From the sequence record LC739536.1: a DNA stretch of 64,000 bases; one strand, 5' to 3'. The notes under the pieces are model-generated. The model had not been told where the DNA came from. It was given only the letters and a program-made list of their open reading frames with translations, and did no database searches. The position numbers and the translations under genes were made by a program. Origin of the DNA: Escherichia phage phiWec187. This document shows, piece by piece, positions 1-64,000 of the stretch (the first letter of the stretch is position 1; the number at the start of each line of letters is the position of its first letter).

Positions 1-1
1 G

Positions 2-1837
2 ATGATCAATGAAGAAATTCGTTGTGTTATTACGACTAATCAATCGAATACAACCCCGCTAACTTGGCCTGTTGTGAAGTCTAGAATGTTTGATCCTAAG
101 TTTTGGACAATAGATTCTCAAGCAACAGAAAGTTGTTCTATTATCTCTAATGGTGATTCTTTCACAGCAAGAATGGTTAATAGGACAGTGGCTGGTCTTG
201 CTGGGATTATTTGGTCAACTTACGATAAATATGATCACAAAGGATTAGGCTACCAAGAACATTCTGATTTAAGTAAAGAAAAACTTTGGTTTAAAATGGA
301 ACTTAGTCAAGGTGTTCCTGGATTAAAAGAAGAAAAATTAATGCCATCCTTAACAGTGACACTGAAGGATGAAACAGTTCATTATATATCTCTAAACTTT
401 TATGCAGAAGAAGTTTCAGAGGACGGTAAAACAGCAATAATCAAATTAGATTTCTCAAATTTAAAATCTGGGCCAGAAAATGATATTGTTGTTGACACTA
501 CACAGATAGATAACATGTTCTTCTCCTTGATTTCCGCAAGGTATCAAGAAATTGAAGATGTTATACCAGTAGACAATATAGATCTTTCCTTTAAGTTTAC
601 CATACTAGAGCCTGATACTGGTTACAGTATGATGAATATGGGTAATTTAAATGTTCCGGCGCACACCATAAGAATGTGTACATCTTATGATGATATGTAT
701 AACCTAACCCCAGAGCGAGTTATTTCTAACACCTATAGATTAGGTTATAGAGATATGATTAACCATTATAATGGTATGTCACACTATTATCAATTTAGTT
801 GGGATGCTGGATCTAATAAATGGGCTTTGAACAGAACAGAATATTTAAACCCAGCAACAGAGGCCTGGTTTGATAATTTCCACGCTAATGCAAAAGCTAT
901 GGGCTACACAGTAATGAACTCCTTAAGTTTTGAAATTATGAGTACAGTGTGTCCTGTAGAATGGGTACAACATACTTGGAATGATGATCTGGCTGCTACA
1001 GGTTATGAGCCACCAAGTTATGTTTTATCTCCTTCAATTGATGAAGGGATGAATTATTTACAAGGTGTAATAAATAAGATAGCTTCTATATCCGCTGCTA
1101 ATGATCTTCCGGTTATTATTCAGGTTGGTGAACCGTGGTGGTGGTATAACACAGCTACCAATCTCCCGTGTATTTATGATTATGCAACCAAAGTTGCATT
1201 TAATAATGAAACTGGATTATATGCACAAGATGTTGGTACAGTTAAGAATTATAAAACTGGTACACCATATGATGAATATTATGCATTCTTATCTAAAACA
1301 TTAGGACTGCGTGTTGCTAAATTTGCAACAGATACTAGATTAGCATATCCTGGAGCAAAAGTTACATTGTTACCATTTGTACCATCCATCTTAGGTAACG
1401 GTATGATGGAATTTGTTAACTTCCCTAAAGATTATTATATCCCAGAAAACTTTGACTTTTATTGTTCAGAATGTTATGACTGGTTGTTGGAAGGTCAGAT
1501 GGAAAGATCTTTCGATGCTATCACAATACCTAATGAACAATTAGGTTTTAGTTATGATAAGATACATTATCTTGCAGGGTTTGTTCCAGATGCAACTCTA
1601 GCACCATTATATGGCTTTGATCCTGAATCAGACTACAGAACATATTTGTGGAAAATGATTATAGGTAATATTGTATTGAATGACCAGAGGTTTGTTGGTT
1701 TGTATCAATACATATGGGCTTATCCACAAATTATGGCAGATTCATTAACTGTTCTTAATTCAAAATCCCAAGTTTTTTATATGGGTAACGTACCTCTGAA
1801 TGTCTTTTTACAAGATACAGTATATGTTTCTTCTTAA
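2..1837 (+). CDS. virion structural protein, putative tail/baseplate component; may be 5'-truncated by the window edge
   Basis: 611-aa ORF heading a co-oriented block of tail-fibre and baseplate-like genes; no recognisable catalytic motif; ATG at 2 may be internal. Confidence 0.45.
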   Translation: MINEEIRCVITTNQSNTTPLTWPVVKSRMFDPKFWTIDSQATESCSIISNGDSFTARMVNRTVAGLAGIIWSTYDKYDHKGLGYQEHSDLSKEKLWFKMELSQGVPGLKEEKLMPSLTVTLKDETVHYISLNFYAEEVSEDGKTAIIKLDFSNLKSGPENDIVVDTTQIDNMFFSLISARYQEIEDVIPVDNIDLSFKFTILEPDTGYSMMNMGNLNVPAHTIRMCTSYDDMYNLTPERVISNTYRLGYRDMINHYNGMSHYYQFSWDAGSNKWALNRTEYLNPATEAWFDNFHANAKAMGYTVMNSLSFEIMSTVCPVEWVQHTWNDDLAATGYEPPSYVLSPSIDEGMNYLQGVINKIASISAANDLPVIIQVGEPWWWYNTATNLPCIYDYATKVAFNNETGLYAQDVGTVKNYKTGTPYDEYYAFLSKTLGLRVAKFATDTRLAYPGAKVTLLPFVPSILGNGMMEFVNFPKDYYIPENFDFYCSECYDWLLEGQMERSFDAITIPNEQLGFSYDKIHYLAGFVPDATLAPLYGFDPESDYRTYLWKMIIGNIVLNDQRFVGLYQYIWAYPQIMADSLTVLNSKSQVFYMGNVPLNVFLQDTVYVSS

Positions 1838-1848
1838 GGATCTCTAGT

Positions 1849-2094
1849 ATGAGAAAATTTTTAATAGGTATGTTTTGTACATATCCTGATAATAAAGTCA
1901 GTTCTACTAAAGTTTGGAATGCTATTGGTATGATTGTTATGTCCAGTATGTTTATTTATTTGGGAATTGATAAAGAAATTCCTGAATGGATGGGCTGGGC
2001 TTTTGTTTTTATGATCACACCATCCAGACTGATGAAGAATTTAATAGATTTACGTTGGGGCAGATCACCTGCCCCTGATAAGGAGGATAACTAA
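1849..2094 (+). CDS. small hydrophobic protein
   Basis: 81-aa ORF with a hydrophobic core (MIVMSSMFIYLGI, WMGWAFVFMI); stop overlaps the next start (TAATG). Confidence 0.35.
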   Translation: MRKFLIGMFCTYPDNKVSSTKVWNAIGMIVMSSMFIYLGIDKEIPEWMGWAFVFMITPSRLMKNLIDLRWGRSPAPDKEDN

Positions 2095-3581
2095 TGGCAG
2101 ATTATGGTTTAACAGATGCTGGTTTTGTCATTCCAACGTTTGATGATATTTTAAATAATTATATGACAGCATTGAAAAACACTTTCGGTGCAGATACAGC
2201 TACATCTGAAGATACTGTCTTTGGTCAACTGTTTCGTATTATTGCATATACAGATTACACCCTTTGGGAAGGTATGCAAGGTGTTTACAATACCCAAACC
2301 TTAGATGGTGCAGAAGGTATTTATCTTGATGAAATTTTCTCTAAAAGGGGTTTTTATCGTAAAGCTGCTTCTGCTGGTAGTGGTTATGCTTATGTTAAAT
2401 CTAACAATAAGGCAGCTTGGACTTATGAGCTAAGCACAGATGTTTATTTTAATGCCGATAACGATTTGACATATTATGTCAGTGCACCAACAATGTTGAA
2501 TGCTAAGATTGGAGCATATACCATTTCTAAAGCAAACGCAACAGCTTCTGGTGAAACTTCTATTACTTTCTACATTCAAAGTGCTATTGACGGTGGTCTT
2601 AACAGTAAAACACTAAGTCCTAGCAATACAAACTTTATTTTAGATCTCACGAATTTCATTAAAGCTAACGTATCAACAACAGATCGTGCTTTAGTATGGA
2701 ATGATGCTAGTAATGTTTACATGGGTTATAATCCAGAAGATAATGTTAACCCAATAGGTTTAGTAACACCAGTGAAATTTTACGCATCTATTGCAATAGG
2801 TACAAAATGGAGTGAAATTCCAGTTACGTGTTCAGACGTTGGTTATAATCCAGTAGGTACAGAAAGTATCACAGGTATTTCTTCAACGTTTACAGGCTTT
2901 TTAGATACAGGTAACTTCTATCCATTCTCTCCAGGTACAGATGTTGAAACAGATGCAGAATTCCGTTCTCGTTTCAATGATAATATGGATGAAGCTAATG
3001 CTGCTACTCGTGCTGCTATTGTTAAAGCTCTGCTACTGACAGATGGTGTGACAAAGGTTAAGATTTATGATAACCCTACATTACATGATCAGGAACATGC
3101 TCCAGCTATGACATTCCAGACTATTGTGTATGGTGGTACAGCAGAAGAAGTTGCACAGGTTATTTATAATACTAAACCTATTAACACCTTAACCTATGGT
3201 ACAACAGCAATTACTATCGTAACAGAAGATGGCGGTCAAGAAGTAATTCGTTTTTCTCCTGGTGACAATGCTGAATATTCACTTAAACTGATATATCAAA
3301 CTGGCAATGGTAGTGTGTTAAGTACAACAGAAAGAGAAAATATTGTTTCTGCTCTTTCAAACCTACAGGCTTATTTTGAGTTAGGGTCAACAGTAACTAA
3401 CGATCAGATAAAAGGTGTAATTTATTCTGCACTTGCGTTCGGACGCTTGACTTCTCTCCGTGTTTATGTTAAACTTAATACTGAGGATGACAGTAAATAT
3501 AATGAGGGAGATATCACTCCAGCGTACAATGTTGTACCATCCTTTGACCTTGATAATATTTCCTACGAGTACGGAGTCTAA
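2094..3581 (+). CDS. putative baseplate protein (gpJ/gp6-like position)
   Basis: 495-aa ORF directly upstream of the fibre genes, translationally coupled; assigned by position only. Confidence 0.4.
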   Translation: MADYGLTDAGFVIPTFDDILNNYMTALKNTFGADTATSEDTVFGQLFRIIAYTDYTLWEGMQGVYNTQTLDGAEGIYLDEIFSKRGFYRKAASAGSGYAYVKSNNKAAWTYELSTDVYFNADNDLTYYVSAPTMLNAKIGAYTISKANATASGETSITFYIQSAIDGGLNSKTLSPSNTNFILDLTNFIKANVSTTDRALVWNDASNVYMGYNPEDNVNPIGLVTPVKFYASIAIGTKWSEIPVTCSDVGYNPVGTESITGISSTFTGFLDTGNFYPFSPGTDVETDAEFRSRFNDNMDEANAATRAAIVKALLLTDGVTKVKIYDNPTLHDQEHAPAMTFQTIVYGGTAEEVAQVIYNTKPINTLTYGTTAITIVTEDGGQEVIRFSPGDNAEYSLKLIYQTGNGSVLSTTERENIVSALSNLQAYFELGSTVTNDQIKGVIYSALAFGRLTSLRVYVKLNTEDDSKYNEGDITPAYNVVPSFDLDNISYEYGV

Positions 3582-3583
3582 AA

Positions 3584-4213
3584 ATGGCAGTGAGTGTTGA
3601 CCATGTGACAACGTGGGATAGTATCAATGAAGATGTTAAAGACCTACTGATTGAAGATTTTAAATCTTCTCCGAACATTGTCAAACTACTCTATATCATT
3701 TCTAGCGAAAAACAAAAGATAGATCAGGCAATGATCTATCTTGCCAAACACCGCTTGATCTCTACTGCAACTGGTAAGTATTTAGATCTTATTGGTGAAG
3801 AGATGGGGATGGAAAGAAATGGTGCTACAGATGAAGAGTATCGTACAATATTAAAAATCAGGGCTTATCGTGTTGCGTCTTCTGGTACGCGAGATGATAT
3901 CATTGATATGTTCGCTCGTTTTACAGGAACAGAAAAAGAAACGATCAATACATACGTTGGATTAAATAAAACATTCGACGTATTCTTTTATAATTTGTGT
4001 CTACAATCCGATCAGGCAGTAGCACAGTTACTTAACGTTTTCCCGATCCTAAGTAGTTATCGCTTAGGTGCGAAAGCGGGTTCAGCCTTTGGTTTCACTT
4101 CCTATTATGCCACAACTCCACCTCATGGCATAGGTGGTTTAGGTTCTCTTTACACAGAGGCTGAAGGAGATGATACAGGGCGAATGACTATGCTGATAGC
4201 TCAAATAGAATAA
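3584..4213 (+). CDS. putative baseplate/tail protein
   Basis: 209-aa ORF 3 nt after the preceding stop; sits between baseplate-like and fibre genes. Confidence 0.4.
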   Translation: MAVSVDHVTTWDSINEDVKDLLIEDFKSSPNIVKLLYIISSEKQKIDQAMIYLAKHRLISTATGKYLDLIGEEMGMERNGATDEEYRTILKIRAYRVASSGTRDDIIDMFARFTGTEKETINTYVGLNKTFDVFFYNLCLQSDQAVAQLLNVFPILSSYRLGAKAGSAFGFTSYYATTPPHGIGGLGSLYTEAEGDDTGRMTMLIAQIE

Positions 4214-4226
4214 GGAGTTACCCTTA

Positions 4227-5207
4227 ATGGCAAAGCCACAATACTACCCTGACTGGGCGACACAAACAGTAACCCTCCCAGGAACGGGAAACACAAACAA
4301 GATTAGACCAAAAGAAACCATCCGTAATGTTGGTATGGACTTTGGTCAGATTATGACTTGTGAAGAAATGAACTGGATCTTAAACAATATTGGGTCTTGG
4401 ATTCGCTATATGCAAGATGAATTCTTCCCAACATTGCCTACTACATATCTTCCTATAGTCGGTACTAAAATTACAATGGCAGGTGATGCTACAGGTGAAG
4501 TTACATGGAATGGTAATGCTGCTGTAACATTATCTATTCAAGTAGTAGATAACAGTCATAATCACTTATCAGCTAACATTACAGACGCAACATCGAACCA
4601 AGTTGTAGGAAATGTCCTTGTTAAGCGTGATAATGGTGGTGCTATCTATGCAGGTGATATTTACACTTGTGGTACAGGTGCTACAGATCCTGCAACATTA
4701 TTTTTTAGAAACTATAATGGACAAACAGTAGGCAATATGTCTTCTGAACCAGGTGCAGGTGGTCAACTCTATATTTATAGAATAAATCCATCTACTGGAG
4801 GAACATCTTGTGGAGTCCGTTTGTATGATGCAGGTTATGTTTTAATAGACAATCCTCGTTCTAATTCTGGTCAAGATACTGGCAATGGTAATGCTCTTGT
4901 AAGATTAGATTATCTTAACTCAAGACTAAACTCATTGCAAAGTACACTGCAAAATAATATTAACAACGTTAATAGCAACTTGCAAGGCCAAATTAATAAC
5001 ATTAACAATAGAGTTTCTTCTGTTGTGTCTTCTATCCGTCTAGGTACACGTATTAAAGCTGGTGTATCTGAATCTCCTTTCTATGCTGGTCACGTGATCA
5101 CAGGTTGGGGTTTTGGTGATAAGAAAGAACTTCGTGGTGCTTGGTATTGGTCTGCTCCGCTACAATATTACATTAATGGTAGGTGGATAACAGTAACCAA
5201 CGTTTAG
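4227..5207 (+). CDS. tail fibre protein (short fibre)
   Basis: Gly/Thr/Asn-rich beta-type sequence with a C-terminal heptad-like segment (LNSRLNSLQSTLQNNINNVNSNLQGQINNINNRV); RBS AAGGAG upstream. Confidence 0.5.
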   Translation: MAKPQYYPDWATQTVTLPGTGNTNKIRPKETIRNVGMDFGQIMTCEEMNWILNNIGSWIRYMQDEFFPTLPTTYLPIVGTKITMAGDATGEVTWNGNAAVTLSIQVVDNSHNHLSANITDATSNQVVGNVLVKRDNGGAIYAGDIYTCGTGATDPATLFFRNYNGQTVGNMSSEPGAGGQLYIYRINPSTGGTSCGVRLYDAGYVLIDNPRSNSGQDTGNGNALVRLDYLNSRLNSLQSTLQNNINNVNSNLQGQINNINNRVSSVVSSIRLGTRIKAGVSESPFYAGHVITGWGFGDKKELRGAWYWSAPLQYYINGRWITVTNV

Positions 5208-5219
5208 TAAGGAGAACAC

Positions 5220-5771
5220 ATGAAAAAAGATGTTATTTACACTGGCTTTGAACTATATCAACCAGAATTGACAGAAGAAAATGTCATCTATCTTTCAATA
5301 GGTGCTGGTTTTCTTAAAGATAAAGATGGTAATGATTGGTACGAAATTCAGAAATATTTATCCAAAAATTACCCTGATGCCTATTTCTTAACTCTAGATC
5401 ACAACAATGTAGTTGTTGCAGCTACGAAAGATGTTTCTACATATTTTCCCGCTGGTCTTACTGTTCTTGTAACATACAATGTTCCAGATAAAATAGAAGA
5501 AGAAAGCAACCTAGGGTCGTGGAGATATGACAATGGTAAGTTTATTTCTCATAATGGGTTTGCAATAGAAGATGCCAACCTTAAAATGGAAAAAGAATTA
5601 ACTTGGGCCACAAATCAAATATCTGCAATTCAAGATTTAGAGGAATTACAAGGTTTATCTGAAGAACAAAAAGATTGGTTAGGAAAAGTTAAACTCTATC
5701 GTGCAACATTAATTCAAATTAACGTTGAAGATGCACCTAATATAACTTGGCCTACAAGACCTAAGAAATAG
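5220..5771 (+). CDS. tail fibre assembly chaperone (Tfa-like)
   Basis: C-terminal DWLGKVKLYRATLIQINVEDAPNITWPTRP matches the Tfa C-terminal signature (W..YR..L..V......WP..P); directly follows a fibre gene. Confidence 0.6.
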   Translation: MKKDVIYTGFELYQPELTEENVIYLSIGAGFLKDKDGNDWYEIQKYLSKNYPDAYFLTLDHNNVVVAATKDVSTYFPAGLTVLVTYNVPDKIEEESNLGSWRYDNGKFISHNGFAIEDANLKMEKELTWATNQISAIQDLEELQGLSEEQKDWLGKVKLYRATLIQINVEDAPNITWPTRPKK

Positions 5772-5780
5772 GGGCAATGT

Positions 5781-6122
5781 ATGGAGCTAACAGAAGTATG
5801 GGATATCGCTAAAGAGGCGATTATCCCTCTTATTGGCGTAATCTGGGTGGTCTTCAAACAGAAGATAGATGATATGGCAAGTGATTTGGATAAAATGGAA
5901 GACAAATACCGCGAACTAGAAAAGAAGTTGGTGTTTGTTGAATCCACTTATGCTACCAAAGCAGAACTTGCTCAAATGCTTAACCAGATCAACTCTACAT
6001 TAATGGCAAATAATACTGCCTTAGAACAGAAGATTGAAAAAATAATGGATTTAAAAAATGCTCCTGTTCAATTAATGCTAGAGGAGATTACAAAGCGCAC
6101 ACAAAGTAAGGACAAAAATTAA
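5781..6122 (+). CDS. hypothetical protein (N-terminal hydrophobic helix plus coiled coil)
   Basis: 113-aa ORF; IIPLIGVIWVVF hydrophobic stretch then charged helical region; stop overlaps next start. Confidence 0.4.
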   Translation: MELTEVWDIAKEAIIPLIGVIWVVFKQKIDDMASDLDKMEDKYRELEKKLVFVESTYATKAELAQMLNQINSTLMANNTALEQKIEKIMDLKNAPVQLMLEEITKRTQSKDKN

Positions 6123-8536
6123 TGGCGAATTTTCCAACATATCCTGCTACGACACTAGAACAAGGTGTTGATCTGGTTATATTCTCGTCTAACCAGATGC
6201 ATGATGTTATTAATGGGGATGCTACAGCAACTGTAGAAACCGAAACAGGTTTAATACCTACACTGCGTAAAGCACTTGTTGATAACTTCTTCTTTAAGAG
6301 TCCTGTTGCTTGGTCAGCAGGATCAACTGAAACTGTATTTAACCAGTTACGTTATTTTGAAAACGGTATCTTGAGTGGGTACTATTATGCCCCATCTGCC
6401 ACTACTGCGAACCCTGTACCTATGCAGGGCACACCTGTAGGGGACAGTAACTGGACTCTGTACGCTCTTAAAACTGAACAGTTAGCTTCAGATGTGTATC
6501 CTTGGTATTTTAAAGGTGCTACAGGATATGAAACAGAAATCAGTCCTCCTTATATCTTTGATAATGCTATTGTCACCATTAACGGTGTAATTCAGATTCA
6601 AGGTGAAGCATTTACTATCAAAGATAGTAAAATTATTCTGGCAGAACCATTAGGTTTAGATCCGTCTACTGGTCTACCTAACAAATTGTTTGCTTTTATT
6701 GGTAAAACAACAGCTTCTACTTCTTACGTAGAGAAAAACCTTTTGTCATCTACTACTGGTGCAGCAATGGTTGGTCTTCCATCTGGAGGCAACCTGTTAC
6801 AAGCTCAATACTTTGTAACGCCTGAGCAGTTTGGTGCAATTGGTGATGGAGTTACCGATGATACTCAAGCAATTTTAAAAACTATCACTTTCGCTAACAC
6901 GAATAACATTCAAGTACGTGCAGATAAGAATTATAGATTCACAAGCTCAATTGCTATGTCTGGTATTCGTTGGTATGGTGGTACATTCACTGGTAACGGT
7001 GGAACAATGATTTCTACTGTGTCCTGTTGGATGGAAAACGTTCGCTTTGAAAAATGTTATGTTAAGATGTTAGGTGGTGATTGCCGATTCTATCGTAATA
7101 TCTTCTCCAACGCAACATCTACAGCAGCATTCTTAATGCAAGCAATGACAAGTGAAGGTACGTTGGACTTCAGTTACAACGAAATGTATGGTTGTAAATA
7201 TGCGATCCTGCAACAAGGTACTGGAGAAGTAATGACCTACGGGCGTTACTCTAACAACTATATTCACGATATCAAAGGTGATGCTATTGAACTTAACGTA
7301 GTTCAAAAACACTACACTGAAGGTTTGATTATCGAGAATAACCACATTGCTAACGTAGATGCTTCTGGACAAGGTGCAAACTGGGGTATTGGTATTGGTG
7401 TAGCAGGTAGTGGCCCATATGGTGTTGATGTTCCTGATTCACAATATGTACGTAATTTCAGTATCGTTGGGAATAGGGTTTACAATTGCCGTCAATGTTT
7501 ACACGTTGAAATGGGTAAAAACTTCACAATACGTGATAATGAAGTTTATCCTAACACAGCAGTTTCAACAGGTACAGGTTTAACTACTTGTGGTGTTGCA
7601 TTATACGGATGCCAAGATTTTGAAGTTGATGGTTTAACTGGTTATCTGCTCAATGATCCGTCTGTTTCAACACGTATGGTCTTTATTGACTGGGGTGTTA
7701 ACAGTGGAAGATATGCGGGGCCACCAATTAACTTTACAATTAAGAATTTGGATATTCCAGAATCTTCAATTGAGATTGCAACATCTGGATCAGATGCCTG
7801 GGAAAACTCTACAATTGTTAGTAATATCAATTGTAATATTTTTAAATGGCGTGGGCTACCATCTAGCTCTACCTTTAATAATATTCGTTGCCGTAGTATT
7901 GACTTTATTGGTCAACACGGAAGCGGAGAAGGAAGTGGTGGCGGTTTCTATACTCGCAGCCAATTCACGTATATGAAGTGGGTAGGATGTACAGCACTTA
8001 GCGGAGATGAAACAACAGTTTCTTTTGCTAAAATCTACACTGATCGTTGCGATCAGGTTGGAAATAACTTTGGTGTTCCAACTGCTGTTGATGGTACAGG
8101 TCATCGTGGGCCAGTTTTAACTACTATTTCTGAACAATATTTTACAGCTTATGATGAATTCCCAGGTGGGCGTGAATTCCCTACTGGAACAGTTATTCAT
8201 TGTGCAAGCGGTAAAAAACATGTTGTTACAGTAGGTGGTGCTTTCTTTAGTGACAACGAGAAAATAAAAGCAACTGTTACAGGTCAAACCTATCTACAGT
8301 CTAATGCTTTAAACTGGGCTAGTAATGGCTACGCTAAAGCAGCAGGTACTAAGATTGTTATTCCAGGTGCAGGTGCAAATGGCGGCGATCTTGTGACAAC
8401 TATAGCACGTGCTACATATGTGACAAATAGTTTGTACACAATAGATATTGCAGATCCAATTGTAACACCTACAGCAGAGAATACACAAATTAAAGCTCTG
8501 AATCCTGTTACTTTTGTTACTGTCAATAATGCTTAA
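6122..8536 (+). CDS. tailspike with right-handed parallel beta-helix (putative polysaccharide depolymerase)
   Basis: 804 aa; repeated beta-helix-like turns (NNHIANVDASGQGANWGIGIGVAGSG, VGNRVYNCRQCLHVEMGKNFTIRDNEVY); terminator follows. Confidence 0.7.
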   Translation: MANFPTYPATTLEQGVDLVIFSSNQMHDVINGDATATVETETGLIPTLRKALVDNFFFKSPVAWSAGSTETVFNQLRYFENGILSGYYYAPSATTANPVPMQGTPVGDSNWTLYALKTEQLASDVYPWYFKGATGYETEISPPYIFDNAIVTINGVIQIQGEAFTIKDSKIILAEPLGLDPSTGLPNKLFAFIGKTTASTSYVEKNLLSSTTGAAMVGLPSGGNLLQAQYFVTPEQFGAIGDGVTDDTQAILKTITFANTNNIQVRADKNYRFTSSIAMSGIRWYGGTFTGNGGTMISTVSCWMENVRFEKCYVKMLGGDCRFYRNIFSNATSTAAFLMQAMTSEGTLDFSYNEMYGCKYAILQQGTGEVMTYGRYSNNYIHDIKGDAIELNVVQKHYTEGLIIENNHIANVDASGQGANWGIGIGVAGSGPYGVDVPDSQYVRNFSIVGNRVYNCRQCLHVEMGKNFTIRDNEVYPNTAVSTGTGLTTCGVALYGCQDFEVDGLTGYLLNDPSVSTRMVFIDWGVNSGRYAGPPINFTIKNLDIPESSIEIATSGSDAWENSTIVSNINCNIFKWRGLPSSSTFNNIRCRSIDFIGQHGSGEGSGGGFYTRSQFTYMKWVGCTALSGDETTVSFAKIYTDRCDQVGNNFGVPTAVDGTGHRGPVLTTISEQYFTAYDEFPGGREFPTGTVIHCASGKKHVVTVGGAFFSDNEKIKATVTGQTYLQSNALNWASNGYAKAAGTKIVIPGAGANGGDLVTTIARATYVTNSLYTIDIADPIVTPTAENTQIKALNPVTFVTVNNA

Positions 8537-8540
8537 TTAA

Positions 8541-8562
8541 AAAGGGGCGAAAGCCCCTTTAT
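8541..8562 (+). terminator. rho-independent terminator after the tailspike gene
   Basis: aggggc-gaaa-gcccct hairpin followed by TT/A-rich tract. Confidence 0.6.
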
Positions 8563-8577
8563 AAAAGGAGTAGTAAA

Positions 8578-10539
8578 GTGATTTTAACACGTCCAAATAG
8601 TGCCATTGCAGACATGGTAGAGTCTCGCTATAGAAAGCGTAGAAGTTTTGCAAGTGGTTTTACCTTAAGAGATGCTCGTGAAGCATTGCTCTTTGAAACT
8701 GACGGTAACTACTATCAGTGGAAAGGTTCTCTACCTAAAGTTGTACCTGCTAACTCTACTCCTACATCTACTGGAGGGATTTCAGATACAGCTTGGAAAA
8801 ATGTGGGTAATGCAGATGACATTGCTCAAATAGAATCAGAATTAGATGCTATTGAAGCTGAAATTGAAGATCTTAGAGAATCCATTCCAGAGGCTGGTAA
8901 ATCAGCTTACCAGATTGCCGTAGACAATGGTTTCCAAGGTACTGAGACAGAGTGGTTGGCTTCTTTAAAAGGTGATCCAGGTGCTCCATTAAAGCTACTA
9001 GGGACGCTATCTAATACCAACCAATTACCTACAACTGGAAACAATGCAGGGGATGCATGGATTGTAGGCGAGAATATGTATGCTTGGGATGGTACTGCTT
9101 GGAGAAAAGTAAACTCACAGGGGCCAGAAGGTAAATCTGCTTATGAAGTATGGCTTGCAGCAGGAAACGAAGGTACAGAACTAGATTATCTTGCCGCAAT
9201 TAAAGGTGATAAAGGGGAGCCTGGCCCAGAGGGGCCACAAGGTGTGCCAGGTAATAATGCTAATGGTTTTGATTACCAAGGCGCAGCTAATTCCGTTTCA
9301 GATCTTCCTTCTGCATCTCCTGGAAACACATCTCAAGCATGGAGTATTGGTACATATCTATACGTGTCAAACGGTGTAGAATGGATCAATATGGGCGCTA
9401 TAGTGGGGCCAAAAGGAGATAAAGGCGACAAAGGAGATAAGGGTAACACTGGTGATTCAGCTTATCAAGTCTGGTTAAATGCTGGTAACGTTGGTACTAT
9501 TGACGAATATATTGCCTCTCTGAAAGGAGAAAAAGGTGATAAGGGAGACAAGGGTGATCAAGGTGAACAGGGTATACAAGGCTTGACGGGGCCAACTGGT
9601 GCAGGGTTGACCATTATTGACATTCTGACTAGCACTTCTGAACTACCACAAACTGGAGAAGATGGCGATGGTTATCTGATCAATAATGAACTTTGGGTCT
9701 GGTTGCAAGGAGCCACAGAGTGGACAAATGTTGGTCGTTTAGCTGGTACTCCAATCACTGCAAAAGGACACGTTGCGTCTGCAAGTGCACTTCCTCCTAC
9801 AGCCAATTACGGTGATGCTTATCTGACGGAAGATACAGGTCATCTTTACATTTACACCTATGATGAACAAACTCAAACTGCTGAATATGTAGATATGGGT
9901 AGTTTGAAAGGTGATAAGGGTGAAAAAGGTGACGCTGGTACTAACGGTACAGACGGTGCAACTTGGATTGTTAAAACAACAGATCCAATCTCTAGTGATG
10001 GTAAACAAGGTGATTATGCCTTTAATATCTCCACTGGCGAGGTGTTCTTAAAAACATCTGCAACTATCTGGACTTCTCAAGGTACACTACCTAGTATCAC
10101 AGATGCACCTAGTGATGGTAAGACTTATGCTCGTAAAGATGGAGCATGGGAAGAACTCACTAATTCTGTAGATGGTCAAGATATAGTTCCAACAAAAGTA
10201 ACAACTAATTTTATAGAGGTTACAGCATATACTAACAATTCTGTTACAGGGGACTGGACACCTCCAGGAACACATAACATGAATGTGTTGAATCTTACTG
10301 GTAACTCTACTATAAAAGCATGGCCTGGTGTCGAAGATAGCACAAAACCTAAACCATTCTCTGCAATAGTTTATCTTATCCAAGATGCCACTGGAGGTCG
10401 TACTGTTACTTTAGATCCATCTTACAAAGTAATTGGTTCCAGTGATATTAATACAGATCCTAACGGAGTAACAATACTACAACTAACATATTGTGGTGTT
10501 GGCGATTACGTGGATGCTATTGTTGCTAAACGCACATAA
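8578..10539 (+). CDS. tail fibre with collagen-like G-X-Y repeats and phage fibre repeats
   Basis: GDKGEPGPEGPQGVPG, GPKGDKGDKGDKGNTGDS, GEKGDKGDKGDQGEQGIQGLTGPTG; three copies of the SAYQVWL..G..GT..EY.ASLKG unit; GTG start after AAAAGGAG. Confidence 0.75.
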   Translation: MILTRPNSAIADMVESRYRKRRSFASGFTLRDAREALLFETDGNYYQWKGSLPKVVPANSTPTSTGGISDTAWKNVGNADDIAQIESELDAIEAEIEDLRESIPEAGKSAYQIAVDNGFQGTETEWLASLKGDPGAPLKLLGTLSNTNQLPTTGNNAGDAWIVGENMYAWDGTAWRKVNSQGPEGKSAYEVWLAAGNEGTELDYLAAIKGDKGEPGPEGPQGVPGNNANGFDYQGAANSVSDLPSASPGNTSQAWSIGTYLYVSNGVEWINMGAIVGPKGDKGDKGDKGNTGDSAYQVWLNAGNVGTIDEYIASLKGEKGDKGDKGDQGEQGIQGLTGPTGAGLTIIDILTSTSELPQTGEDGDGYLINNELWVWLQGATEWTNVGRLAGTPITAKGHVASASALPPTANYGDAYLTEDTGHLYIYTYDEQTQTAEYVDMGSLKGDKGEKGDAGTNGTDGATWIVKTTDPISSDGKQGDYAFNISTGEVFLKTSATIWTSQGTLPSITDAPSDGKTYARKDGAWEELTNSVDGQDIVPTKVTTNFIEVTAYTNNSVTGDWTPPGTHNMNVLNLTGNSTIKAWPGVEDSTKPKPFSAIVYLIQDATGGRTVTLDPSYKVIGSSDINTDPNGVTILQLTYCGVGDYVDAIVAKRT

Positions 10540-10542
10540 TCA

Positions 10543-10567
10543 AAGCCCCTTCTGGGGCTTATTATTT
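10543..10567 (+). terminator. rho-independent terminator after the collagen-like fibre gene
   Basis: aagcccc-ttct-ggggctt followed by attattt. Confidence 0.6.
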
Positions 10568-10578
10568 AAGGAGATTAA

Positions 10579-13398
10579 ATGTATCCTATTCCTTTATTTA
10601 TGTCAACAACATCAGCTTCAGTAGTAACAGCTACATCTATAACTACTTCCTCTATTGGTATTGCAATAGTTGGTGGTAAAAAACAACTGACATACACAGT
10701 TACACCGGAAGATGGTGCATTATTTGATATAGCTTTTTCATCTTCAGATAATACCAAAATGGTTATAGATAATAGTGGTATGATGGAGTTTGTTGCCGAA
10801 GGTGGTTTTGATGCAATAATGACAGCTAAAAATAATTTAGGTGCTGTCTTAACTGATCAATCTGGTGGTTATGCTTCAGAATTAAGTGTGTACACTGAAA
10901 GTCTATCGGCTATGGATGTAGGCACTACTCAACAGTTGGTTGCTACAATCAGTCCAGAAGGTGCTAAAGACCTTCCAGATATGGTAATTACATACACCAC
11001 AACAGATCCAGAAGTAGCTACTGTAAGCCCTACAGGGTTAATAACTGCTCTTAAAGATGGCGGTTGCCGTATAGGTTGTACTGCAACGTATCAAGGAACA
11101 GTTGTGGCCTCTGATAGGTCTTATTTAGGTGTTAATGCTATTCCTGTTATTTCTAATGTAACAGCCGTGGCAAACAGTTATGGAGACGTTCGTGTTGCTT
11201 GGGATGTAACTGATCCGCTAGACGGTGATACTTATACTGTAGAAGTATTAGATTTAAGTAATAATAGTGTTCAGTGGACTACAACAACCACGAATACTTA
11301 CGCTTACTTTGATATCTCTGACTCTATTCCTCTTTATGGGTTTGCTCCAACATACCTTAAAATTAGCGTTAAGAGCACCAAAGCAGCAGCCGTTATCTTT
11401 AATAACTCAATAGCTACAGATGATTCGTTCATTAAAGAAGTTATTGTCTTTGCTGGACAAGATAACGTAAATGCACACTTTACAGAACTATCTGGTGCAA
11501 ATAAAGCAGCAATGAGTAGCACAACAGCCCGTAATGCATATGCCACGCAACGTGGTTTAGCAAATGCTGAAGTTCTTCCGTTAAATACAGCTTCTGGATC
11601 ATCAGCAGCAGATAAATATGCAGATGATAAAGCCGGAACAGGAACACCAGACAACTACTGGTATGATCTGGATAACACAGCAGATGGGCCATGCTTAACT
11701 AACTTTATCACTAAAGTCACACCTTATGCAAGTAAGGTTAAAGCCATTATTTGGGGACAAGGTGAAAATGATGCTGTATCAGCATCTTCGACTGTTGCAG
11801 GTAGGTACAGTAACACTACACGTTACCATGATGCTACGATAGCCATCTTTGATAAGATGCGTACAATAGTTCCTGCTTCTCAAGCAAAAATTGTTTGGCA
11901 GATCCTAGGACGTTCTTATTTATATGGTGTAGAAGTTAATGGTGTGGATTGGCAGAAGTACAGAAATGTACAAAGAACCATCTCTACAGCACGTGATGAT
12001 GTTATCATTGGTTCTTGGGTAGATGGTGCTGAACGTTACAGTGGTTATGTTTATGAAGAAGGTATTGATGGTCGTATCCATTATATTTCTTCTGTATACC
12101 AAACAGCAGCTACAAAACTTGCTAAATCAGCAGCAGACGGTACAGACTTAACATCAACGTCACCTGTTTGGGTTGATATGGCTGTTCCAACTGGAGCAAC
12201 AGCTACTTCCCAATCTAATCAAGATACAATTTTAGCATGGGATGCTCAAGGCTATAGTAAACACTACTTCCGTAATATTAACGTCTTAACCGCATCTGTA
12301 TTAACTGAACAAACGCTTAATACGAACAGTTATACGTTTACCTATGCAGATCAAGTAGCACAATATGGCTTTGCAGCAGGAACTACTATATTTGATGTTG
12401 CATATTATGACGAAGCAAATGATGTGTTATCTCCTTTAGTACGTTTTAATGTTAACGTTACAGCAGGAACCGTAGAAGATAAACCTGTAGTGATGGATTA
12501 TGATTTAACACAAGAAACTCTTCCATCAGATGTTAAGGTTAATGGTGGGAACTCTTTTGCTCGTACTTCTGGAGATACACTTGTAGCCACTAACACCTTG
12601 GTTGCTCCGTTGGAGTATATTGGTACTACCCCTGTAGGTAGACGTGTAACAGCTAACACAGCTACACAAATTTTTGTCAACAACGCCTTAACAAGTGCAA
12701 GCCCGTGGGTAAAGACCAACTTAACTGTTGCAGCTTCATCTGATAACTCTCCGGTTGGAACTACTGCTAATGTATTCAAATTAACTCCGACTACAACCTC
12801 TGGTAGTCATATCTTAACTGCAACATATACTAACGCGTACAACATATCTGCCGGACGTAACTGGTCTGCCTCTGTTTTCTTGAAAGCGAACGGGATTACT
12901 AAGGCCAAACTAAGATTAAAAGCAGGAACTGAAGTTAATGAGGGTACTTTTGATTTAGCAGCAGGTACATTCACAGGAAGTGAAGCTAATATTATATCTA
13001 TGGGCAACGGTTGGTATCGTGCTATTCTGCATAAAACAGGGATAGCCAAACAGTCCTCCATAAGTTTTGAAATAATTGCCTTGGATGCAACTGGTGCGGA
13101 GATTTTCGCTGGAGATGGTACTAGTAACCTTGCAGTTTGGTTGCCACAGCTTGAAGGTGCTTCTACAGGAGAAACATCAAAAGCTGGATCGCCTTATGTC
13201 TGCACATATCCTGGAAATTTAGGAGGAGTATCCTTCACTATACCAAGGAACGGACATACTGGTGTGGATGTTTACTATTCCAACGGAGACGTTGTTCGTG
13301 ACGTATTCTCTGGTACGGCATCTACTTGGACAATAAACTACTCCAGCTTGTACGATTGGGGATCAGTCTTTATTACAGGTTTGAAATATTACGACTAA
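10579..13398 (+). CDS. large tail fibre/receptor-binding protein with Ig-like (Big_2-type) domain and putative esterase-like domain
   Basis: 939 aa; Big_2-like segment (TQQLVATISPEGAKDLPDMVITYTTTDPEVATVSPTGLITALKDGGCRIGCTATY); IIWGQGENDA resembles SGNH/sialate-O-acetylesterase-type motifs (weak); terminator follows. Confidence 0.55.
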   Translation: MYPIPLFMSTTSASVVTATSITTSSIGIAIVGGKKQLTYTVTPEDGALFDIAFSSSDNTKMVIDNSGMMEFVAEGGFDAIMTAKNNLGAVLTDQSGGYASELSVYTESLSAMDVGTTQQLVATISPEGAKDLPDMVITYTTTDPEVATVSPTGLITALKDGGCRIGCTATYQGTVVASDRSYLGVNAIPVISNVTAVANSYGDVRVAWDVTDPLDGDTYTVEVLDLSNNSVQWTTTTTNTYAYFDISDSIPLYGFAPTYLKISVKSTKAAAVIFNNSIATDDSFIKEVIVFAGQDNVNAHFTELSGANKAAMSSTTARNAYATQRGLANAEVLPLNTASGSSAADKYADDKAGTGTPDNYWYDLDNTADGPCLTNFITKVTPYASKVKAIIWGQGENDAVSASSTVAGRYSNTTRYHDATIAIFDKMRTIVPASQAKIVWQILGRSYLYGVEVNGVDWQKYRNVQRTISTARDDVIIGSWVDGAERYSGYVYEEGIDGRIHYISSVYQTAATKLAKSAADGTDLTSTSPVWVDMAVPTGATATSQSNQDTILAWDAQGYSKHYFRNINVLTASVLTEQTLNTNSYTFTYADQVAQYGFAAGTTIFDVAYYDEANDVLSPLVRFNVNVTAGTVEDKPVVMDYDLTQETLPSDVKVNGGNSFARTSGDTLVATNTLVAPLEYIGTTPVGRRVTANTATQIFVNNALTSASPWVKTNLTVAASSDNSPVGTTANVFKLTPTTTSGSHILTATYTNAYNISAGRNWSASVFLKANGITKAKLRLKAGTEVNEGTFDLAAGTFTGSEANIISMGNGWYRAILHKTGIAKQSSISFEIIALDATGAEIFAGDGTSNLAVWLPQLEGASTGETSKAGSPYVCTYPGNLGGVSFTIPRNGHTGVDVYYSNGDVVRDVFSGTASTWTINYSSLYDWGSVFITGLKYYD

Positions 13399-13403
13399 TA
13401 AAA

Positions 13404-13430
13404 AAGGAGCCATTAGGCTCCTTTTCTTTT
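13404..13430. terminator. bidirectional terminator between convergent genes
   Basis: aaggagcc-atta-ggctcctt followed by ttctttt; lies between a plus-strand gene end (13398) and a minus-strand gene end (13434). Confidence 0.6.
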
Positions 13431-13433
13431 ATC

Positions 13434-13865
13434 TTAATCAGTGAAAATTACGCTCACATCTTCTTTAGAGAAGAGTTTATGATCTTCACCTTTTGTCTCA
13501 AGAGTTTCATACAGGTTAAGAAGTTCTGAAACATCTTTCTCTACCAGTTTCTTCAATGTTGCAATTTTCTGTTTGCGATTCTTAATACGTTCAGCTACAA
13601 CCTTACGTTGGTATCCGGCAGTACGATAACCTGAGAAAGTTACACCAGTAAGACTTGCAGTTACAGGATCGTAGTGACGTTCAATCTGAAATTTATTAAA
13701 AGGTACAGCGTCATCACGAATAATCTTACCGCCATTACTTACTTGACGAAGACCAGTAACTTGCTCAAGTCGTGCCATAGAAATCTTTGGAGACAGACCA
13801 GAATCCAGGTTCATACCGTTGTTAATCAGTGCTTTCAGGGTGATTTTGCTGTTCAGTGTACTCAT
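13434..13865 (-). CDS. hypothetical protein
   Basis: 143-aa ORF co-oriented with and just downstream of the methyltransferase; listed start overlaps the MTase 3' end, true start may be the internal Met at 13814. Confidence 0.4.
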   Translation of the reverse strand: MSTLNSKITLKALINNGMNLDSGLSPKISMARLEQVTGLRQVSNGGKIIRDDAVPFNKFQIERHYDPVTASLTGVTFSGYRTAGYQRKVVAERIKNRKQKIATLKKLVEKDVSELLNLYETLETKGEDHKLFSKEDVSVIFTD

Positions 13866-14553
13866 TTAGTCGTTCCTCCGCTTGCTTAAAAATATTTACA
13901 TCGGCTTCACAGCCTAAGTATTCTCTACCTGTTAAAAGTGCCGCAACTTGTGTTGTTGCACTTCCAGAGAAGAAGTCTAAGACTACATCTCCTTCGTTGG
14001 TGTGTATATTAATAAGGTCACAAAACAAAGTCAAGTGTTTTTGTGTTGGATGAAAACGATCTGCTCCTTGATAGATAGGATACTCGAACACACCCTTATG
14101 GTAGGAAGCATTGAAGGTTGGCTTCGAACCTTTAACACAAACAATAGCCATCTCTTTAGCGTTACTAAGGTAGTTAACACCACTGTTGATGGGTACAGGG
14201 TTTGTTTTAATCCATTCAATAGTACGGAACATACGAAAACCAAGCGGTTCAAGGATTTCACGTAGCTCCTGGATCTTCCAGATATCATACCAAACTATAC
14301 AAGTACCACCTTTTCTAAGCACCCTGTAGGCTTCTTTGAATACTTCTTTAAAGTAAGGAATATCTACAACATCCCAATCACCAAAGTTGTAAGATACACG
14401 GAATCTATCCGTATCTTTTCCAGTCGGCTCTCCAGATTGAAAATTTGTGTCACGAGAAATAGCATATGGTGGGTCAGTAAGAATCAAATCTACACTATTG
14501 CTTTCGAGGGTTTGCAGGTAGTTTAACGCGGTGTTGTTTACAAATTCGCTCAT
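13822..14553 (-). CDS. DNA methyltransferase (N6-adenine or N4-cytosine, beta class)
   Basis: DPPY motif (LILTDPPYAI) preceding an AdoMet-binding-like FFSGSATT segment, the order typical of beta-class amino-MTases. Confidence 0.8.
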   Translation of the reverse strand: MSEFVNNTALNYLQTLESNSVDLILTDPPYAISRDTNFQSGEPTGKDTDRFRVSYNFGDWDVVDIPYFKEVFKEAYRVLRKGGTCIVWYDIWKIQELREILEPLGFRMFRTIEWIKTNPVPINSGVNYLSNAKEMAIVCVKGSKPTFNASYHKGVFEYPIYQGADRFHPTQKHLTLFCDLINIHTNEGDVVLDFFSGSATTQVAALLTGREYLGCEADVNIFKQAEERLNEYTEQQNHPESTD

Positions 14554-14571
14554 TATATCTCCTTCAAAGAA

Positions 14572-14591
14572 AAGGAGCCGTTAGGCTCCTT
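14572..14591 (-). terminator. hairpin/terminator upstream of the MTase gene, near-identical to the one at 13404
   Basis: aaggagcc-gtta-ggctcctt; same stem as 13404-13423. Confidence 0.5.
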
Positions 14592-14613
14592 ATATTTACA
14601 CAATATTTAACTA

Positions 14614-15561
14614 TTAGAAACAGTGCAGGAAGTTTCGACCATACTGCAAACCAATAGGAGCAAATGGGATATCATCATCGAAATCTTGAACAACAGGTTC
14701 TGGCTCTTTCGGTGCTGGCTCTTTCTTCTCTACTTTTTTAGTTTCTTTCTTAACTTCTTGTACCGGGGTAGACATTCCACGGATAGCAGCAGCTACTTTA
14801 TCAGACAAAGCAAGAACTTCACGAGCAGCTTCAATAATCTCTTCTGCCGTTACAGTCTTACCTGTATGATCACGACAAGCGTTAAGAATTGCGTGTCCAA
14901 CTGAAGCACCAAGATCATAGTCAGTCACATCAACGCCACGATCTTTAGCAATTTCTGCTTTCAGAGTAACAGTTGCAGATTGTACCACACCAGCCAAGTC
15001 GAAAGCATCACCTTTCACACCAGCACGTAGAAGCTCCAGAGCGCCGTTCACAGCGTGTCCTGTTTCAATCCCCACGGTATCACGTTTTTTGTAGTTAGGC
15101 TTGTTACCGTCATTATTAGATGGCTTATTTCCACCTTTTGAAGAGGATTGCGCTTGCTGAACACCTTCTGTTGAAAGAATAGTGATTTTACCTTTAGAGG
15201 AATTGTAGTATGTTTTGCCATTCCATTCAGAAGGTTTAACATCCATAGTTAGTTCTACACCTTTTTCGATAGTAACCCACTTGTCACCATCTTTAACTTG
15301 CAGGTTTTCATGTTCTGGATGCAGTTTAACTTCACCTAGGCTAACCCAAACACCTTTATCATCAGCACTAGCACCTTTCTCTTTAATAAGCAGAGATGCT
15401 TTGTGAGTTGATTCAATTTTCTTATCTGGCTGACCTGCAACCTTAATATAAGAGACTTTCATTTCATCAAACTTATCCAGTTTGACATATTCAACGATAC
15501 CTTCAGCCCAGAATGCTTCTTTTTTAGTACGACGGTCGATTTCAGAATTAATTACTGGCAT
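14614..15561 (-). CDS. SSB-like protein carrying an E. coli SSB-type acidic tip motif
   Basis: 315 aa; DFDDDIPF (identical to the bacterial SSB C-terminal tip) lies 15 residues before the stop; Gly/Asn/Lys-rich linker upstream; OB-fold not verifiable by eye. Confidence 0.45.
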   Translation of the reverse strand: MPVINSEIDRRTKKEAFWAEGIVEYVKLDKFDEMKVSYIKVAGQPDKKIESTHKASLLIKEKGASADDKGVWVSLGEVKLHPEHENLQVKDGDKWVTIEKGVELTMDVKPSEWNGKTYYNSSKGKITILSTEGVQQAQSSSKGGNKPSNNDGNKPNYKKRDTVGIETGHAVNGALELLRAGVKGDAFDLAGVVQSATVTLKAEIAKDRGVDVTDYDLGASVGHAILNACRDHTGKTVTAEEIIEAAREVLALSDKVAAAIRGMSTPVQEVKKETKKVEKKEPAPKEPEPVVQDFDDDIPFAPIGLQYGRNFLHCF

Positions 15562-15577
15562 AAATTCTCCTCTATAA

Positions 15578-15976
15578 TTACATTACTTTAACACAAAACT
15601 CTCGTAAAAGAGTAGCGTCAGTTTCTTCCAACAGGTATTTACCAAGACCAATACCAAATCCTATTTCACCACTTTCGAAATGGAGGATTTGTATCTTTTC
15701 TCCACCAAGGTTAATTACTTTTGCTTTTCCAGGATTATCCAAAACATCTCGTATTGTATCCTGTAGTAGCATTAGTTCACGTTTTGTGATAGTGGTTTCA
15801 GATATCTCTTTGTTTTCTACTCTCACTGTTAAACGGTTGTATCCACCAAAGAGACATAGTATTTGAATAAAAAAGGTATTATCTTGAGGTTCAACATCTT
15901 TTTTAGTTAACTCAAGACGATTAGTTTCTCTACTATAGAACGTCTCGACTAAGATTTTAGAACGATTATCTGTCAT
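15578..15976 (-). CDS. hypothetical protein
   Basis: 132-aa ORF in the replication block. Confidence 0.4.
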   Translation of the reverse strand: MTDNRSKILVETFYSRETNRLELTKKDVEPQDNTFFIQILCLFGGYNRLTVRVENKEISETTITKRELMLLQDTIRDVLDNPGKAKVINLGGEKIQILHFESGEIGFGIGLGKYLLEETDATLLREFCVKVM

Positions 15977-16019
15977 TCAAGTCCTCATAATAACACATAA
16001 TTATAATGTTTGTCAACAC

Positions 16020-16613
16020 TTAAATTTTAAATTCTTCACTGTTAAATGAATCCAGTGTACGTACTTCTGGTTCTTTGGGAATGAAAACGTCTTTTACAAA
16101 GCGGAACATAGGGAAACGTTCTGCCATTTTACGGACGTGTGCTTCTTTACCTGTGTATCGGTGATTAATAGTACAAATATTAGTTTTCAGTGCAAATTCA
16201 AAATCTGGATGATATACATAATTTTGACCATCCCAGTAACACAAGCAAATAGCTACATCAAAGTTCCATACGATTTCACTGCGTACACCTTCTTCCATAA
16301 TCATAAAGTTAAACTTAAGATCTTTATAGTATGCTTCAAATACCCATTTCAAATGCGGTAGTTCGGCATAAGTGTGTTCTGTTTGCTTAGTAAGTTGTTT
16401 AACATTACGTGCACCAACACCCAACATCAAAAATTTCTCTACTAATACGATTGTATTGTGGTTAGGCATACGCAAGTAAATATCAATATCTTGCGCAGGT
16501 TTCTCTAATCGCCAATCACGTACAGCGCCGCCAGCTACAATTGCAAACGGATCTACCAGTTGGCACATACGTAATACTTCTAAAGCTCGTACTTTTTGAT
16601 CTTCAATATTCAT
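16020..16613 (-). CDS. minimal nucleotidyltransferase (CCA-adding/poly(A) polymerase head-domain-like)
   Basis: AGGAVRDWRL followed by DIDIY, matching the GGxVRD...DxD signature of the Pol-beta-type tRNA nucleotidyltransferase head domain; only 197 aa. Confidence 0.5.
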   Translation of the reverse strand: MNIEDQKVRALEVLRMCQLVDPFAIVAGGAVRDWRLEKPAQDIDIYLRMPNHNTIVLVEKFLMLGVGARNVKQLTKQTEHTYAELPHLKWVFEAYYKDLKFNFMIMEEGVRSEIVWNFDVAICLCYWDGQNYVYHPDFEFALKTNICTINHRYTGKEAHVRKMAERFPMFRFVKDVFIPKEPEVRTLDSFNSEEFKI

Positions 16614-16750
16614 ATTTTCTCCTATCTCTTATGGTCTTTGCGTTATTCTAGATGTTCAAACATCTAATTATGAAATGGTTTAAAAGTGCGGAACAACCTT
16701 GGCAATTACAGATTGTTCCACATAAAAACTCCTTTAAAATCAAAGATTTG

Positions 16751-19700
16751 TCAATGACAACTAGCCCATGAGTTACCAACATCGTAACCAGCAGTGAGAG
16801 GTACATTAAGATTGTAATACTCACCAGCTTTATTAACAGCGATAGATGCTAATTCTCCAGCACGACTGTAGGCTGTAAACCAACCACCTTTCGGAGATTC
16901 ATGTACGTTAGCCCAAATCTTGCCAGTACGTTTCTCTTCCTCTTCTTTCCAGGTATTAACTTTATCCAAACATTCTTTATCAATTTTCTTTTGTTCTTCT
17001 GGATCATCAACTTGAGTCCAACCTAAAGATTCTTTAGAGAACCATTTAAAATGCACCAGATCACGAGTTACTTCAAGCTGTGCTTCATCGTGATATGCAA
17101 TCATTTGTTGAACGAATGACTTATTTTTCCAGTCATCAACAAAAAAGTCAACAGCTAATCCTTCTTCTTCGATAAGATCGTCGTAGATAACCATTGCTCT
17201 TTTTGCACAAATAACACCACCACTCTGGAACAGAGAGTTAAGTATTGCGTGTGCAGATCGTGTAGGTACTTTTCTACCATCAATACCGAGAATGTATTTC
17301 TTACCTGTTTTAACCCAAAAATCATGCAGACGTTCTTTAAGAAGCGCAAGAGGTTTTGCAGCTTCCCAGAAAGCATCGTATACAAGCTGTCCTGTATACA
17401 TATCACTACCTATAGTTTTTGCTACTTTTGCAGCTTGAGCGCCGTACGTGCAGTTACCTGTCAACGTGATAAAACCATTCTGACGCATAACAAAAGATTC
17501 ATTCTTGGTTGAGATACAGAATACATCTGTTACTCGTGAAAAAGCTCTTGTCAACCTCTGTCCTGAAATAGTTTGTCCGTTATTGATTGCCAACGTTAAC
17601 ATGCCATCTTTTTGAACAGAACCATACGCAATATTACCTGTCATATTGATAGCCAAAGAAACAGCGTCGCTAATCTTACCTTTCTTTTGACGGATAACAA
17701 GACTGCCGTTTGGACGCTTATGACCATCTGCCATCCAGAATGCCTCTAAGAATGCTTCCAACACAGCTTGACCTTGATTAGCAATTAATGTAGACCAGTC
17801 CACTTCGTGCTTATTTTGACCCACTTCAACGCCACATTTAGTCAAAAATTCCCTAAACTGACTCTTATTAGGACGTAATGAATGCATCGTTCCAGATACA
17901 TACTCGTCAAATGTGAAGATATCTCCCACAGCCTCACGTGCTTCTTCTAAGAATTTTTTCTCATCTTGATCTACCGTGACTGTAATACCCATTACTTTAT
18001 TTCTGGCTTTGCCAGACCACTTATAGTAGCCATCCGAAAGAAGCCAGCCTAAGAAACGACCTTCTTCCACTGTTAGAGTAGACACCACACCAGATCGCCC
18101 TGCTGCAATTATGTTTGACTCCGAGTTTAAATCCTCTGTAGATCTACGCTCCACTTGCATATACTTAACATTGTTACCATCTGATCGCATAGTTTTTCTC
18201 TGTGCGTTAATCCACATATGATCGTTAGTAACTTCTACTTTGAACCACTTGTTACCGAGAGAGACAACTTCTGCATCGTTATAGTCCCACAGCTTAAGAA
18301 TAGGGGTATATTCGTAAAGAGCGGTGTGAGTATTATAAGATAAAACTTCATCCCCTACAAAAAGATCTTTACGTTTCTTCCAACCCGTTCTTGTTAACAC
18401 TTCCGTATTATCTACAGGTACACAACCGTATTTAACGCTCTTAGCAGGACCACGTTCAAACTTACGTCCAATAATATCAGTAATATGTTTTGCCATCATA
18501 GTATGCACATCGTTTGGTTTTTCTAACAGAAGTGCATTACAGTAAGCATGATCAGGATTATCATATCTCCACGTATAATGCGACTCAATCTTCGCCTCTA
18601 ATGAATCAAAGTCATAACCAATCTGGAAGTATTTAGGAACCTCTACACCAAATAAGTTACGCATTTCATATCCGTACAGAGATGTTACACGTGGGATATT
18701 TGCTACTAACCTATGTTTCATACGAGATGTAGCTGCATCACACGTTGCAGCAGGAGTTGGTATACGACCATCAGCCCTTACTGCTGCCAGATAACCTTTA
18801 TCGTAATCCTCTTCTTCTTCCCAATCAGCACCACCCCCTAGAATAGAGTTCCTACGGTGTTTATACGTAAGATACTGCACAACCTGCGTAGCATAAGGAA
18901 ACTTTTCACCTAGTGCTTCCAAGTTAGGACAAATATCTTTCTCTTGCCCTTTTGTAAAGGAAGGGTTAGTAAGCACTTTAACACCACGACCTTTAGCTTT
19001 AGCAATACGATCTCTTAGTTTCCATTCCAAAGTTTCTGGTGTGCACTCCAGATGATCACATCTGTCCTGGCAGAAATTAGATGCTAATGTTTGATCAACA
19101 TAGTCACGAATGGCTTTCTCCATTTGTGCTTCATCTTTCTTAATCTTAGTGCCAGATTTAAGAGTGATATCTTTATCTTTATATTCAGATGGACTCCAAC
19201 CTAAACCAACTAACCAATTTTTAATATGTGTTGTGTCGTCTAAAGTAGCAGGTACTGTAGGATCACAAATAGGTTCTTCTGCTGGAATAGGTAGTTTAAA
19301 CTCTTTACCTAATGCAAATAACCACCAACCATCTTCTTTTTGTACAAGTTCACCAGAATGTTTCTCTGCAAACTTTATCATGTTACTTGAAGGTTCACCA
19401 TTCTTTTTAAACTGTAGTTTAGGTGGAATGAATGATTTCAAATAACCTTTAGTAGCAGGTTTAGGAGGTAGCACAGGTTCTGCCTCTAAACGACATGCTT
19501 CCATTCGAGCATCCAGATCACGAATATTATCTTCTGCTTGTTTCATGTTGAAAGCAAAGCCACGGTGCTCTTGACGTGTAATAATATCAGCTACACGTTG
19601 TTCTAAGTTAAATGGTTCAGACCACTTATTATAATCACCCCACTCTTCCATCAAATAACGGAACACTGCGGTGTTAGCTTTGTTATCGTAAATACAGTAA

Positions 19701-20299
19701 TACAGCATATCTGCTGCAAATGTTCTAAATCTTTCAGTTTCAGGGATGTTTTTTCTGAAATCAATTTTAACATCCCCTCCAGCTTTCTTAGATAACTCTG
19801 CCAGACTATGACCACCGAAGCGATCAGGGTTTAGTGTCTTACTTAAGATCATAGTATCACAAATTTCAATGTTACTATTACCCCAAGTATTGTACTTAAT
19901 ACTGTAGTTGAGTTTAAAAAATAATTTAATTGCCAGTAAGTCGAAGTTAATGATGTTGTGTCCAACTACTTTGGTAATTTTATAGTTTGAATTACCTTTA
20001 AATTTACCTGTTCCGTTTACAAAATCAGGAAAATCTTTAAGAGGGAAATGGGTATATTCTAAATGCTCATATTCCTCCAGTCGGTATTCATACTTTCCGT
20101 CAGTCTCAACATACGGACGACCATCGAAAAGATATTTATCACCATCATGGAAAGCAATAATCTCTCCAGTATCATGACTTTCGCACACAATACAGTGCAT
20201 TGCAAAACTATCTTTTAAACGATATGGACTTGCCAAGTAATCTACACTTTCGTCATTAAGCAAGTTGTTACTTTCAATGTCGAAAGTAAAAGCTCCCAT
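16751..20299 (-). CDS. family A DNA polymerase with N-terminal 3'-5' exonuclease, interrupted by an intein
   Basis: Motif B region RGPAKSVKYG...CTYGAQAAK split by a 324-aa insert; motif C AYHDEAQLE; N-terminal exonuclease-like FDIESN. Confidence 0.85.
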   Translation of the reverse strand: MGAFTFDIESNNLLNDESVDYLASPYRLKDSFAMHCIVCESHDTGEIIAFHDGDKYLFDGRPYVETDGKYEYRLEEYEHLEYTHFPLKDFPDFVNGTGKFKGNSNYKITKVVGHNIINFDLLAIKLFFKLNYSIKYNTWGNSNIEICDTMILSKTLNPDRFGGHSLAELSKKAGGDVKIDFRKNIPETERFRTFAADMLYYCIYDNKANTAVFRYLMEEWGDYNKWSEPFNLEQRVADIITRQEHRGFAFNMKQAEDNIRDLDARMEACRLEAEPVLPPKPATKGYLKSFIPPKLQFKKNGEPSSNMIKFAEKHSGELVQKEDGWWLFALGKEFKLPIPAEEPICDPTVPATLDDTTHIKNWLVGLGWSPSEYKDKDITLKSGTKIKKDEAQMEKAIRDYVDQTLASNFCQDRCDHLECTPETLEWKLRDRIAKAKGRGVKVLTNPSFTKGQEKDICPNLEALGEKFPYATQVVQYLTYKHRRNSILGGGADWEEEEDYDKGYLAAVRADGRIPTPAATCDAATSRMKHRLVANIPRVTSLYGYEMRNLFGVEVPKYFQIGYDFDSLEAKIESHYTWRYDNPDHAYCNALLLEKPNDVHTMMAKHITDIIGRKFERGPAKSVKYGCVPVDNTEVLTRTGWKKRKDLFVGDEVLSYNTHTALYEYTPILKLWDYNDAEVVSLGNKWFKVEVTNDHMWINAQRKTMRSDGNNVKYMQVERRSTEDLNSESNIIAAGRSGVVSTLTVEEGRFLGWLLSDGYYKWSGKARNKVMGITVTVDQDEKKFLEEAREAVGDIFTFDEYVSGTMHSLRPNKSQFREFLTKCGVEVGQNKHEVDWSTLIANQGQAVLEAFLEAFWMADGHKRPNGSLVIRQKKGKISDAVSLAINMTGNIAYGSVQKDGMLTLAINNGQTISGQRLTRAFSRVTDVFCISTKNESFVMRQNGFITLTGNCTYGAQAAKVAKTIGSDMYTGQLVYDAFWEAAKPLALLKERLHDFWVKTGKKYILGIDGRKVPTRSAHAILNSLFQSGGVICAKRAMVIYDDLIEEEGLAVDFFVDDWKNKSFVQQMIAYHDEAQLEVTRDLVHFKWFSKESLGWTQVDDPEEQKKIDKECLDKVNTWKEEEEKRTGKIWANVHESPKGGWFTAYSRAGELASIAVNKAGEYYNLNVPLTAGYDVGNSWASCH
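17453..18424 (-). mobile_element. intein with LAGLIDADG-type homing endonuclease inside DNA polymerase motif B
   Basis: Begins CVPVDNTEVL (intein block A), ends ...LTGN with +1 Cys; internal GWLLSDGYY and LEAFWMADGH resemble the two LAGLIDADG helices; removal restores K-x3-YG-x2-YG. Confidence 0.75.
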
Positions 20300-20392
20300 T
20301 CTCCCTCCTTAAAATATTTCTAAAGTCTTAATTTGTTAATACTGTACCATAAATTAATTGTTTTGTAAAGGGGCTTTCGCCCCTTCTTGTTA

Positions 20393-20785
20393 TTAATTGT
20401 CAGCACTTAGTTGTACTTTAATAAGGCAATTAGGGACACCATTGGTATTTCTCAAGCCTACACGGTCAATTTTAACTGTCCCTGTTAAGCCACTAAAAGT
20501 GGAAACAATGTTATTAATGTTTTCATCCTTACTAGCGATATCAAGAACAACTTTATCACTAACATTTTTCAGCATACGATCTACAAGCTCTCCCACAAAA
20601 CCACCGGTAGTTTGAATGAGAAGGTATAGGCAACCATCCTCAAACCACAAATGTTCACCATAAGCATAACCGTATGGTTCTAACTCCGATCCATCTTGAA
20701 ATTTAAACTTAGCAACAGTTTTCGTATAATCATACCCTAACGCAGAAGGGGATACCCCATAGAGGATATTTTCGTTGTCTTTCAT
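20393..20785 (-). CDS. hypothetical protein
   Basis: Start set at the internal ATG (20785) preceded by AAGGAGA; the longer listed ORF would overlap the primase gene. Confidence 0.5.
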   Translation of the reverse strand: MKDNENILYGVSPSALGYDYTKTVAKFKFQDGSELEPYGYAYGEHLWFEDGCLYLLIQTTGGFVGELVDRMLKNVSDKVVLDIASKDENINNIVSTFSGLTGTVKIDRVGLRNTNGVPNCLIKVQLSADN

Positions 20786-20795
20786 ATTTCTCTCC

Positions 20796-22568
20796 TTAAT
20801 AAAAACCATCAGGAATATTCTCTGGGTTACTTGTGTATTGATCGTAATCGTGAAGTGTAGCTGTTTTAATCTCATAGAAGAAACTACCTGCTGCACCAGT
20901 CTCTGAGAACTCACGGTTCTTTAGAATGTAGCAATATGTGCGGTTACGTTCCATAGGATCTTCAGCTTGTTTATCACGCTCCAGCGCAATTGTGATACCA
21001 GCACCTTTAGCAAGGAAGCTACTACCCATTGCATCATCTTCTACAATATGTTCATTACTATTGTTAGAAGACTTTTTAACGTGTGAAATTACAACAATGG
21101 TAATTGCGTACTCTTTCATAATGCGTTTGAGCCACGTCGCAAGTTCCTCTTGTTGTGACACGTCCATACCAGAAAGCAAGTCAGAATAAGGGTCGATAAC
21201 AAGAATGGTTACTCCGAAATAAATAATCATTTCCAGAACCTTCTCTTTAATCACATCTACGTTAGCCCCACGATCATCACAAACATAGAAACGTGGTGTT
21301 CCATCTTCTCGTTCGTAAAAATCACGAATCTTTTCTTCATTATCTTTTAAAATCTTTTCCTTCTCTTCTTTTGTTTTACGGTGAAGAGGGATGTGCAAGA
21401 ATGAAGACAGTAAGTTACGAGAATACTTCTTATACGTTGCCTCCAAAGATAAAATACCAAGAGTATGTTCTGGGTGTGCAAGAATAATGTGCTTCGTAAT
21501 CTCGTTAACCAACAGTGTTTTACCGATACTTGTTTTTGCAAGTATAACAGTAATTTCTTCTTCTACCAAGCCTCCACCTAACATATTAGAAGCAACACGC
21601 ATGAATGGAGGAAGGGTGATCATTTTAGCTTCCAGGCATTCCAAGGCTGCTTCATACAGTACGTTAGAAGCATAAACACCAGCAGGTGTGTACAGTTTAG
21701 CTTTGAAAAAGCGATCAAGAAAGTGATCAATTTTTCCTTCTACTAGTGCCTGGTTAGGATCTTTAACATCCGTTAGTTCCATCACGTAAACTTTATTACG
21801 TGGTAAGATTTTAACACATTTCTCAACTGCTGCACGTCCAGCTTCATCATTATCCATACACAGAACAATCTTTTTAAATTGATCTAAGAATTTATAACGA
21901 TGTTGAAGCTGCTTATGCAGAGATGTTTCGCCACAAGTGCCAGATACTACAGCAGGAACAGGATATTTACCGCCCTTGTTATAATCTTTTAGCATCTGTG
22001 TTGCAGCCAGCATATCGTGTTCACCACCAACGATTAGAATAGTACCGCTGTGGTTACGATATTTAAACTCACCAAAAAGATCACAATCCTTTCCTGTTTC
22101 ACCGATAGGATGCGAAAAATCTTTTGGATCAATACGTTGTTTATACCCAGCAATATTGTAATCTTTAGTTGTAGGGTATAGTGTTGAAATTACTTCGCCA
22201 GTAGCTTCATCGTACATATAGCGTACACCGAAAGGTTTAGAGATATCTTCACGAATACCGCGATAACCTTTTGGATTAGTTCCAGTGCTGGCTTTTAGTT
22301 TATCATGTACTTCTGGATTAAACTCACTACCCAAGATATCCTCCTCTTCAATTTCTTCGCCGTGTGCATTTAACCATTTTTGATCAGGGATAGTAAAGCC
22401 ACAAGAAAAACAATGTGCTCCTCGATGGTCTTCATCGGCATCTAAGCCATATACCATCAAATTGTTTTGTGATCGATCACGCCCTCCTTTCATACAACGA
22501 GGACACCCAGTATGTCCTTCTTGACTTAAATCAATGTTATACCCATATTTATTTACAACATAAGACAC
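20796..22568 (-). CDS. bifunctional DNA primase-helicase (T7 gp4-like)
   Basis: N-terminal Cys4 zinc ribbon (CPRCMKGG...HCFSCGF), central TOPRIM-like region, C-terminal Walker A (AKTSIGKT) helicase domain. Confidence 0.8.
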   Translation of the reverse strand: MSYVVNKYGYNIDLSQEGHTGCPRCMKGGRDRSQNNLMVYGLDADEDHRGAHCFSCGFTIPDQKWLNAHGEEIEEEDILGSEFNPEVHDKLKASTGTNPKGYRGIREDISKPFGVRYMYDEATGEVISTLYPTTKDYNIAGYKQRIDPKDFSHPIGETGKDCDLFGEFKYRNHSGTILIVGGEHDMLAATQMLKDYNKGGKYPVPAVVSGTCGETSLHKQLQHRYKFLDQFKKIVLCMDNDEAGRAAVEKCVKILPRNKVYVMELTDVKDPNQALVEGKIDHFLDRFFKAKLYTPAGVYASNVLYEAALECLEAKMITLPPFMRVASNMLGGGLVEEEITVILAKTSIGKTLLVNEITKHIILAHPEHTLGILSLEATYKKYSRNLLSSFLHIPLHRKTKEEKEKILKDNEEKIRDFYEREDGTPRFYVCDDRGANVDVIKEKVLEMIIYFGVTILVIDPYSDLLSGMDVSQQEELATWLKRIMKEYAITIVVISHVKKSSNNSNEHIVEDDAMGSSFLAKGAGITIALERDKQAEDPMERNRTYCYILKNREFSETGAAGSFFYEIKTATLHDYDQYTSNPENIPDGFY

Positions 22569-22580
22569 ATGATTCTCCTA

Positions 22581-22850
22581 CTAAAATGATTCGTTTGTCT
22601 CCATAATATATTGCATTTCCAAATCTTCCATATGTTTCTTAAATTGGTAAACAATTTCCGATGGGGAAATATCTATATCAAAAAGTTCTTTTGTACCAGA
22701 ATAAAACCTAATACCGTCAACAATAAGGCCACCATAATAATCCCAATCACTTTCTCGTGAGAAAGGATTAGGTTCTTCATAATAGTAATCTACTTCAACA
22801 ATAATAGGTTCTTTATTATCTTGTTTATACTCAAAATCAAAAGTGTTCAT
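22581..22850 (-). CDS. hypothetical protein
   Basis: 89-aa acidic ORF. Confidence 0.35.
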   Translation of the reverse strand: MNTFDFEYKQDNKEPIIVEVDYYYEEPNPFSRESDWDYYGGLIVDGIRFYSGTKELFDIDISPSEIVYQFKKHMEDLEMQYIMETNESF

Positions 22851-23794
22851 TATAAATCCTCGATAAGCAGTCTGCGGGTTTCATTTAAATCATCAATATT
22901 GTAGTTATCTCTTACATACTTAGCAAGAGCCAATCCTTTCTCAATACAAACATCAGGAGATTCGATTAAGTATTCTACAATATCTTTCCACTCTTTAACT
23001 GAATCAGCAAAGAAGATTAGATCTTTAAATTCTTCAGTATAATAGTTCTCTCGTGGTGAACAAACGAGTGGCAAACCTTTAGCACCAGCTTCAAGAATTT
23101 TTAAATTACTTTTGGCATTATTAAAATGATTATTTACTAACGGAGCTATGGAGATTTGATGACCATCGTATGCTTCCATATAACACTCATAAGGACGAAT
23201 ACCTTCATAAACACAATCTGGTTGAATATCTTCTTTAATTTGCAACCATTGAGCACTACTTAACTCTTCGTGATCTCTACGAAATCCACATAAAGTTAAA
23301 TCTTTACCAAAAGCAGGAAGAATTGCTAAATCATGTTTATGGGTTTCACTTCCCGCCCAAACCAGTGGGCTTTTAGAATAACGATCTTTAGTAAGAACAA
23401 ACTGCCCTTCATCAAAAGGTAGTCCGTTAGGCACAATATGTACATTATCATTGTATTGGCTTAATTCGACCTTTAATGCTGGAGTTGTTGTAGTTACAAG
23501 ATCGCTTCTTTCAAGGAACCATTTTAGGTCATCTCGGATTTGATTTTCAAATAATCCTTCCAGCATATGCCCTTCAGGAATAATTAAAGAATCATCCAGA
23601 TCCATTACCAATTTAAACCCAAGTTGTTTAAGAGCCAGGAAACCTGGCTTTCCACGTGTTGGTACTCCATTGAACACAAAAATATTATGCTTAGGATTAA
23701 TGGTCAGTTTGCGTTTATATGGCAAAATGATTCTATGAAAATCACATACACTATACTTTTCATTTCCGCGTGTGTCAAGAATAATATTAGGCAT
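22850..23794 (-). CDS. glycosyltransferase (GT-B/GT1-like), paralog A
   Basis: C-terminal KSNLKILEAGAKGLPLVCSP resembles the GT1/GT4 sugar-donor binding region; paralogous to the adjacent gene. Confidence 0.5.
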   Translation of the reverse strand: MPNIILDTRGNEKYSVCDFHRIILPYKRKLTINPKHNIFVFNGVPTRGKPGFLALKQLGFKLVMDLDDSLIIPEGHMLEGLFENQIRDDLKWFLERSDLVTTTTPALKVELSQYNDNVHIVPNGLPFDEGQFVLTKDRYSKSPLVWAGSETHKHDLAILPAFGKDLTLCGFRRDHEELSSAQWLQIKEDIQPDCVYEGIRPYECYMEAYDGHQISIAPLVNNHFNNAKSNLKILEAGAKGLPLVCSPRENYYTEEFKDLIFFADSVKEWKDIVEYLIESPDVCIEKGLALAKYVRDNYNIDDLNETRRLLIEDL

Positions 23795-23805
23795 ATAACT
23801 CCTTG

Positions 23806-24780
23806 TTAAAGACTTTCAATAACTTGACGACGCAGTTCATTGGCATCTGCAAGATTATAATTAAGACGAACGTGTTCTGCAAGCATCATACCACGATCTT
23901 CTGTGTATCTAGGGTTCCTCATTAGCTTGACAACTTCATAATGCCAAGATGCTTTAGAGTCTGCATAGATAACAGCCTTTGCATCTACCGGATTGAAGTA
24001 CGGCAGCACAGGAGAACAGATAATAGGAAGACCCTTTGCACCTGCTTCCAAAATCTTCAAATTGCTTTTACAGTTGTTGAAGTCATTATCTACCAGAGGA
24101 GCAATTGCAATACTGTGACCGTCATACACAGACATATACTCACCTAAATTTTTAATAGCTGGTTTATACTGTGCATTTGGAATTTTACGTTTTACTTTAA
24201 CCCACTCCGCAGTAGTTAGATACTGACTATTATTTCCAACAGGTGCAGAAGGATACACTTCATACCCTGCAATTGTCAATAGCGTATCATCAAATGTATT
24301 AGCTACAAGAGATAAATCAGGTTCATGGCTTGCTCCTCCCGCCCAAATAATAGGCGTGTCAGAATAACGGTCTTTTGTCAAAGTAAATTGACCTTCGTCG
24401 TAAGGTAGTGCGTTTCTAATAACGACAACATTACGATTTAAATGACGAATTTTGTAAGCTAGGTATTCTGTTGTTACAGTAACCACATCTGCTAACTTAA
24501 TCATCTCTACAATAGTCTTTGAGTGATTAGTAAATACGCCAGCCATATAATGTTCAGGATTAAGCGAATAAAAATCATCTAAATCAACAATAATCTTAAC
24601 ACCTTGTGCCTTCAGGCGTTTAACCTCGTCTGATCCACGAGAATACACTCTATTAAAAACTAAAACGTCTTTCTTAGGTTTAAACGTATTTCCAGCAAAT
24701 GGCATTACAATACGATGGTAATCACAACCACTGCCTAACTTATTATCACACTTAAGTACAGGAGTATTAGGATTTACCAT
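23806..24780 (-). CDS. glycosyltransferase (GT-B/GT1-like), paralog B
   Basis: KSNLKILEAGAKGLPIICSP and shared DLDD/IAPLV blocks with paralog A; start set at ATG 24780 after AGGAGG. Confidence 0.5.
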   Translation of the reverse strand: MVNPNTPVLKCDNKLGSGCDYHRIVMPFAGNTFKPKKDVLVFNRVYSRGSDEVKRLKAQGVKIIVDLDDFYSLNPEHYMAGVFTNHSKTIVEMIKLADVVTVTTEYLAYKIRHLNRNVVVIRNALPYDEGQFTLTKDRYSDTPIIWAGGASHEPDLSLVANTFDDTLLTIAGYEVYPSAPVGNNSQYLTTAEWVKVKRKIPNAQYKPAIKNLGEYMSVYDGHSIAIAPLVDNDFNNCKSNLKILEAGAKGLPIICSPVLPYFNPVDAKAVIYADSKASWHYEVVKLMRNPRYTEDRGMMLAEHVRLNYNLADANELRRQVIESL

Positions 24781-25453
24781 ATTTTTGAGCCTCCTCATAA
24801 GAGATAAAAGTTTTACCATTGCGAAGATCCTCCAGTGATTGTTTATATTGTTCCCAGTTTACACCAATCCCCTGTTCTTTCTCTTCTTTTGACAGATTTG
24901 CAAAAGGTAAAGGATTGTCTCCAAACACATCGTCAGGATGGATAAACGCCATAATTCGAATAGGACATGGTACGCCGTGAATACCTCGGTTCAAACCTGC
25001 AAGTGGAACGCGCTGAATCCACTCTGCATCTTCATATCCATAACCGTGGGTGTATGAGCGGAAATAGCCAGCTTTCTCAATAACTGCACGGGAATACATA
25101 CCAAACTGGCACATGCCTAGCTCCCAAATAACTACTTCTCCTTCAATACCTTTTACTTTATCTTTAAAGTATTCAGGCATACCAAAGAAATCCCAACCAT
25201 TTTCCTTCGCCTGTTTTACAAAATATGTTTCCCAACCTGGAACAACAGGATAACAATCATCATCAAAAATAAACCAGTAGTCATACCCTTCATCATAAAA
25301 CTTTTTCATCAGTTCATTACGGGCATATGCAACACCTTTTCGTTCACGATCATACTGTACAACAAAAGTAGCATTAGGATCAGTTACAAGATAATCTTTA
25401 AGAGGACGCTTACCTACAGTAATAACACCAACACCAATTTTTGTATTTTCCAA
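24767..25453 (-). CDS. glycosyltransferase (GT-A/GT2-like)
   Basis: WFIFDDD (DxD-type) and GYGYEDAEW motifs typical of GT-A fold transferases. Confidence 0.55.
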   Translation of the reverse strand: MENTKIGVGVITVGKRPLKDYLVTDPNATFVVQYDRERKGVAYARNELMKKFYDEGYDYWFIFDDDCYPVVPGWETYFVKQAKENGWDFFGMPEYFKDKVKGIEGEVVIWELGMCQFGMYSRAVIEKAGYFRSYTHGYGYEDAEWIQRVPLAGLNRGIHGVPCPIRIMAFIHPDDVFGDNPLPFANLSKEEKEQGIGVNWEQYKQSLEDLRNGKTFISYEEAQKYGKS

Positions 25454-25462
25454 AATAACTCC

Positions 25463-26026
25463 TTAAATAATTTTATTCATGTCTTGACAATGTAAAAGGT
25501 GTGAAACAGCTTTTCTAGGATCATCATTACCTAAACGGTATGTGTGAAATAAATATAACCCACGTAGTAAACCTAGCCTTTTATTGTTAGCGTGCAATGC
25601 TTTAGAGAAAATTATATCAAACTGTATTGATCTTTCCTCAAAAGGAATTTCATTCCACAGACTCTTACGAAAGAGAAGAAAGAATCCTGCTAAGATAGCA
25701 TCTGTAGGTACTTCCTCTATTGAGTTTCCCCATTCTAGATGTGCTCTTTTTGCAATCTCAATGTGGTGTAATATATTCGGATCTTCACTTCTTTCATTAT
25801 TAAATAATTGATATGTTGATCCCAATCTGTTACAAGATGCACCAAGAACATCAAAATCAGGATTTGAACGGACAATTGATTCCAGCCAAGCAGGTTGTTC
25901 TGGAAGAAGAAACATTGTATCAATGTCTCTTAGGCAAATCCAACTATCTTCTGGTAAGACACTTATTGTGTCATTGATACCTTTTCCAATATCTCCAGAA
26001 AGATAGGGAGTTATGTGAAATATCAT
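25463..26026 (-). CDS. hypothetical protein, possible GT-A-like transferase
   Basis: 187 aa; CLRDIDTMFL could be a DxD-type motif; weak. Confidence 0.3.
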   Translation of the reverse strand: MIFHITPYLSGDIGKGINDTISVLPEDSWICLRDIDTMFLLPEQPAWLESIVRSNPDFDVLGASCNRLGSTYQLFNNERSEDPNILHHIEIAKRAHLEWGNSIEEVPTDAILAGFFLLFRKSLWNEIPFEERSIQFDIIFSKALHANNKRLGLLRGLYLFHTYRLGNDDPRKAVSHLLHCQDMNKII

Positions 26027-26083
26027 ACTCCCTCCGTATTATTACTTTAGCATTTTTAGACTAAAAAGTCCAAATGGTTTTAC

Positions 26084-26278
26084 CTATTGATTACGTTTTG
26101 CGAGTTCCATTTGGATAGCTAAACTGTGATCTCGTGCTTCCATATACTCTTTATATGTTTCATTAAGATGATCACGACAAACATCACGCAGTTTAATCAG
26201 TTTATCTGTAGGGATACCACTAAGATCATCCCAAGATTTTACAACTTCACCAGTATCATTGATCCCAATGGTTTTCAT
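26084..26278 (-). CDS. hypothetical small protein
   Basis: 64-aa ORF. Confidence 0.3.
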   Translation of the reverse strand: MKTIGINDTGEVVKSWDDLSGIPTDKLIKLRDVCRDHLNETYKEYMEARDHSLAIQMELAKRNQ

Positions 26279-26486
26279 CTACAACCTCCTTAATTGCTAC
26301 AGCACAGTTTTTGCAGATACACTGCCCTTTACCTTTAGAAATCTGGATGTAAGGTTCATTTTCATTTTCGCCCTTACGTGAGTCATATATTACAGAATTG
26401 AAGCACACAACGCAAATATTTTTTAAGATTGTATACTTATCAACTTTCTTTTTTGTTTTAAAGTTAACTTCAATAACATCAGCCAT
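26256..26486 (-). CDS. hypothetical small Cys-containing protein
   Basis: CVVCFN...CICKNC pattern; start moved to the internal Met to avoid overlap. Confidence 0.3.
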   Translation of the reverse strand: MADVIEVNFKTKKKVDKYTILKNICVVCFNSVIYDSRKGENENEPYIQISKGKGQCICKNCAVAIKEVVDENHWDQ

Positions 26487-26764
26487 CAGTGTAACACTCC
26501 CAGTATGTTGCTTTGTGACATAACCATAGAACATTCAACATTATCGTGACTACGTGAAAAACGTTCCCAAACATCTTCATCGACTCGTAAAGCTATACAA
26601 GGATAGACGTTATCATTGATCATTTCAATTGAATAAACATCCACATTGTCTTCGTCTTCGATGAACATCATTGCAAACTGTTCTAAATGTTTCCTAATGT
26701 AATGTACATCCTCTTCTGTAAGACCAATAACAAGATAACTTGCAACGATAACGCCATCTTTCAT
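26486..26764 (-). CDS. hypothetical protein
   Basis: 92-aa ORF. Confidence 0.35.
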   Translation of the reverse strand: MKDGVIVASYLVIGLTEEDVHYIRKHLEQFAMMFIEDEDNVDVYSIEMINDNVYPCIALRVDEDVWERFSRSHDNVECSMVMSQSNILGVLH

Positions 26765-26774
26765 CTATATCTCC

Positions 26775-27284
26775 TTAGCGATAGAATTGATGTTCTTTGT
26801 AGCGGTACACTAGAACCATATCTTTTTCCCAGTGTGCTCTTATTGTAGATTTTTTAAAGTATAATGCTCCTTTTGTAATATCTAATGCAATTCGTAATTC
26901 TGGAAAATGCGTATCGAGATAAAGTAGACGTTCTGCTATAGCCTTAGCTTCCTTCCACTTATCACGTTCCATAACGTTGAATGTCTTTGTGTAAGAGAAT
27001 TGTCCTTTTTGAAACAAAACTTCTTTTATAGTATCAGGGAAATATGAATCTCTAGCCCTATTCAATACTACATTACCAACAGCAGACATACCGCGCTTTC
27101 CTTGATTACGACTTTCTGCATAGATTGCACAAGCTAATAGATTTTCTTTACTATCACGCTTTGTACACTTGTGAACTACTTTAGCAGTTTTTACGTTTGC
27201 AGCTTCGGCTTGCGCCACAACAGGTGTAAATGTAAAAGCAGTTAAGGATAGTAACGCAATTGCGACAAAGGTTTTTATTGACAA
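26775..27284 (-). CDS. secreted cell-wall hydrolase (SleB/CwlJ-like)
   Basis: N-terminal signal peptide (MSIKTFVAIALLSLTAFTFTPVVAQA); AIYAESRNQGKRGMSAVGNVVLNRARDSYFPDTIKEVLFQKGQFS matches the SleB-type hydrolase core. Confidence 0.55.
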   Translation of the reverse strand: MSIKTFVAIALLSLTAFTFTPVVAQAEAANVKTAKVVHKCTKRDSKENLLACAIYAESRNQGKRGMSAVGNVVLNRARDSYFPDTIKEVLFQKGQFSYTKTFNVMERDKWKEAKAIAERLLYLDTHFPELRIALDITKGALYFKKSTIRAHWEKDMVLVYRYKEHQFYR

Positions 27285-27377
27285 ACTTGCCTCCTATTTT
27301 GTTAAACGAACTTTTATTGTAACACAGAAGAGGCTGTTTTGCAAGTGGAGGGGGGATTATCCCCCTCTTACACTCTG

Positions 27378-27980
27378 TTAGATATTGTAAACCTTCGTAT
27401 GAGTTACTACACCATCTTCTACAAAATCAATACGTTCTTGATCCGTAACTAGTGCAGACAACACTTTAAATTTAATTTTTACACGTTCAAAAGCTGGTTG
27501 ACCATCTTTAAGATAATTATGTTCGGTTGTCACTGTCTTGTTTACAAAATCAACTTTCGCTTTACCGTTTTCGCGTAGGTGGAATGTTTTTCCTGCTTTG
27601 TACACAATTTCAACATTACCTTCGAGAATAATTCCTTCAAAAAGTTCACCCTCTTCTTCATTTTCTTCACTTTTGAACAGACGACGAAACTCTTCCATAT
27701 CAAGATAAACAACATCTTCAGAATAACTATCAGTAAGGTATGTCTTACCATCCATTAACCCGAAATATTGCCAGATCGCAGAATAAACATCACTAGTTGA
27801 TCCAAGGGTTTCTCTGAGTTTAGTTCCACGGATTACTTCATAAACTTCAAAATTGAAACCAGACTGCAAAGCATCAAACAGTACATCACTAACTTCTACA
27901 GCATAATCTTGATTGTTGTCAACATCCACAAGAAAATTGCCGCTACGAATAAGTTTTTGACCTTCTAAAGTAATACCCAT
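27378..27980 (-). CDS. hypothetical protein
   Basis: 200-aa ORF adjacent to TerD. Confidence 0.4.
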   Translation of the reverse strand: MGITLEGQKLIRSGNFLVDVDNNQDYAVEVSDVLFDALQSGFNFEVYEVIRGTKLRETLGSTSDVYSAIWQYFGLMDGKTYLTDSYSEDVVYLDMEEFRRLFKSEENEEEGELFEGIILEGNVEIVYKAGKTFHLRENGKAKVDFVNKTVTTEHNYLKDGQPAFERVKIKFKVLSALVTDQERIDFVEDGVVTHTKVYNI

Positions 27981-27999
27981 TGTTTTCTCCTCTTTTATT

Positions 28000-28024
28000 T
28001 AAAATATGCGCCCCGAAGGGCGCT
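28000..28024 (-). terminator. rho-independent terminator after the TerD gene
   Basis: gcgccc-cgaa-gggcgc hairpin followed by a U-run on the minus strand. Confidence 0.55.
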
Positions 28025-28032
28025 ATGATTTA

Positions 28033-28629
28033 TTACTCGAACCAATCGTCGCCAGCGCCAAACGCTTTAACTACATCGTAAATGTCAAGCCCAGCTTTAC
28101 CCACACCATACGCTTTCAGTTTCCATTCGCTATCTTCTCGCACCAGGGAGGCAACGTGGCAAATGGTGTTACCTGCAAGTTCTGGAGCCAAGAAGTCAAA
28201 GTCCAGCAGTTCAACATTACGTTCATCATCGAAGATTTTAAGGAAACCTTCGGTAGCGTGACCAAGGCGTTTCTTACCCGTTTCGTCATCAATAGTAATT
28301 ACGAATGCAATTTCCTGTGCTTCAGCAGAGATATTATCCAGTGTAACATCAATCTGCTCCATCTGTCCTACACCATCACGAACATCTTCACCTGCAAAAG
28401 TAGAACGTTCAGGATCAAATTTCTGCGCGTAGCACACCAGGTGACGAGGAGACAACAGTTCCGGCAGACCAGATGCATTGTGTCGGCAAATCAGAGCACT
28501 AACATCCAGATCCAGTTTTTCGTTAGATTTCCAAGAGAATTCCAGACGAATGCGTTTCAGTGCTGGTGCAATCTTTTTCAGAGAAACTTTTTCGCTAGAA
28601 CCTTTTTTCAGGGAAATTTTCTGAGTCAT
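28033..28629 (-). CDS. terD: TerD-family protein
   Basis: Aligns by eye along its length to TerD: SLKKGSSEKVSLKK, LDLDVSALIC, IAFVITIDD, SEWKLKAYGVGKAG against SLSKGGNVSLSK, FDLDASAFLL, IIFVVTIHD, GEWKFRAVGQGYAG. Confidence 0.8.
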   Translation of the reverse strand: MTQKISLKKGSSEKVSLKKIAPALKRIRLEFSWKSNEKLDLDVSALICRHNASGLPELLSPRHLVCYAQKFDPERSTFAGEDVRDGVGQMEQIDVTLDNISAEAQEIAFVITIDDETGKKRLGHATEGFLKIFDDERNVELLDFDFLAPELAGNTICHVASLVREDSEWKLKAYGVGKAGLDIYDVVKAFGAGDDWFE

Positions 28630-28701
28630 AATTTATTATCTCCTTTGTTGTTAATTTACGTTGTCTATTTTACTAATCTTTTCTACAAAGTCAAGCGTTT
28701 T

Positions 28702-29496
28702 TTACGCTTTTGCTCCAAATTTTTTAACCCACTCACCAAACTCTTCGGATAGCAGTTTATCGTAAAGTTCTTCGTCAGACAAGGACAAATCTGCAATACC
28801 GATAAAATCAACATTATCGTATTCTTTTGCCAAGTCTTTCAGGAATTTAAAGTTTGCATTACCTACACCAACCATAAACCAGTAAACAGGCGTATTGCGG
28901 TGTTTGTTCAGTAAGCTACGTACTGCTGAAGTATCCATGTTCTCCCCGTCAGTTTGGAAGAAAATCATTGCAGGAGTACGATCAACTTGTGCATCAGTAT
29001 CTACAACCTGTTCTACAACAGTACGTGTTACTTCTACAAGTTCTTTTTTACCAGTTAGTTTAGCAAGGAAACCTTTAGCCGGAACTTCTTCATACTCAAC
29101 GACTTCGCGTGTAATATTTTTCATAGGTACACTACCGAAGTATGTATCATAGATCTCTTGCATTACTGGAGCATAAGCAGTACCACCGTTGATGCAAACA
29201 TTAGACATGCAAGAGCCGACATAATCATCATACACATCAGCCGTTGCAGGAGGCAGTTCAAAAGAAGAACTATTGAAAGCCCACATGTCAATCTGTGCAT
29301 TATCATCAAACTTCATACCAAACGGCAGTAGCTTACCTACAAAATCACTGACAGTGCCATCACGATATAGCTCACACATACTACCCGAAATATCTAAGGC
29401 GCTACCGACACGAAGAACAACATCGTTAATCTTTTTCTTACGCAGAGATACAGTAAGAGTCTCTTGACGTTTTTTAAGACTGATTTTATTGGACAT
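28702..29496 (-). CDS. vWA-domain protein (TerY-like)
   Basis: MIDAS motif DISGSM plus downstream FFQTDGENMD (TDG motif); N-terminal ISLKK..LTVSLRKK resembles the TerD N-terminus. Confidence 0.6.
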   Translation of the reverse strand: MSNKISLKKRQETLTVSLRKKKINDVVLRVGSALDISGSMCELYRDGTVSDFVGKLLPFGMKFDDNAQIDMWAFNSSSFELPPATADVYDDYVGSCMSNVCINGGTAYAPVMQEIYDTYFGSVPMKNITREVVEYEEVPAKGFLAKLTGKKELVEVTRTVVEQVVDTDAQVDRTPAMIFFQTDGENMDTSAVRSLLNKHRNTPVYWFMVGVGNANFKFLKDLAKEYDNVDFIGIADLSLSDEELYDKLLSEEFGEWVKKFGAKA

Positions 29497-29497
29497 A

Positions 29498-29767
29498 TTA
29501 TTTCTCCTTTTTGACTGTAATGTTAGTAACTTCTAAATCCACTTCTACCACTTCTATATCATATAAAATACAGTTAAGTTGACCTCTTTGTGAACCGTTC
29601 AGACACATTGCTTGGTTTGTATTAACCTTAATAAACACTAAGTTTCTGAACGTATCTAAACCAGCATCTTGATAGGCAAAATAATATACAAATGTATCAC
29701 CTGCGTCAAGTTCTCCAAAACATTTAGGTTCATATGATTCGTCGTCTTTGATATTAAATTTAAGCAC
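29498..29767 (-). CDS. hypothetical protein
   Basis: 89-aa ORF. Confidence 0.35.
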   Translation of the reverse strand: MLKFNIKDDESYEPKCFGELDAGDTFVYYFAYQDAGLDTFRNLVFIKVNTNQAMCLNGSQRGQLNCILYDIEVVEVDLEVTNITVKKEK

Positions 29768-30323
29768 TATCTTCTCCTTTACCTACTTTCAAGCCTAAAT
29801 AGAAAGCCTCTCTAGTGATTTTTTGCAACTCGTTTAAAGAGATAGTTACAACTAAATCATCTTCAATTTCTAGCTTTGAGTCTTCTTCTGTCTCAATGCA
29901 AGTATTATGCACTTTGTGGTAAGGATTGTCAACACGTTTAAATTTATTATTTTCAGTGCTGAAGAAGCAATCTGGATCTTCTTCCACATCACCCCAACCC
30001 TGGTTAGGATCTTCTTCAGATCTTTCTGTTGGGATCTCACCTGTAAAGTGCTCTTCTAATACCAGAGCAATCCCATCTCCAGGATCGGAAGAGAACATCA
30101 AATTACAAACTTCTTCCCAAGGCATAGACCACTTAAATCTTTTACGATTGCCATGTTTATCTTCTTCGTTAGAGAAAACACTACCATAGCTATCATAATT
30201 CCCATACATCTCTTCGACAACCTTACCACCTTTCAAAAGAAATAGGTAGCAAGGAGAGCCATCGAAAGAGGTAGAAAGAGCAGCATTACCAGACTCTTTG
30301 CACAAGAAACTAAAACACCCCAT
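29760..30323 (-). CDS. hypothetical acidic protein
   Basis: 187-aa ORF. Confidence 0.35.
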   Translation of the reverse strand: MGCFSFLCKESGNAALSTSFDGSPCYLFLLKGGKVVEEMYGNYDSYGSVFSNEEDKHGNRKRFKWSMPWEEVCNLMFSSDPGDGIALVLEEHFTGEIPTERSEEDPNQGWGDVEEDPDCFFSTENNKFKRVDNPYHKVHNTCIETEEDSKLEIEDDLVVTISLNELQKITREAFYLGLKVGKGEDSA

Positions 30324-30523
30324 TATACACCAGCCTTAAGATCAATTAAAGCCAAAGTTGTTTCAGAGTGTGTTTGCTCGTCTACAGGTGCAGTCATATG
30401 ATAATACAAAAAATCTTCGGCATCATACCAATCTGATTCTTGACCTTGTTTCCAACCATCAATGAAAGCATCTTCCATAATGGTTTGCAATTCTTCACGA
30501 GTTAAGTGAATATCTTTACTCAT
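30323..30523 (-). CDS. hypothetical small protein
   Basis: 66-aa ORF, translationally coupled. Confidence 0.3.
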   Translation of the reverse strand: MSKDIHLTREELQTIMEDAFIDGWKQGQESDWYDAEDFLYYHMTAPVDEQTHSETTLALIDLKAGV

Positions 30524-30756
30524 TACACATTCTCCTCTTTTACCAAGTCCATCGTTGAACTATCAAAACCATCTTTAGAAGAATAGGTATAGACAGAACG
30601 TAGTTCTCGCAGGACAGTGAATACATTAGGATCATCTAACCAAGCATCCTGGAGGAGAACATAACGATCTTCATTGTCATACTGAACAGCAATCATAGAA
30701 CCAGACAGTTTGTAAATTTTAATATTCATAATATATTTCTCCTTAAAGTAGACCAC
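30523..30756 (-). CDS. hypothetical small protein
   Basis: 77-aa ORF. Confidence 0.3.
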   Translation of the reverse strand: MVYFKEKYIMNIKIYKLSGSMIAVQYDNEDRYVLLQDAWLDDPNVFTVLRELRSVYTYSSKDGFDSSTMDLVKEENV

Positions 30757-31846
30757 GTTTAACAGTTTGAATCATACCATCTTCAAGAGATTGCACTTCT
30801 TGAATGTAATCAATACGCGCAGCACGGGCTTCAGTGTTGATTCGGTTAGTTTCTTCCAACATTTTAACTAAGTTTTCTTGATCGCGACGTAATGTTTCAA
30901 TATCCAATACTTGACGATTAGCAAGTTGTGTAGCTTCAATTTGGTTTTGTGCAGCCAGATCACTACCCATTGCAATAGCAGCATTAAATTCATTCAGCAC
31001 ATTGTTCTGTGTATCGGCTGCTTTCTTCTGGCGTAGACTTTCAATATACATAGAAAAGTTTGCAGAGTAAGCAGGGATAACATTATTCACAATATTACGG
31101 GCTGATCGCATCAAACTTGCAGATACTTTCTGCATACTTTGTACACGTGGCCCCATCTGAACACACAGTAAACGCAAGGCTTTCAGGTCTGCAATACGAA
31201 TTTCAAGCAGATCCATAGTATCACGAGTACGTTGACGCTCTTCTACTTCATTTTCAGGTAGTGTATTAAGGCGAACTTCTTCTTTTTCATAAGTAGCTGT
31301 TAGAAGCTCTATATCCCTGTTTAAGCTAAGAGCATATTTTGCAATAGCCTCTTCTAAACGTTGCAGATATCGTAAAGAATCTTCTTCTTTTTTCAAGTCT
31401 GTTTGTAGTGTCTTTACCAAACCTTCAATACGATTATTGATGGTGTCAAATTCACCAAACAAATCTTCTTTCATACCTAATACTTTCTTAACCAGTTTAC
31501 CTAAGCCTTTAGATTGTTTAATAGAGTTAGGATCAAGTTGCTTTGCTTGCTTAATAAGTGCAGTTAAACGTTCACTCATTTCATCCCCCTGAGATGAACG
31601 CTGGTGTTTAAGCACTTCAGCATTAAGGTTACGAAGAGTAAGTCCTGCATCAGCACCAACTTGTTCAATCTCTTCACGAGACATTGGAGGCAGCATTTGT
31701 ACAGGTCGTGCAACAGCAGGGGCATATACAGGGCTTGCATCCATAGCACTTGGAGCAAACAAAGACTTACTTTTTTCTGTTGTTGCCGTGAATACACTCA
31801 TTTCAGACGGTTTGCTTTTTACGGCACTGATAAAAGGACTGGACAT
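30743..31846 (-). CDS. coiled-coil protein, possibly TelA-like
   Basis: 367 aa, mostly helical/coiled-coil; size and neighbourhood (TerD, vWA, TerC) fit TelA but no motif was verified. Confidence 0.3.
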   Translation of the reverse strand: MSSPFISAVKSKPSEMSVFTATTEKSKSLFAPSAMDASPVYAPAVARPVQMLPPMSREEIEQVGADAGLTLRNLNAEVLKHQRSSQGDEMSERLTALIKQAKQLDPNSIKQSKGLGKLVKKVLGMKEDLFGEFDTINNRIEGLVKTLQTDLKKEEDSLRYLQRLEEAIAKYALSLNRDIELLTATYEKEEVRLNTLPENEVEERQRTRDTMDLLEIRIADLKALRLLCVQMGPRVQSMQKVSASLMRSARNIVNNVIPAYSANFSMYIESLRQKKAADTQNNVLNEFNAAIAMGSDLAAQNQIEATQLANRQVLDIETLRRDQENLVKMLEETNRINTEARAARIDYIQEVQSLEDGMIQTVKRGLL

Positions 31847-31914
31847 TCAATTTCCTCCGTATTCTTTAGTAGATGGTGATACCTCTGTACCACCATCATA
31901 ACACAAATTAAGTA

Positions 31915-32766
31915 TTAAACAAACATATCTAAATAATTTGTAGTAATAAATGCTCCATCTGCTTCCAGATTAACATAACCAGTAGCATTAGTGGTTAAGA
32001 AATCCAGATCGAAGGACTCTTTAACACCCCGTACCTCAACACGAGAGATATCGAATACAGGTAGTGTAACAGCCTCTTCGTGCAATACCGTACCTTTGTA
32101 GGTTGCCTTAATGATAAACTTGATATTACCCGTTCCAGCATCATACAAAACACTTTCAAACCCTTTGAGAGTATACTTATCACCAGAAGTGAAGTGCAAA
32201 GTTGCTTTGTTTACAGTACGTTTTTTACGAGGAGTTCCTTTCACACGTTTATGATCACTACGTTTTTTGTATTTAGGAATGAATACAAACGATACATTGT
32301 GAAGAAAGGTATCAACATCAAGGATTTTAATATCCTCTGTTGCAGCAAATTTTGAAGTTGTTGCATCAAAATGCTTTTCCCGGCGATCATACATAAAGAT
32401 ATCAAACCGATCTTCTAAATCAAACAAATTATGTATTTTAATTTCAGAATGCTTGCGCATTGCAGCAACCTTGAACTCTTCAAAACGTGGGTGTTCTACA
32501 AGTTCTTCAAGTTTTACACCAAAGACAGTATATTGCTTCGGAGTTTTTTCTGGTGTTGGCATTACAGAAGCATAATCACCGATTGCGCTCTTAAAGCAAA
32601 ATTGTTCTTGACCTGTATTTTTACCAACGAATTTACAGTATTCGTCATCGTGCATACTTTCCTGGGTAGTACCAACAAACTCAAAACCATCTTTATTCTT
32701 CTCAAGAATTTCTTGATTAAAGATCCAACCTTCCAGGCGATATACTTTACCAACTTCTAGTTTCAT
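31915..32766 (-). CDS. hypothetical protein
   Basis: 283-aa ORF. Confidence 0.4.
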   Translation of the reverse strand: MKLEVGKVYRLEGWIFNQEILEKNKDGFEFVGTTQESMHDDEYCKFVGKNTGQEQFCFKSAIGDYASVMPTPEKTPKQYTVFGVKLEELVEHPRFEEFKVAAMRKHSEIKIHNLFDLEDRFDIFMYDRREKHFDATTSKFAATEDIKILDVDTFLHNVSFVFIPKYKKRSDHKRVKGTPRKKRTVNKATLHFTSGDKYTLKGFESVLYDAGTGNIKFIIKATYKGTVLHEEAVTLPVFDISRVEVRGVKESFDLDFLTTNATGYVNLEADGAFITTNYLDMFV

Positions 32767-32801
32767 CTGTTTCTCCTTCTTATTTAATCTGTATTAAATT
32801 A

Positions 32802-33392
32802 TTAACGACGACGTGAGCTACTAAAACTACGTTTCGACGAAGAATAACTTTTCGAAGACTTACTATAAGAGCTAACAGGACTTGAGTAAGACTTACCAGC
32901 AGAGTAATCACTATTCACTTTTGTTGTTGATGGGCGTGAATACGTTTGTACACTTTGCTGCTTAATTGTGTTTTGTTTAGTGGTTGTATATGTATTTCCT
33001 TGTTTATCATAAAAACTATGCTTTTGTGTTGTATATGCTTTACTATTAGTTGTAGGAGCAGCGTTGTTATTGATAATTGTTGTATTGCTACCGCCATCTC
33101 TATAACCACCACCGCCACTATTACCACTCAACATATGACCAAGAAGCATACCTGTAGCGAACTCACCTACGCCAGAAGAACCACTGCCGCCTCCTTGAAC
33201 AACAACTGTTGAAGGTTGTGCAGGTGCTGCTTGAACAACTTGAGGTGCAGGCTGATTTACATATTGTTCATCTACCATCTGATTTGGTGTTTGTTGGTAA
33301 CGTTGGTTTTGTACATTTTCAGAATCATCACAACCTACCAGCAATGCACTACCTAATACAACTGCAACAATAAAAGATTTAATGTTTTTCAT
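32802..33392 (-). CDS. lipoprotein, low-complexity Ser/Gly/Thr-rich
   Basis: Start at MKNIKSF after GAGAGGG; signal peptide with lipobox LVGC; C-terminal Ser/Tyr/Lys-rich tail. Confidence 0.5.
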   Translation of the reverse strand: MKNIKSFIVAVVLGSALLVGCDDSENVQNQRYQQTPNQMVDEQYVNQPAPQVVQAAPAQPSTVVVQGGGSGSSGVGEFATGMLLGHMLSGNSGGGGYRDGGSNTTIINNNAAPTTNSKAYTTQKHSFYDKQGNTYTTTKQNTIKQQSVQTYSRPSTTKVNSDYSAGKSYSSPVSSYSKSSKSYSSSKRSFSSSRRR

Positions 33393-33585
33393 TTGTAACC
33401 CTCTCATTTAAAGTCTCAACACAATTTTTAAAATCTCTAGAGAAACAATACATCTGTTCTCCGTTCCTGTTGATAGTAATTGTATGGTTATCAATATATG
33501 TTGTCAAGATAAAAATCAAACAAAACAACCCTAGAGCAAAACAAATATTTTCAAACAGAATCCAAAGAACACGTAAAACCACCAT
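33379..33585 (-). CDS. small membrane protein
   Basis: 68 aa with hydrophobic stretch FALGLFCLIFILTTYI. Confidence 0.3.
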   Translation of the reverse strand: MVVLRVLWILFENICFALGLFCLIFILTTYIDNHTITINRNGEQMYCFSRDFKNCVETLNERVTNEKH

Positions 33586-33624
33586 CAGATCACCTCAATA
33601 AAGCCCCCGAAGGGGCTTAATGAA

Positions 33625-34602
33625 TTAAGCAACAGCCTGGTCTTCTTTTTCAGGGAAGATTAAACTTGCAATAACACCCAGCCCAAGAGTACCTAACACA
33701 ATATACATACTGATCGTCGGATCAATGTGTGCTGGTAGGAAACTCACTTTTGCGTGCAGAGTTTCTGCAAACGGATGATACATCAGTTTTACACCCACAA
33801 ATACCAGGACTACGATAACTGCTTTCTCCAGATGAACCAAATACTTCAGTGCAACACTAAGAACAAAGAACAGAGCACGTAAACCTAAGATAGCACAGAG
33901 CATCGAAGAGAACACCAGCAGAGGTTCTTGTGTCACTGCAATCACTGCTGGAACAGAGTCTACTGCAAAGATTACGTCAACCATTTCCATTACAAACACA
34001 CAAACCAGAGCCGGAGTTGCTACACGAACACCATTTTTGATTGTGAAGAACTTCTCACCATCCATCTGATCAGATACAGGGAACAGCTTACGAACAATGC
34101 GAGTAGCCCAGTGTTTAGAGTAATCAACTTCTGCATCATTATCTCCAGCGAATACCATTTTAGCCGCACAGAAAAGGATGACCGCACCGAAGAAGATATT
34201 AACATACCAGCCCAAACTCAACAAGTAAGTGCCTACTGCTACAAACACACCTCGGAAGACAATCGCACCTGCAATACCCCAAAGTAGAATCTTGTGCTGC
34301 AAGTGTGTGCTTTTAATACCAAAACTTGCGAATACTGCCACAAATACTACTAAGTTATCTACAGAAAGAGATTTCTCCAACACATACCCACTTAAGAACA
34401 AGCTCGCAAAATCAGCACCGTGTTGGAAGTATACAAAACCATAGTAGGCTAATGATACCCCAATCCAGAAAATTGACCAGCCAATTGCAGATTTAAATGA
34501 AATTTCTTTGTTTTCTCTGTGTCCAAAGAAATCAATACAAATCGACAAGACTAAAATACCCACTAAAACAACCACATCAATAATTGGGAAACCCAGTTGC
34601 AT
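33625..34602 (-). CDS. terC: TerC-family integral membrane protein
   Basis: Multiple TM helices plus the two TerC signature blocks LEKSLSVDNLVVFVAVF and VIFAVDSVPAVIAVTQEPLLVFSSMLCAILGLRAL. Confidence 0.8.
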   Translation of the reverse strand: MQLGFPIIDVVVLVGILVLSICIDFFGHRENKEISFKSAIGWSIFWIGVSLAYYGFVYFQHGADFASLFLSGYVLEKSLSVDNLVVFVAVFASFGIKSTHLQHKILLWGIAGAIVFRGVFVAVGTYLLSLGWYVNIFFGAVILFCAAKMVFAGDNDAEVDYSKHWATRIVRKLFPVSDQMDGEKFFTIKNGVRVATPALVCVFVMEMVDVIFAVDSVPAVIAVTQEPLLVFSSMLCAILGLRALFFVLSVALKYLVHLEKAVIVVLVFVGVKLMYHPFAETLHAKVSFLPAHIDPTISMYIVLGTLGLGVIASLIFPEKEDQAVA

Positions 34603-34679
34603 TCTTTTCTCCTCTTTAATGCGGAGGACAATCCTCCGCTCTATGTCTTATACTATAAACTGTTTTTAAAGAAAGTCAA

Positions 34680-34928
34680 CTAGTTCAGTTCTGTAATTTT
34701 AAGTTTATCTTCTTTGTTAATGATAGGGAAAGCTACAGCATCACCTACATCATCAATAAAGCAAATAGCAAGACCACCTTCCACTTTGCTAACCTGACCA
34801 TTAAAGGCATGATACGGGGCAGGAACTTCATCTCCATCTTCAATGAGAATAGCCTCGTAAACCTTGCCGATAGTACAATCACGGGTGTTTATAAATTTTT
34901 CAAGCACTTCAACATTTACTTTACGCAT
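34680..34928 (-). CDS. hypothetical protein
   Basis: 82-aa ORF. Confidence 0.35.
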   Translation of the reverse strand: MRKVNVEVLEKFINTRDCTIGKVYEAILIEDGDEVPAPYHAFNGQVSKVEGGLAICFIDDVGDAVAFPIINKEDKLKITELN

Positions 34929-34942
34929 ATAAAGATCCTCTC

Positions 34943-35149
34943 TTATTTGTTAGATTGAAAGATACCACGGAGTACCGCAAGAATGAACGTCACACAGACT
35001 ACACTCCAAAACGTTACAGGAACATGATGCCAGTCTAAGCCGATAATGTCAATCATATAATTGTATGCTAAAAGCAGTAGCCAACTAGGGATTAACACAA
35101 TCAAGAACACAACAATAAAACAACCTAATACTGCTAAAACACCTGCCAT
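34943..35149 (-). CDS. small membrane protein
   Basis: 68 aa, two predicted TM helices. Confidence 0.35.
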   Translation of the reverse strand: MAGVLAVLGCFIVVFLIVLIPSWLLLLAYNYMIDIIGLDWHHVPVTFWSVVCVTFILAVLRGIFQSNK

Positions 35150-35158
35150 ACTTTCTCC

Positions 35159-35875
35159 TTATTTCAGTTTGTAAACAATTACATTTAAACCTTTGTTTAC
35201 TAGAGTTTCTTCGATCATAAGTTTTACAATATTCCAAGAACCTCCAGCCAAACCACAACCAAGCATTGGTAAACCTACAATTTTACCGCCTGAAGATACA
35301 ACATCGTCTCCCATACTATCTAGCGCATTGTAGATAGCTTCATAATTCAGGTCACGCTTACCTTCCTCACGACGACTATAACCATATTGTCCATATAAAT
35401 TATAAATTGTCAAATTGTTTTCTGTATATTTGGTAAACGTACCTAATTTTTTATAATCACCACGTTTAGTGGCACAATCTGCTTTAAACGCACCAGGCCA
35501 CTTGCTTTTAATTTTTGGTGCAATACCACTACCCATAGTGCAAAAACAGTTACAGCAGTGTGCTATAGCGTCTATATCGCCTCTCTCGGCTGCTGCTAAA
35601 AGATCACCGTATACCTCAATGATACCTGCTGGATAACTTGTTACAATTTCATCTTCCCAGTACATTTTCTCTACACCACCGATCAGTGCAAAGTTTTGTG
35701 TAATGCGATCATCAATATAGTTAAGCCCTGAAACATACACAGCGTATTCATCCTGTGCTGTAATACCTTGCACACGAATTCTTAAGACACCATCTTTATC
35801 TGTTGCTACACGCCCAAAATCTTTTTCTGTAATATTGGTGATAGGATCTCCGAAAGTCATTACTTTATTAGACAT
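35159..35875 (-). CDS. macro-domain protein (ADP-ribose binding/processing)
   Basis: AIAHCCNCFCTMGSGIA and GLPMLGCGLAGG resemble the paired Gly-rich loops of macro domains; start at ATG 35875 after AAAGGGGA. Confidence 0.55.
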   Translation of the reverse strand: MSNKVMTFGDPITNITEKDFGRVATDKDGVLRIRVQGITAQDEYAVYVSGLNYIDDRITQNFALIGGVEKMYWEDEIVTSYPAGIIEVYGDLLAAAERGDIDAIAHCCNCFCTMGSGIAPKIKSKWPGAFKADCATKRGDYKKLGTFTKYTENNLTIYNLYGQYGYSRREEGKRDLNYEAIYNALDSMGDDVVSSGGKIVGLPMLGCGLAGGSWNIVKLMIEETLVNKGLNVIVYKLK

Positions 35876-36725
35876 AATAATCCCCTTTAACATTAGATTT
35901 GTTGATAATGTTGCTTTCAAAAAATTGACGTAGGAAATCAAAGTTCTCTTTGTATTTTTCAATGTTATTGTAACCTTCTGCAAGGCAACCAAAGAACAGT
36001 TGTTCTACATAATACAAAGGAAGTTGTGAAAGTGCAATTTTAAAATCAACTTCGCTTTGACTCATTAGATACTTAATAGGACGAACCAAACATTTAGCAT
36101 CAGTTTCTTGCTTAATCATTTTAATAAAAGCTGCCAGATTATTGATATAGTTGAAGTTAAGTGCAGCTTCGGTATTGGCTTCTGTACCTTCATACTTTGC
36201 AAAGTACAGGAAAAACGTATCGTTTTCAACACCTTCTTTGTCTAAAATTTCAATAAGTTTTTCTTCGTGTGTTCCTGTAATATTAACATCATCAATGAAA
36301 ATCAGAGTTTTATTACCCCAGAAATCACGATTGATAGAGAAAGTGTCACCATCGATCAAAGCCTTACGATCTTCTTTGCTAAGAAATCCATAATCATTGA
36401 TATAACTCACTTTACGATGAACGATATCCCACTCCACTGCTTTACCTCCTTTGATAGAGATTAGGTAGTTGAGGTGATCTACAAAATGCTCAGATAACAC
36501 TGTAGCTGCATTTTTCACATAATTATATGGAGATGGAATAACAACAAAACTTTCATTTACTAGTCGTTCTTCATATTTAGAAAAGAAACTTTCAGCTAGA
36601 ATGCGTCCCATTCTTTTTGCTGCCTGGTTACTGCCAAACTTTAGTTTGGAATAATCTGCAATGTTAAATTTTGCTTCCTTCAGGTTAGTAAAAGTATTAG
36701 CAAAATGTTGAATTTGATTACGCAT
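35868..36725 (-). CDS. phosphoribosyltransferase-like protein (type I PRTase fold)
   Basis: TLIFIDDVNITGTHEE matches the PRPP-binding motif (hydrophobic run, DD, xxTGxT). Confidence 0.5.
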   Translation of the reverse strand: MRNQIQHFANTFTNLKEAKFNIADYSKLKFGSNQAAKRMGRILAESFFSKYEERLVNESFVVIPSPYNYVKNAATVLSEHFVDHLNYLISIKGGKAVEWDIVHRKVSYINDYGFLSKEDRKALIDGDTFSINRDFWGNKTLIFIDDVNITGTHEEKLIEILDKEGVENDTFFLYFAKYEGTEANTEAALNFNYINNLAAFIKMIKQETDAKCLVRPIKYLMSQSEVDFKIALSQLPLYYVEQLFFGCLAEGYNNIEKYKENFDFLRQFFESNIINKSNVKGDYYV

Positions 36726-37392
36726 TAATAAGTTCCTCTTTTTTAAGTTTAGCCAACAAGTCTTCTGGATTAATAATATGACAGAACTTCATCCCTATGT
36801 CAACAGCTTTTCCATCATAAATCAAACTATCTCCAACGTGTAAAATCTCCTCTGGTGCGAGATCAAACGTTACCATTTCATCAAAAGAGAGTTTAAAAAA
36901 CCTAGGATCTGGTTTACACAAGCAAAACTCATCAGAAAAATGCATAAAGTCAAATGGTAATTTTGTTAAGCCAGAATATACAGCTAAGAAACTACCTGGT
37001 ACAAAATTAGTATTGCTCTTAATACTCAAAGAATAGGTTGAACTTAGCTCTTCCAACTTCTTGCAAAGTTCAGGGTTCAATATTGGAGGATGTTTTATAA
37101 ACATTGCTAAACAGTCTCTTTTTAACCCATCCACTTTATCAAGATCAATGTTCAAACGAGTAGAAAGTGTTTCCCAAGCATTCCTAGACGTTCCACAAAT
37201 GCCTTTTTCTGCTTTTAAATCCAGGAGAGTTTTTACCTCTTTATATACGGTAGCTGCTTCTGCCTCAGAACAAGAGGCATACTCGGCAATAACCTTGTTG
37301 CGTTCTTCTGCATACAAAGGATTAGCAGTAATAAGAGTATTCCATACATCAAAAGAAATATGCTTAACAGTCATTTTTAATCCTCCGTCCAA
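36718..37392 (-). CDS. HAD-like hydrolase
   Basis: N-terminal ISFDVWNTL (variant HAD motif I) and C-terminal ILHVGDSLIYDGKAV (GDxxxD motif). Confidence 0.4.
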   Translation of the reverse strand: MDGGLKMTVKHISFDVWNTLITANPLYAEERNKVIAEYASCSEAEAATVYKEVKTLLDLKAEKGICGTSRNAWETLSTRLNIDLDKVDGLKRDCLAMFIKHPPILNPELCKKLEELSSTYSLSIKSNTNFVPGSFLAVYSGLTKLPFDFMHFSDEFCLCKPDPRFFKLSFDEMVTFDLAPEEILHVGDSLIYDGKAVDIGMKFCHIINPEDLLAKLKKEELINA

Positions 37393-37543
37393 AAGAATAT
37401 CATCTGCTTAATTTTATTGATCTCTTGATGTAGTAACTTTCCAGCATGTGATTGATCTTTAATATTGACAGCAAGAATTTCAAGCTCCGTTAGTTTTTCC
37501 TGTATAGCTTTATATTCATCATCTGTAAGCATTTTCTTCCCCT

Positions 37544-37747
37544 TTAGAATGGTAATCTTTGTATGTCACTTATCCCCACACCAAGAAGTCTAGCAATATC
37601 CTTATCTAAAAGCAACTCTTTTTGTTCTAAAATGTTAATCAGATCCCCTAATACTTCTTTAATGTCACGATCATTTTTAACAACGTGACCACCTGCTGTA
37701 TCAACTTTATCTTTAAAAACAAAGTAATGATCCATAATACCCTCCAT
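37544..37747 (-). CDS. hypothetical small protein
   Basis: 67-aa ORF. Confidence 0.3.
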   Translation of the reverse strand: MEGIMDHYFVFKDKVDTAGGHVVKNDRDIKEVLGDLINILEQKELLLDKDIARLLGVGISDIQRLPF

Positions 37748-37777
37748 ATAAATAAAGGAGGCTTTCGCCTCCTTTTA
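37746..37777 (-). terminator. rho-independent terminator after the ATPase gene
   Basis: aaaggaggc-tttc-gcctccttt hairpin with U-run on the minus strand. Confidence 0.55.
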
Positions 37778-37781
37778 TCAC

Positions 37782-38942
37782 TTAGTAAGAACGACCACCA
37801 AACACATACTCTGTGTAGTTTTTACGTTCTTTGTTTTTAATAACAACTTCAATGTTGTTGCCTTTATCATCGGTGAACACAAAGTGATAACCGTCACCAC
37901 CCATTGTACGGATGTGTTTTTCATCATACGTCAGCAAGATACGGTCTACACCCCAGTAGTAGTCACCTTCTTCGTCTTTATCTTCTACGGTAACGACTCC
38001 TTCCATTTCAGGAAGATGCTCTTCTCCTGACTTATGATCTACAGCTACAACATAACGATTACCGCTAAACAAACCTTGTGCTGTCATACCGTCAATATCT
38101 GTATCTGACGAAACATCTCCTGTACGATCTACACCGTTAACTTTCAGAAGTTTAACTTCTTTTGCAGCATAGCGGTGTTCAGTAATACTGATACCCATTA
38201 ATGCAAGTGCATCAGAGAATTTGTCATTAGGGTAACGGTTAAGTTCTTCTACTAATGACTGAACAATATCAAAGTTCAAGTCCACGGAAAGATTATAAAG
38301 CGTTTCAAAATCTGGTAAAAAGGCTTTGTTCTCCAGATTTTTAGCCAGATAGTCATCCATAGTAGCTTTAGGTAGTTTCTTATAGCTAAAGCTGTAGAAA
38401 ATACGGCTAGGACGATTACGCAAAAATTCTGATACATAACCATCGTTTTTAGTCAATACAAACAGCTTGTCGTAGCCACCTACACCATCCAGCAGGGTAA
38501 GCAAGCCATCCTGTGCATCTTTTTCAGCATACAGTTTATCAAATTCATCGATCATAATCATCACAGGTTGTGTGATTTTAGACATAAAATTGATAAAGCC
38601 TTCGCCATTAAAAGCACTACCGATAGAAATAGTAGGAATACCCATTTCACGAAGAGCAGAAGACAGCATTTTAGCTTGCAAAGTTTTACCGCTACCCTTC
38701 GTACCCTCAAGGAGAACACCTGTGTTTTTACCTTTGCGGCTAAGGAACGTCTTGATAATACGTTCTGATTTATCATCAGTATCACCGTATGTTACTGAAG
38801 GGACTTCCATATCGTTTTTAGGATACAGGAAGAACTCACCACTTTGAGTAACACCTACACCAAAAGTTCCTGCTGGAATTTCTTCAATATCTGTACCAGA
38901 CTTCTGACGCAGGAAGATTTGATTGCCGAATACTGTAAACAT
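37782..38942 (-). CDS. P-loop ATPase, paralog 1
   Basis: Walker A GTKGSGKT, Walker B IMIDEFDK; clearly homologous along its length to the 54446-55573 ORF. Confidence 0.6.
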   Translation of the reverse strand: MFTVFGNQIFLRQKSGTDIEEIPAGTFGVGVTQSGEFFLYPKNDMEVPSVTYGDTDDKSERIIKTFLSRKGKNTGVLLEGTKGSGKTLQAKMLSSALREMGIPTISIGSAFNGEGFINFMSKITQPVMIMIDEFDKLYAEKDAQDGLLTLLDGVGGYDKLFVLTKNDGYVSEFLRNRPSRIFYSFSYKKLPKATMDDYLAKNLENKAFLPDFETLYNLSVDLNFDIVQSLVEELNRYPNDKFSDALALMGISITEHRYAAKEVKLLKVNGVDRTGDVSSDTDIDGMTAQGLFSGNRYVVAVDHKSGEEHLPEMEGVVTVEDKDEEGDYYWGVDRILLTYDEKHIRTMGGDGYHFVFTDDKGNNIEVVIKNKERKNYTEYVFGGRSY

Positions 38943-38962
38943 AGTTTTCTCCTCTATTTAAT

Positions 38963-39433
38963 TTAGTCAGATTCCCAAATGTTGTCTTTCTTAATCCACA
39001 TTCGTTGATTATCTGAACCTCTATAACGTTTCGTTGTTGGTTGATTCATATCATACTTACCATCTATCACTATGTCAACCAGTTTTTTAATTTTTTCTGG
39101 AATTTCCTCAAAAAGATATCCTGTATATAAGACAATATCTTTTTTGTTTCCAAAACAATCTCTTACCTTCTCAAGAACATACTCTACAGTGTCAATGTTC
39201 TCTTTGTCAAGAGGTTCACCACCTAAAACTGTTAATCCTTTAATGAAAGGTCGAGATAAATCTTTCAAGATAAGATCTAATGTTTCAGTAGTGAACTCTT
39301 GTCCGTGGTTATACGACCAGGCTTTCTGGTTAAAGCAGCCACGGCAACCGTGGCTACAACCGCTCACCCACAAAGAGCATCTTACACCGTCACCGTTGAG
39401 CATGTCAACAGGTTCATATCCGGCGTAATTCAA
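38963..39433 (-). CDS. nrdG: anaerobic ribonucleotide reductase activating protein (radical SAM)
   Basis: CSLWVSGCSHGCRGC Cys cluster near the N-terminus; 156 aa; immediately downstream of nrdD. Confidence 0.8.
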   Translation of the reverse strand: MNYAGYEPVDMLNGDGVRCSLWVSGCSHGCRGCFNQKAWSYNHGQEFTTETLDLILKDLSRPFIKGLTVLGGEPLDKENIDTVEYVLEKVRDCFGNKKDIVLYTGYLFEEIPEKIKKLVDIVIDGKYDMNQPTTKRYRGSDNQRMWIKKDNIWESD

Positions 39434-40371
39434 AAATGTTTCTCCCTTTCTAGTACCTCTTGCATTTTACCTTTATTATAGGGGCGAGAGTTAGGGGCAG
39501 AAAGGTATCCTGACACTCTTCTGATCACAGATATGGATTCTTCTTCATGATTGCCACAACTTGGACACTCGAAGCCTTTAGCCGTTGCTTTAAATTCACC
39601 ATGAAAACCACATTTGAAACACTGATCTACAGGTTGGTTCACACCAAAATAAGGAATTTTGTTGTAGGCATAATCTACAAGAGTTTCCAGTGCTTGCAAG
39701 TTATTTTTAAGGTTTGGTGTTTCTACATAACCTATGTTCCCACCATTACTGATTTGTGCAAAACCTTCCTCATAATCCCACTTTTGGAACGGGGTAGTGT
39801 GCATCCATACAGGTTGATGGAAAGAGTTTGTCAAGTAGTCACGATCAATAGAACCAGGATAGCGATCATTTAATGCTTTGGCAAATTTATAGCACAAGGA
39901 TTCTGCTGGTGTTCCATACAAACTAAAAGCTAAACCAGAACGTTCTTTAAATGTGCCACAGATATCCTTCATATATTGAAGGATGTTTTTACCCATTGCT
40001 TTTGTATTGGTGTTACCTGGGTATAAAATCTCCATAGCTTCTGCTAAACCTACATAACCGATACTAATAGAGGCATAACCACCTTCGAATAGTTTACCAA
40101 TCTCTTCATTAGCTTCTAGTCGAGCTAAAGCCCCTTCCATAAACAATGTAGGGTTTTGAGATGCTTTGGTATGTCTAATACGGTTAACACGTAGCATATG
40201 TGCCTTATACGCCATCTCCATATGTTGTTCCAACAGTTCAGTAAATAAGATGCCCTTTTCACGGGACTCTGCTGCAATGATAGGTAAGTTTAAAGAAACC
40301 ACGCCTAAGTTGAAACGACCATCATATTTTTCACCTTGCTCTGTTGCGTAGTATGACAAGAAACTTCTACA
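39430..40371 (-). CDS. nrdD: anaerobic ribonucleoside-triphosphate reductase, exon 2
   Basis: Begins CRSFL; contains C-terminal zinc ribbon (CFKCGFHGEF...CPSCGN) and glycyl-radical motif RRVSGYL. Confidence 0.8.
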   Translation of the reverse strand, partial: CRSFLSYYATEQGEKYDGRFNLGVVSLNLPIIAAESREKGILFTELLEQHMEMAYKAHMLRVNRIRHTKASQNPTLFMEGALARLEANEEIGKLFEGGYASISIGYVGLAEAMEILYPGNTNTKAMGKNILQYMKDICGTFKERSGLAFSLYGTPAESLCYKFAKALNDRYPGSIDRDYLTNSFHQPVWMHTTPFQKWDYEEGFAQISNGGNIGYVETPNLKNNLQALETLVDYAYNKIPYFGVNQPVDQCFKCGFHGEFKATAKGFECPSCGNHEEESISVIRRVSGYLSAPNSRPYNKGKMQEVLEREKHF

Positions 40372-41140
40372 CATTATGTTCAAAGTGGCTCGCAAGGCCA
40401 CTCCCGCACCATTACGTGCTGCTGCATGTCACCATGCAGATCAGACTATATCTTCATGCTTAAAGCATGTCTACCATTTGGGGTGTCATAGGCTTACACC
40501 CTACGCTGCTACATTCATCACAGCTAGTCGTTAGGCATTTCGTAACAGAACTCATAATCATAATTATTTGGTGCTCCTCGCTTTAAGATTGCAGATATTC
40601 TTTTTCTGTCCAACCCTAAAGCGTCAGCACAACATCTCAGACTTTTAAAGTAAAAAACTTCACCGGTAGCCTTATGAGTAGCTTTTACACTGTGACACCT
40701 TGTGTAGAAAGCATAACAGTTATTATCGTAACCCTCTTGCGTGTTGTCTGGACAAGATCCCCACTCAAGATTGTATACACTATTGTCTTTCCTATTGTCA
40801 CCTTTATGCTTCACATAAGGTAAATTGTCTGGATTGGGTAAAAACGCTTCAGCTACAAGTCTGTGCACCCGAAAGCAAACAGTTTTCTTGTTTTTACGTA
40901 TTCTGACAAGTTGGTATCCTGTGTTTATTTCTTCCCACGAGCGAAGGATTCTTTCATCCTTATACCTGGTACAATAAACATTTCCAAGCTCGTCAATTTC
41001 ATACCCTTCAAAATCACGAATTTGTTTTCTCATATCAGTACCCCCTTCTTCTGTGTTGGGAGTTCTGTTACGTTTAGCACGGGATTGTCTCGTTGAGAGT
41101 TCCCCCGTTTAGGCAGATTTTACATGAGCAGTTATAGTTT
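40372..41140 (-). mobile_element. group I intron (IA2-like) interrupting nrdD
   Basis: 769 nt; 5' exon ends CAUGGGU, which can pair with intron GCUCAUG (P1, U.G at the splice site); intron core AAACGGGGGAACUCUCAACGAGACAAUCCCGUGCUAAA closely resembles the T4 td intron core; intron ends in G; splicing rejoins ...TSMG|CRSFL... Confidence 0.8.
40524..41033 (-). CDS. intron-encoded HNH homing endonuclease
   Basis: 169-aa ORF inside the intron; VHRLVAEAF...HKGDNRKDNSVYNLEW is an HNH signature. Confidence 0.75.
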   Translation of the reverse strand: MRKQIRDFEGYEIDELGNVYCTRYKDERILRSWEEINTGYQLVRIRKNKKTVCFRVHRLVAEAFLPNPDNLPYVKHKGDNRKDNSVYNLEWGSCPDNTQEGYDNNCYAFYTRCHSVKATHKATGEVFYFKSLRCCADALGLDRKRISAILKRGAPNNYDYEFCYEMPND

Positions 41141-41998
41141 ACCCATGCTTGTGACGCGACCATCTGAAGATCCTGTAACTTCTTTGTTTAAAGGTACAGA
41201 GATAAAATCAGGATAAATGCGTTCAGCACAACACTCCATTGCCAGTTGCTTCAAATCATAGTTTGGATCGCCAGCTTTCATGTTAACACCATCTTCCAAG
41301 AAGAAGATAACTTTAGGAAACACAGGAGTTACCCTATCTTTTCCTAATCCTTGTTTGTGCACCATTAGGTAGTTTTTAGTGATCATTCTACCAAAAGCAG
41401 AGGTATCCAAGCCTAAACTAATTGTTATAAAAGGTGACTGACCATTTACACTCATTAGGGTGTTCACCTGGTAGATTAAAGTTTGCATTGCATCATAAAC
41501 CTGTTTATCTACCATACGCATAGCAATATCATAATCGCCAACATCGGCGTATATTTTATTAAAACTTGCTTTAACGTATTGACTAAGCCCAGTATCAATA
41601 TGTGCACAAGTTTGTCCACCATATTGGCTAGAAGCTACTGCTTGAATAATTTGAGTTAGGACAGTAGTTGCTACACCGATAGATTTTGGTTTTTCAATAT
41701 GTGCATTACCAATACGGAAACCGTTCTCAAGCATATCTTGGTAATTTACCAGGCAACAATTAGTTAGAGGTGAGAGTAAATAATCTAAATCGTGAATGTG
41801 ACCATACCCACTTTTATGCCATTCTGCCAGATCTTCCGGTAAAATATGGGTCATTGCCATGTGCTTGCTTAGGATACCTGCTAGTAAGTCTCGGTGAGTA
41901 TTAACAATCATTGCAGGTTTGTTTGCATTTTCACGAGTAAATTCTTCGGATGTTTGTTCGAGGAATCCGATTACATCCTCATATAGTTTTTGGGTCAT
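41141..41998 (-). CDS. nrdD: anaerobic ribonucleoside-triphosphate reductase, exon 1
   Basis: 286 codons ending ...GRVTSMG at the 5' splice site; the listed ORF reads 2 codons into the intron before a stop. Confidence 0.8.
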
Positions 41999-42009
41999 TA
42001 ATCCTCCGT

Positions 42010-42040
42010 GGAAAATAAAAGCCAGCTTAATGCTGGCTTT
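42010..42040 (-). terminator. rho-independent terminator
   Basis: aaagccagc-ttaa-tgctggcttt hairpin followed by U-run on the minus strand. Confidence 0.55.
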
Positions 42041-42087
42041 AGGGTGGATCTTTATTTTAAATCTTTTTCGTAAGATTGTCCTTGATC

Positions 42088-43038
42088 TTAGTCAAGGTTT
42101 TTGGTAATACGTGTACAACCGTCAGAAGTCAAACCGTCAACTTGAGTTTCCCAAGTACCATGAATATTTCGGAACAATGTTGTTACACCTTTTGGTTCAT
42201 TAATAATGATTGCCATAACAAGTTTAGGATCGATAACAGACATAATCTTTTCCTCAATACCCTCTGTAATAACATTATTGCGCACAATATTAATTGCATC
42301 TTCTTGTACAGTAAGAACACTTACGTTCTTAAGAGTATATACCTGCTGTGTAGTGTAAATAATACGAACATAACTTACAGAACGAGTAGGCACAGGTTTA
42401 CGCGGTCGGCGAAAACGTGGTTTTGGTGAAGATTCAGTCTTACTTTCATTTTTTGAATAATACTCCTCAAACAGTTTAGTAAATGTTTTTACATCAACTA
42501 CAAACCGATCTTTCCTATATGGAGAATTCTTATGTGCACCATTAATACCACTGTTTTCATCGAAGAAAGTAATGTTTTCTTCAGTTGAATACATTAGATA
42601 ATGCTCTGCATTTTTCCAATGTGGTTGTGGACAACGAGGATTACAAACGGAAAGCAAATAATTAATATTTTCTTCCGTGGCCTCAGTATCCAGGAAACAC
42701 GTATTATGCACAGTCAGTTGTACTTTTTCAGCCATATCCTTTTCTTTATCCTCATTGGTAAGATATTCAATACGAAGAATTTCCAGAAAATTTTCAGGTG
42801 TTACTTCCATAAATGTATATTCAGGATGAAGTTCCATATATTCAAATCCACAACCATCTAATTGCTGTAGAAAGTTAGGGTAGAAGAACAAATCATTAAC
42901 ACTGTGAATCAGATCATTGATTTCTGCTTCAGTTGTGTAACCAAAACTTTTGTGAATTGCCTCGTTAAGAATATGCAGGATACCCATCTCTTCTGCTGCT
43001 TTTTTAACTTCCAGTTTATTAGCGTAAAATGCAATCAT
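42088..43038 (-). CDS. hypothetical protein
   Basis: 316-aa ORF. Confidence 0.4.
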   Translation of the reverse strand: MIAFYANKLEVKKAAEEMGILHILNEAIHKSFGYTTEAEINDLIHSVNDLFFYPNFLQQLDGCGFEYMELHPEYTFMEVTPENFLEILRIEYLTNEDKEKDMAEKVQLTVHNTCFLDTEATEENINYLLSVCNPRCPQPHWKNAEHYLMYSTEENITFFDENSGINGAHKNSPYRKDRFVVDVKTFTKLFEEYYSKNESKTESSPKPRFRRPRKPVPTRSVSYVRIIYTTQQVYTLKNVSVLTVQEDAINIVRNNVITEGIEEKIMSVIDPKLVMAIIINEPKGVTTLFRNIHGTWETQVDGLTSDGCTRITKNLD

Positions 43039-43055
43039 TATGTTCTCCTTCTAAA

Positions 43056-43490
43056 TTAGTTTAAAATTTCTTTTGCAATGGTAGAAGCAAGTTTTCCATC
43101 ATATTGATTCGGATACTCTGCTTTAAGGTGTTTCATCATATCTGGCATTTTCTTGCCTGTCAAGGCAAATTCTTCGGCAATAGCTCGAAGATCATCTTCA
43201 GATAGCATTTCTGGTAAATATTTCTCCAGAGTGGTGATATCACGCATAGCTCTCTCACATTTGCTAAGGGAAGCATTAACTTTCTTAAGCGAGTCTAGTT
43301 CCTCTTTAGCGTGTGCAATACCAATCTTAACAATGTTAATCATAATATCGTCTTCTGATTTGTTTAGATTTGCCTTTTGAGTACGAGCAAGGTCAAACTC
43401 ACCAATAATATTAGTTAACAAAGCAAAAGCACCCTTATCGGTTGTACGTGCTAAGATACGATCTGCTTTCATTTGTGTCACAATAGACAT
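43056..43490 (-). CDS. GatB/YqeY-domain protein
   Basis: 144 aa; C-terminal LRAIAEEFALTGKKMPDMMKHLKAEYPNQYDGKLASTIAKEIL resembles the YqeY C-terminal domain. Confidence 0.45.
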   Translation of the reverse strand: MSIVTQMKADRILARTTDKGAFALLTNIIGEFDLARTQKANLNKSEDDIMINIVKIGIAHAKEELDSLKKVNASLSKCERAMRDITTLEKYLPEMLSEDDLRAIAEEFALTGKKMPDMMKHLKAEYPNQYDGKLASTIAKEILN

Positions 43491-43502
43491 TCTATTCTCC
43501 TC

Positions 43503-44075
43503 TTATTTGCTAATGCTTTGAGTCTTGTTTATAACACGGTTTATTGCCAGTGAAGCCCTAGGCTCCGCAATACCTGTTGCATAGATATAAGGATGACCTC
43601 TTGGAGACTCCCTCATACCGAATGAACCTAATTCTAAACCATATTCATCCTCTACGTCAACCCCAATATTAGTGGGTACTAAATATGTTTTAACTCCATA
43701 ATAAGTAGAGAAGAAACAGCGCATAGCGTTAGCATACTCTTCAATTGTAGCATCAGGGTAGAACTCAATCAACTCCAATTTCAAGAAAATATTAAAATGG
43801 GTATCATCTAAATTTTCTTCTGTACGGTAACATGGCGTTAGTGCCATATACGGATTACCTGCTGCAAATTCAAAACCATCCTTCTCCATTTGCAGGAAAG
43901 ATTGTTCTGCACTAGCTACATAGTATTTACCGTTAGGATGCCCTAATGGGCGATCCTCTTTATTTTCTGGTAGTGTGTACGCTAGTATATCAGCATCCAC
44001 GAGATATGGAACTTCTAACATTTGTGCAAATCGACCATAGTAATCAATAGCTTGAGCTATTACTGCAACATTCAT
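43503..44075 (-). CDS. class II aminoacyl-tRNA-synthetase-like catalytic core fragment
   Basis: ALTPCYRTEE...HFNIFLKLELIEFY resembles class II motif 2 (fRxE...EF..lE); only 190 aa. Confidence 0.35.
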   Translation of the reverse strand: MNVAVIAQAIDYYGRFAQMLEVPYLVDADILAYTLPENKEDRPLGHPNGKYYVASAEQSFLQMEKDGFEFAAGNPYMALTPCYRTEENLDDTHFNIFLKLELIEFYPDATIEEYANAMRCFFSTYYGVKTYLVPTNIGVDVEDEYGLELGSFGMRESPRGHPYIYATGIAEPRASLAINRVINKTQSISK

Positions 44076-44323
44076 GATCGACCTCCATTGCGGAATGCAC
44101 GTTTAGTAATGTTTGACATAGTGATCAAATCTTGAAGCGTCATATCAGGAAAATGCTGTTCAAGAACACCTTCAACAGCGCCTACAATATCTGATAACTC
44201 AATAAGTTGCATCAGCTTGCAGTCTTGATCAATAGCATCTTGAAGTTCATAAAGCTCTTCTTGAATCTTAGCAACAGAACCATATTCCTCTTTGCTAATC
44301 TCCTTCAAATGATACCCTGCCAC
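44072..44323 (-). CDS. MazG-like nucleotide pyrophosphohydrolase (small)
   Basis: IQEELYELQDAI...LIELSDIVGA fits the MazG EExxEL...ELxD pattern. Confidence 0.45.
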   Translation of the reverse strand: MAGYHLKEISKEEYGSVAKIQEELYELQDAIDQDCKLMQLIELSDIVGAVEGVLEQHFPDMTLQDLITMSNITKRAFRNGGRS

Positions 44324-44333
44324 TTTAACCCCC

Positions 44334-47108
44334 TTAGTTTACCAGTTTATTTATGTCTGGTAAAAGATTTATTTCACCTAAGAAATCACCTTCACCTTCC
44401 TCTAGCCAACTCTCATATGCTTGTGCATGATTATAGTTACCATCAAAAGAATCTGCAACAAATTTTTCTACAGTTTTTCGAGATGTGTCAGCGCCAAATA
44501 CACCAAGTTTAATACCATTGATAGGTAAAGTGGTGCTTGTGGGTACTTTCTCTGTTGCAACACGGTTGATATCTATAATCTCCTGTACGGTTGTGTTCCA
44601 TTGTAAGCATTTAACACAACGGGTGTGCGCTACATACAGTAGGTTTCGCTCTGCCTCTTCTAGTCCTACCCATTCACCAGTCTTTTTATCATAATTGGAA
44701 GGAAAATCATTAGCAACAATAACCTGATCCCACTCCAAACCTTTAGATTTGTGTGCTGTAGTCAATGTGACTTTTGCTGTAGGAGAATTTCTATGCGTTC
44801 TAAGTGTATGTGCTATAGTGTTTGCCTTACCAGAAACTACAATGTTTAACAAACGTTTAGCATCTGGATCAGCCTCTGCACACTCAACAAATTCATCCCA
44901 GTCTGCATAAGGTAATACAGTTTCATGTTTTACTTTCTCAATATCTCCTCTCCGAAGAGCATTAACACTATCTACCATAGAGATAAAATCCCTGGTATCT
45001 ACGTTAATAATAATTTCTTCCCCGTCTGCAATACGATCCATTGCCTCCATAAGCAAGGTTAAATTCTTGCGAAAGATGATAGTGTAAGGTTTTGTATAGT
45101 CTACAACATCTGATTTGTAGCTACCTACTACAGTATCAAAGCCTTTACCAACCAAAGGATGACGCAAAGGTTCTTTATCGCTTAAAATCATATTGGCAAT
45201 GTTTGCCACTTTGGGGCCAAAACGGAAGCAAGCAGTTAATGGAAGTTCTGCCCCATACTTAGCTGTTTCAATCATCATATTAGAGCTACCTCTAAATTGA
45301 TAAATGCAGTTGTGGCTAAGAATTTCATTGCCAAAGAAGTTAGCAGTATCCTCTACTTCAATATCATAATAGATACCCTCACTATCTACAATGTCCACAA
45401 TCTCTTCTGCCGTTACAGTATCACCATCTTTTACCAACACAGACATGCCTTTAAACAAACCCGCTGCCGGAATTAAGTTATATTTGGCACTGTTCACAGA
45501 GGACATGCATTCTTTTAAAGATGCAAACGGAACTATTTCAAGGATCTTTTGTGCAAAACTCAATGCTTCACGATAAGAATTGAAATATTTACGTACACGG
45601 TAACGACCTTCCAATTTAGCAGCACTTACGCTTACACCTGCTTTAATCAGTGAAGAATAGATCGGCATTTCACTTTCTGTCCACTCAAAACTAACTTGTG
45701 TTCCTTTACAACCTTGTGCTCGCAAAGTCACTGTTAGCATTTTTCTTTCATCTACTGCACAATTGATGCTGTGCCAGTGTGGATAAGCAAAATGATAATC
45801 TTTATCCTCTAAAAGTTTAAAACCATTTTGTCCGAATTGTTCAAAGATGTTATTGATCTTTTCTTGATTAATGCCGCGTGAACTTGCTTCAAATACACAA
45901 GTAGGCATGCCATATTGTAAACTGTAAGCCATTTCTTTTTCCATAGCAGCTTCACGGTTTTCAACAATATCCAACACCCATAATTTCTGTGCTTTTTCAG
46001 AACGTGTACGTTGCCCCAGTTTAGAAAAACCTTCTTTATCATCGAATTTGTTAGTGATCCCTACTCGGAAACCTAAATCTTTCCTCCACATTAGGTATAC
46101 CACCATCTGATCATCTTTCAGAACATAGGATGAAGCCCAAATACGATGGTTATGTGTCATATCTAAAGTTTTACCTGTGGCAGTAATAATATTCCTACCT
46201 TTTGTACGTGTAGATAAAGTCTTATTTGTTACTTTTCTAAATGTAATTTTACCATTAGAATAAGACTCTACCTTATCACCGATTTGTAGGTCTTTCATTG
46301 TAACCTGACCATTCTCGGTATTAAGTACCGTGTTTTCCGACACACATTGGAATTCATCGCCCACTACCACAATTTGTTTTGCAGATTTAGCATTTCGCAG
46401 AATAGACAAGAATGCAGGGTTAACATCCTGGAATTCATCACCAAAAATAATGTCATAACCAAGATCAGCACCTGATAATTCAAACAATTTTACATAGGTG
46501 TCATGCGTCATCAAAGTATCTGTGTTAGGATCGATGCGCTCTCGCCACAATTGTTTTGCATACTTAACCACTTCTGTAATTAGTTTATGTTCGTTAATAC
46601 CTTTTCTTTTAATATCTGCAAGATGTACACCAGGAAAATGTTTACGGCTGATAAAAGGATCATCCGAAAATTCAAACTTACCTACGGTTTGTTTGATCAT
46701 TAAACCAATCATAGCACGAGTTAACAGTGTTTTCCCTCGTTTATCAATAAGATTATTAATCTTAAATTTCTTTGCTATCTCGCTACCTGTACCTGCAACG
46801 TTAACATACTGTCCTTCTGGTCGTGACAGTTTTGCACGTAAACGATGATCCAGGAATTGATAGCAAATAGAATGCAATGTACGGCATTCTACATTTAGTG
46901 GCATCTTACGTCGTGCTTCTTCTGCCATGCTTTTATTGAAAGCTAAGTAAAGAATGCGATCTTCTGTACTGTTAGCCAGCAAATAAAGTGTTGACGTTTT
47001 GCCTGATCCAGATTTAGCTTGGATAGTTAAAAAGCGATGGTCTGGAAAAGCCTCCTTAATAGCTGTTTGCTCTTCTGTTGGAGTGAAGCTCAACTCTTTC
47101 TTAGCCAT
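44334..47108 (-). CDS. SF1 (UvrD/Dda-like) DNA helicase interrupted by an intein
   Basis: Walker A AKSGSGKT; motif II IIFGDEFQD; motif III VVVGDEFQ|CIYQFRGSS split by a 346-aa insert; start set at ATG 47108 (MAKKEL). Confidence 0.75.
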   Translation of the reverse strand: MAKKELSFTPTEEQTAIKEAFPDHRFLTIQAKSGSGKTSTLYLLANSTEDRILYLAFNKSMAEEARRKMPLNVECRTLHSICYQFLDHRLRAKLSRPEGQYVNVAGTGSEIAKKFKINNLIDKRGKTLLTRAMIGLMIKQTVGKFEFSDDPFISRKHFPGVHLADIKRKGINEHKLITEVVKYAKQLWRERIDPNTDTLMTHDTYVKLFELSGADLGYDIIFGDEFQDVNPAFLSILRNAKSAKQIVVVGDEFQCVSENTVLNTENGQVTMKDLQIGDKVESYSNGKITFRKVTNKTLSTRTKGRNIITATGKTLDMTHNHRIWASSYVLKDDQMVVYLMWRKDLGFRVGITNKFDDKEGFSKLGQRTRSEKAQKLWVLDIVENREAAMEKEMAYSLQYGMPTCVFEASSRGINQEKINNIFEQFGQNGFKLLEDKDYHFAYPHWHSINCAVDERKMLTVTLRAQGCKGTQVSFEWTESEMPIYSSLIKAGVSVSAAKLEGRYRVRKYFNSYREALSFAQKILEIVPFASLKECMSSVNSAKYNLIPAAGLFKGMSVLVKDGDTVTAEEIVDIVDSEGIYYDIEVEDTANFFGNEILSHNCIYQFRGSSNMMIETAKYGAELPLTACFRFGPKVANIANMILSDKEPLRHPLVGKGFDTVVGSYKSDVVDYTKPYTIIFRKNLTLLMEAMDRIADGEEIIINVDTRDFISMVDSVNALRRGDIEKVKHETVLPYADWDEFVECAEADPDAKRLLNIVVSGKANTIAHTLRTHRNSPTAKVTLTTAHKSKGLEWDQVIVANDFPSNYDKKTGEWVGLEEAERNLLYVAHTRCVKCLQWNTTVQEIIDINRVATEKVPTSTTLPINGIKLGVFGADTSRKTVEKFVADSFDGNYNHAQAYESWLEEGEGDFLGEINLLPDINKLVN
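45309..46346 (-). mobile_element. intein in helicase motif III
   Basis: Starts CVSENTVL (block A), ends ...EILSHN followed by Cys; 346 aa implies an embedded endonuclease of unclear type. Confidence 0.7.
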
Positions 47109-47109
47109 T

Positions 47110-47586
47110 TCAACCTCTCTTAATTTGTTTAACAAGCATAGGAACAAAATCTCGTTTTAAAATTTGTTCAATAATATGATCAGGTAGCTGTTGGAAATTA
47201 TAATTAAAAGCTACTGTCTCACCTTTAGGTGTTTCTACCCGCACATATAACATGTTACGAAGTTTATCCACTTGTGCTGTGTATTCTAAACCATGTAATT
47301 GATGTAATGCAAACATCAAATCATCAGTTTCAGTTTGGAATCTATCCCTTCCCTGCATCAAGGACAAGGAAAAAGGTAGATTTTCCCTAAGAGCCACCTT
47401 CTTAGGCACTAGTGAAGGGAAATACTCCCCAATAACTTCCTGTGTAAGCTGAATACACTCTTTTTCAAGCTGGTTTTGTTCCTTGAGTTCACAAACACTC
47501 TTTTGTAAAGTGTTAACCTCTTTTTGCAAAGCTGCTAGTTGAGCACTTAACTTTCTTTTTTGATTACGACCAAAACGTTTAGACAT
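47110..47586 (-). CDS. hypothetical protein
   Basis: 158-aa ORF; stop 1 nt before the helicase start. Confidence 0.4.
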   Translation of the reverse strand: MSKRFGRNQKRKLSAQLAALQKEVNTLQKSVCELKEQNQLEKECIQLTQEVIGEYFPSLVPKKVALRENLPFSLSLMQGRDRFQTETDDLMFALHQLHGLEYTAQVDKLRNMLYVRVETPKGETVAFNYNFQQLPDHIIEQILKRDFVPMLVKQIKRG

Positions 47587-47594
47587 ATTTCCCC

Positions 47595-48110
47595 CTAGTA
47601 AAACCCTTTAACAATCTGTATTAACTCGGCACAACGGTTGACCAACTTTTCCTCATACAATACACGTTGTGGCATATGTTGTATAATATACTCCATTTGC
47701 TCATGCCATGTCCACTTTTCTTTTTTGTCTGGGATAACATCACTAGCACGAGAATTATCTTTTAATGTTTGTATAATCCAATTGCTTGGAAAGTGCTCTC
47801 CACCTTTCTTAAATGGTTTATAGTGGCCTAGAGTGAATTGAGAATCCCCTGTTAGAGCACCCAATTTATTTAGATGGATAATCAAACTACGAAACACATA
47901 GTATTCATAGATGTTATCCACCGTATAGCAAGCATAATATTTCAAGATGCCCTTATCTCGCGGATACTTACCAACATCCAGATTGCACCAGTTGACATTT
48001 TCTGGATCATAGTGGTGTTCCTTAAGCCATATTTCTCTTTCATCAAAGTCTGGATATATTACCGCTCTGCTTACAGAGTCAACAAGTGGAGATTGAGCAT
48101 CAAAAAACAT
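47595..48110 (-). CDS. hypothetical protein
   Basis: 171-aa ORF. Confidence 0.4.
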   Translation of the reverse strand: MFFDAQSPLVDSVSRAVIYPDFDEREIWLKEHHYDPENVNWCNLDVGKYPRDKGILKYYACYTVDNIYEYYVFRSLIIHLNKLGALTGDSQFTLGHYKPFKKGGEHFPSNWIIQTLKDNSRASDVIPDKKEKWTWHEQMEYIIQHMPQRVLYEEKLVNRCAELIQIVKGFY

Positions 48111-48131
48111 TATATTTTCCTTATTGGTTTG

Positions 48132-48572
48132 TTAAACGTTTTCTAAATCTTTTAAGGCATTACCCAACGTTAGAACAATAACATCGTTTGCTGCCTCTTC
48201 CCCATTGATATTGGTGAAATTTGGTGTGACAAAAGTAACCATATAAAACTCGTCCACCTGGAAGATAGCAATAACACCATCCATCTTAACATCTTGACGA
48301 AAGGAAAAACCAATCATCTTCTCTTGCAAAGGCATATCCCCTTCCTTCATTACCGCTAGGGAGTTTTCAGGAATGTTATATTTATCTGCTCCGATGTAGA
48401 TGTACGTAATGTTATCTTTATCGTGATGATACAGGGTTGCTTTTTCCATATCTAAACCTGACAGATCAAATACGTTAATTTCTTGTGTAGTCTTCATAAA
48501 TATCCTCCCAAATCCAATAATCATCTGTGTAAGTAGGATGCCTTTTATCCCACTCTGTTCTAGCCCAAGCAA
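48132..48572 (-). CDS. hypothetical protein
   Basis: 146-aa ORF; 5' end overlaps the upstream gene so the true start is probably internal. Confidence 0.35.
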   Translation of the reverse strand: MLGLEQSGIKGILLTQMIIGFGRIFMKTTQEINVFDLSGLDMEKATLYHHDKDNITYIYIGADKYNIPENSLAVMKEGDMPLQEKMIGFSFRQDVKMDGVIAIFQVDEFYMVTFVTPNFTNINGEEAANDVIVLTLGNALKDLENV

Positions 48573-48810
48573 CCGCTGCTACCAACACATCACCATGACA
48601 AGGTTGAGGTGAGCAGAAGCAAACTAAGTCTTTCCCTTCTAATTCTAACAAATCCTCAAGAGTGATTTTACCACAATGAATTTGTTCCCACAACCACTCT
48701 TTATATCTTTGTATAGTTGATCCTCGTGGTTCATCATCCTTTAACTTAAAAGGATTTGCAAACTTTGAGGCTTTTAACCCCATATGAGGCATAGCTCTGC
48801 CAATGTACAC
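48475..48810 (-). CDS. hypothetical protein with conserved-looking Cys/His motif
   Basis: 111 aa; KDLVCFCSPQPCHGDVL. Confidence 0.4.
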   Translation of the reverse strand: MYIGRAMPHMGLKASKFANPFKLKDDEPRGSTIQRYKEWLWEQIHCGKITLEDLLELEGKDLVCFCSPQPCHGDVLVAAVAWARTEWDKRHPTYTDDYWIWEDIYEDYTRN

Positions 48811-48863
48811 TGCACCTTCAGGTATTACTTTACCTAAGTGGTAAAAAATTTAATACTTTCATA

Positions 48864-49214
48864 TTAACCCAAACACATTTGTGCAATCAAGCCCTGTATA
48901 AATTTATTAGCTTCTTTACTGTCGTAGTCAGTCTCTTCTGGATATCCATCTTCATCGTACACAACTGTACCTTCAATATACCCTGCCTCAATTAAGGCGC
49001 GGATCATATCAAATTGCCAGCATGAGTTACCAAATGGACGTTTACCATTAAAACACTCTTCTTCTCTCCATAACGTAGAGAGTAGTTGTCGGAAATATTC
49101 CCGTACAGTGACAGTACCAAGATCTGAATCCTCAAACATAACATCCAGGGCATCAGGATTGCTTTTCTCTACATAAGGGATATATTTAACACCATTAATA
49201 GTTACATCAAGCAT
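48864..49214 (-). CDS. hypothetical protein
   Basis: 116-aa ORF. Confidence 0.4.
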   Translation of the reverse strand: MLDVTINGVKYIPYVEKSNPDALDVMFEDSDLGTVTVREYFRQLLSTLWREEECFNGKRPFGNSCWQFDMIRALIEAGYIEGTVVYDEDGYPEETDYDSKEANKFIQGLIAQMCLG

Positions 49215-49577
49215 TTATTTCTCCTTATCATCATATTCTAAGAACATATCTGCACGATATGCTTTACGCTCTTCAAACTTAGCAGGATCTACAACAATAA
49301 GCAATACAAGGTTAACATCTAAATACTTCTTAACAAATAGAAATAAATCTTTTCCACAGTTAAAACCTACACCAGTATAGGCATCCCCATATTGATCTAC
49401 TGATTTAATCTTCTTACTAACCGTACACTCTATGCTATTCTTTTCTTCTTGGTATAAGGCTTTCCCACCCCAATATGTAAAGAATTTAGTACCGTCAGCA
49501 CCAAGTTTAAAACCTTCTGTTGCATGTCCCGCAAATGAAAGTAAACATAACCAAGTGATCATCAGGTACTTTAGCAT
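49215..49577 (-). CDS. secreted hypothetical protein
   Basis: Start at internal Met; signal-peptide-like MLKYLMITWLCLLSFAGHA. Confidence 0.4.
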   Translation of the reverse strand: MLKYLMITWLCLLSFAGHATEGFKLGADGTKFFTYWGGKALYQEEKNSIECTVSKKIKSVDQYGDAYTGVGFNCGKDLFLFVKKYLDVNLVLLIVVDPAKFEERKAYRADMFLEYDDKEK

Positions 49578-49578
49578 T

Positions 49579-50061
49579 TTAACCACCCAATTGCAAATGT
49601 TTAGAAAGAACAATATCCCACTGATCACCACAACCGTTATCTATGCGGAACATAATGTACGTATCATCTTCTTCTACGACATATAATACCTCATAGGAAT
49701 TACAACAGCCTTCCCAATTTTTAACAGCCTCTGGTGTATCATGTGTAAAAATTTCATTACCATCATATAACCAAAACAAAGGGGTAAGGTTTTCGAAGGT
49801 CAGTGAAGTAGGGTTTACTTCATCTTTAACTGCTTCCTCATATTCTTTATGCGTTTGTACTGCTTTAGTTAGTGTACTCATGTCTATCTCCTTTTCTCCT
49901 TCTTGACTATGGAGGATAGCAAACTCTCTAAACTCCACTTCACGCCATGTTTTCAGGTAGTGCTTTATAATTTTATCAACATCTGCCTGTTCAACATTAC
50001 TTTTCAAGCAATAGTAATCATGGTCTTCGCCCATTCTACCCCATATGCTATACATTGTCAT
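49579..50061 (-). CDS. hypothetical protein
   Basis: 160-aa ORF. Confidence 0.4.
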   Translation of the reverse strand: MTMYSIWGRMGEDHDYYCLKSNVEQADVDKIIKHYLKTWREVEFREFAILHSQEGEKEIDMSTLTKAVQTHKEYEEAVKDEVNPTSLTFENLTPLFWLYDGNEIFTHDTPEAVKNWEGCCNSYEVLYVVEEDDTYIMFRIDNGCGDQWDIVLSKHLQLGG

Positions 50062-50329
50062 CTGATTGATCCTTTACATTGTTCGTGGTATACACAGGAA
50101 TAACATCATTGTGATCTTTATTACTTTCATCTGTTAAAGCCCAAAACAACTTACCTGCTGGATGTTTAAAGATGTAAGCAATAGGTTCCTCTTCCTGGGC
50201 TTCTTTGCTACGGATACCATCCCGCCAGGCAAGCCAAGTGTAGATCATCACTTCTTGACGTTCTTCTTCGTTAGGCCACATATGTGGTGGAAAGTTTTTA
50301 TCAAACCATTGCTTAAATTCTTCAGTCAT
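50048..50329 (-). CDS. hypothetical protein
   Basis: 93-aa ORF. Confidence 0.35.
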   Translation of the reverse strand: MTEEFKQWFDKNFPPHMWPNEEERQEVMIYTWLAWRDGIRSKEAQEEEPIAYIFKHPAGKLFWALTDESNKDHNDVIPVYTTNNVKDQSDDNV

Positions 50330-50564
50330 AGTCTACTCCTTAGCGTACAAAGTTAACTTCTGCTTCTTTCAGCTTTGACACTTCTACATAACCACCATGA
50401 TCATCTTTAATCCATTCTTTTCCTTTACGGATGATAACAGGATATGTAGAGTGAGTAAGTTTAGGTACAGATCTTTTTGTTTTAGTGATAGAAATGTTTT
50501 GCATAGTAGTCTCCTTAGTAAATTTTACATAGAGTCTAGATTATTTAGTAGATAGAGTCAATAA

Positions 50565-50831
50565 CTAATTACTGTTAGATCTGTATTCTGTCTTCCATTC
50601 ACAATGGTAAACTTCAACAGGTTCTAACTTCCAATGTTCAGGAACTAATTCAGGGCAATATCTACAAAAGAGAAATAGATAGATAACTAAGACAGGTATT
50701 AAATAGTAAAATGGTATACGATCATAACCATACTTACGAGATAACATGTAGACATATAGATAGGGTATAACAATTAATCCTATAACTATAAGTAAGAAGA
50801 GAAGTATAAACCTTAGTGTAGTAACATCCAT
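50565..50831 (-). CDS. small membrane protein
   Basis: 88 aa; two hydrophobic helices. Confidence 0.35.
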   Translation of the reverse strand: MDVTTLRFILLFLLIVIGLIVIPYLYVYMLSRKYGYDRIPFYYLIPVLVIYLFLFCRYCPELVPEHWKLEPVEVYHCEWKTEYRSNSN

Positions 50832-50995
50832 AGTATTCTCCTATACAGTAATATACTCTGTTCCTGCCCCTCCATGAGTGACAGGAACAATATCTATAGA
50901 GAATACTAACTCGCTTCGCTCGTCACCTTTCAGGTTTAGGGTAGCATGTTTTTCTGAAAAAGTCAATACTCTCCACAAAACTTTACAAAATACTT

Positions 50996-51268
50996 TTACA
51001 TAGGTACAACAGAGTCTGTTTTGAAGTCGTACATATGATTTACACCTGTGATTTTTGACATAGAGATCGCACGTTTAGCACCTGCAATTACCTGGTCTGT
51101 CTTCTTAATCTCTTCACGGAACTTACGTACAGTTAAAGAGAAGAAACGATGATCCATCCATTGACGATTCACACGATCACGCTTGAAGTGACGGAAATCT
51201 TCAATCTGTTTATTACGCAATCGGCGCAGTACATGTAATAGTTTATAGTAAGGGTGTTTATTTTTCAT
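50996..51268 (-). CDS. hypothetical basic protein
   Basis: 90-aa ORF. Confidence 0.35.
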   Translation of the reverse strand: MKNKHPYYKLLHVLRRLRNKQIEDFRHFKRDRVNRQWMDHRFFSLTVRKFREEIKKTDQVIAGAKRAISMSKITGVNHMYDFKTDSVVPM

Positions 51269-51271
51269 AAT

Positions 51272-51700
51272 TTATTCTCCAAATCGAAAATCGTCAATAT
51301 CATCAAACCATACACAATGGCGAGTCCTTTCTTTTTCTGTTGCAGACATTGTTTCAACAGCTTTAGGACTAAGCACAACAGGAATGTAACGAACAGGTCG
51401 TTCATAATAGTAGCCATACTTTTCTGTATTAGCTGCCTCAAAGACTTTACGGCGTTCTTCAAGATCTTCTATGGTGAATCCTACCATATAACCATCATGT
51501 TTGCTACCCCATCCTTCCTCACTTTCAACAATTGGGATATAAAAGCCGTTACGCGTCCCTGACGCTGGTTCTTCTTGAGCCTGAAGGCAAGCCTCCCATC
51601 CTGCTTTAAAGACGTTATAGAGCGATTTACGCACGTTATGAGTGCCGCTTTCGCTTGCTGGATAGAGTTCATTAAATTTATCTTGGATTTGTTGTGTCAT
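51272..51700 (-). CDS. hypothetical protein
   Basis: 142-aa ORF. Confidence 0.4.
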   Translation of the reverse strand: MTQQIQDKFNELYPASESGTHNVRKSLYNVFKAGWEACLQAQEEPASGTRNGFYIPIVESEEGWGSKHDGYMVGFTIEDLEERRKVFEAANTEKYGYYYERPVRYIPVVLSPKAVETMSATEKERTRHCVWFDDIDDFRFGE

Positions 51701-51843
51701 ACTCGCCCCTTAGTGATTATTTGACCAGCTAAACAAATAGCTTGTAGTACAATAAAGAAGTAGCCTAATTTTACACTACCCAATACCCAGAATGCAATGT
51801 TTGCAAACAAACAAAAAGCAATATTAAGTCTAAAGAATAACAT

Positions 51844-52110
51844 TTAATCCCCTTCATATTTAGGTAAAGGCATATATGCCACAATAGGAGGGTAATCAAA
51901 GTGAAAATGATGGTTCACCACAATAATCTTACCAGACATACTTTTATGCACTTCACAATACCCTTTTTCACCATCTTCCATTACCACCACATACTCACCT
52001 AGTGGAATATCATATGGATCTTCTACTTTTACCCATTCTGTCATTTTGTAAACTCCTCGTAGTAAGGTAAAGCCTTGATCAGTTGTTCTGAAGTGCCATT
52101 TTGCACCCAC
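51844..52110 (-). CDS. hypothetical protein
   Basis: 88-aa ORF. Confidence 0.35.
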   Translation of the reverse strand: MGAKWHFRTTDQGFTLLRGVYKMTEWVKVEDPYDIPLGEYVVVMEDGEKGYCEVHKSMSGKIIVVNHHFHFDYPPIVAYMPLPKYEGD

Positions 52111-52208
52111 GTAACACCATTGTCAACAGAAACATACCCTTTTTTGTCAATAAATTTACGCAGACAACCAGTGAACTTATTTTTGTAGATAACCATCCTT
52201 ACTCCTTG

Positions 52209-52562
52209 TTACATCCACAGGTTATGAAAATACTTAGCAAACAAAATGCGACCTTCTAAACGATCTTGCCGCTGTTTTTCATTAACTTCTTCTGGTGGAG
52301 TTGAGTCCTTAAAAGAAGACTCCATTTTTTCAAGAATTTCTAACCAGTGTTCTGCTGCTCGTTCTTCCATATAAGGTAGATAGTCACCTTTAGCGTGTGG
52401 GTACATCCGACGAAGTAACCCACTAGGAATTTTAACATTGTTTGTGGCTATCACTTTTGCACGATACGCAGAAAGTGCATTGTAGATCAGTTTACTTAGT
52501 GTCACATCTAGATCAAGAAGATCACTCTCTTCAAATTGAATTTCATCGTGTACAATTTTCAT
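52209..52562 (-). CDS. hypothetical protein
   Basis: 117-aa ORF. Confidence 0.4.
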   Translation of the reverse strand: MKIVHDEIQFEESDLLDLDVTLSKLIYNALSAYRAKVIATNNVKIPSGLLRRMYPHAKGDYLPYMEERAAEHWLEILEKMESSFKDSTPPEEVNEKQRQDRLEGRILFAKYFHNLWM

Positions 52563-52573
52563 ATCACTCTCCT

Positions 52574-52864
52574 TTATAGTAAAACACGTTTTGCACTGCT
52601 TGGTGCATTGTCGAACATGTCTATCACTTTGTCAAGTTTGTGTATTAACTCGTTCGTAATGTTCCACTCTTTGTATGATCTCCATTGTTTCTTATTCTCA
52701 CCTACCTGGTGTAAAACTTTGATTGGTGCATTCAAACGTACATTGCGTTCTTTGTCCTCTTCAAAAGAGGCTAACCATTTTTCGTTATGCCCATGAACAG
52801 CAATAATAATGCCAAAACCATCAAAAGTTTCTGTAATATTCTTAGTTGCTAGTGTGATGTTCAT
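52574..52864 (-). CDS. hypothetical protein
   Basis: 96-aa ORF; first gene of the minus-strand block. Confidence 0.4.
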   Translation of the reverse strand: MNITLATKNITETFDGFGIIIAVHGHNEKWLASFEEDKERNVRLNAPIKVLHQVGENKKQWRSYKEWNITNELIHKLDKVIDMFDNAPSSAKRVLL

Positions 52865-52923
52865 ATCTAACCTCTTTTGTTACGATACACACAGAGTACC
52901 AGAAACTAATTTCAGATCAAGTA

Positions 52924-52951
52924 TTGACATACTGTTTTATTGTGCTAATCT
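52924..52951 (+). promoter_or_regulatory. sigma70-like promoter in the divergent region
   Basis: TTGACA at 52924, 16-nt spacer, TAATCT at 52946. Confidence 0.45.
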
Positions 52952-52983
52952 TAATGCATACACAAATGAGAGGAGATAAACGA

Positions 52984-53535
52984 ATGCAAAACACCGATCT
53001 GACTTGGGTAGAAGCCAAAGAAGCAATGTTAAAAGGTAAACGTGTTAAACATAAATACTTTTGCGAAGGGGAATGGTTTGAAATGCGTAACCGATCCATT
53101 GTAGATGAAAAAGGGAATGACATGCAACAATGGTTCAAAAATGAAATTTGGCAGGGAACAGGTTGGTCTGTAGTTGAAGAGCAGCCTAGCTCAAGCGCAC
53201 TGTTTAGCCCTATTATGTATCGCGTTATCGGTGCTTTAGTTGTTGATCACGGGATTGCAGTGGAAAAAGAATGCTGGGAAGAGGTATCTTTTTTCAACCT
53301 GGCTTCTTATGCAAAAAGCCATATGCACTTGTTTGAAGAAGGGGATGAATTTGTTCTTCGTATGCGATATGGCAAAGAATTCAGATTACCACTTGATAAT
53401 GATGTAGACACTGTTGTAAAATGGTTAGCAGAGCATTACGCTTACGATGCAATTTGTGGTCGCAGCTTCGGCAACGAACGCTGGGACATGATTTGTGAAA
53501 AATATGATTTTGAGCCGGAGTACGGAGTTTTATAA
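52984..53535 (+). CDS. hypothetical protein
   Basis: Start at ATG 52984 after GAGGAG. Confidence 0.4.
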   Translation: MQNTDLTWVEAKEAMLKGKRVKHKYFCEGEWFEMRNRSIVDEKGNDMQQWFKNEIWQGTGWSVVEEQPSSSALFSPIMYRVIGALVVDHGIAVEKECWEEVSFFNLASYAKSHMHLFEEGDEFVLRMRYGKEFRLPLDNDVDTVVKWLAEHYAYDAICGRSFGNERWDMICEKYDFEPEYGVL

Positions 53536-53786
53536 TGTTAAGTATCAAACCTAAAATGATAACAGCAGATGAAGCAGACTTTATTTTCAAATGTGGACGT
53601 GTATGGAGAGAATTCACAAAAGGGAATGAAGTGGTTGTTGTTGTCGAACACAAGATATCTATCCAGGATCTGTTTGGACAATATGTTGATGTTATTAAAT
53701 TAGGTATTGACAAGGGTTTAGTTGAGGTGTTAACATTAGATCAAGTTGAAGCAGAGCACCTCGATAAAGTGGTGGTTGAATTTTAA
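53535..53786 (+). CDS. hypothetical protein
   Basis: 83-aa ORF, start overlaps the previous stop. Confidence 0.35.
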   Translation: MLSIKPKMITADEADFIFKCGRVWREFTKGNEVVVVVEHKISIQDLFGQYVDVIKLGIDKGLVEVLTLDQVEAEHLDKVVVEF

Positions 53787-53994
53787 AATACAGACGGGAG
53801 AAAGGTATGAGTTTCTTTGTTACAGTATTTATGGCTATCTGGATTGTAGTCTCACTCGTTCTTTTCCTGGTGGGTTGTCTGGAAGAGATTAAGAAAGCGG
53901 TTATTTGCGGTTTCTTTGGCTTTATTATCTCTCCTGCCTGGATGTGGTTCTTCATTATGATTGGTTTCCTTAAAAGGTAAGTGAGGAATAAAGA

Positions 53995-54432
53995 ATGAGT
54001 AAAACAAACGCAATCGCAGATAAAGCAACGGATGTACTTCTGAACATGGTTAACGTCACTATTCAAACAATGAGTGATGTTGTGGAGTTTGGAAAACAAC
54101 AAATTCCAGAAGTAATCCATCAATTATTAGTGTGGAAAGCAGTATCCGCAGGTTTATGGCAACTTTTTAGTATTTGCTTTATGTTTATTACTTTTATTGC
54201 TGTGCGGAACCTCATAAAAGCAATTAAAGATAAAGAATGTCTGTGGTCACGAGATCGCTATGGTGAGGTATCTGCTTTGCCTATTGTTGGTCTTGTTGTC
54301 TGTGCTTTCTTTTTCTTTTTAGGATTTGTTATTTTCTTTTCGAATTTCGATTGGCTAAAAATTATTATTGCACCAAAAGTGTATCTGATTGAATTTGCTG
54401 CTGATTTAATTCGTTCATCTCAACAAAGATAA
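53995..54432 (+). CDS. membrane protein
   Basis: 145 aa with several hydrophobic helices. Confidence 0.4.
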   Translation: MSKTNAIADKATDVLLNMVNVTIQTMSDVVEFGKQQIPEVIHQLLVWKAVSAGLWQLFSICFMFITFIAVRNLIKAIKDKECLWSRDRYGEVSALPIVGLVVCAFFFFLGFVIFFSNFDWLKIIIAPKVYLIEFAADLIRSSQQR

Positions 54433-54445
54433 AAGGGGGTTTAAA

Positions 54446-55573
54446 ATGAAATACACGATTTATGGTGATATTGTAAGTGTAAATAAAGATATGGGCGTGG
54501 AATCTAACTATCTTCCACCTGGATTCTATACTGTTAGTCGTGATCCCCTTGGCAATTATTTTTTAAGCCGTGGTAATCTGACAGGTGTACCGGATGTTCT
54601 GTATGGTGAAACAGAAAAACGAGCAAATCACGTTATCCGTACATTCCATCGCCGGAGTGCACAAGGTAAAAACACAGGCTTGCTTCTGACAGGAACTAAG
54701 GGCAGTGGTAAAACTATGTTAGCCAAACTCATTAGTCGTGACCTTGTAGAAGAAGGTATTCCAACTATTATGGTTACTCAAGCCTACAGTGATGCTAATT
54801 TCATTGAACTTATTAGCAAGATCACCGACAAAGCAGTGATTATTTTTGACGAGTTTGATAAAGTGTATGAGAAGAAACAAGATCAAGAAGCACTTCTCAC
54901 TTTGTTAGATGGTACTGGCAGTGGTAATAAACTGTTTATTCTGACTAAAAACAGTGGTTTTATTTCTGAATTCTTTTTAAATCGTCCTAGTCGTGTGTTT
55001 TATAATTTTAATTATGATAAAATCTCACTAGAAACTATGATTGACTATTTAGATAAAAACCTAGATAACAAAGCACACTTTGATAATTTCCAAAGACTTT
55101 GGGATGTAAGTTTAGAGTTGTCCTTTGATGTGATCCAAGGTATAGTAGAAGAACTTAATTTCTACCCTGATTTATCCTTTAAAGAATGCATCTCTATGAT
55201 GGGCGTTTCTTTGGGTGGTGGTAATAAGTGGGATATCAGCAGCGTTGTTATTAATGGGAAACTTCAGAAAGTTAGCTGGGTATCTAGTTGGCATAACTTC
55301 ACACCTGCAATCTTTTTAGGTGGTTCGTGCACACTGGACGTGTACTTGTCATCTCCAAGTGATGCAGATTCTAAAGAAGCCCTTGCTAATAGCTCTTACG
55401 TGGTTTTTGATGATGAAGGCGATGCTCGAATTCCATTGAATGCGACAAAAATGAAAGCAGATCTTATTACAGGCGGTAAAATCGTTGTGTTTAGTGATGA
55501 TCCAGAAGATTCTTTCCGTATTGTTCTGGAACCAACTATCACCAATGGTGCAACTTTGGCAAGTGTGTTTTAA
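54446..55573 (+). CDS. P-loop ATPase, paralog 2
   Basis: Walker A GTKGSGKT, Walker B IIFDEFDK; homologous throughout to 37782-38942; terminator follows. Confidence 0.6.
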   Translation: MKYTIYGDIVSVNKDMGVESNYLPPGFYTVSRDPLGNYFLSRGNLTGVPDVLYGETEKRANHVIRTFHRRSAQGKNTGLLLTGTKGSGKTMLAKLISRDLVEEGIPTIMVTQAYSDANFIELISKITDKAVIIFDEFDKVYEKKQDQEALLTLLDGTGSGNKLFILTKNSGFISEFFLNRPSRVFYNFNYDKISLETMIDYLDKNLDNKAHFDNFQRLWDVSLELSFDVIQGIVEELNFYPDLSFKECISMMGVSLGGGNKWDISSVVINGKLQKVSWVSSWHNFTPAIFLGGSCTLDVYLSSPSDADSKEALANSSYVVFDDEGDARIPLNATKMKADLITGGKIVVFSDDPEDSFRIVLEPTITNGATLASVF

Positions 55574-55587
55574 GTAAGCCAGCAAAT

Positions 55588-55612
55588 AAAAACCCGCTCC
55601 GGCGGGTTTTCT
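55588..55612 (+). terminator. rho-independent terminator
   Basis: aacccgc-tccg-gcgggtt followed by tttc. Confidence 0.6.
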
Positions 55613-55647
55613 TGTATTGATGCCAGATTTAATAAAAGGAGTAGTAG

Positions 55648-56637
55648 ATGGCAGCACCAAAATCATGGGAACAATATAAAGAAGAGTGTATACCAATAGC
55701 AGAGAGTAAGCAAATCCAAATCTTAGGATGGACGGGACAATGGAAAGGGGTCCACACAAAACTTGATTTGTTGTGCCATTGTGGTTATAAATGGGATACT
55801 ACAAGTATTAACAGTTTTAAATGTGGTAGCGGTTGTCCACAATGTAGGAGGAAGAATATAAGGAAGTCACAAACAATGTCCGACGATCAACATATTGCAG
55901 ATTTCTTTTCTACAGGGAAATTTAAGGAAGGCACTATCTTCACTAACACAGGAACACGGGGTAAAGGATGTAGGAATATTATCTGGATGGTTGAATGTCC
56001 TGTTTGCTCTCATGATGAATATGTTCAAGCAGGTGTTTGTGATGGTAAATTTTACTCTGAAGGAGATAACCTTAAACGAGGGTATATTCCGTGTCGTTGT
56101 GGGAACTATCGGTATACAGAAGACCAGATCACCTATAGGGTAAAAAAGGAAGTAGAAGGGAAAGGGTATGTCTGGGTAGATTGGATTACCAAACCCTCTT
56201 CTATAGGTAAGTTTAAATATCTTTGTCTTGTGCATGGGGAGCAGATAGGGAGTGCTCATAATTTATTAAGCCTCGGTCGAGGTTGTCCTATGTGTGCTGG
56301 TCATAGTCAGCAGCAGTTATATATTAATATTGTTAAGGATGATAATATTATAGTTGCTCTTAAGTTTGGTATAGCTAAAGATAGTGATAGACGATTAAAA
56401 ATTCAAAATAGCCGTAATATGTTTCCTATGGAGCGTATTTGTTTATATGATTTTAGCACAGTAAAACAATGTAAGGCTGCTGAAAGAGCTATAAAGAAAA
56501 AATTAAAAACTGGTATTTTAACGGAAAGAGAGTTGAAAGACGGTTATACAGAAACAGTAAGTGTTTCTGATTTGGAAAATCTTCAAAAAATTATTACACA
56601 ATATGGTGGCAAATTAGTATACAGTAAGGAGATGTAA
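55648..56637 (+). CDS. zinc-ribbon-rich protein, possible nuclease
   Basis: Repeated CxxC pairs (CGSGCPQC, CPVCSH, CRCGNY, GRGCPMC); C-terminal YINIV...KFGIAKD is weakly GIY-YIG-like. Confidence 0.35.
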   Translation: MAAPKSWEQYKEECIPIAESKQIQILGWTGQWKGVHTKLDLLCHCGYKWDTTSINSFKCGSGCPQCRRKNIRKSQTMSDDQHIADFFSTGKFKEGTIFTNTGTRGKGCRNIIWMVECPVCSHDEYVQAGVCDGKFYSEGDNLKRGYIPCRCGNYRYTEDQITYRVKKEVEGKGYVWVDWITKPSSIGKFKYLCLVHGEQIGSAHNLLSLGRGCPMCAGHSQQQLYINIVKDDNIIVALKFGIAKDSDRRLKIQNSRNMFPMERICLYDFSTVKQCKAAERAIKKKLKTGILTERELKDGYTETVSVSDLENLQKIITQYGGKLVYSKEM

Positions 56638-57189
56638 ATGCGGATTACTGATAAGTATGTGTTCTTCTTTTCAGCAAAAGATGAATTTAGCAACTGGTAT
56701 CTATCATCTTTTATTGAACCTTTAGCACCCAAGTATAATAATTCTATTACAAGTTCTGTTGAATTTACTTGTGTGGAACAATATATGATGTGGAGAAAAG
56801 CATGTTTGTTTTATGATTACAGTATTGCATCTTCTATTTTAACCGGAGATCTAAGATATACAGGAGAAAAAGAACAAGCATATTATAAGCGACTAGGCAG
56901 ATTAGTTAAAGATTATGATGAAGATACCTGGACTTCTTTACGGGAGAAGATTGTCAAACGTGGTTTGTATCTTAAATACACACAAAATGAAGATCTCAAA
57001 AATAAACTTATAGCTTACGCAGATAAGGAGTTTGTAGAGGCAAGTCCTTATGATTCTATTTATGGTATCAAAATGGGGATGTGGGATCGGGACGTGGAAA
57101 ATAAGGATTGTTGGAAAGGACAAAATCTTTTAGGAAAATGGCATACAGACCTTGCTGTTTATCTAAAAGCCCACTCTGATATTTCCTGA
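56638..57189 (+). CDS. NADAR-domain protein (YbiA-like)
   Basis: FFFS...FSNW, EQYMMWRKA, EASPYDSIYGIKMG and GQNLLGK blocks match the NADAR/YbiA pattern. Confidence 0.6.
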   Translation: MRITDKYVFFFSAKDEFSNWYLSSFIEPLAPKYNNSITSSVEFTCVEQYMMWRKACLFYDYSIASSILTGDLRYTGEKEQAYYKRLGRLVKDYDEDTWTSLREKIVKRGLYLKYTQNEDLKNKLIAYADKEFVEASPYDSIYGIKMGMWDRDVENKDCWKGQNLLGKWHTDLAVYLKAHSDIS

Positions 57190-57405
57190 TATTTTGAAAA
57201 TTTTTATTTTTATAAAAAGGGGTGTGGGTTTCATGTACGGAAATTCACCCTCTGAATAATATATTCAGAGTAAATATTATTTTGTACTCTGTTAATAAAC
57301 TATTTAATTTGTTTGTTGGATTATGATATCTGGTTTTTAAAAGGCATACTATCTCTTAACTACTATTTATAACAGAACAGTAAAATCATTTTTATAAAAA
57401 GGACA

Positions 57406-57610
57406 AAATTATTTAAAGTTTTTACAGATTTTTGGATACAAATTTTGAAAATGAAAAGTTCAAGTTTGGTCAAAATTATTTAAAGTTTTTGTATGTATTT
57501 CTATCCAGATTTTGAAAATGAAAACTTCAATTTTTTAAAAATTCCCCAGTTTATTTAAAGTTTTTTTGCCTTTTTCCGTAGAAAAATCAAAAATGAAAAG
57601 TTCAATTTCG
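57406..57610. repeat. three tandem ~65-75-bp direct repeats
   Basis: Each unit carries tatttaaagttttt then, about 20 nt later, tttgaaaatgaaaagttcaa. Confidence 0.7.
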
Positions 57611-57629
57611 TGTTTTTATAGGTGTGCGT

Positions 57630-57745
57630 ATGATAATCATTCTCATTTGTAAATGAGAATGATTATCATTTAATTATGTAAGTGATAATCATTCTCACTA
57701 AGAGAATGAGAATCATTAGCAAATGAGAATTTTTCTCATTTATAG
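57630..57745. promoter_or_regulatory. cluster of Fur-box-like palindromes
   Basis: Perfect 19-bp inverted repeat atgataatcattctcattt / aaatgagaatgattatcat (57630-57669) containing AATGATAATCATT, an exact 13-nt match to the core of the E. coli Fur box GATAATGATAATCATTATC; two more partial copies to 57745. Confidence 0.5.
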
Positions 57746-58001
57746 AATAACGCGCAGGGGTGGTGTTTGTCTCGCGCTCCCGTGTCCCCTCGCCATACAA
57801 TAAGAATAGCATAACTAACAACAAAAGCAAGCAATTATTTTTATCTTTACATTTCTTTACAAATTTATTTTAGACGAGCTACCGGCGATCAACCTTCCAA
57901 CCAGTGCCCCCTGGTATGTTAGCCCCGCCTTTACGCCGTGGGGTGGCGTTTCCTCTTCTGTATGTAAAACAGTATAAGCCCGATCCCTGGGCTTGTCAAG
58001 A

Positions 58002-58268
58002 TTATTTTTTGTTTTCTTGCCAGGATAGGACACCTAACCAAAAATACATGTCGCCCCGCGCCCCTGGCGGGATCTTGCTTTCCCCGCCGCCACTGCAAGC
58101 CCATAGATAACCATTAGCGAACGGATCAAAGTGATCTATTTCTTCCACCTTATGATCGCCCAGGTTGAGAACGGTTTCAACCTTTAAGCCCGTTGCGCTT
58201 GCTACCTGGTGCGCCGTGCCGCCTTGCCAGCCTAATGAGTGCATGAGGTGTAGAGTAGTATTTGTCAT
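58002..58268 (-). CDS. hypothetical small protein encoded in a GC-rich island
   Basis: 88-aa ORF with its own promoter and 5' hairpin-RBS architecture (gcgcc-ctggtt-ggcgc, then caaagaaaggg...ATG); GC content far above the flanks. Confidence 0.45.
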   Translation of the reverse strand: MTNTTLHLMHSLGWQGGTAHQVASATGLKVETVLNLGDHKVEEIDHFDPFANGYLWACSGGGESKIPPGARGDMYFWLGVLSWQENKK

Positions 58269-58315
58269 GGTATCGCCCTTTCTTTGATGTGCGCCCTGGT
58301 TGGCGCGGTAGAAAG

Positions 58316-58344
58316 ATAATAGCCCTTTCCTTTATAGATAGCAA
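58316..58344 (-). promoter_or_regulatory. sigma70-like promoter for the 58268 gene
   Basis: Minus-strand TTGCTA, 17-nt spacer, TATTAT. Confidence 0.45.
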
Positions 58345-58380
58345 GCAAAAAAAAGAAATGAAAAAAGATTAAAAAAGGGG

Positions 58381-58409
58381 TTGACGTTCCTCACCTGGTA
58401 GCGTATTAT
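58381..58409 (+). promoter_or_regulatory. sigma70-like promoter (divergent partner)
   Basis: TTGACG, 17-nt spacer, TATTAT. Confidence 0.5.
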
Positions 58410-58536
58410 TCATCTTGTCGAGGGGGGCGAGGCACAACGACAATAAACAAAAGGAGGGCGCAATGTAGGACGGGCAAAGGTGAGGATCTCCATAATCCAC
58501 CGTCACAATAACATTACTTATAAAAGGTTGATAACG

Positions 58537-58632
58537 ATGATCAAGAAAGAAAACAGCTTGACGGTTGGAACGATTAACGCTATCATTCTTGCCGTTCCAT
58601 TTTGGATTGTAGTTGCGGTTATTATTTTTTAA
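58537..58632 (+). CDS. small hydrophobic peptide (31 aa)
   Basis: MIKKENSLTVGTINAIILAVPFWIVVAVIIF; below the ORF-track length cutoff; weak RBS. Confidence 0.3.
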   Translation: MIKKENSLTVGTINAIILAVPFWIVVAVIIF

Positions 58633-58640
58633 AAATATTC

Positions 58641-58668
58641 TTGACAACGTTTTTTAATCTGATAAGAT
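58641..58668 (+). promoter_or_regulatory. early promoter
   Basis: TTGACA, 16-nt spacer, TAAGAT; followed by the 58681-58696 hairpin. Confidence 0.6.
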
Positions 58669-58720
58669 GTATCACATAGGGCGGCAATAGTGCCGCTCAT
58701 AACAGAAGAGAGAAATAATC

Positions 58721-58993
58721 ATGGCATCATATAGCGCATCAATGATCGTAATGGGCATCACTGGTAAACCTATGCGCGGTGGCGGATCTTTCGCTAACAT
58801 CAATATTGATGGGCGTTTATCCCTGGATGCAGCGATCACCGTGGCACGGGAAACATTTAAAAAAGAATGCAATTTCAATAAACAAGATTATCTCGGTTTC
58901 GCTATTGAAAAAACCGCGCGCTTTGTGGATTATAAAAGCCCGAAAATGATCGACACTACACTAAAAGCGCAAGATGTAGCGTTTTTGCTTTAA
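58721..58993 (+). CDS. early protein, hypothetical
   Basis: 90-aa ORF with promoter, 5' stem-loop and RBS. Confidence 0.5.
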   Translation: MASYSASMIVMGITGKPMRGGGSFANINIDGRLSLDAAITVARETFKKECNFNKQDYLGFAIEKTARFVDYKSPKMIDTTLKAQDVAFLL

Positions 58994-58996
58994 GGC

Positions 58997-59024
58997 TTGA
59001 CACTGAAAAATAATTTAGTAATAT
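58997..59024 (+). promoter_or_regulatory. early promoter
   Basis: TTGACA, 16-nt spacer, TAATAT; hairpin ggcgggg...cccgcc at 59036-59057. Confidence 0.6.
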
Positions 59025-59079
59025 ATACCACGTAAGGCGGGGAAATGATTTCCCGCCAAATCAAAGAAAGGGTAATGCA

Positions 59080-59442
59080 ATGAGCAAGCAAATCAATACT
59101 ATCATGTTTAATCTGGTATCTTTCCGCGATGACGTGAAAAACCTTTCGCGTGATGCAGTGGATGCACGGATCGAAAGCTATCGCACACAGATCGCAACGT
59201 TACCGCTGAAACGTGATCAACATGCCGCTAATATGATGCTTGATGCTATGATTAAAAAGATGATTCAATGTGATCTTACCCTGGCTTATGAATATGCTGG
59301 CGATCTTTTTGTAACGTATAATAAGCCCGTTCCAGGTATGAGCACCACGGAAGAATTGCATGCCTTAAATCTGCGACAAGATGCATGGGATAACATGCGC
59401 CGTGTTATGGTATGGGTAGAAAGCGGTAAAATTTACGAATAA
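59080..59442 (+). CDS. early protein, hypothetical
   Basis: 120-aa ORF with promoter/hairpin/RBS. Confidence 0.5.
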   Translation: MSKQINTIMFNLVSFRDDVKNLSRDAVDARIESYRTQIATLPLKRDQHAANMMLDAMIKKMIQCDLTLAYEYAGDLFVTYNKPVPGMSTTEELHALNLRQDAWDNMRRVMVWVESGKIYE

Positions 59443-59448
59443 AAACGG

Positions 59449-59476
59449 TTGACATTGCACTAAAACCTGATAAGCT
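59449..59476 (+). promoter_or_regulatory. early promoter
   Basis: TTGACA, 16-nt spacer, TAAGCT; hairpin gcgggaa-ttg-ttcccgc at 59485-59501. Confidence 0.55.
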
Positions 59477-59520
59477 ATCTTAAAGCGGGAATTGTTCCCG
59501 CTTACATAGGATAAAACTTT

Positions 59521-59667
59521 ATGAAACAATATGTAATGAGTATTCACACCAAAAACGGCGCTACTGTTACGACTCCGGCACGGTTTGCACTTGTAAACCG
59601 CTGCAAGAGACTAAAACGAGAGCTAAAAAACAACCGTGCAACGGGCTTTAAACGCTGGGGAGGATAA
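59521..59667 (+). CDS. early small basic protein (48 aa)
   Basis: MKQYVMSIHTKNGATVTTPARFALVNRCKRLKRELKNNRATGFKRWGG; below the ORF-track cutoff. Confidence 0.4.
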   Translation: MKQYVMSIHTKNGATVTTPARFALVNRCKRLKRELKNNRATGFKRWGG

Positions 59668-59669
59668 TC

Positions 59670-59930
59670 TTGTTTTTTCTAAAAGTTTTTGATAATGTGA
59701 TCGCTTTTGAACATGCTACAACGTTCGACCTGGCGAGATACGCTATCAGGTTTAAAGATAATGTTTATCCCCGTGCTGGCGGCGGTTACACTATTTTTAA
59801 TCATCGTAACGCTCAATTAACGGATATAACTAATCCAGGCCCTGGAGTGTATCGCATAGGCTGGCTACCGTCAAAAGACGCGGCAAGCATGTTTAAGGTA
59901 TGTAAACTACTAACAGAAGAGGCGAACTAA
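59670..59930 (+). CDS. early protein, hypothetical (TTG start)
   Basis: 86-aa ORF starting at TTG 8 nt after GGGGAGG, translationally coupled to the preceding small ORF. Confidence 0.4.
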   Translation: MFFLKVFDNVIAFEHATTFDLARYAIRFKDNVYPRAGGGYTIFNHRNAQLTDITNPGPGVYRIGWLPSKDAASMFKVCKLLTEEAN

Positions 59931-59931
59931 C

Positions 59932-60486
59932 ATGGGGCGTGAATATGTGATCCAGTCCTGGGTAAAGCATGATGCTAATGATCCGCGCATAATACCAGAT
60001 GACATGATCGATCACATGGTAGGGTATAGCGGGGAGCAGATAGGAAATCGAGCGGCAAAGAGCAACGGCAACACAAAGGCGCGATCCGTTCGCCCTGGTT
60101 GGCTGGCAAATGGTAACGCTGACATTGCAAGCGCCGCAGATCCAAGCGATGACGCTAAAAATAATCCCTTATACAGCATTGATCCGGCTTTTAAGGTGTT
60201 AGAAGAATATCCCGCTAAATTAGCCGCACTAGATAAGGCATACGAAGAAAAGCGCATGGCATGGACTGTATACAACACCGCTAAAATGGTGCTAGATGCA
60301 AAATTGATTAAAGCCCAGGAGAAGATCAATAAACTTGTTGCAGTAGCGCAAGAGGAAGACCAGGACGACCAGGAGGAAGAGGAAGAAATCATGCCTACCC
60401 TGGAAGAGGAAGAGATCCAGCCATACACGCCGACAGAAGAGGAAAAAATACAAGCCTTAAAAAATTATAAAAATTGTATTGTGTAA
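59932..60486 (+). CDS. early protein with highly acidic C-terminus
   Basis: 184 aa; EEDQDDQEEEEEIMPTLEEEEIQ tail. Confidence 0.45.
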   Translation: MGREYVIQSWVKHDANDPRIIPDDMIDHMVGYSGEQIGNRAAKSNGNTKARSVRPGWLANGNADIASAADPSDDAKNNPLYSIDPAFKVLEEYPAKLAALDKAYEEKRMAWTVYNTAKMVLDAKLIKAQEKINKLVAVAQEEDQDDQEEEEEIMPTLEEEEIQPYTPTEEEKIQALKNYKNCIV

Positions 60487-60489
60487 GGC

Positions 60490-60518
60490 TTGACATATGC
60501 AAACAAGCCCCGTAATAT
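60490..60518 (+). promoter_or_regulatory. early promoter
   Basis: TTGACA, 17-nt spacer, TAATAT. Confidence 0.55.
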
Positions 60519-60567
60519 GTACCACATAGAGCGGGGCAACCCCCTCAAAGGTGAAATAAAAAATCAC

Positions 60568-60595
60568 TTGACAACTGAAATCAGTAAGCTATAAT
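60568..60595 (+). promoter_or_regulatory. early promoter with consensus elements
   Basis: TTGACA, 16-nt spacer, TATAAT (both hexamers perfect). Confidence 0.65.
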
Positions 60596-60632
60596 GCTTA
60601 TATAAATTAAAGCGTTACTAAGGAATAAAATC

Positions 60633-60998
60633 ATGGCTAAAAATATCAATGTTTCTGCTTATGCTACCCTGGCTAACACTGCTAAAATTGAACTATCCAG
60701 CATTGAAGCGGTACATATTAGCGCCCGTCGCTGGTTTCAAAAGTCTTATGGTAATACTTATTTCTCTTTGATGGTTGACGTTGAGATCGGCGGTAAACTG
60801 ATTGAAGTCGTTAACGTTCCGTTTCAATATGGTTATGGTGATCATTTTGATACCGTCGCCCTGGAAGAGTTTAGCAAGGTTATCAACCTGGAAGGTAAAG
60901 ACTTTTCAAATTATGCTTACCTTTCCCGTTTTTGCCGTGATAATGGGATCGCTGTATACAGTCATGCAAGCGATGTTAAACGTAAAAAAGATTTATAA
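60633..60998 (+). CDS. early protein, hypothetical
   Basis: 121-aa ORF downstream of tandem promoters. Confidence 0.5.
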   Translation: MAKNINVSAYATLANTAKIELSSIEAVHISARRWFQKSYGNTYFSLMVDVEIGGKLIEVVNVPFQYGYGDHFDTVALEEFSKVINLEGKDFSNYAYLSRFCRDNGIAVYSHASDVKRKKDL

Positions 60999-61004
60999 AA
61001 AGCA

Positions 61005-61032
61005 TTGACAGCACGAATAAAAAGCATATAAT
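61005..61032 (+). promoter_or_regulatory. early promoter
   Basis: TTGACA, 16-nt spacer, TATAAT; hairpin gcgggaa-tag-ttcccgc at 61046-61061. Confidence 0.65.
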
Positions 61033-61086
61033 ACTTATATCGAGAGCGGGAATAGTTCCCGCCTCACTGAAAAAGAGATTAACATC

Positions 61087-61326
61087 ATGGCTAAATCTAA
61101 AATGTTCTTAGGTCACAAAAACAAAACTCATTGGAATGTAAGCCTTTGGATCAACAACGATGAAGGTTTTTATAATCTTGCGCGTGAATTTATCGCAGCT
61201 AACACCAATAAGAATGACGCAGCGCGTGATATGATGTTATTTCTTGAAAGTATGGATCAAGATAAAACGCCAGACGGTTACAAGTTCAGTAAAACTGCAA
61301 TCCGTGCCGCTATGGTAGGAATGTAA
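61087..61326 (+). CDS. early protein, hypothetical
   Basis: 79-aa ORF with promoter/hairpin/RBS. Confidence 0.5.
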   Translation: MAKSKMFLGHKNKTHWNVSLWINNDEGFYNLAREFIAANTNKNDAARDMMLFLESMDQDKTPDGYKFSKTAIRAAMVGM

Positions 61327-61335
61327 TAAAAGCAG

Positions 61336-61363
61336 TTGACAACGTTTTTTAATCTGGTATAGT
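61336..61363 (+). promoter_or_regulatory. early promoter, near-duplicate of the one at 58641
   Basis: TTGACA, 16-nt spacer, TATAGT; first ~24 bp (ttgacaacgttttttaatctg) identical to 58641-58661; hairpin ggcgggaaa-tgg-tttcccgcc at 61375-61395. Confidence 0.6.
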
Positions 61364-61417
61364 TTATCACATAGGGCGGGAAATGGTTTCCCGCCAAATC
61401 AAAGAAAGGTTATCATT

Positions 61418-61645
61418 ATGGCTATCGTTATTGTTCGCGTATCCGGTACGGTTGGAAGCTCCCAGGTAGTAGCAGTTATCACCGAGAAGAAAGGGGATGA
61501 TCTTCACTCTTCCTTGAATAGCTGGGCGGTCGCTAACTTCGGGCAATGGTCGAGCGTTGAGTACATCGAATCCTACCAGGTGCCAACGATTAGCCTAACC
61601 GATCTGAATGTTGATCGCTTGTTGTGCCTGGATGGATTAAACTAA
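61418..61645 (+). CDS. early protein, hypothetical
   Basis: 75-aa ORF. Confidence 0.5.
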   Translation: MAIVIVRVSGTVGSSQVVAVITEKKGDDLHSSLNSWAVANFGQWSSVEYIESYQVPTISLTDLNVDRLLCLDGLN

Positions 61646-61653
61646 AAATAATA

Positions 61654-61681
61654 TTGACAAGATAACTAAAATCAGTAAAAT
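61654..61681 (+). promoter_or_regulatory. early promoter
   Basis: TTGACA, 16-nt spacer, TAAAAT; hairpin gggcggca-atag-tgccgccc at 61692-61712. Confidence 0.6.
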
Positions 61682-61732
61682 GTAATGCATAGGGCGGCAA
61701 TAGTGCCGCCCCTAGTGAGAGAGATTATCAAC

Positions 61733-61948
61733 ATGGCTAATATCCGCACCTTGTTAAAAAATGCAAAGCAAGTTTTATTTTCAGATGACGAATATTTTAA
61801 TAAAGATATTACAGGCGTGAAAAATTTAAAAGACGTGAAGGATGTTATCGGTATCCGTGGATCTTTACGTAAAGGTGACATATACGGTAACAAGGTGCAG
61901 TATAAACTGTCAAAAGATTATGATTTTACTTTGACAATTATTTCATAA
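61733..61948 (+). CDS. early protein, hypothetical
   Basis: Start at the internal ATG after the 5' hairpin; the listed longer ORF would begin inside the promoter/hairpin. Confidence 0.5.
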   Translation: MANIRTLLKNAKQVLFSDDEYFNKDITGVKNLKDVKDVIGIRGSLRKGDIYGNKVQYKLSKDYDFTLTIIS

Positions 61949-62038
61949 AACTACTTGCAAACCTGGTAAAATAAAGTAAACTATATTCATTAAGGCGGTG
62001 GAATAGCCCACCGCCTAACAAAGAGAAGAGGAAACATC

Positions 62039-62209
62039 ATGATCACTTTCGCTACCCGTGAAGCCGCTCGCAACGTTGCACGTAAAGTTAATGCCGCCAA
62101 CCTGGGCGCTACGCTTAAAGCCCCGGTAAAAGATGAATCAGGAAAATGGATCTTCCCTGGTCTGCGTCACGCTGATAAGCTGGGAACATTAACGTTAAAA
62201 AATAAATAA
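62039..62209 (+). CDS. early small protein (56 aa)
   Basis: MITFATREAARNVARKVNAANLGATLKAPVKDESGKWIFPGLRHADKLGTLTLKNK; preceded by hairpin ggcggtgg-aatagc-ccaccgcc (61994-62015) and RBS. Confidence 0.45.
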   Translation: MITFATREAARNVARKVNAANLGATLKAPVKDESGKWIFPGLRHADKLGTLTLKNK

Positions 62210-62216
62210 TATCCGC

Positions 62217-62245
62217 TTGACAGTAGCATGATTTATAAGTAAAGT
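62217..62245 (+). promoter_or_regulatory. early promoter
   Basis: TTGACA, 17-nt spacer, TAAAGT; hairpin ggcgggaaa-tgg-tttcccgcc at 62255-62275. Confidence 0.55.
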
Positions 62246-62295
62246 AACAACAACGGCGGGAAATGGTTTCCCGCCATCAATAAAGAGATAAGATT

Positions 62296-62655
62296 ATGAA
62301 ATCAGTAAAAGCAATTAAAACTTACATTGTGTCGGCTATTTCTTTTGAAGGTACTACAACAGAAAAAGAAAAGATCACCGAACTGATGCGCCGTTTTAAG
62401 TCTGAATACTGGTATACCGATAATCAAAAACGTTACAATCATAACATGACCAAGGCGATAGCCTCATGGTTACAAGGTTTACCGTCAGAAATCAATATTG
62501 CTTTTGATTATAACGAGATCGATCACTTGTTAATCGAATGGAAGTATATAAAAGAAACAAGCAAAGAAACAACCGTTACCCGTGAGCGGGAAAATTATTG
62601 GTTATATATTGCAAGCATGATCGTAACTTTGGCAAAATATCATAAAGTAGCGTAA
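62296..62655 (+). CDS. early protein, hypothetical
   Basis: 119-aa ORF. Confidence 0.5.
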   Translation: MKSVKAIKTYIVSAISFEGTTTEKEKITELMRRFKSEYWYTDNQKRYNHNMTKAIASWLQGLPSEINIAFDYNEIDHLLIEWKYIKETSKETTVTRERENYWLYIASMIVTLAKYHKVA

Positions 62656-62669
62656 TTAAGAGGAAAAAC

Positions 62670-62807
62670 ATGAACGCATCACAGCAGATCGAAAAATTCA
62701 ACCGCAACAAAGCGCGTAAAGATTGGAACGAAGAGATCACCAAGAAAGGCGACAAGCGGAACAAAACAAAGAGAGATCGCAGCACAAAAAGATACTGGAA
62801 CGAATAA
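62670..62807 (+). CDS. early small basic protein (45 aa)
   Basis: MNASQQIEKFNRNKARKDWNEEITKKGDKRNKTKRDRSTKRYWNE; RBS AAGAGGAAAAAC; terminator follows. Confidence 0.4.
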   Translation: MNASQQIEKFNRNKARKDWNEEITKKGDKRNKTKRDRSTKRYWNE

Positions 62808-62812
62808 CAAGA

Positions 62813-62840
62813 AAGGGCGCAATAAGCGCCCTTTTAGCTT
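62813..62840 (+). terminator. rho-independent terminator
   Basis: aagggcgc-aata-agcgccctt followed by ttagctt. Confidence 0.6.
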
Positions 62841-62925
62841 ATATAGAGGCTTGTTACCCATAGGCAATGGTAACGCCAGGATAAGCCTATAAACCACGTT
62901 AGACAGCTTTACAGGAGCTTTAAAA

Positions 62926-63108
62926 ATGAAATTAGACGAAATAAGCAAGGCACTAGCCCAGGGGCAAAGGTTATGCGCCCGATATCGTGATCAATATGGC
63001 TTCATAACTAGCGGCGTGATCCTGGGGATTGAAGGCAATAAGATTTTTATTGACACGTTGAAAAACGTTGTATATAGTGACAATATAATCTCAATAAAAC
63101 ATATATGA
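62926..63108 (+). CDS. hypothetical small protein
   Basis: 60-aa ORF; its 3' end contains a promoter-like TTGACA-N17-TATAGT. Confidence 0.3.
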   Translation: MKLDEISKALAQGQRLCARYRDQYGFITSGVILGIEGNKIFIDTLKNVVYSDNIISIKHI

Positions 63109-63116
63109 GGCAAGAA

Positions 63117-63518
63117 ATGAAAAAATTATTGATCGCTGGTTTACTCTCTTTTGGCATGGTTGGAACATCTAGCGCGGCGATATCCTCCACAGTAGCAGAA
63201 TTAAGCGCCGTTGATGCAATGGAAAACGTCATGCTTATTAATAATGCGATCCCCGATGAAATCATGGAGGATTTACACATGATCGCTTATGGTGCTGTTA
63301 CACAACTAACGGCAAAAATAGATAAATCTATTGTTAATGGCTTAAATGAAGATGTACCATGTGAAATTATTACCAGTGTGCTGACTACTCAAAATTTTAC
63401 GCCGTGGCTAAAAAGTATTCAAAAGGTGCATAGTGCAGCCGCAGATCGTAGCAATGAAAAACTAGTGTCAGCACTTGCAACGTATACCCTAGCAAAATGC
63501 ACCGAGATAAAAGATTGA
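63117..63518 (+). CDS. secreted/periplasmic hypothetical protein
   Basis: Start at MKKLLIAGLLSFGMVGTSSA (signal peptide). Confidence 0.45.
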   Translation: MKKLLIAGLLSFGMVGTSSAAISSTVAELSAVDAMENVMLINNAIPDEIMEDLHMIAYGAVTQLTAKIDKSIVNGLNEDVPCEIITSVLTTQNFTPWLKSIQKVHSAAADRSNEKLVSALATYTLAKCTEIKD

Positions 63519-63565
63519 CAACATAGAAAGCACGTTATAAGATACACACAACAAAGGAGAACTAC

Positions 63566-63868
63566 ATGAACGGCATAGCTAAAACGTTTTTTCTTTTTTC
63601 TGGTGTAAATGATCCATCAATAAAAGTCGATAGTGTAAAAGAAAACAATACTATCACCGCTAAATTGTTTCAAGATGAAACAAATAACGTGCTAATCATT
63701 AATCTTAAAGAAATAACGAAAGGTTATTATACTATTGCTTACCATGCAATTTATCATGCTGGTACTAGTGAGGAAGTGCAAACAAGCAACAACGAAAGCG
63801 CGGCGCTACCTGGTGATCTGGTGCTGGGCGTTATCAGTTTAATTGTCAATGATTTTTTTAAGGAGTAA
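63566..63868 (+). CDS. early protein, hypothetical
   Basis: 100-aa ORF after TTGACA-N15-TATAAG and RBS AAAGGAGA. Confidence 0.45.
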   Translation: MNGIAKTFFLFSGVNDPSIKVDSVKENNTITAKLFQDETNNVLIINLKEITKGYYTIAYHAIYHAGTSEEVQTSNNESAALPGDLVLGVISLIVNDFFKE

Positions 63869-64000
63869 AACCATGCCCTATTTACATTTATTTTTCGGTA
63901 TCTTATTGACAGGATCTTTTTTCTTCTGTATGCTTGTTTCTATTGTAAACCACGTTTTAAGACATTAAGGAAACAGCATGAAAATTATTCCCGTACAATA

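Follow-up and report, generated by a model that had tools for sequence, protein, structure and literature searches.

The window, that is, the whole 64-kb stretch of DNA that was analysed, derives from a phi92-like myovirus (Justusliebigvirus). Between 58641 and 62300 its small early genes are preceded by a repeated module of about 90 bp that consists of a strong host-type promoter, a GC hairpin and a ribosome site. Nine of these promoter-hairpin units lie on the + strand of this region, and two more were found on the minus strand, at 58344 and 34679. The + units share one architecture: a TTGACA-like -35 element, a spacer of 16-17 nt, a TAnnnT -10 element, the hairpin, a purine-rich leader and an ATG 17-24 nt past the stem, with the SD sequence and start codon forming the 3' end of the unit. 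Their promoters match TTGACA-N16-17-TATAAT at 9-12 of 12 positions, except for the unit at 61955 (8-9/12). The stop codon of the preceding gene ends 3-9 nt before the -35 element, and the 20 nt upstream of the promoters are 60-95% AT (62% for the window). There is one hairpin in each intergenic space of the array, and the units are concentrated among small genes of unknown function; all 10 of the array ORFs examined match PHROG families of this kind. The initial annotation had reported small-gene promoters with GC hairpins from 58641 to 62300, and every element that it quoted is present there. It had also placed the hairpin about 10-15 nt past the -10 element; the hairpin is confirmed, but the core stem begins slightly closer, at 6-13 nt.

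The first unit (58641..58723) has its -35 element, TTGACA, at 58641-58646 and a TG-extended -10 element, TAAGAT, at 58663-58668; its hairpin (58679-58698) reads GGGCGGCA-ATAG-TGCCGCTC, with one G.U, and the ATG at 58721 begins a homolog of phi92 gp226. The second (58997..59082; -35 at 58997, -10 TAATAT at 59019-59024) has a hairpin at 59036-59057 with one bulge/G.U, followed by the leader sequence CAAAGAAAGG at 59062-59071 and the ATG of a gp227 homolog at 59080. In the third (59449..59523; -35 at 59449, -10 TAAGCT at 59471-59476) the hairpin AAGCGGGAA-TTG-TTCCCGCTT at 59483-59503 precedes the ATG of a gp228 homolog at 59521. The fourth (60490..60553; -35 at 60490, -10 TAATAT at 60513-60518) is an orphan with a weaker hairpin (60529-60546) and no ORF behind it. 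The fifth (61005..61089; -35 at 61005, -10 TATAAT at 61027-61032, ATG of a gp232 homolog at 61087) has a hairpin at 61042-61065, with the core GCGGGAA-TAG-TTCCCGC at 61046-61062. The sixth (61336..61420; -35 at 61336, -10 TATAGT at 61358-61363) carries GGCGGGAAA-TGG-TTTCCCGCC at 61375-61395, a second copy of CAAAGAAAGG at 61400-61409 and the ATG of a gp233 homolog at 61418. Seventh is 61654..61735 (-35 at 61654, -10 TAAAAT at 61676-61681), where GGGCGGCA-ATAG-TGCCGCCC at 61692-61711 is followed by the ATG of a gp234 homolog at 61733. The eighth (61955..62041) has the -35 sequence TTGCAA at 61955, -10 TAAACT at 61977-61982, the hairpin AGGCGGTGG-AATAGC-CCACCGCCT at 61993-62016 and the ATG of a gp235 homolog at 62039, and the ninth (62217..62298; -35 at 62217, -10 TAAAGT at 62240-62245) repeats the hairpin GGCGGGAAA-TGG-TTTCCCGCC at 62255-62275 before the ATG of a gp236 homolog at 62296.

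The divergent unit (58266..58344, minus strand), the first in its direction, has a -35 element TTGCTA at 58344-58339, a -10 element TATTAT at 58321-58316, the hairpin GCGCC-AACCAG-GGCGC at 58306-58291, CAAAGAAAGG at 58286-58277 and the ATG of a gp224 homolog at 58268. As the initial annotation had noticed, this leader sequence recurs, including in the divergent minus-strand gene: there are three copies (59062 and 61400 on the + strand, 58277-58286 on the minus strand) against 0.2 expected. A single unit is found far from the array on the minus strand (34601..34679; -35 TTGACT at 34679, -10 TATAGT at 34657-34652, hairpin GCGGAGGA-TTG-TCCTCCGC at 34639-34621, ATG at 34603), with a counterpart in phi92 at 114046, upstream of gp182. 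The hairpin is missing from the consensus promoters at 60568, 63050 and 63515; these are strong promoters within the array, and thus the element is not obligatory. The first of them (60568..60635, + strand) is TTGACA-16-TATAAT, and its leader is fused at ATGGCTA (60633-60639) to a gp231 homolog.

The folding energies of the hairpins range from -12.4 to -18.7 kcal/mol, with z scores of -2.4 to -4.9 relative to dinucleotide shuffles. Structures of -12 kcal/mol or lower occur within 40 nt downstream of 10 of the 40 strong promoter-like sites in the 64 kb, as against 1.7% of background windows, and 9 of 34 perfect GC hairpins lie 5-14 nt past a promoter-like -10 element, where 1.25 would be expected. 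These figures exclude a chance origin for the pairing of promoter and hairpin. Several known classes of hairpin were considered and rejected. The stems, at 5-12 bp, are too short for RNase III processing sites, which need dsRNA of about 20 bp or more. A boxB/nut-type antitermination hairpin does not agree with loops of 3-7 nt that are not conserved and are inverted between relatives, nor was there an Rfam match. As for N4-type hairpin promoters for a virion polymerase, a full σ-70 promoter precedes the hairpin here, which lies past the predicted start. An Rfam search of 57500-64000 with E up to 1 returned sub-threshold chance matches only, an example being the hilD 3'UTR (39.8 vs 74 bits, opposite strand).

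The initial annotation had made its reading depend on conservation of the hairpins in related genomes. In Stephanstirmvirinae and Vequintavirinae, the hairpin is kept at the equivalent position with covarying stems. Covariation was counted by script on loop-anchored arms, since MAFFT, applied to 11 window units, aligned the promoters and not the hairpin arms. At seven stem positions 98.3% of cells were paired, and shuffling the partners lowered this to 68.5% (maximum 76%); G-C, C-G and A-T interchange at the same positions, and the hairpin is thus conserved as a structure and not as a sequence. Even orthologous genes can have different stems, as with GGCGGGAAA/TTTCCCGCC in the window and GGGGAGAA/TTCTCCCC in W70. 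Across lineages the stem mostly begins 9-12 nt past the -10 element (core offsets peak at 10-12), and the median distance from its end to the ATG is 21 nt. The same promoter-hairpin design was also found in a jumbo coliphage and in actinophages (mycobacterial and Gordonia phages). Non-Watson-Crick juxtapositions comprised 8 G:T and 2 C:A, of which G:T is tolerated in the sense RNA. G.U wobbles numbered 16 in the sense and 6 in the antisense orientation, a difference that comes from non-independent paralogs and is not significant once these are collapsed; a stricter count over 80 unique hairpins gave almost no scorable events.

A fixed position on all early leaders is what would be expected if the hairpin were the common binding site of a phage or host protein controlling the early genes together, such as a shut-off repressor, an antiterminator or a nuclease guide. 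There is also a loose preference for AAT(A/G)G in the loop, and a conserved CAYRTAG precedes many stems. However, the sequence of the stem is free to vary, loop length differs (3 to 7 nt), loops have been inverted between near-identical genomes (TAG/CTA, ATAG/CTAT) without loss of the unit, no Rfam family matches, and several early promoters have no hairpin. We therefore regard recognition by a sequence-specific regulator, which had been put forward in the initial annotation, as less likely, and a protein-binding site of any of these kinds as highly improbable.

Comparison with phi92, Paula, KMB37, inny, EmilieFrey, ESCO32 and AV123 revealed seven indels, and the junctions of all seven fall inside units, with overlaps of 7-22 nt. 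The junctions are scattered across the whole unit, and several have produced chimeric but intact units, in which the promoter of one is combined with the hairpin of the next or the leader is joined at ATGGCTA. The hairpin-less promoter at 60568 marks the junction of a cassette deletion, the relatives having a 180-nt ORF and another unit here, and in inny, ESCO32 and EmilieFrey the extra cassettes have their crossover in the unit at 61005. In addition, single genes of the array have DNA that is 75-85% identical in rV5-like, Avunavirus, jumbo and podovirus genomes. It should be noted that finding the junctions within units is to some extent expected, as the intergenic DNA of the array consists almost entirely of unit DNA. 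Judged from these genome comparisons, the units have served as crossover points for gain and loss of small early genes, and recombination between them is the sole role demonstrated in our analysis.

The loop inversions reveal template switching at the DNA level, which can keep palindromes perfect without selection on RNA. The hairpins might accordingly have no RNA function at all: they would be DNA-level repeats whose palindromes are maintained by template-switch correction and which hitch-hike with cassette recombination, or their G-rich initial transcribed sequence might aid escape from near-consensus promoters. Inversions in near-identical genomes do point to intrastrand pairing in DNA, and general homologous recombination predicts junctions throughout the unit, as observed. 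A G-rich 5' arm is nearly universal (52/57 enteric and 18/18 actinophage units), making the first 13 or so transcribed nt purine-rich; purine-rich initial sequences have reportedly been linked to promoter escape in work on T5 N25. Against this, hairpins of the same position and size recur with unrelated stems in distant lineages, including actinophages, which is hard to account for without selection on the folded element, and the hairpins of phage RB49, considered below, are also G-first though they lie outside the initial transcribed region. An absence of any RNA function consequently appears improbable.

The closest known kind of element is the PeSL (promoter-early stem-loop) of T4-like phages. 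PeSLs have been described in RB49/phi1, PST/T4 and nt-1/KVP40 (Arbiol et al. 2010, PMC2839356; Comeau et al. 2014, PMC4122927). Neither this relationship nor the use of the units as crossover points for small genes had been recognised in the initial annotation. Both kinds combine a near-consensus σ-70 promoter with an AT-rich upstream region, in which the stop codon of the preceding gene lies, a G-then-C stem-loop and a conserved leader that carries the SD sequence and ATG. Both recur in each gap between the small genes, of unknown function, that make up an array. Indels that distinguish close relatives also fall within both, and the crossovers can lie at any point from the AT-rich region to the ATG. 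The lineages differ, being Stephanstirmvirinae and Vequintavirinae here and Straboviridae for the PeSL phages, and so does the placement of the stem-loop, which is 9-12 nt past the -10 element here, inside the -35/-10 spacer in RB49 (TTGACAGGGGATCggtGATCCCCTATAAT) and upstream of the promoter in PST and nt-1. Among the five PeSL classes of phi1, a position downstream of the -10 element is the rarest, whereas it is the invariable one here and reaches into the transcript. No T-rich sequence follows the stem in the present units. The comparison is drawn from sequence on our side; minicircle formation and terminator activity are features of the PeSLs.

In RB49, a PeSL stem-loop lowered expression of a downstream lacZ as strongly as the terminator rrnB T1 did (PMC2839356), and attenuation at the window hairpins is for this reason conceivable. 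The hairpins would then mainly attenuate or insulate transcription from the upstream cassette and limit the build-up of read-through, their place in their own leader being incidental. The occurrence of one hairpin per intergenic space would suit such a role, as would the result that no other terminator is present in 58.6-62.3 kb. Several hairpins are labelled as terminators in the Paula record, but on the minus strand, and their tails (about 3-4 T in 8, interrupted) back the label weakly; the annotation of the phi92 record here consists of CDS and RBS only. An intrinsic (Rho-independent) terminator was taken to be a GC hairpin followed directly by a U-tract, with at least 5 T in 8 nt. All window units have 0-3 T in the 8 nt past the stem, 42 of 45 unique hairpins in relatives (15 loci) have two or fewer, and no unit hairpin was among the calls of a terminator scan of the + strand. 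Lacking a U-tract, the hairpins are not canonical intrinsic terminators, in agreement with the initial annotation. Moreover, the T4-like stem-loops are upstream of or inside the promoter and not downstream of it as here, so that a true terminator in the present position would also stop the cassette's own transcripts, and the first leftward unit (58344) carries a hairpin though no co-directional gene lies upstream to be terminated. On these grounds we consider attenuation unlikely to be the main role.

With the stem-loop 9-12 nt past the -10 element, the hairpin is predicted to form the 5' end of the cassette's own mRNA. Host σ-70 RNA polymerase would start 7-8 nt past the -10 element, and the first 25 or so nt of every early mRNA would fold into the GC stem-loop, leaving 1-5 unpaired nt at the 5' end. 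This is the position proposed in the initial annotation; a stabiliser of the 5'-terminal type would need a stem that begins about 0-4 nt from the mapped 5' end. Behind the stem-loop come a purine-rich leader with few U and a weak ribosome site. A role as an mRNA stabiliser would be consistent with the predicted position and is plausible. In the most likely RNA-level role, the 5' stem-loop would shield the short, mostly monocistronic messages from RppH/RNase E 5'-end-dependent decay, in the way described for the E. coli ompA and papA leaders and the T4 gene 32 leader. On read-through transcripts the hairpin would instead lie 3' of the upstream cistron, which it may insulate or protect. Emory, Bouvet and Belasco are said to have found in 1992 that a stem-loop protects only within a few nt of the 5' end. 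The leaders of ompA, papA and T4 gene 32 likewise have a stable hairpin a few nt from the 5' end (predicted in our case), leave the ribosome site free and are conserved as structure rather than sequence. However, they are single and experimentally mapped, whereas here a module is repeated at about 10-16 genes per genome with predicted start sites. The 5' hairpin of T4 gene 32 is cited as a stabiliser in PMC8948821, and PMC3997798 lists references on protection by 5' stem-loops. Our search of the literature gave no transcription-start or transcriptome data for Justusliebigvirus, Phapecoctavirus or Vequintavirus and no description of these hairpins; papers on rV5 and Certrevirus give σ-70-like promoters only.

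We lean, if only slightly, towards the view that the units are PeSL-type boundaries of early-expression cassettes that combine a 5'-terminal protective stem-loop with recombination patches. The repeats of about 90 bp serve as homology patches at which small genes are inserted, deleted or swapped while the expression of each is kept, as comparison with the related phages shows. Morons and similar promoter-gene-terminator cassettes of lambdoid phages are likewise autonomous modules for small-gene expression that move between phages. No common repeated linker flanks morons, however, unlike the genes of this array, where recombination acts on the repeated unit.

Should the hairpins prove to stabilise mRNA from its 5' end, this would account for the survival of dozens of tiny and weakly translated early messages for long enough to act, and expression design would gain a compact and portable part made of promoter and leader. 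Independently of any role in RNA, the units explain the shuffling of early accessory genes, the usual seat of anti-defence and host-takeover functions, within and between phage families, so that mobile early-gene cassettes could be delimited and tracked by the unit boundaries. A broader proposal, to which we give little credence, is that virulent phages relying on the host polymerase have converged on a general device, a GC hairpin about 4 nt into their early transcripts. It would mark or shield early mRNAs, for instance from decay that depends on the 5' end or from the destruction of host mRNA that a phage induces, and would link mobile cassettes between unrelated phages. The device would occur in phi92/rV5-like myoviruses, jumbo coliphages, and mycobacterial and Gordonia phages; the occurrence of the promoter-hairpin layout in actinophages suggests that it may follow a general rule.

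Nine units were found on the + strand between 58641 and 62300, each a module of about 90 bp comprising a σ70-type promoter, a hairpin, a leader and an ATG, and the initial annotation's description of their anatomy proved right. Each unit, named here by its -35 position, starts with an AT-rich stretch containing the stop codon of the preceding gene, followed by a -35 hexamer (which is TTGACA in seven units), a spacer of 16-17 nt and a -10 of the form TAnnnT. Between the -10 and the hairpin, many units have the word CAYRTAG (4 exact matches; 0.06 expected). The hairpins are GC-rich, with 6-12 pairs, loops of 3-6 nt and folding energies of -12 to -19 kcal/mol (z -2.4 to -4.9), and are followed by a purine-rich, U-poor leader with the ATG 17-24 nt past the stem. 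The recurring leader spacer noted initially was also recovered: CAAAGAAAGG occurs exactly 3 times, one of them in a tenth unit, on the - strand, that drives the divergent gene at 58268. An eleventh unit, also on the - strand, is located at 34679, far from the array. Promoters at 60568, 63050 and 63515 have no hairpin, and unit 60490 has no gene downstream. The ribosome sites of the early-array genes are weak and purine-rich (GAGAG, AAGG in the window at 58700-62300; annotated as GGA/GAG/AGG in phi92, 137.7-147.2 kb), AGGAG being the annotated site for most other phi92 genes, and about five array ORFs of the window start with ATGGCT.

This arrangement of promoter and hairpin far exceeds chance. 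In the 64 kb, 10 of 40 strong promoter-like sites are followed by a structure that folds at -12 kcal/mol or below, compared with 1.7% of background 40-nt windows; conversely, 9 of 34 perfect GC hairpins sit 5-14 nt past a promoter-like -10, where random placement would yield 1.25.

Phi92 (FR775895.2, 138306-141966) and about 50 further Justusliebigvirus genomes (Stephanstirmvirinae) share 96-97.6% identity with the region 58641-62300. Its phi92 counterparts, gp226-gp236, are all annotated as hypothetical, and all ten array ORFs examined match PHROG families of unknown function. Across the array, CDS and ribosome sites are the sole features marked in the phi92 record; in the phage Paula record some of the hairpins are annotated as terminators, on the opposite strand.

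The hairpins had been proposed to form a conserved leader element, and they are indeed conserved, with covarying stems, in related genera. Units are also present in Phapecoctavirus (phAPEC8), in Tr1, an unclassified Stephanstirmvirinae phage of Citrobacter, and in Vequintavirinae (rV5, W70, UPEC06). Stem sequences differ among these groups (for example GGCGCA/TGCGCC, CGGGGGAA/TTCCCCCG, GGGGAGAA/TTCTCCCC and GCCGCA/TGCGGC), and hairpins of orthologous genes differ in sequence yet remain intact. When arms were anchored on the loop, pairing at seven stem positions was found in 98.3% of cells, compared with 68.5% (maximum 76%) after the 3' arms were shuffled among units; G-C, C-G and A-T interchange at identical stem positions. 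Non-Watson-Crick juxtapositions favored G:T over C:A (8 versus 2) and folding gave more G.U pairs in the sense than in the antisense orientation (16 versus 6), but these cases are paralogs and the trend is not significant once they are collapsed. Among enteric units, 52 of 57 combine a G-rich 5' arm with a C-rich 3' arm, as do 18 of 18 actinophage units (window and comparison loci L005, L011-L019 and L020-L139).

Two loops are exactly inverted on an unchanged stem. The loop of unit 59449 (hairpin 59483-59503) is TAG in Paula and CTA in KMB37, two near-identical genomes, and that of unit 61654 (hairpin 61692-61711) is ATAG in the window and CTAT in KMB37. Such loops are a hallmark of inversion by template switching at inverted repeats, and show that the arms pair within a strand, with template switching, in DNA. 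The hairpins may be a site for a collective regulator; the loop inversions argue against recognition that is specific to the loop. A boxB-like site was ruled out because the loops are too variable, and an RNase III site because the stems are too short. No Rfam family was matched by the unit hairpins. A hilD 3'UTR match below threshold (39.8 bits against a gathering score of 74, E = 9e-6; 61679-61835, - strand) is antisense to the gp234 homolog and is most likely compositional.

The closest described kind of element is the PeSL, the promoter-early stem-loop cassette of T4-like phages, which consists of a strong σ70-like promoter, an AT-rich upstream region, a G-then-C stem-loop and a Shine-Dalgarno sequence with ATG; PeSLs flank ORFans in hyperplastic regions, mediate modular shuffling and form excised minicircles (PMC2839356, PMC4122927). 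Every sequence-level PeSL feature tested was found in the phi92-like units. The arrangement differs, however. In the RB49 PeSL the stem-loop lies within the promoter spacer (TTGACAGGGGATCggtGATCCCCTATAAT, as read directly in the RB49 array), and in those of PST and nt-1 it is upstream of the promoter, whereas in phi92-like units the hairpin invariably comes after the -10, and is thus part of the cassette's own transcript, with no T-rich stretch after it. RB49 stems show the same G-first bias, though they are inside the promoter. In the searchable literature PeSLs are treated for T4-like phages only, and elsewhere in passing; the rV5 and Certrevirus papers report σ70-like promoters with no mention of hairpins. 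The units are therefore placed in an existing class, of which they represent a new arrangement in a new lineage.

In a lacZ assay one PeSL stem-loop acted as a strong terminator (PMC2839356, PMC4122927), and the hairpins here may likewise attenuate read-through from upstream. The initial view that they are not terminators is borne out by their tails: the 8 nt past each stem in the window units contain 0-3 T residues, 42 of 45 unique hairpins from 15 related loci have a tail T count of at most 2, and a terminator scan of the + strand reported none of the unit hairpins. Genuine terminators of this genome differ in being flanked by an A-run and a T-run, as in AAAGGGCGC-AATAA-GCGCCCTTT at 62812.

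Comparison of the window with phi92, Paula, KMB37, inny, EmilieFrey, ESCO32 and AV123 revealed seven indels, all with junctions inside units; as almost all of the array's intergenic DNA is unit DNA, it is the chimeric intact units that are informative, and not intergenic location alone. A 180-nt ORF with its downstream unit is absent from the window and phi92, and the crossover of this deletion, the 7-nt ATGGCTA common to two start regions (60633-60639), joins the upstream promoter and leader to the following ORF. AV123 lacks a gp226 homolog and retains one unit, composed of the 58641 promoter and a 58997-type hairpin and leader. ESCO32 and inny each have one extra cassette (a small early gene with its unit) at unit 61005, from which it follows that window unit 61005 combines the promoter of their first unit with the hairpin of their second. 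In EmilieFrey an extra ORF joins the array at the unit 61955 -35. Junction overlaps measure 7-22 nt, and junction positions span the unit from the -35 to the ATG; this pattern fits general homologous recombination between repeats of about 90 bp rather than a site-specific cut. Two further differences were noted: the window lacks phi92 gp225 (about 300 bp; window 58607-58631 versus phi92 1165-1491 in comparison locus L001), the right-hand junction being 10 nt upstream of the -35 of unit 58641, and the hairpin of unit 58381 is degenerate in the window and phi92 but intact (GGGCGGCA/TGCCGCTC) in phAPEC8 (L011 343).

Single array genes have DNA 75-85% identical in rV5-like, Avunavirus, jumbo (PBECO4, SP27) and podovirus (PGT2) genomes. 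In the jumbo coliphage PBECO4, a GC hairpin (for example GGTGGGGAATAGTTCCCCAC) comes after a long, conserved promoter, ACTTGCAAACTAnGTTTAAAnGCGTATAATGTTTTnCAT (L012 ~2230-2290, ~3780-3840 and ~6200-6260). The extra cassette of ESCO32 brings with it the PBECO4 promoter type, in the unit that follows it (L009 3260-3356), and this suggests that cassettes have been exchanged between phage families that are unrelated.

Taken together, the evidence best supports a composite reading in which the unit marks the boundary of early-gene cassettes and has two roles. As DNA, the unit repeats drive cassette shuffling, as comparison with relatives shows. As RNA, the transcribed hairpin would most likely be a 5'-terminal stabiliser of short early messages. 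If transcription starts at a purine 7-8 nt past the -10, the stem is predicted to lie 1-5 nt (usually 3-4) from the 5' end. Other lineages have the same geometry: most stems begin 9-12 nt past the -10, core offsets being commonest at 10-12, and the median spacing between stem end and ATG is 21 nt. We infer this plausible stabiliser role from the predicted position, the absence of a U-tract, conservation of structure only, the presence of a hairpin on the first-in-line unit, and the precedents of ompA, papA and T4 gene 32. Alternatively, the effect may be purely at the DNA level, where the inverted loops record pairing of the arms, or on promoter escape. This possibility, read-through attenuation and a collective regulator are not mutually exclusive.

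An IMG/VR scan with the pattern TTGACA-N16-17-TAnnnT-N9-13-GGCGGGAA, which imposed the GGCGGGAA word but not the complementary arm, repetition or spacing, gave at least 130 matches in at least 120 stretches; among the matches listed, 72 fold at -10 kcal/mol or below within 42 nt, and these listed matches include phi92-like and rV5-like contigs and two actinophages. Mycobacterium phage Thonko (L037, 61850-69471) has seven units in 3.6 kb, with the layout TTGACA-17-TAnnnT, 11 nt, GGCGGG-N5-CCCGCC, about 15 nt and ATG. At least five units of Thonko-like layout are present in Gordonia phage Pupper (L125, ~130.6-134.7 kb), both being high-GC actinophages. No description of the actinophage cassette was found in the literature searched. 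This distribution points to a putative recurrent design in phages that rely on the host polymerase early.

Immediately left of the divergent early promoters is a non-coding stretch, 57190-58000, that contains three direct repeats of about 70 nt and an inverted-repeat cluster (57388-57608; 57629-57742). The inverted repeats, which include a perfect 19-bp palindrome (57630-57669), are made of GAGAATGATTATCAT-like words similar to the Fur box of E. coli; the sequence at 57702-57720 differs from GATAATGATAATCATTATC at 3 positions (0.02 such matches expected). The stretch may serve as a site for a host regulator or as an origin-like region.

Follow-up and report, generated by a model that had tools for sequence, protein, structure and literature searches.

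The two segments at 58,641 and 61,336 are probably paralogous copies of a portable early-expression cassette, in which a host-type promoter is joined to a hairpin that would stabilise the mRNA and which would be exchanged by recombination; the probability applies to this account as a whole, stabiliser and recombination included. The window, meaning the whole stretch of 64,000 nucleotides analysed (Escherichia phage phiWec187, LC739536.1), derives from a phi92-like coliphage (Justusliebigvirus, 95-97% identity). The cassettes are present in about ten copies in the window and in at least 15 in the genome of one complete relative, and cluster in the array of small early genes.

The initial annotation had described the two segments as a duplicated promoter and leader, and the identical run on which this was based, the 21-mer TTGACAACGTTTTTTAATCTG, is indeed exact at 58641-58661 and 61336-61356. 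It has no third site in the window with up to 3 mismatches, and no match in 100 dinucleotide shuffles. The hairpin regions also begin in the same way, with TATCACATAGGGCGG exact at 58670-58684 and 61365-61379; seven sites of this motif were found (0.74 expected), the five beyond the exact pair carrying 2-3 mismatches, and four of these five are the start blocks of other cassettes (59026, 60520, 61683, and 34636 on the minus strand). When the pair is aligned from the -35 box to GGCGG, 39 of 44 nt are identical and the differences lie only around the -10 hexamer (ATAAGATG vs GTATAGTT). The promoter blocks are 90% identical, compared with 54-69% for the remaining cassette pairs in the window. The copies diverge 3' of GGCGG, where the hairpins are GGGCGGCAatagTGCCGCTC (58679-58698) and GGCGGGAAAtggTTTCCCGCC (61375-61395). 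The proposed segment bounds stand, except that the first hairpin ends at 58698 and not at 58696. As had been claimed, different small ORFs follow, at 58721-58993 (90 aa) and 61418-61645 (75 aa), with no detectable similarity.

The annotation was right about the pair but had missed the family to which it belongs, the hairpin as a constant component, and the published precedent discussed below. With a covariance model, ten cassettes were detected in the window (E 1e-14 to 1e-5; Table 1), nine of them on the plus strand within 3.7 kb (58.6-62.3 kb) and the tenth on the minus strand at 34.6 kb, upstream of the ortholog of a TerC-like membrane-protein gene of inny. Each opens with an AT-rich stretch that contains the upstream stop codon. 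The promoter follows, with TTGACA separated by 16-17 nt from a -10 box TAnnnT (frequently with a TG extension), and then a conserved start block yCACrTAG. About 10 nt beyond the -10 box begins a GC-rich hairpin of 7-9 bp (GCGG...CCGC), after which a purine-rich leader with a Shine-Dalgarno sequence precedes a small ORF whose function is not predicted by Pfam or PHROGs. In the array, the sequence 5' of the -35 boxes is AT-rich and TTGACA is exact in eight of nine cassettes. Both promoter activity and hairpin function are predictions from sequence. The cassettes precede nearly every small early gene of the phage; ten of the downstream proteins match only PHROGs of unknown function, and one contains DUF7249 (Pfam, PHROGs). 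A pattern scan of the whole inny genome yielded 16 promoter-plus-hairpin sites, where shuffles gave about 0.6; 11 of these sites lie within 9 kb. In inny, Paula and Antha, the second tandem promoter drives an extra 59-aa gene, which the window does not carry.

Table 1. Predicted cassettes and associated features in the window; scores are those of the covariance model.
Feature	Coordinates	Strand	Promoter and start block	Hairpin	Downstream ORF and leader	Score
Cassette 1 (flagged copy A)	58641..58720	+	-35 58641-46; -10 TAAGAT 58663-68 + TG extension; start block GTATCACATA	58679-58698; 8 bp, loop ATAG; -14.4 kcal/mol, z -3.35	leader reaches ATG 58721 (gp226-like, 90 aa)	68 bits, E 5e-12
Cassette 2	58997..59079	+	-35 58997; -10 TAATAT 59019-24	59036-59057 (GGCGGGGAAatgaTTTCCCGCC)	gp227-like, 59080-59442; leader AAATCAAAGAAAGG common to cassettes 2 and 6	74.7 bits
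Cassette 3	59449..59520	+	-35 59449; -10 TAAGCT	59483-59503; z -4.33	three abutting ORFs, 59521-59667, 59670-59930, 59932-60486	55.9 bits
Tandem promoters	60490..60632	+			gp231-like, 60633-60998	39 bits, E 1e-5
Cassette 60490		+		degraded, ~60529-60546		
Second tandem promoter	60568-60595	+	perfect TTGACA/TATAAT; -10 in loop of weak stem TAAGC-TATAAT-GCTTA			
Cassette 5	61005..61086	+	-35 61005; -10 TATAAT 61027-32	61046-61062	gp232-like, 61087-61326 (DUF7249)	47.5 bits
Cassette 6 (flagged copy B)	61336..61417	+	-35 61336; -10 TATAGT 61358-63 + TG extension; start block TTATCACATAG	61375-61395; 9 bp, loop TGG	gp233-like, 61418-61645	80.3 bits (best match)
Cassette 7	61654..61732	+	-35 61654; -10 TAAAAT	61692-61711 (GGGCGGCAatagTGCCGCCC); type as in cassette 1	gp234-like, 61733-61948	59 bits
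Cassette 8	61955..62038	+	-35 TTGCAA 61955; -10 TAAACT 61977-82	61993-62016 (GGCGGTGG...CCACCGCC); z -4.14	62039-62209	49.9 bits
Cassette 9	62217..62295	+	-35 62217; -10 TAAAGT 62240-45	62255-62275; identical to cassette 6 hairpin	62296-62655	51 bits
Lone cassette	34609..34679	-	TTGACT, TATAGT, GACATAGA	GCGGAGGAttgTCCTCCGC		57.1 bits, E 1e-9
Canonical intrinsic terminator	62812..62838	+ (terminator-like on - too)		7-9 pair G+C-rich stem, core GGGCGC..GCGCCC, then TTTT		

All nine array leaders fold into a 5'-proximal hairpin that leaves the Shine-Dalgarno region open (-10.6 to -19 kcal/mol, z -2.5 to -4.3). The weakest fold is the degraded hairpin of cassette 60490 (-10.6 kcal/mol, z -2.5), and the others range from -14 to -19 kcal/mol (z -2.7 to -4.3). 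Of 32 cassettes examined, 24 have a stem that begins 9-11 nt 3' of the -10 box. With transcription starting, as predicted, 7 nt after that box, 1-5 nt would be unpaired at the 5' end, the range for ompA-type stabilisers being about 0-4 nt. The interiors vary yet stay paired (CA/TG, GAAA/TTTC, TGG/CCA, AGGA/TCCT) between constant GCGG/CCGC ends, which are 7-13 nt apart (8-12 nt in the common hairpin types), and wobble pairs are G.T on the sense strand in 13 cases vs A.C in 4. No U-tract follows the stem in the sense direction, the next 8 nt containing a mean of 1.5 T over the 32 cassettes. Tails with 0-2 T in the window are ATAACAGA, AAATCAAA, ACATAGGA, CTCACTGA, CTAGTGAG, AACAAAGA and ATCAATAA, and T-richer tails (4-5 T) occur in two of the 32, both at the ESCO13 locus. 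A terminator scan reported a single cassette hairpin, on the minus strand only. By contrast, the array closes after ORF 62670-62807 with a hairpin that does carry a T-run (62812-62838).

In the model-fitted alignment (74.5% of cells paired), covariation exceeds that of every column shuffle, but sliding the partner by -1 scores as well, so the argument for pairing rests on the anchored hand analysis. MAFFT with RNAalifold on 30 cassettes recovered only 4 pairs, the 3' arms of different hairpin types being misaligned. The hairpin types are few, and recombination, not compensatory mutation, may account for their spread. A search of 57000-64000 against Rfam at a permissive E-value gave no family above its gathering score and three sub-threshold matches, two of them outside cassettes. 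One match, hilD_3p_UTR (minus strand, 61679-61835, over cassette 7), reached 39.8 bits against a gathering score of 74 and is most likely due to chance.

As judged by their alignments, the cassettes are demonstrably mosaics of exchangeable promoter and hairpin/leader halves. The promoter half of cassette 6 groups with cassette 1, at the identity given above, while its hairpin/leader half shares 89% identity with that of cassette 2 and only 65% with that of cassette 1, and groups with cassettes 2 and 9. Cassette 6 is a chimera of a cassette 1-like promoter half and a hairpin/leader half like those of cassettes 2 and 9. The hairpin of cassette 1, in turn, groups with that of cassette 7.

The same exchange of modules is seen among related phages, where the promoter or hairpin module in front of a given gene varies and one promoter module can stand before different genes. 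The gp233 promoter has at least four alleles, and the allele in the window differs from that of inny and phi92 at 3 positions, all toward the sequence of cassette 1. This 3-nt difference could be ordinary allelic variation and not conversion from cassette 1. The 56-aa gene MIPTMFYV keeps its promoter, but hairpin B stands behind it in inny and hairpin A in the three phages Paula, Antha and arall; in arall, gp234 is preceded by another promoter. Comparison with relatives also reveals four gene-sized indels and one change of gene order, all with breakpoints inside cassettes. The association of indels with cassettes is partly forced, because the intergenic DNA of the array is almost all cassette and indels that cut ORFs would be purged. 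Gene order is altered in ESCO13, phAPEC6, 18-1-2 and FBKp34, and a comparison of about 70 records locates breakpoints in two parts of the promoter, the -35 box (61336) and the spacer (61353). Only the hybrid junctions speak directly for the proposed recombination within cassettes. Cassette 5 is a hybrid that joins left and right parts of the two cassettes on either side of inny_203 in inny. In ESCO13, the gp227 leader is fused to a promoter of the cassette 1 type, with identity extending through GGGCGG, and therefore the unit of hairpin, gp226 and next promoter is present in the window and absent in ESCO13. The loop of type-B hairpins is ATGG in six of seven copies at the ESCO13 locus and ATAG in all 20 copies at the Justusliebigvirus loci, a pattern that is apparently one of concerted evolution. 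The proposed shuffling of cassettes, or recombination between early promoters, is supported by the mosaic cassettes, module swaps and junctions, and the comparison supports the view that recombination among the units would add, remove and reorder genes.

The following mechanism is proposed. Host RNA polymerase would start at the A of CACATAG, so that each early mRNA would carry the hairpin 3-5 nt from its 5' end. A hairpin near the 5' end, followed by an unstructured leader with a ribosome-binding site, blocks 5'-end-dependent attack by RNase E and RppH, and the ompA 5' UTR hairpin reportedly described by Emory, Bouvet and Belasco in 1992 is a 5'-terminal stem-loop stabiliser of this kind. The cassettes resemble the ompA 5' UTR in having a stable hairpin a few nucleotides from the predicted 5' end and an unstructured leader with a ribosome-binding site. 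They differ in that their 5' ends are predicted, and in that the hairpin is carried by about ten units and coupled to a promoter as one mobile unit. Since the hairpin lies in the transcribed leader and no U-tract follows it, it would most likely be a 5'-terminal stabilising stem-loop against 5'-end-dependent decay rather than a terminator, and perhaps also a weak attenuator of read-through. The conserved blocks of 15-45 nt (promoter boxes, start block with GGCGG, hairpin arms) would offer short homologies for ectopic recombination, which could delete, insert or swap the intervening gene and homogenise cassette halves. The identical 21-mer in cassettes 1 and 6 most likely arose by a short exchange of this type. 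A version in which the hairpins guard against RNase E stimulated by a T4 Srd-like factor was dropped as unsupported; tblastn, whose sensitivity is low, found no T4 Srd homolog in the window or the inny genome.

Similarity between the two copies could instead reflect only an old duplication, with paralogous promoters kept alike by descent and selection and no ongoing exchange. The gp226- and gp233-type promoters of relatives are variations on one theme, (AC/CT)GTTT(TTT/AAA)A(A/T)T(CTG/AGT), so that their common origin is clear, and the TG extension and start block are plausibly under selection. However, the spacer is normally unconstrained and varies between orthologs in close phages, yet it is identical between these paralogs; the two halves of cassette 6 have different nearest relatives; and the hybrid junctions and the genus-specific loop at the ESCO13 locus require exchange. 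Duplication without exchange is improbable. Chance resemblance confined to the promoter consensus elements, which has nothing beyond the common TTGACA in its favour, is already refuted and its probability negligible, as the likeness extends far past the hexamers, with exact matches of 21 and 15 nt and promoter blocks much closer than those of other pairs.

The role of the hairpin leaves more room for alternatives. In the classical reading of such elements it would be a terminator or attenuator for the upstream gene, the cassette forming an insulating terminator-promoter pair. The stems are GC-rich and stable, one published stem-loop of this class lowers lacZ expression as strongly as rrnB T1 (Arbiol et al., PMC2839356), and in the annotation of phage Paula several of these hairpins are called terminators, but on the opposite strand. 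A terminator acting only on upstream transcription would normally precede the -35 box, whereas these hairpins lie at a fixed distance downstream of their own promoter and would act on the cassette's own transcripts; moreover, the phage uses a canonical hairpin with TTTT at the end of the array. Intrinsic (Rho-independent) termination of the canonical kind, by a GC-rich hairpin with a U-tract directly behind it, is unlikely here since that tract is missing, and the terminator reading was rejected on these sequence grounds. As a whole, that reading retains a small share of the probability. Less probable still is that the palindromes are DNA operators, at which a dimeric phage or host protein bound to GGCGG...CCGCC would shut off or time early transcription. 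The outer GCGG/CCGC is nearly invariant, the +4 to +25 position is typical of roadblock repressors, and early promoters need silencing later in infection. However, this is judged unlikely because the half-site spacing varies, and 7-13 nt does not fit a rigid dimer; the interiors change in a paired fashion, the excess of sense-strand G.T pairs suggests that the structure is read in the sense RNA, and no candidate regulator was identified. Compared with these, the stabilising 5' stem-loop remains the preferred reading. It might be extended to a hairpin whose constant AUAG-GGCGG...CCGCC ends form a dedicated early-mRNA tag, for protection from decay caused by the host or induced by the phage, or for recognition by a phage factor, with the unit serving as a site of ORFan-gene exchange across families. 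This extension is speculative and rather unlikely; if it were true, ORFan genes could move between unrelated coliphages.

The closest known system is that of the promoter-early stem-loops (PeSLs) of the T4-type phages RB49/phi1, T4/PST and KVP40/nt-1 (Arbiol et al., 2010, PMC2839356; Comeau et al., 2014, PMC4122927), for which cassette shuffling and a proposed mechanism for it have been published, and terminator activity and mini-circles shown experimentally. Like PeSLs, the cassettes recur between genes as units of about 70-100 bp that combine an AT-rich stretch, a near-consensus sigma-70 early promoter, a GC-rich stem-loop and a Shine-Dalgarno sequence; they cluster in plastic regions before small ORFan genes, and lie at junctions of insertion, deletion or replacement between close relatives, chimeric cassettes included. 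Four PeSL features, namely promoter, stem-loop, multi-copy ORFan region and junctions, are found for the cassettes of the window, with the reservation on the junctions that the intergenic DNA of the array is almost all cassette. Five PeSL subclasses have been published, the rarest of which has its stem downstream of the -10 box (PMC2839356). The stems described here match this subclass, being almost fixed at about 10 nt after the -10 box and inside the predicted transcript, while the common PeSL stems lie between or over the promoter boxes. The phages also belong to different lineages (Stephanstirmvirinae here, Straboviridae for PeSLs), and the constant GCGG/CCGC stem ends differ from the Gn-loop-Cn of RB49 PeSLs. 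The absence of a U-tract is a further difference; terminator action, reported for published PeSL hairpins, is doubted for those in the window.

PeSL-type shuffling is a concrete mechanism for the gain and loss of accessory genes in large virulent phages, and the cassettes suggest that it is not confined to T4-type phages but appears to operate in phi92-like phages, which are used in therapy and biocontrol, and perhaps also between phage families that share E. coli as host. The cassettes mark the limits of individually expressed early genes and predict tolerated sites for natural or engineered insertions; as expression units they are also predicted to be compact, strong and self-contained. The constant place of the hairpin within the leader provides a directly testable hypothesis on the stabilisation of early phage mRNA.

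For rV5-like and Certrevirus phages, also large myoviruses, repeated sigma-70-like early promoters have been reported (PMC3606486, PMC7344957). As in the window, many near-consensus host-type promoters are placed among short hypothetical early ORFs; the parts of these papers considered here list promoters and terminators separately, and contain no promoter-hairpin unit and no role in gene shuffling. In the literature on phi92-, rV5- and PVP-SE1-like phages, only such separate lists were found and no description of the cassette, and the literature on their transcriptomes yielded no transcription start-site data. The same genes are found behind the same cassette architecture in phi92-like phages, Vequintavirinae and the jumbo Asteriusvirus. 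The design with the -10 box in the loop, seen in the second tandem promoter, also occurs in the relatives ESCO13, FBKp34 and 18-1-2.

Between 58.6 and 62.3 kb, nearly all gene pairs are separated by a 78–91-nt intergenic unit of common anatomy, here called a cassette and named by the position of its −35 box. It comprises an AT-rich stretch including the upstream stop codon, a promoter (TTGACA, a 16–17 nt spacer, a TAnnnT −10 box, frequently a TG extension), the conserved block yCACrTAG, a 7–9 bp GC-rich hairpin in which the outer GCGG...CCGC is constant, and a purine-rich leader followed by ATG. The exception is a 146-nt spacer with two tandem promoters, 5' of the gene at 60633. A search with a covariance model that took 30 distinct copies as input finds ten cassettes in the window (see the table). 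A pattern scan of the complete inny genome returns 16 sites that combine promoter and hairpin, where shuffles give about 0.6; 11 of the 16 lie within 9 kb of the early array. Coliphages of the phi92 type, among them inny, phi92 and Paula (genus Justusliebigvirus, subfamily Stephanstirmvirinae), share 95–97% identity with the region, and at least about 60 Stephanstirmvirinae records contain it. It opens a rightward array of small early genes coding for hypothetical proteins (phi92 gp226–gp240), preceded by a ~1.3-kb non-coding stretch with repeats. Ten downstream proteins were compared with Pfam and PHROGs and no known function was assigned. The single minus-strand cassette, remote from the array, precedes a gene whose ortholog encodes a TerC-like integral membrane protein.

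Coordinates of cassettes and associated features (cassettes by start position)
Feature	Sequence	Position	Strand	Remark
Cassette 1	window	58641	+	
Cassette 2	window	58997	+	
Cassette 3	window	59449	+	
Cassette 4	window	60490	+	hairpin degraded; second promoter downstream at 60568
Cassette 5	window	61005	+	
Cassette 6	window	61336	+	
Cassette 7	window	61654	+	
Cassette 8	window	61955	+	
Cassette 9	window	62217	+	
Tenth cassette	window	34609-34679	−	
Repeat region	window	57388-57742		two clusters
Direct repeats	window	57388-57608		three, ~67-79 nt each
Mini-ORF, 30 aa	window	58538-58632		immediately 5' of cassette 58641
71-aa protein	window	61733-61948		orthologs inny_206, arall_100
Array terminator	window	62812-62838		hairpin+TTTT
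Indel 1	window	60633		59-aa gene + cassette in inny, Paula, Antha
Indel 2	window	61026-61096		60-aa gene inny_203 + cassette
Indel 3	window	61327		88-bp mini-ORF segment (~29 aa) in Paula and arall
Indel 4	window	58607-58631		phi92 gp225
Second design	window	60568-60595		weak version
Second design	locus L011 of a relative	5944-5990		
Second design	locus L010 of a relative	2654-2700		
Second design	locus L012 of a relative	2232-2275		
Second design	locus L012 of a relative	3829-3870		
Second design	locus L012 of a relative	1686-1714		

The initial annotation singled out cassettes 58641 and 61336 as sharing an identical run and the start of the hairpin region while driving different ORFs, and the sequence bears this out. 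The run TTGACAACGTTTTTTAATCTG is exact at both positions and nowhere else in the 64-kb window, where no third site appears at up to 3 mismatches; 100 dinucleotide shuffles yield none. Exact copies of the hairpin-region start TATCACATAGGGCGG stand at 58670 and 61365, and five extra sites carry 2–3 mismatches, giving 7 in the window against 0.74 expected; four of these five occupy the equivalent position in other cassettes, and the fifth (59850) lies within an ORF. The two copies agree at 39 of the 44 positions that run from the −35 box to GGCGG, the differences being confined to the surroundings of the −10 hexamer, and 3' of GGCGG their hairpins differ. The 90-aa protein encoded downstream of 58641 is unrelated to the 75-aa one downstream of 61336.

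The two halves of cassette 61336 have different nearest relatives. Its promoter block is 90% identical to that of 58641, against 54–69% for the remaining cassette pairs, whereas its hairpin/leader block is closest to 58997 (89%) and 62217 (84%) and only 65% identical to that of 58641, which itself lies nearest to 61654 (79%). Two cassette lineages are thus joined in 61336, a chimera whose switch point lies in the conserved CACATAGGGCGG block. The cassette shuffling or recombination that had been proposed is supported by such mosaic cassettes, together with hybrid junctions and module reassortment in relatives, and the 21-mer common to 58641 and 61336 most likely arose by ectopic recombination between cassettes. 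At the DNA level, the shared cassette blocks of 15–45 nt would serve as substrates for ectopic recombination, which would both shuffle genes and homogenise cassette halves.

Four indels distinguish relatives from the window, and all end at cassettes on both sides. Since the intergenic DNA is nearly all cassette, viable whole-gene indels are forced to end there, and the informative evidence is provided by hybrid junctions and module reassortment rather than by indel ends. Cassette 61005 matches the left-hand cassette of inny_203 up to the spacer and the right-hand one from the −10 box onward; in ESCO13, a Phapecoctavirus, the same two parents are joined at a crossover point further downstream. 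By its sequence, the 61005 hybrid is the product that would be expected if recombination between flanking cassettes removes or adds the intervening gene. In the 58641-type unit of ESCO13, identity to the window runs from the upstream mini-ORF through GGGCGG and is followed by the leader of the gp227 homolog, so that the unit "hairpin, gp226, next promoter" present in the window is missing at that place; the ESCO13 gp226 is located elsewhere with a different promoter in front. The mini-ORF itself (MIKKENSLTVGT...) is conserved, and in ESCO13 it travels with the 58641-type promoter at 89% aa identity.

Promoters and hairpins also reassort among phages. At least four alleles of the gp233 promoter exist; the one in the window, common to about two dozen records, differs from that of inny/phi92 at three positions, and each difference brings it closer to 58641. 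In front of the 56-aa gene MIPTMFYV the promoter stays constant but the hairpin changes, being type B in inny and type A for Paula, Antha and arall. In arall, gp234 has another promoter. Across records, alignment breakpoints fall at 61336 (−35 box start) and 61353 (spacer). The type-B hairpin loop is ATGG in 6 of 7 copies of the ESCO13 locus and ATAG in all 20 Justusliebigvirus-locus copies, a pattern that indicates concerted evolution among paralogous cassette copies.

The gene order of array homologs is altered in ESCO13, phAPEC6 (a jumbo phage, Asteriusvirus), 18-1-2 (Avunavirus) and the Klebsiella phage FBKp34. These homologs show 34–99% aa identity overall, and 60–79% in the three phages other than the genus's nearest relative. 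The phAPEC6 gp234 homolog lies behind a promoter and hairpin arranged as in the cassettes, with a different stem (GGGGAGAAtagTTCTCCCC). In this 352-kb phage (locus L009, 1500-5200) the gp233, gp231 and gp234 homologs are reordered, with 63–79% aa identity; their presence in an unrelated jumbo coliphage suggests that early genes are exchanged between phage families. Its own repeated promoter, TTGACATAGTTTGATAGTACTGTATAAT, has two exact copies and further ones with a few differences.

With their near-consensus host sigma-70 promoters, the cassettes would fire directly upon infection. Transcription is predicted to start 7 nt past the −10 box, at the A of CACATAG, which would place the hairpin 1–5 nt from the 5' end. 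In folding predictions, each of the nine leaders forms this 5'-proximal hairpin (−10.6 to −19 kcal/mol, z −2.5 to −4.3) and keeps the SD region single-stranded; for 24 of the 32 cassettes examined, the stem begins 9–11 nt 3' of the −10 box. The 8 nt following the stem contain a mean of 1.5 T, so these hairpins, which lack a U-tract, are unlikely to be canonical intrinsic terminators; the array does end at a classical terminator. Hairpin interiors vary yet stay paired (the first inner pair being C-G, G-C, T-A or A-T), the GCGG-to-CCGC distance is 7–13 nt (8–12 nt in common hairpin types), and wobble pairs favor sense-strand G.T (13 vs 4). Taken together, they speak for selection on a sense-strand RNA structure and against a DNA palindrome bound by a protein. 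RNAalifold on the sequence alignment of cassettes recovers four pairs and no more, and pair counts in the covariance-model alignment exceed those of column shuffles but not those of a −1 partner slide. No Rfam family passes the threshold, and a weaker hit that spans cassette 7 is most likely due to chance.

A stable stem-loop a few nucleotides from the 5' end, of the ompA type, shields E. coli mRNAs from 5'-end-dependent decay. By analogy, the leader hairpin most likely protects its mRNA in the same way, with weak read-through attenuation as a possible second role. No support emerged for a connection to phage-stimulated RNase E: a low-sensitivity tblastn search found no T4 Srd homolog in the window or the inny genome.

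The closest described system is that of the promoter-early stem-loops (PeSLs), repeated units of a sigma-70 promoter and a stem-loop in the hyperplastic regions of T4-type phages, situated 5' of ORFans and at the junctions of indels (PMC2839356, PMC4122927). The cassettes display every defining feature of PeSLs that can be tested on sequence, whereas terminator activity (for one stem-loop) and mini-circle formation have been demonstrated experimentally for PeSLs (PMC2839356, PMC4122927). They differ in belonging to another phage lineage, in stems nearly fixed in position inside the predicted transcript, in constant GCGG/CCGC stem ends and in lacking a U-tract. Of fifteen papers that mention PeSLs, none, judged by its title, deals with phi92-, rV5- or PVP-SE1-like phages, and parts of the rV5 and Certrevirus papers give early promoters and terminators as separate lists (PMC3606486, PMC7344957). 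As far as sequence can tell, the cassettes form a family of mobile early units of promoter and hairpin that resembles the PeSLs; comparison with relatives documents it well, and the concept is already known. A second promoter-hairpin design, with the −10 hexamer in the hairpin loop or the stem in the spacer, matches the commoner PeSL subclasses. ESCO13 carries it, for example, as TTGACT..TATAGCGCC-TTATAAT-GGCGCTATA, and the window only in a weak version, TAAGC-TATAAT-GCTTA.

Directly upstream of the early array, the second repeat cluster of the non-coding region consists of palindromes whose 19-nt arms (ATGATAATCATTCTCATTT/AAATGAGAATGATTATCAT) are perfect and whose core, GATAATCATTCTC, is similar to a Fur box; the repeat region may function as an origin of replication or in regulation. 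Several GenBank records name the 71-aa protein "phosphoribosylpyrophosphate synthetase"; it matches nothing in Pfam and falls in a PHROG of unknown function, and the label is probably an annotation transferred in error. Finally, five "Campylobacter phage" records (MG065639, MG065645, MG065650, MG065656, MG065689) reach up to 98% identity to this E. coli phage region, probably reflecting a wrong host label or contaminated samples.
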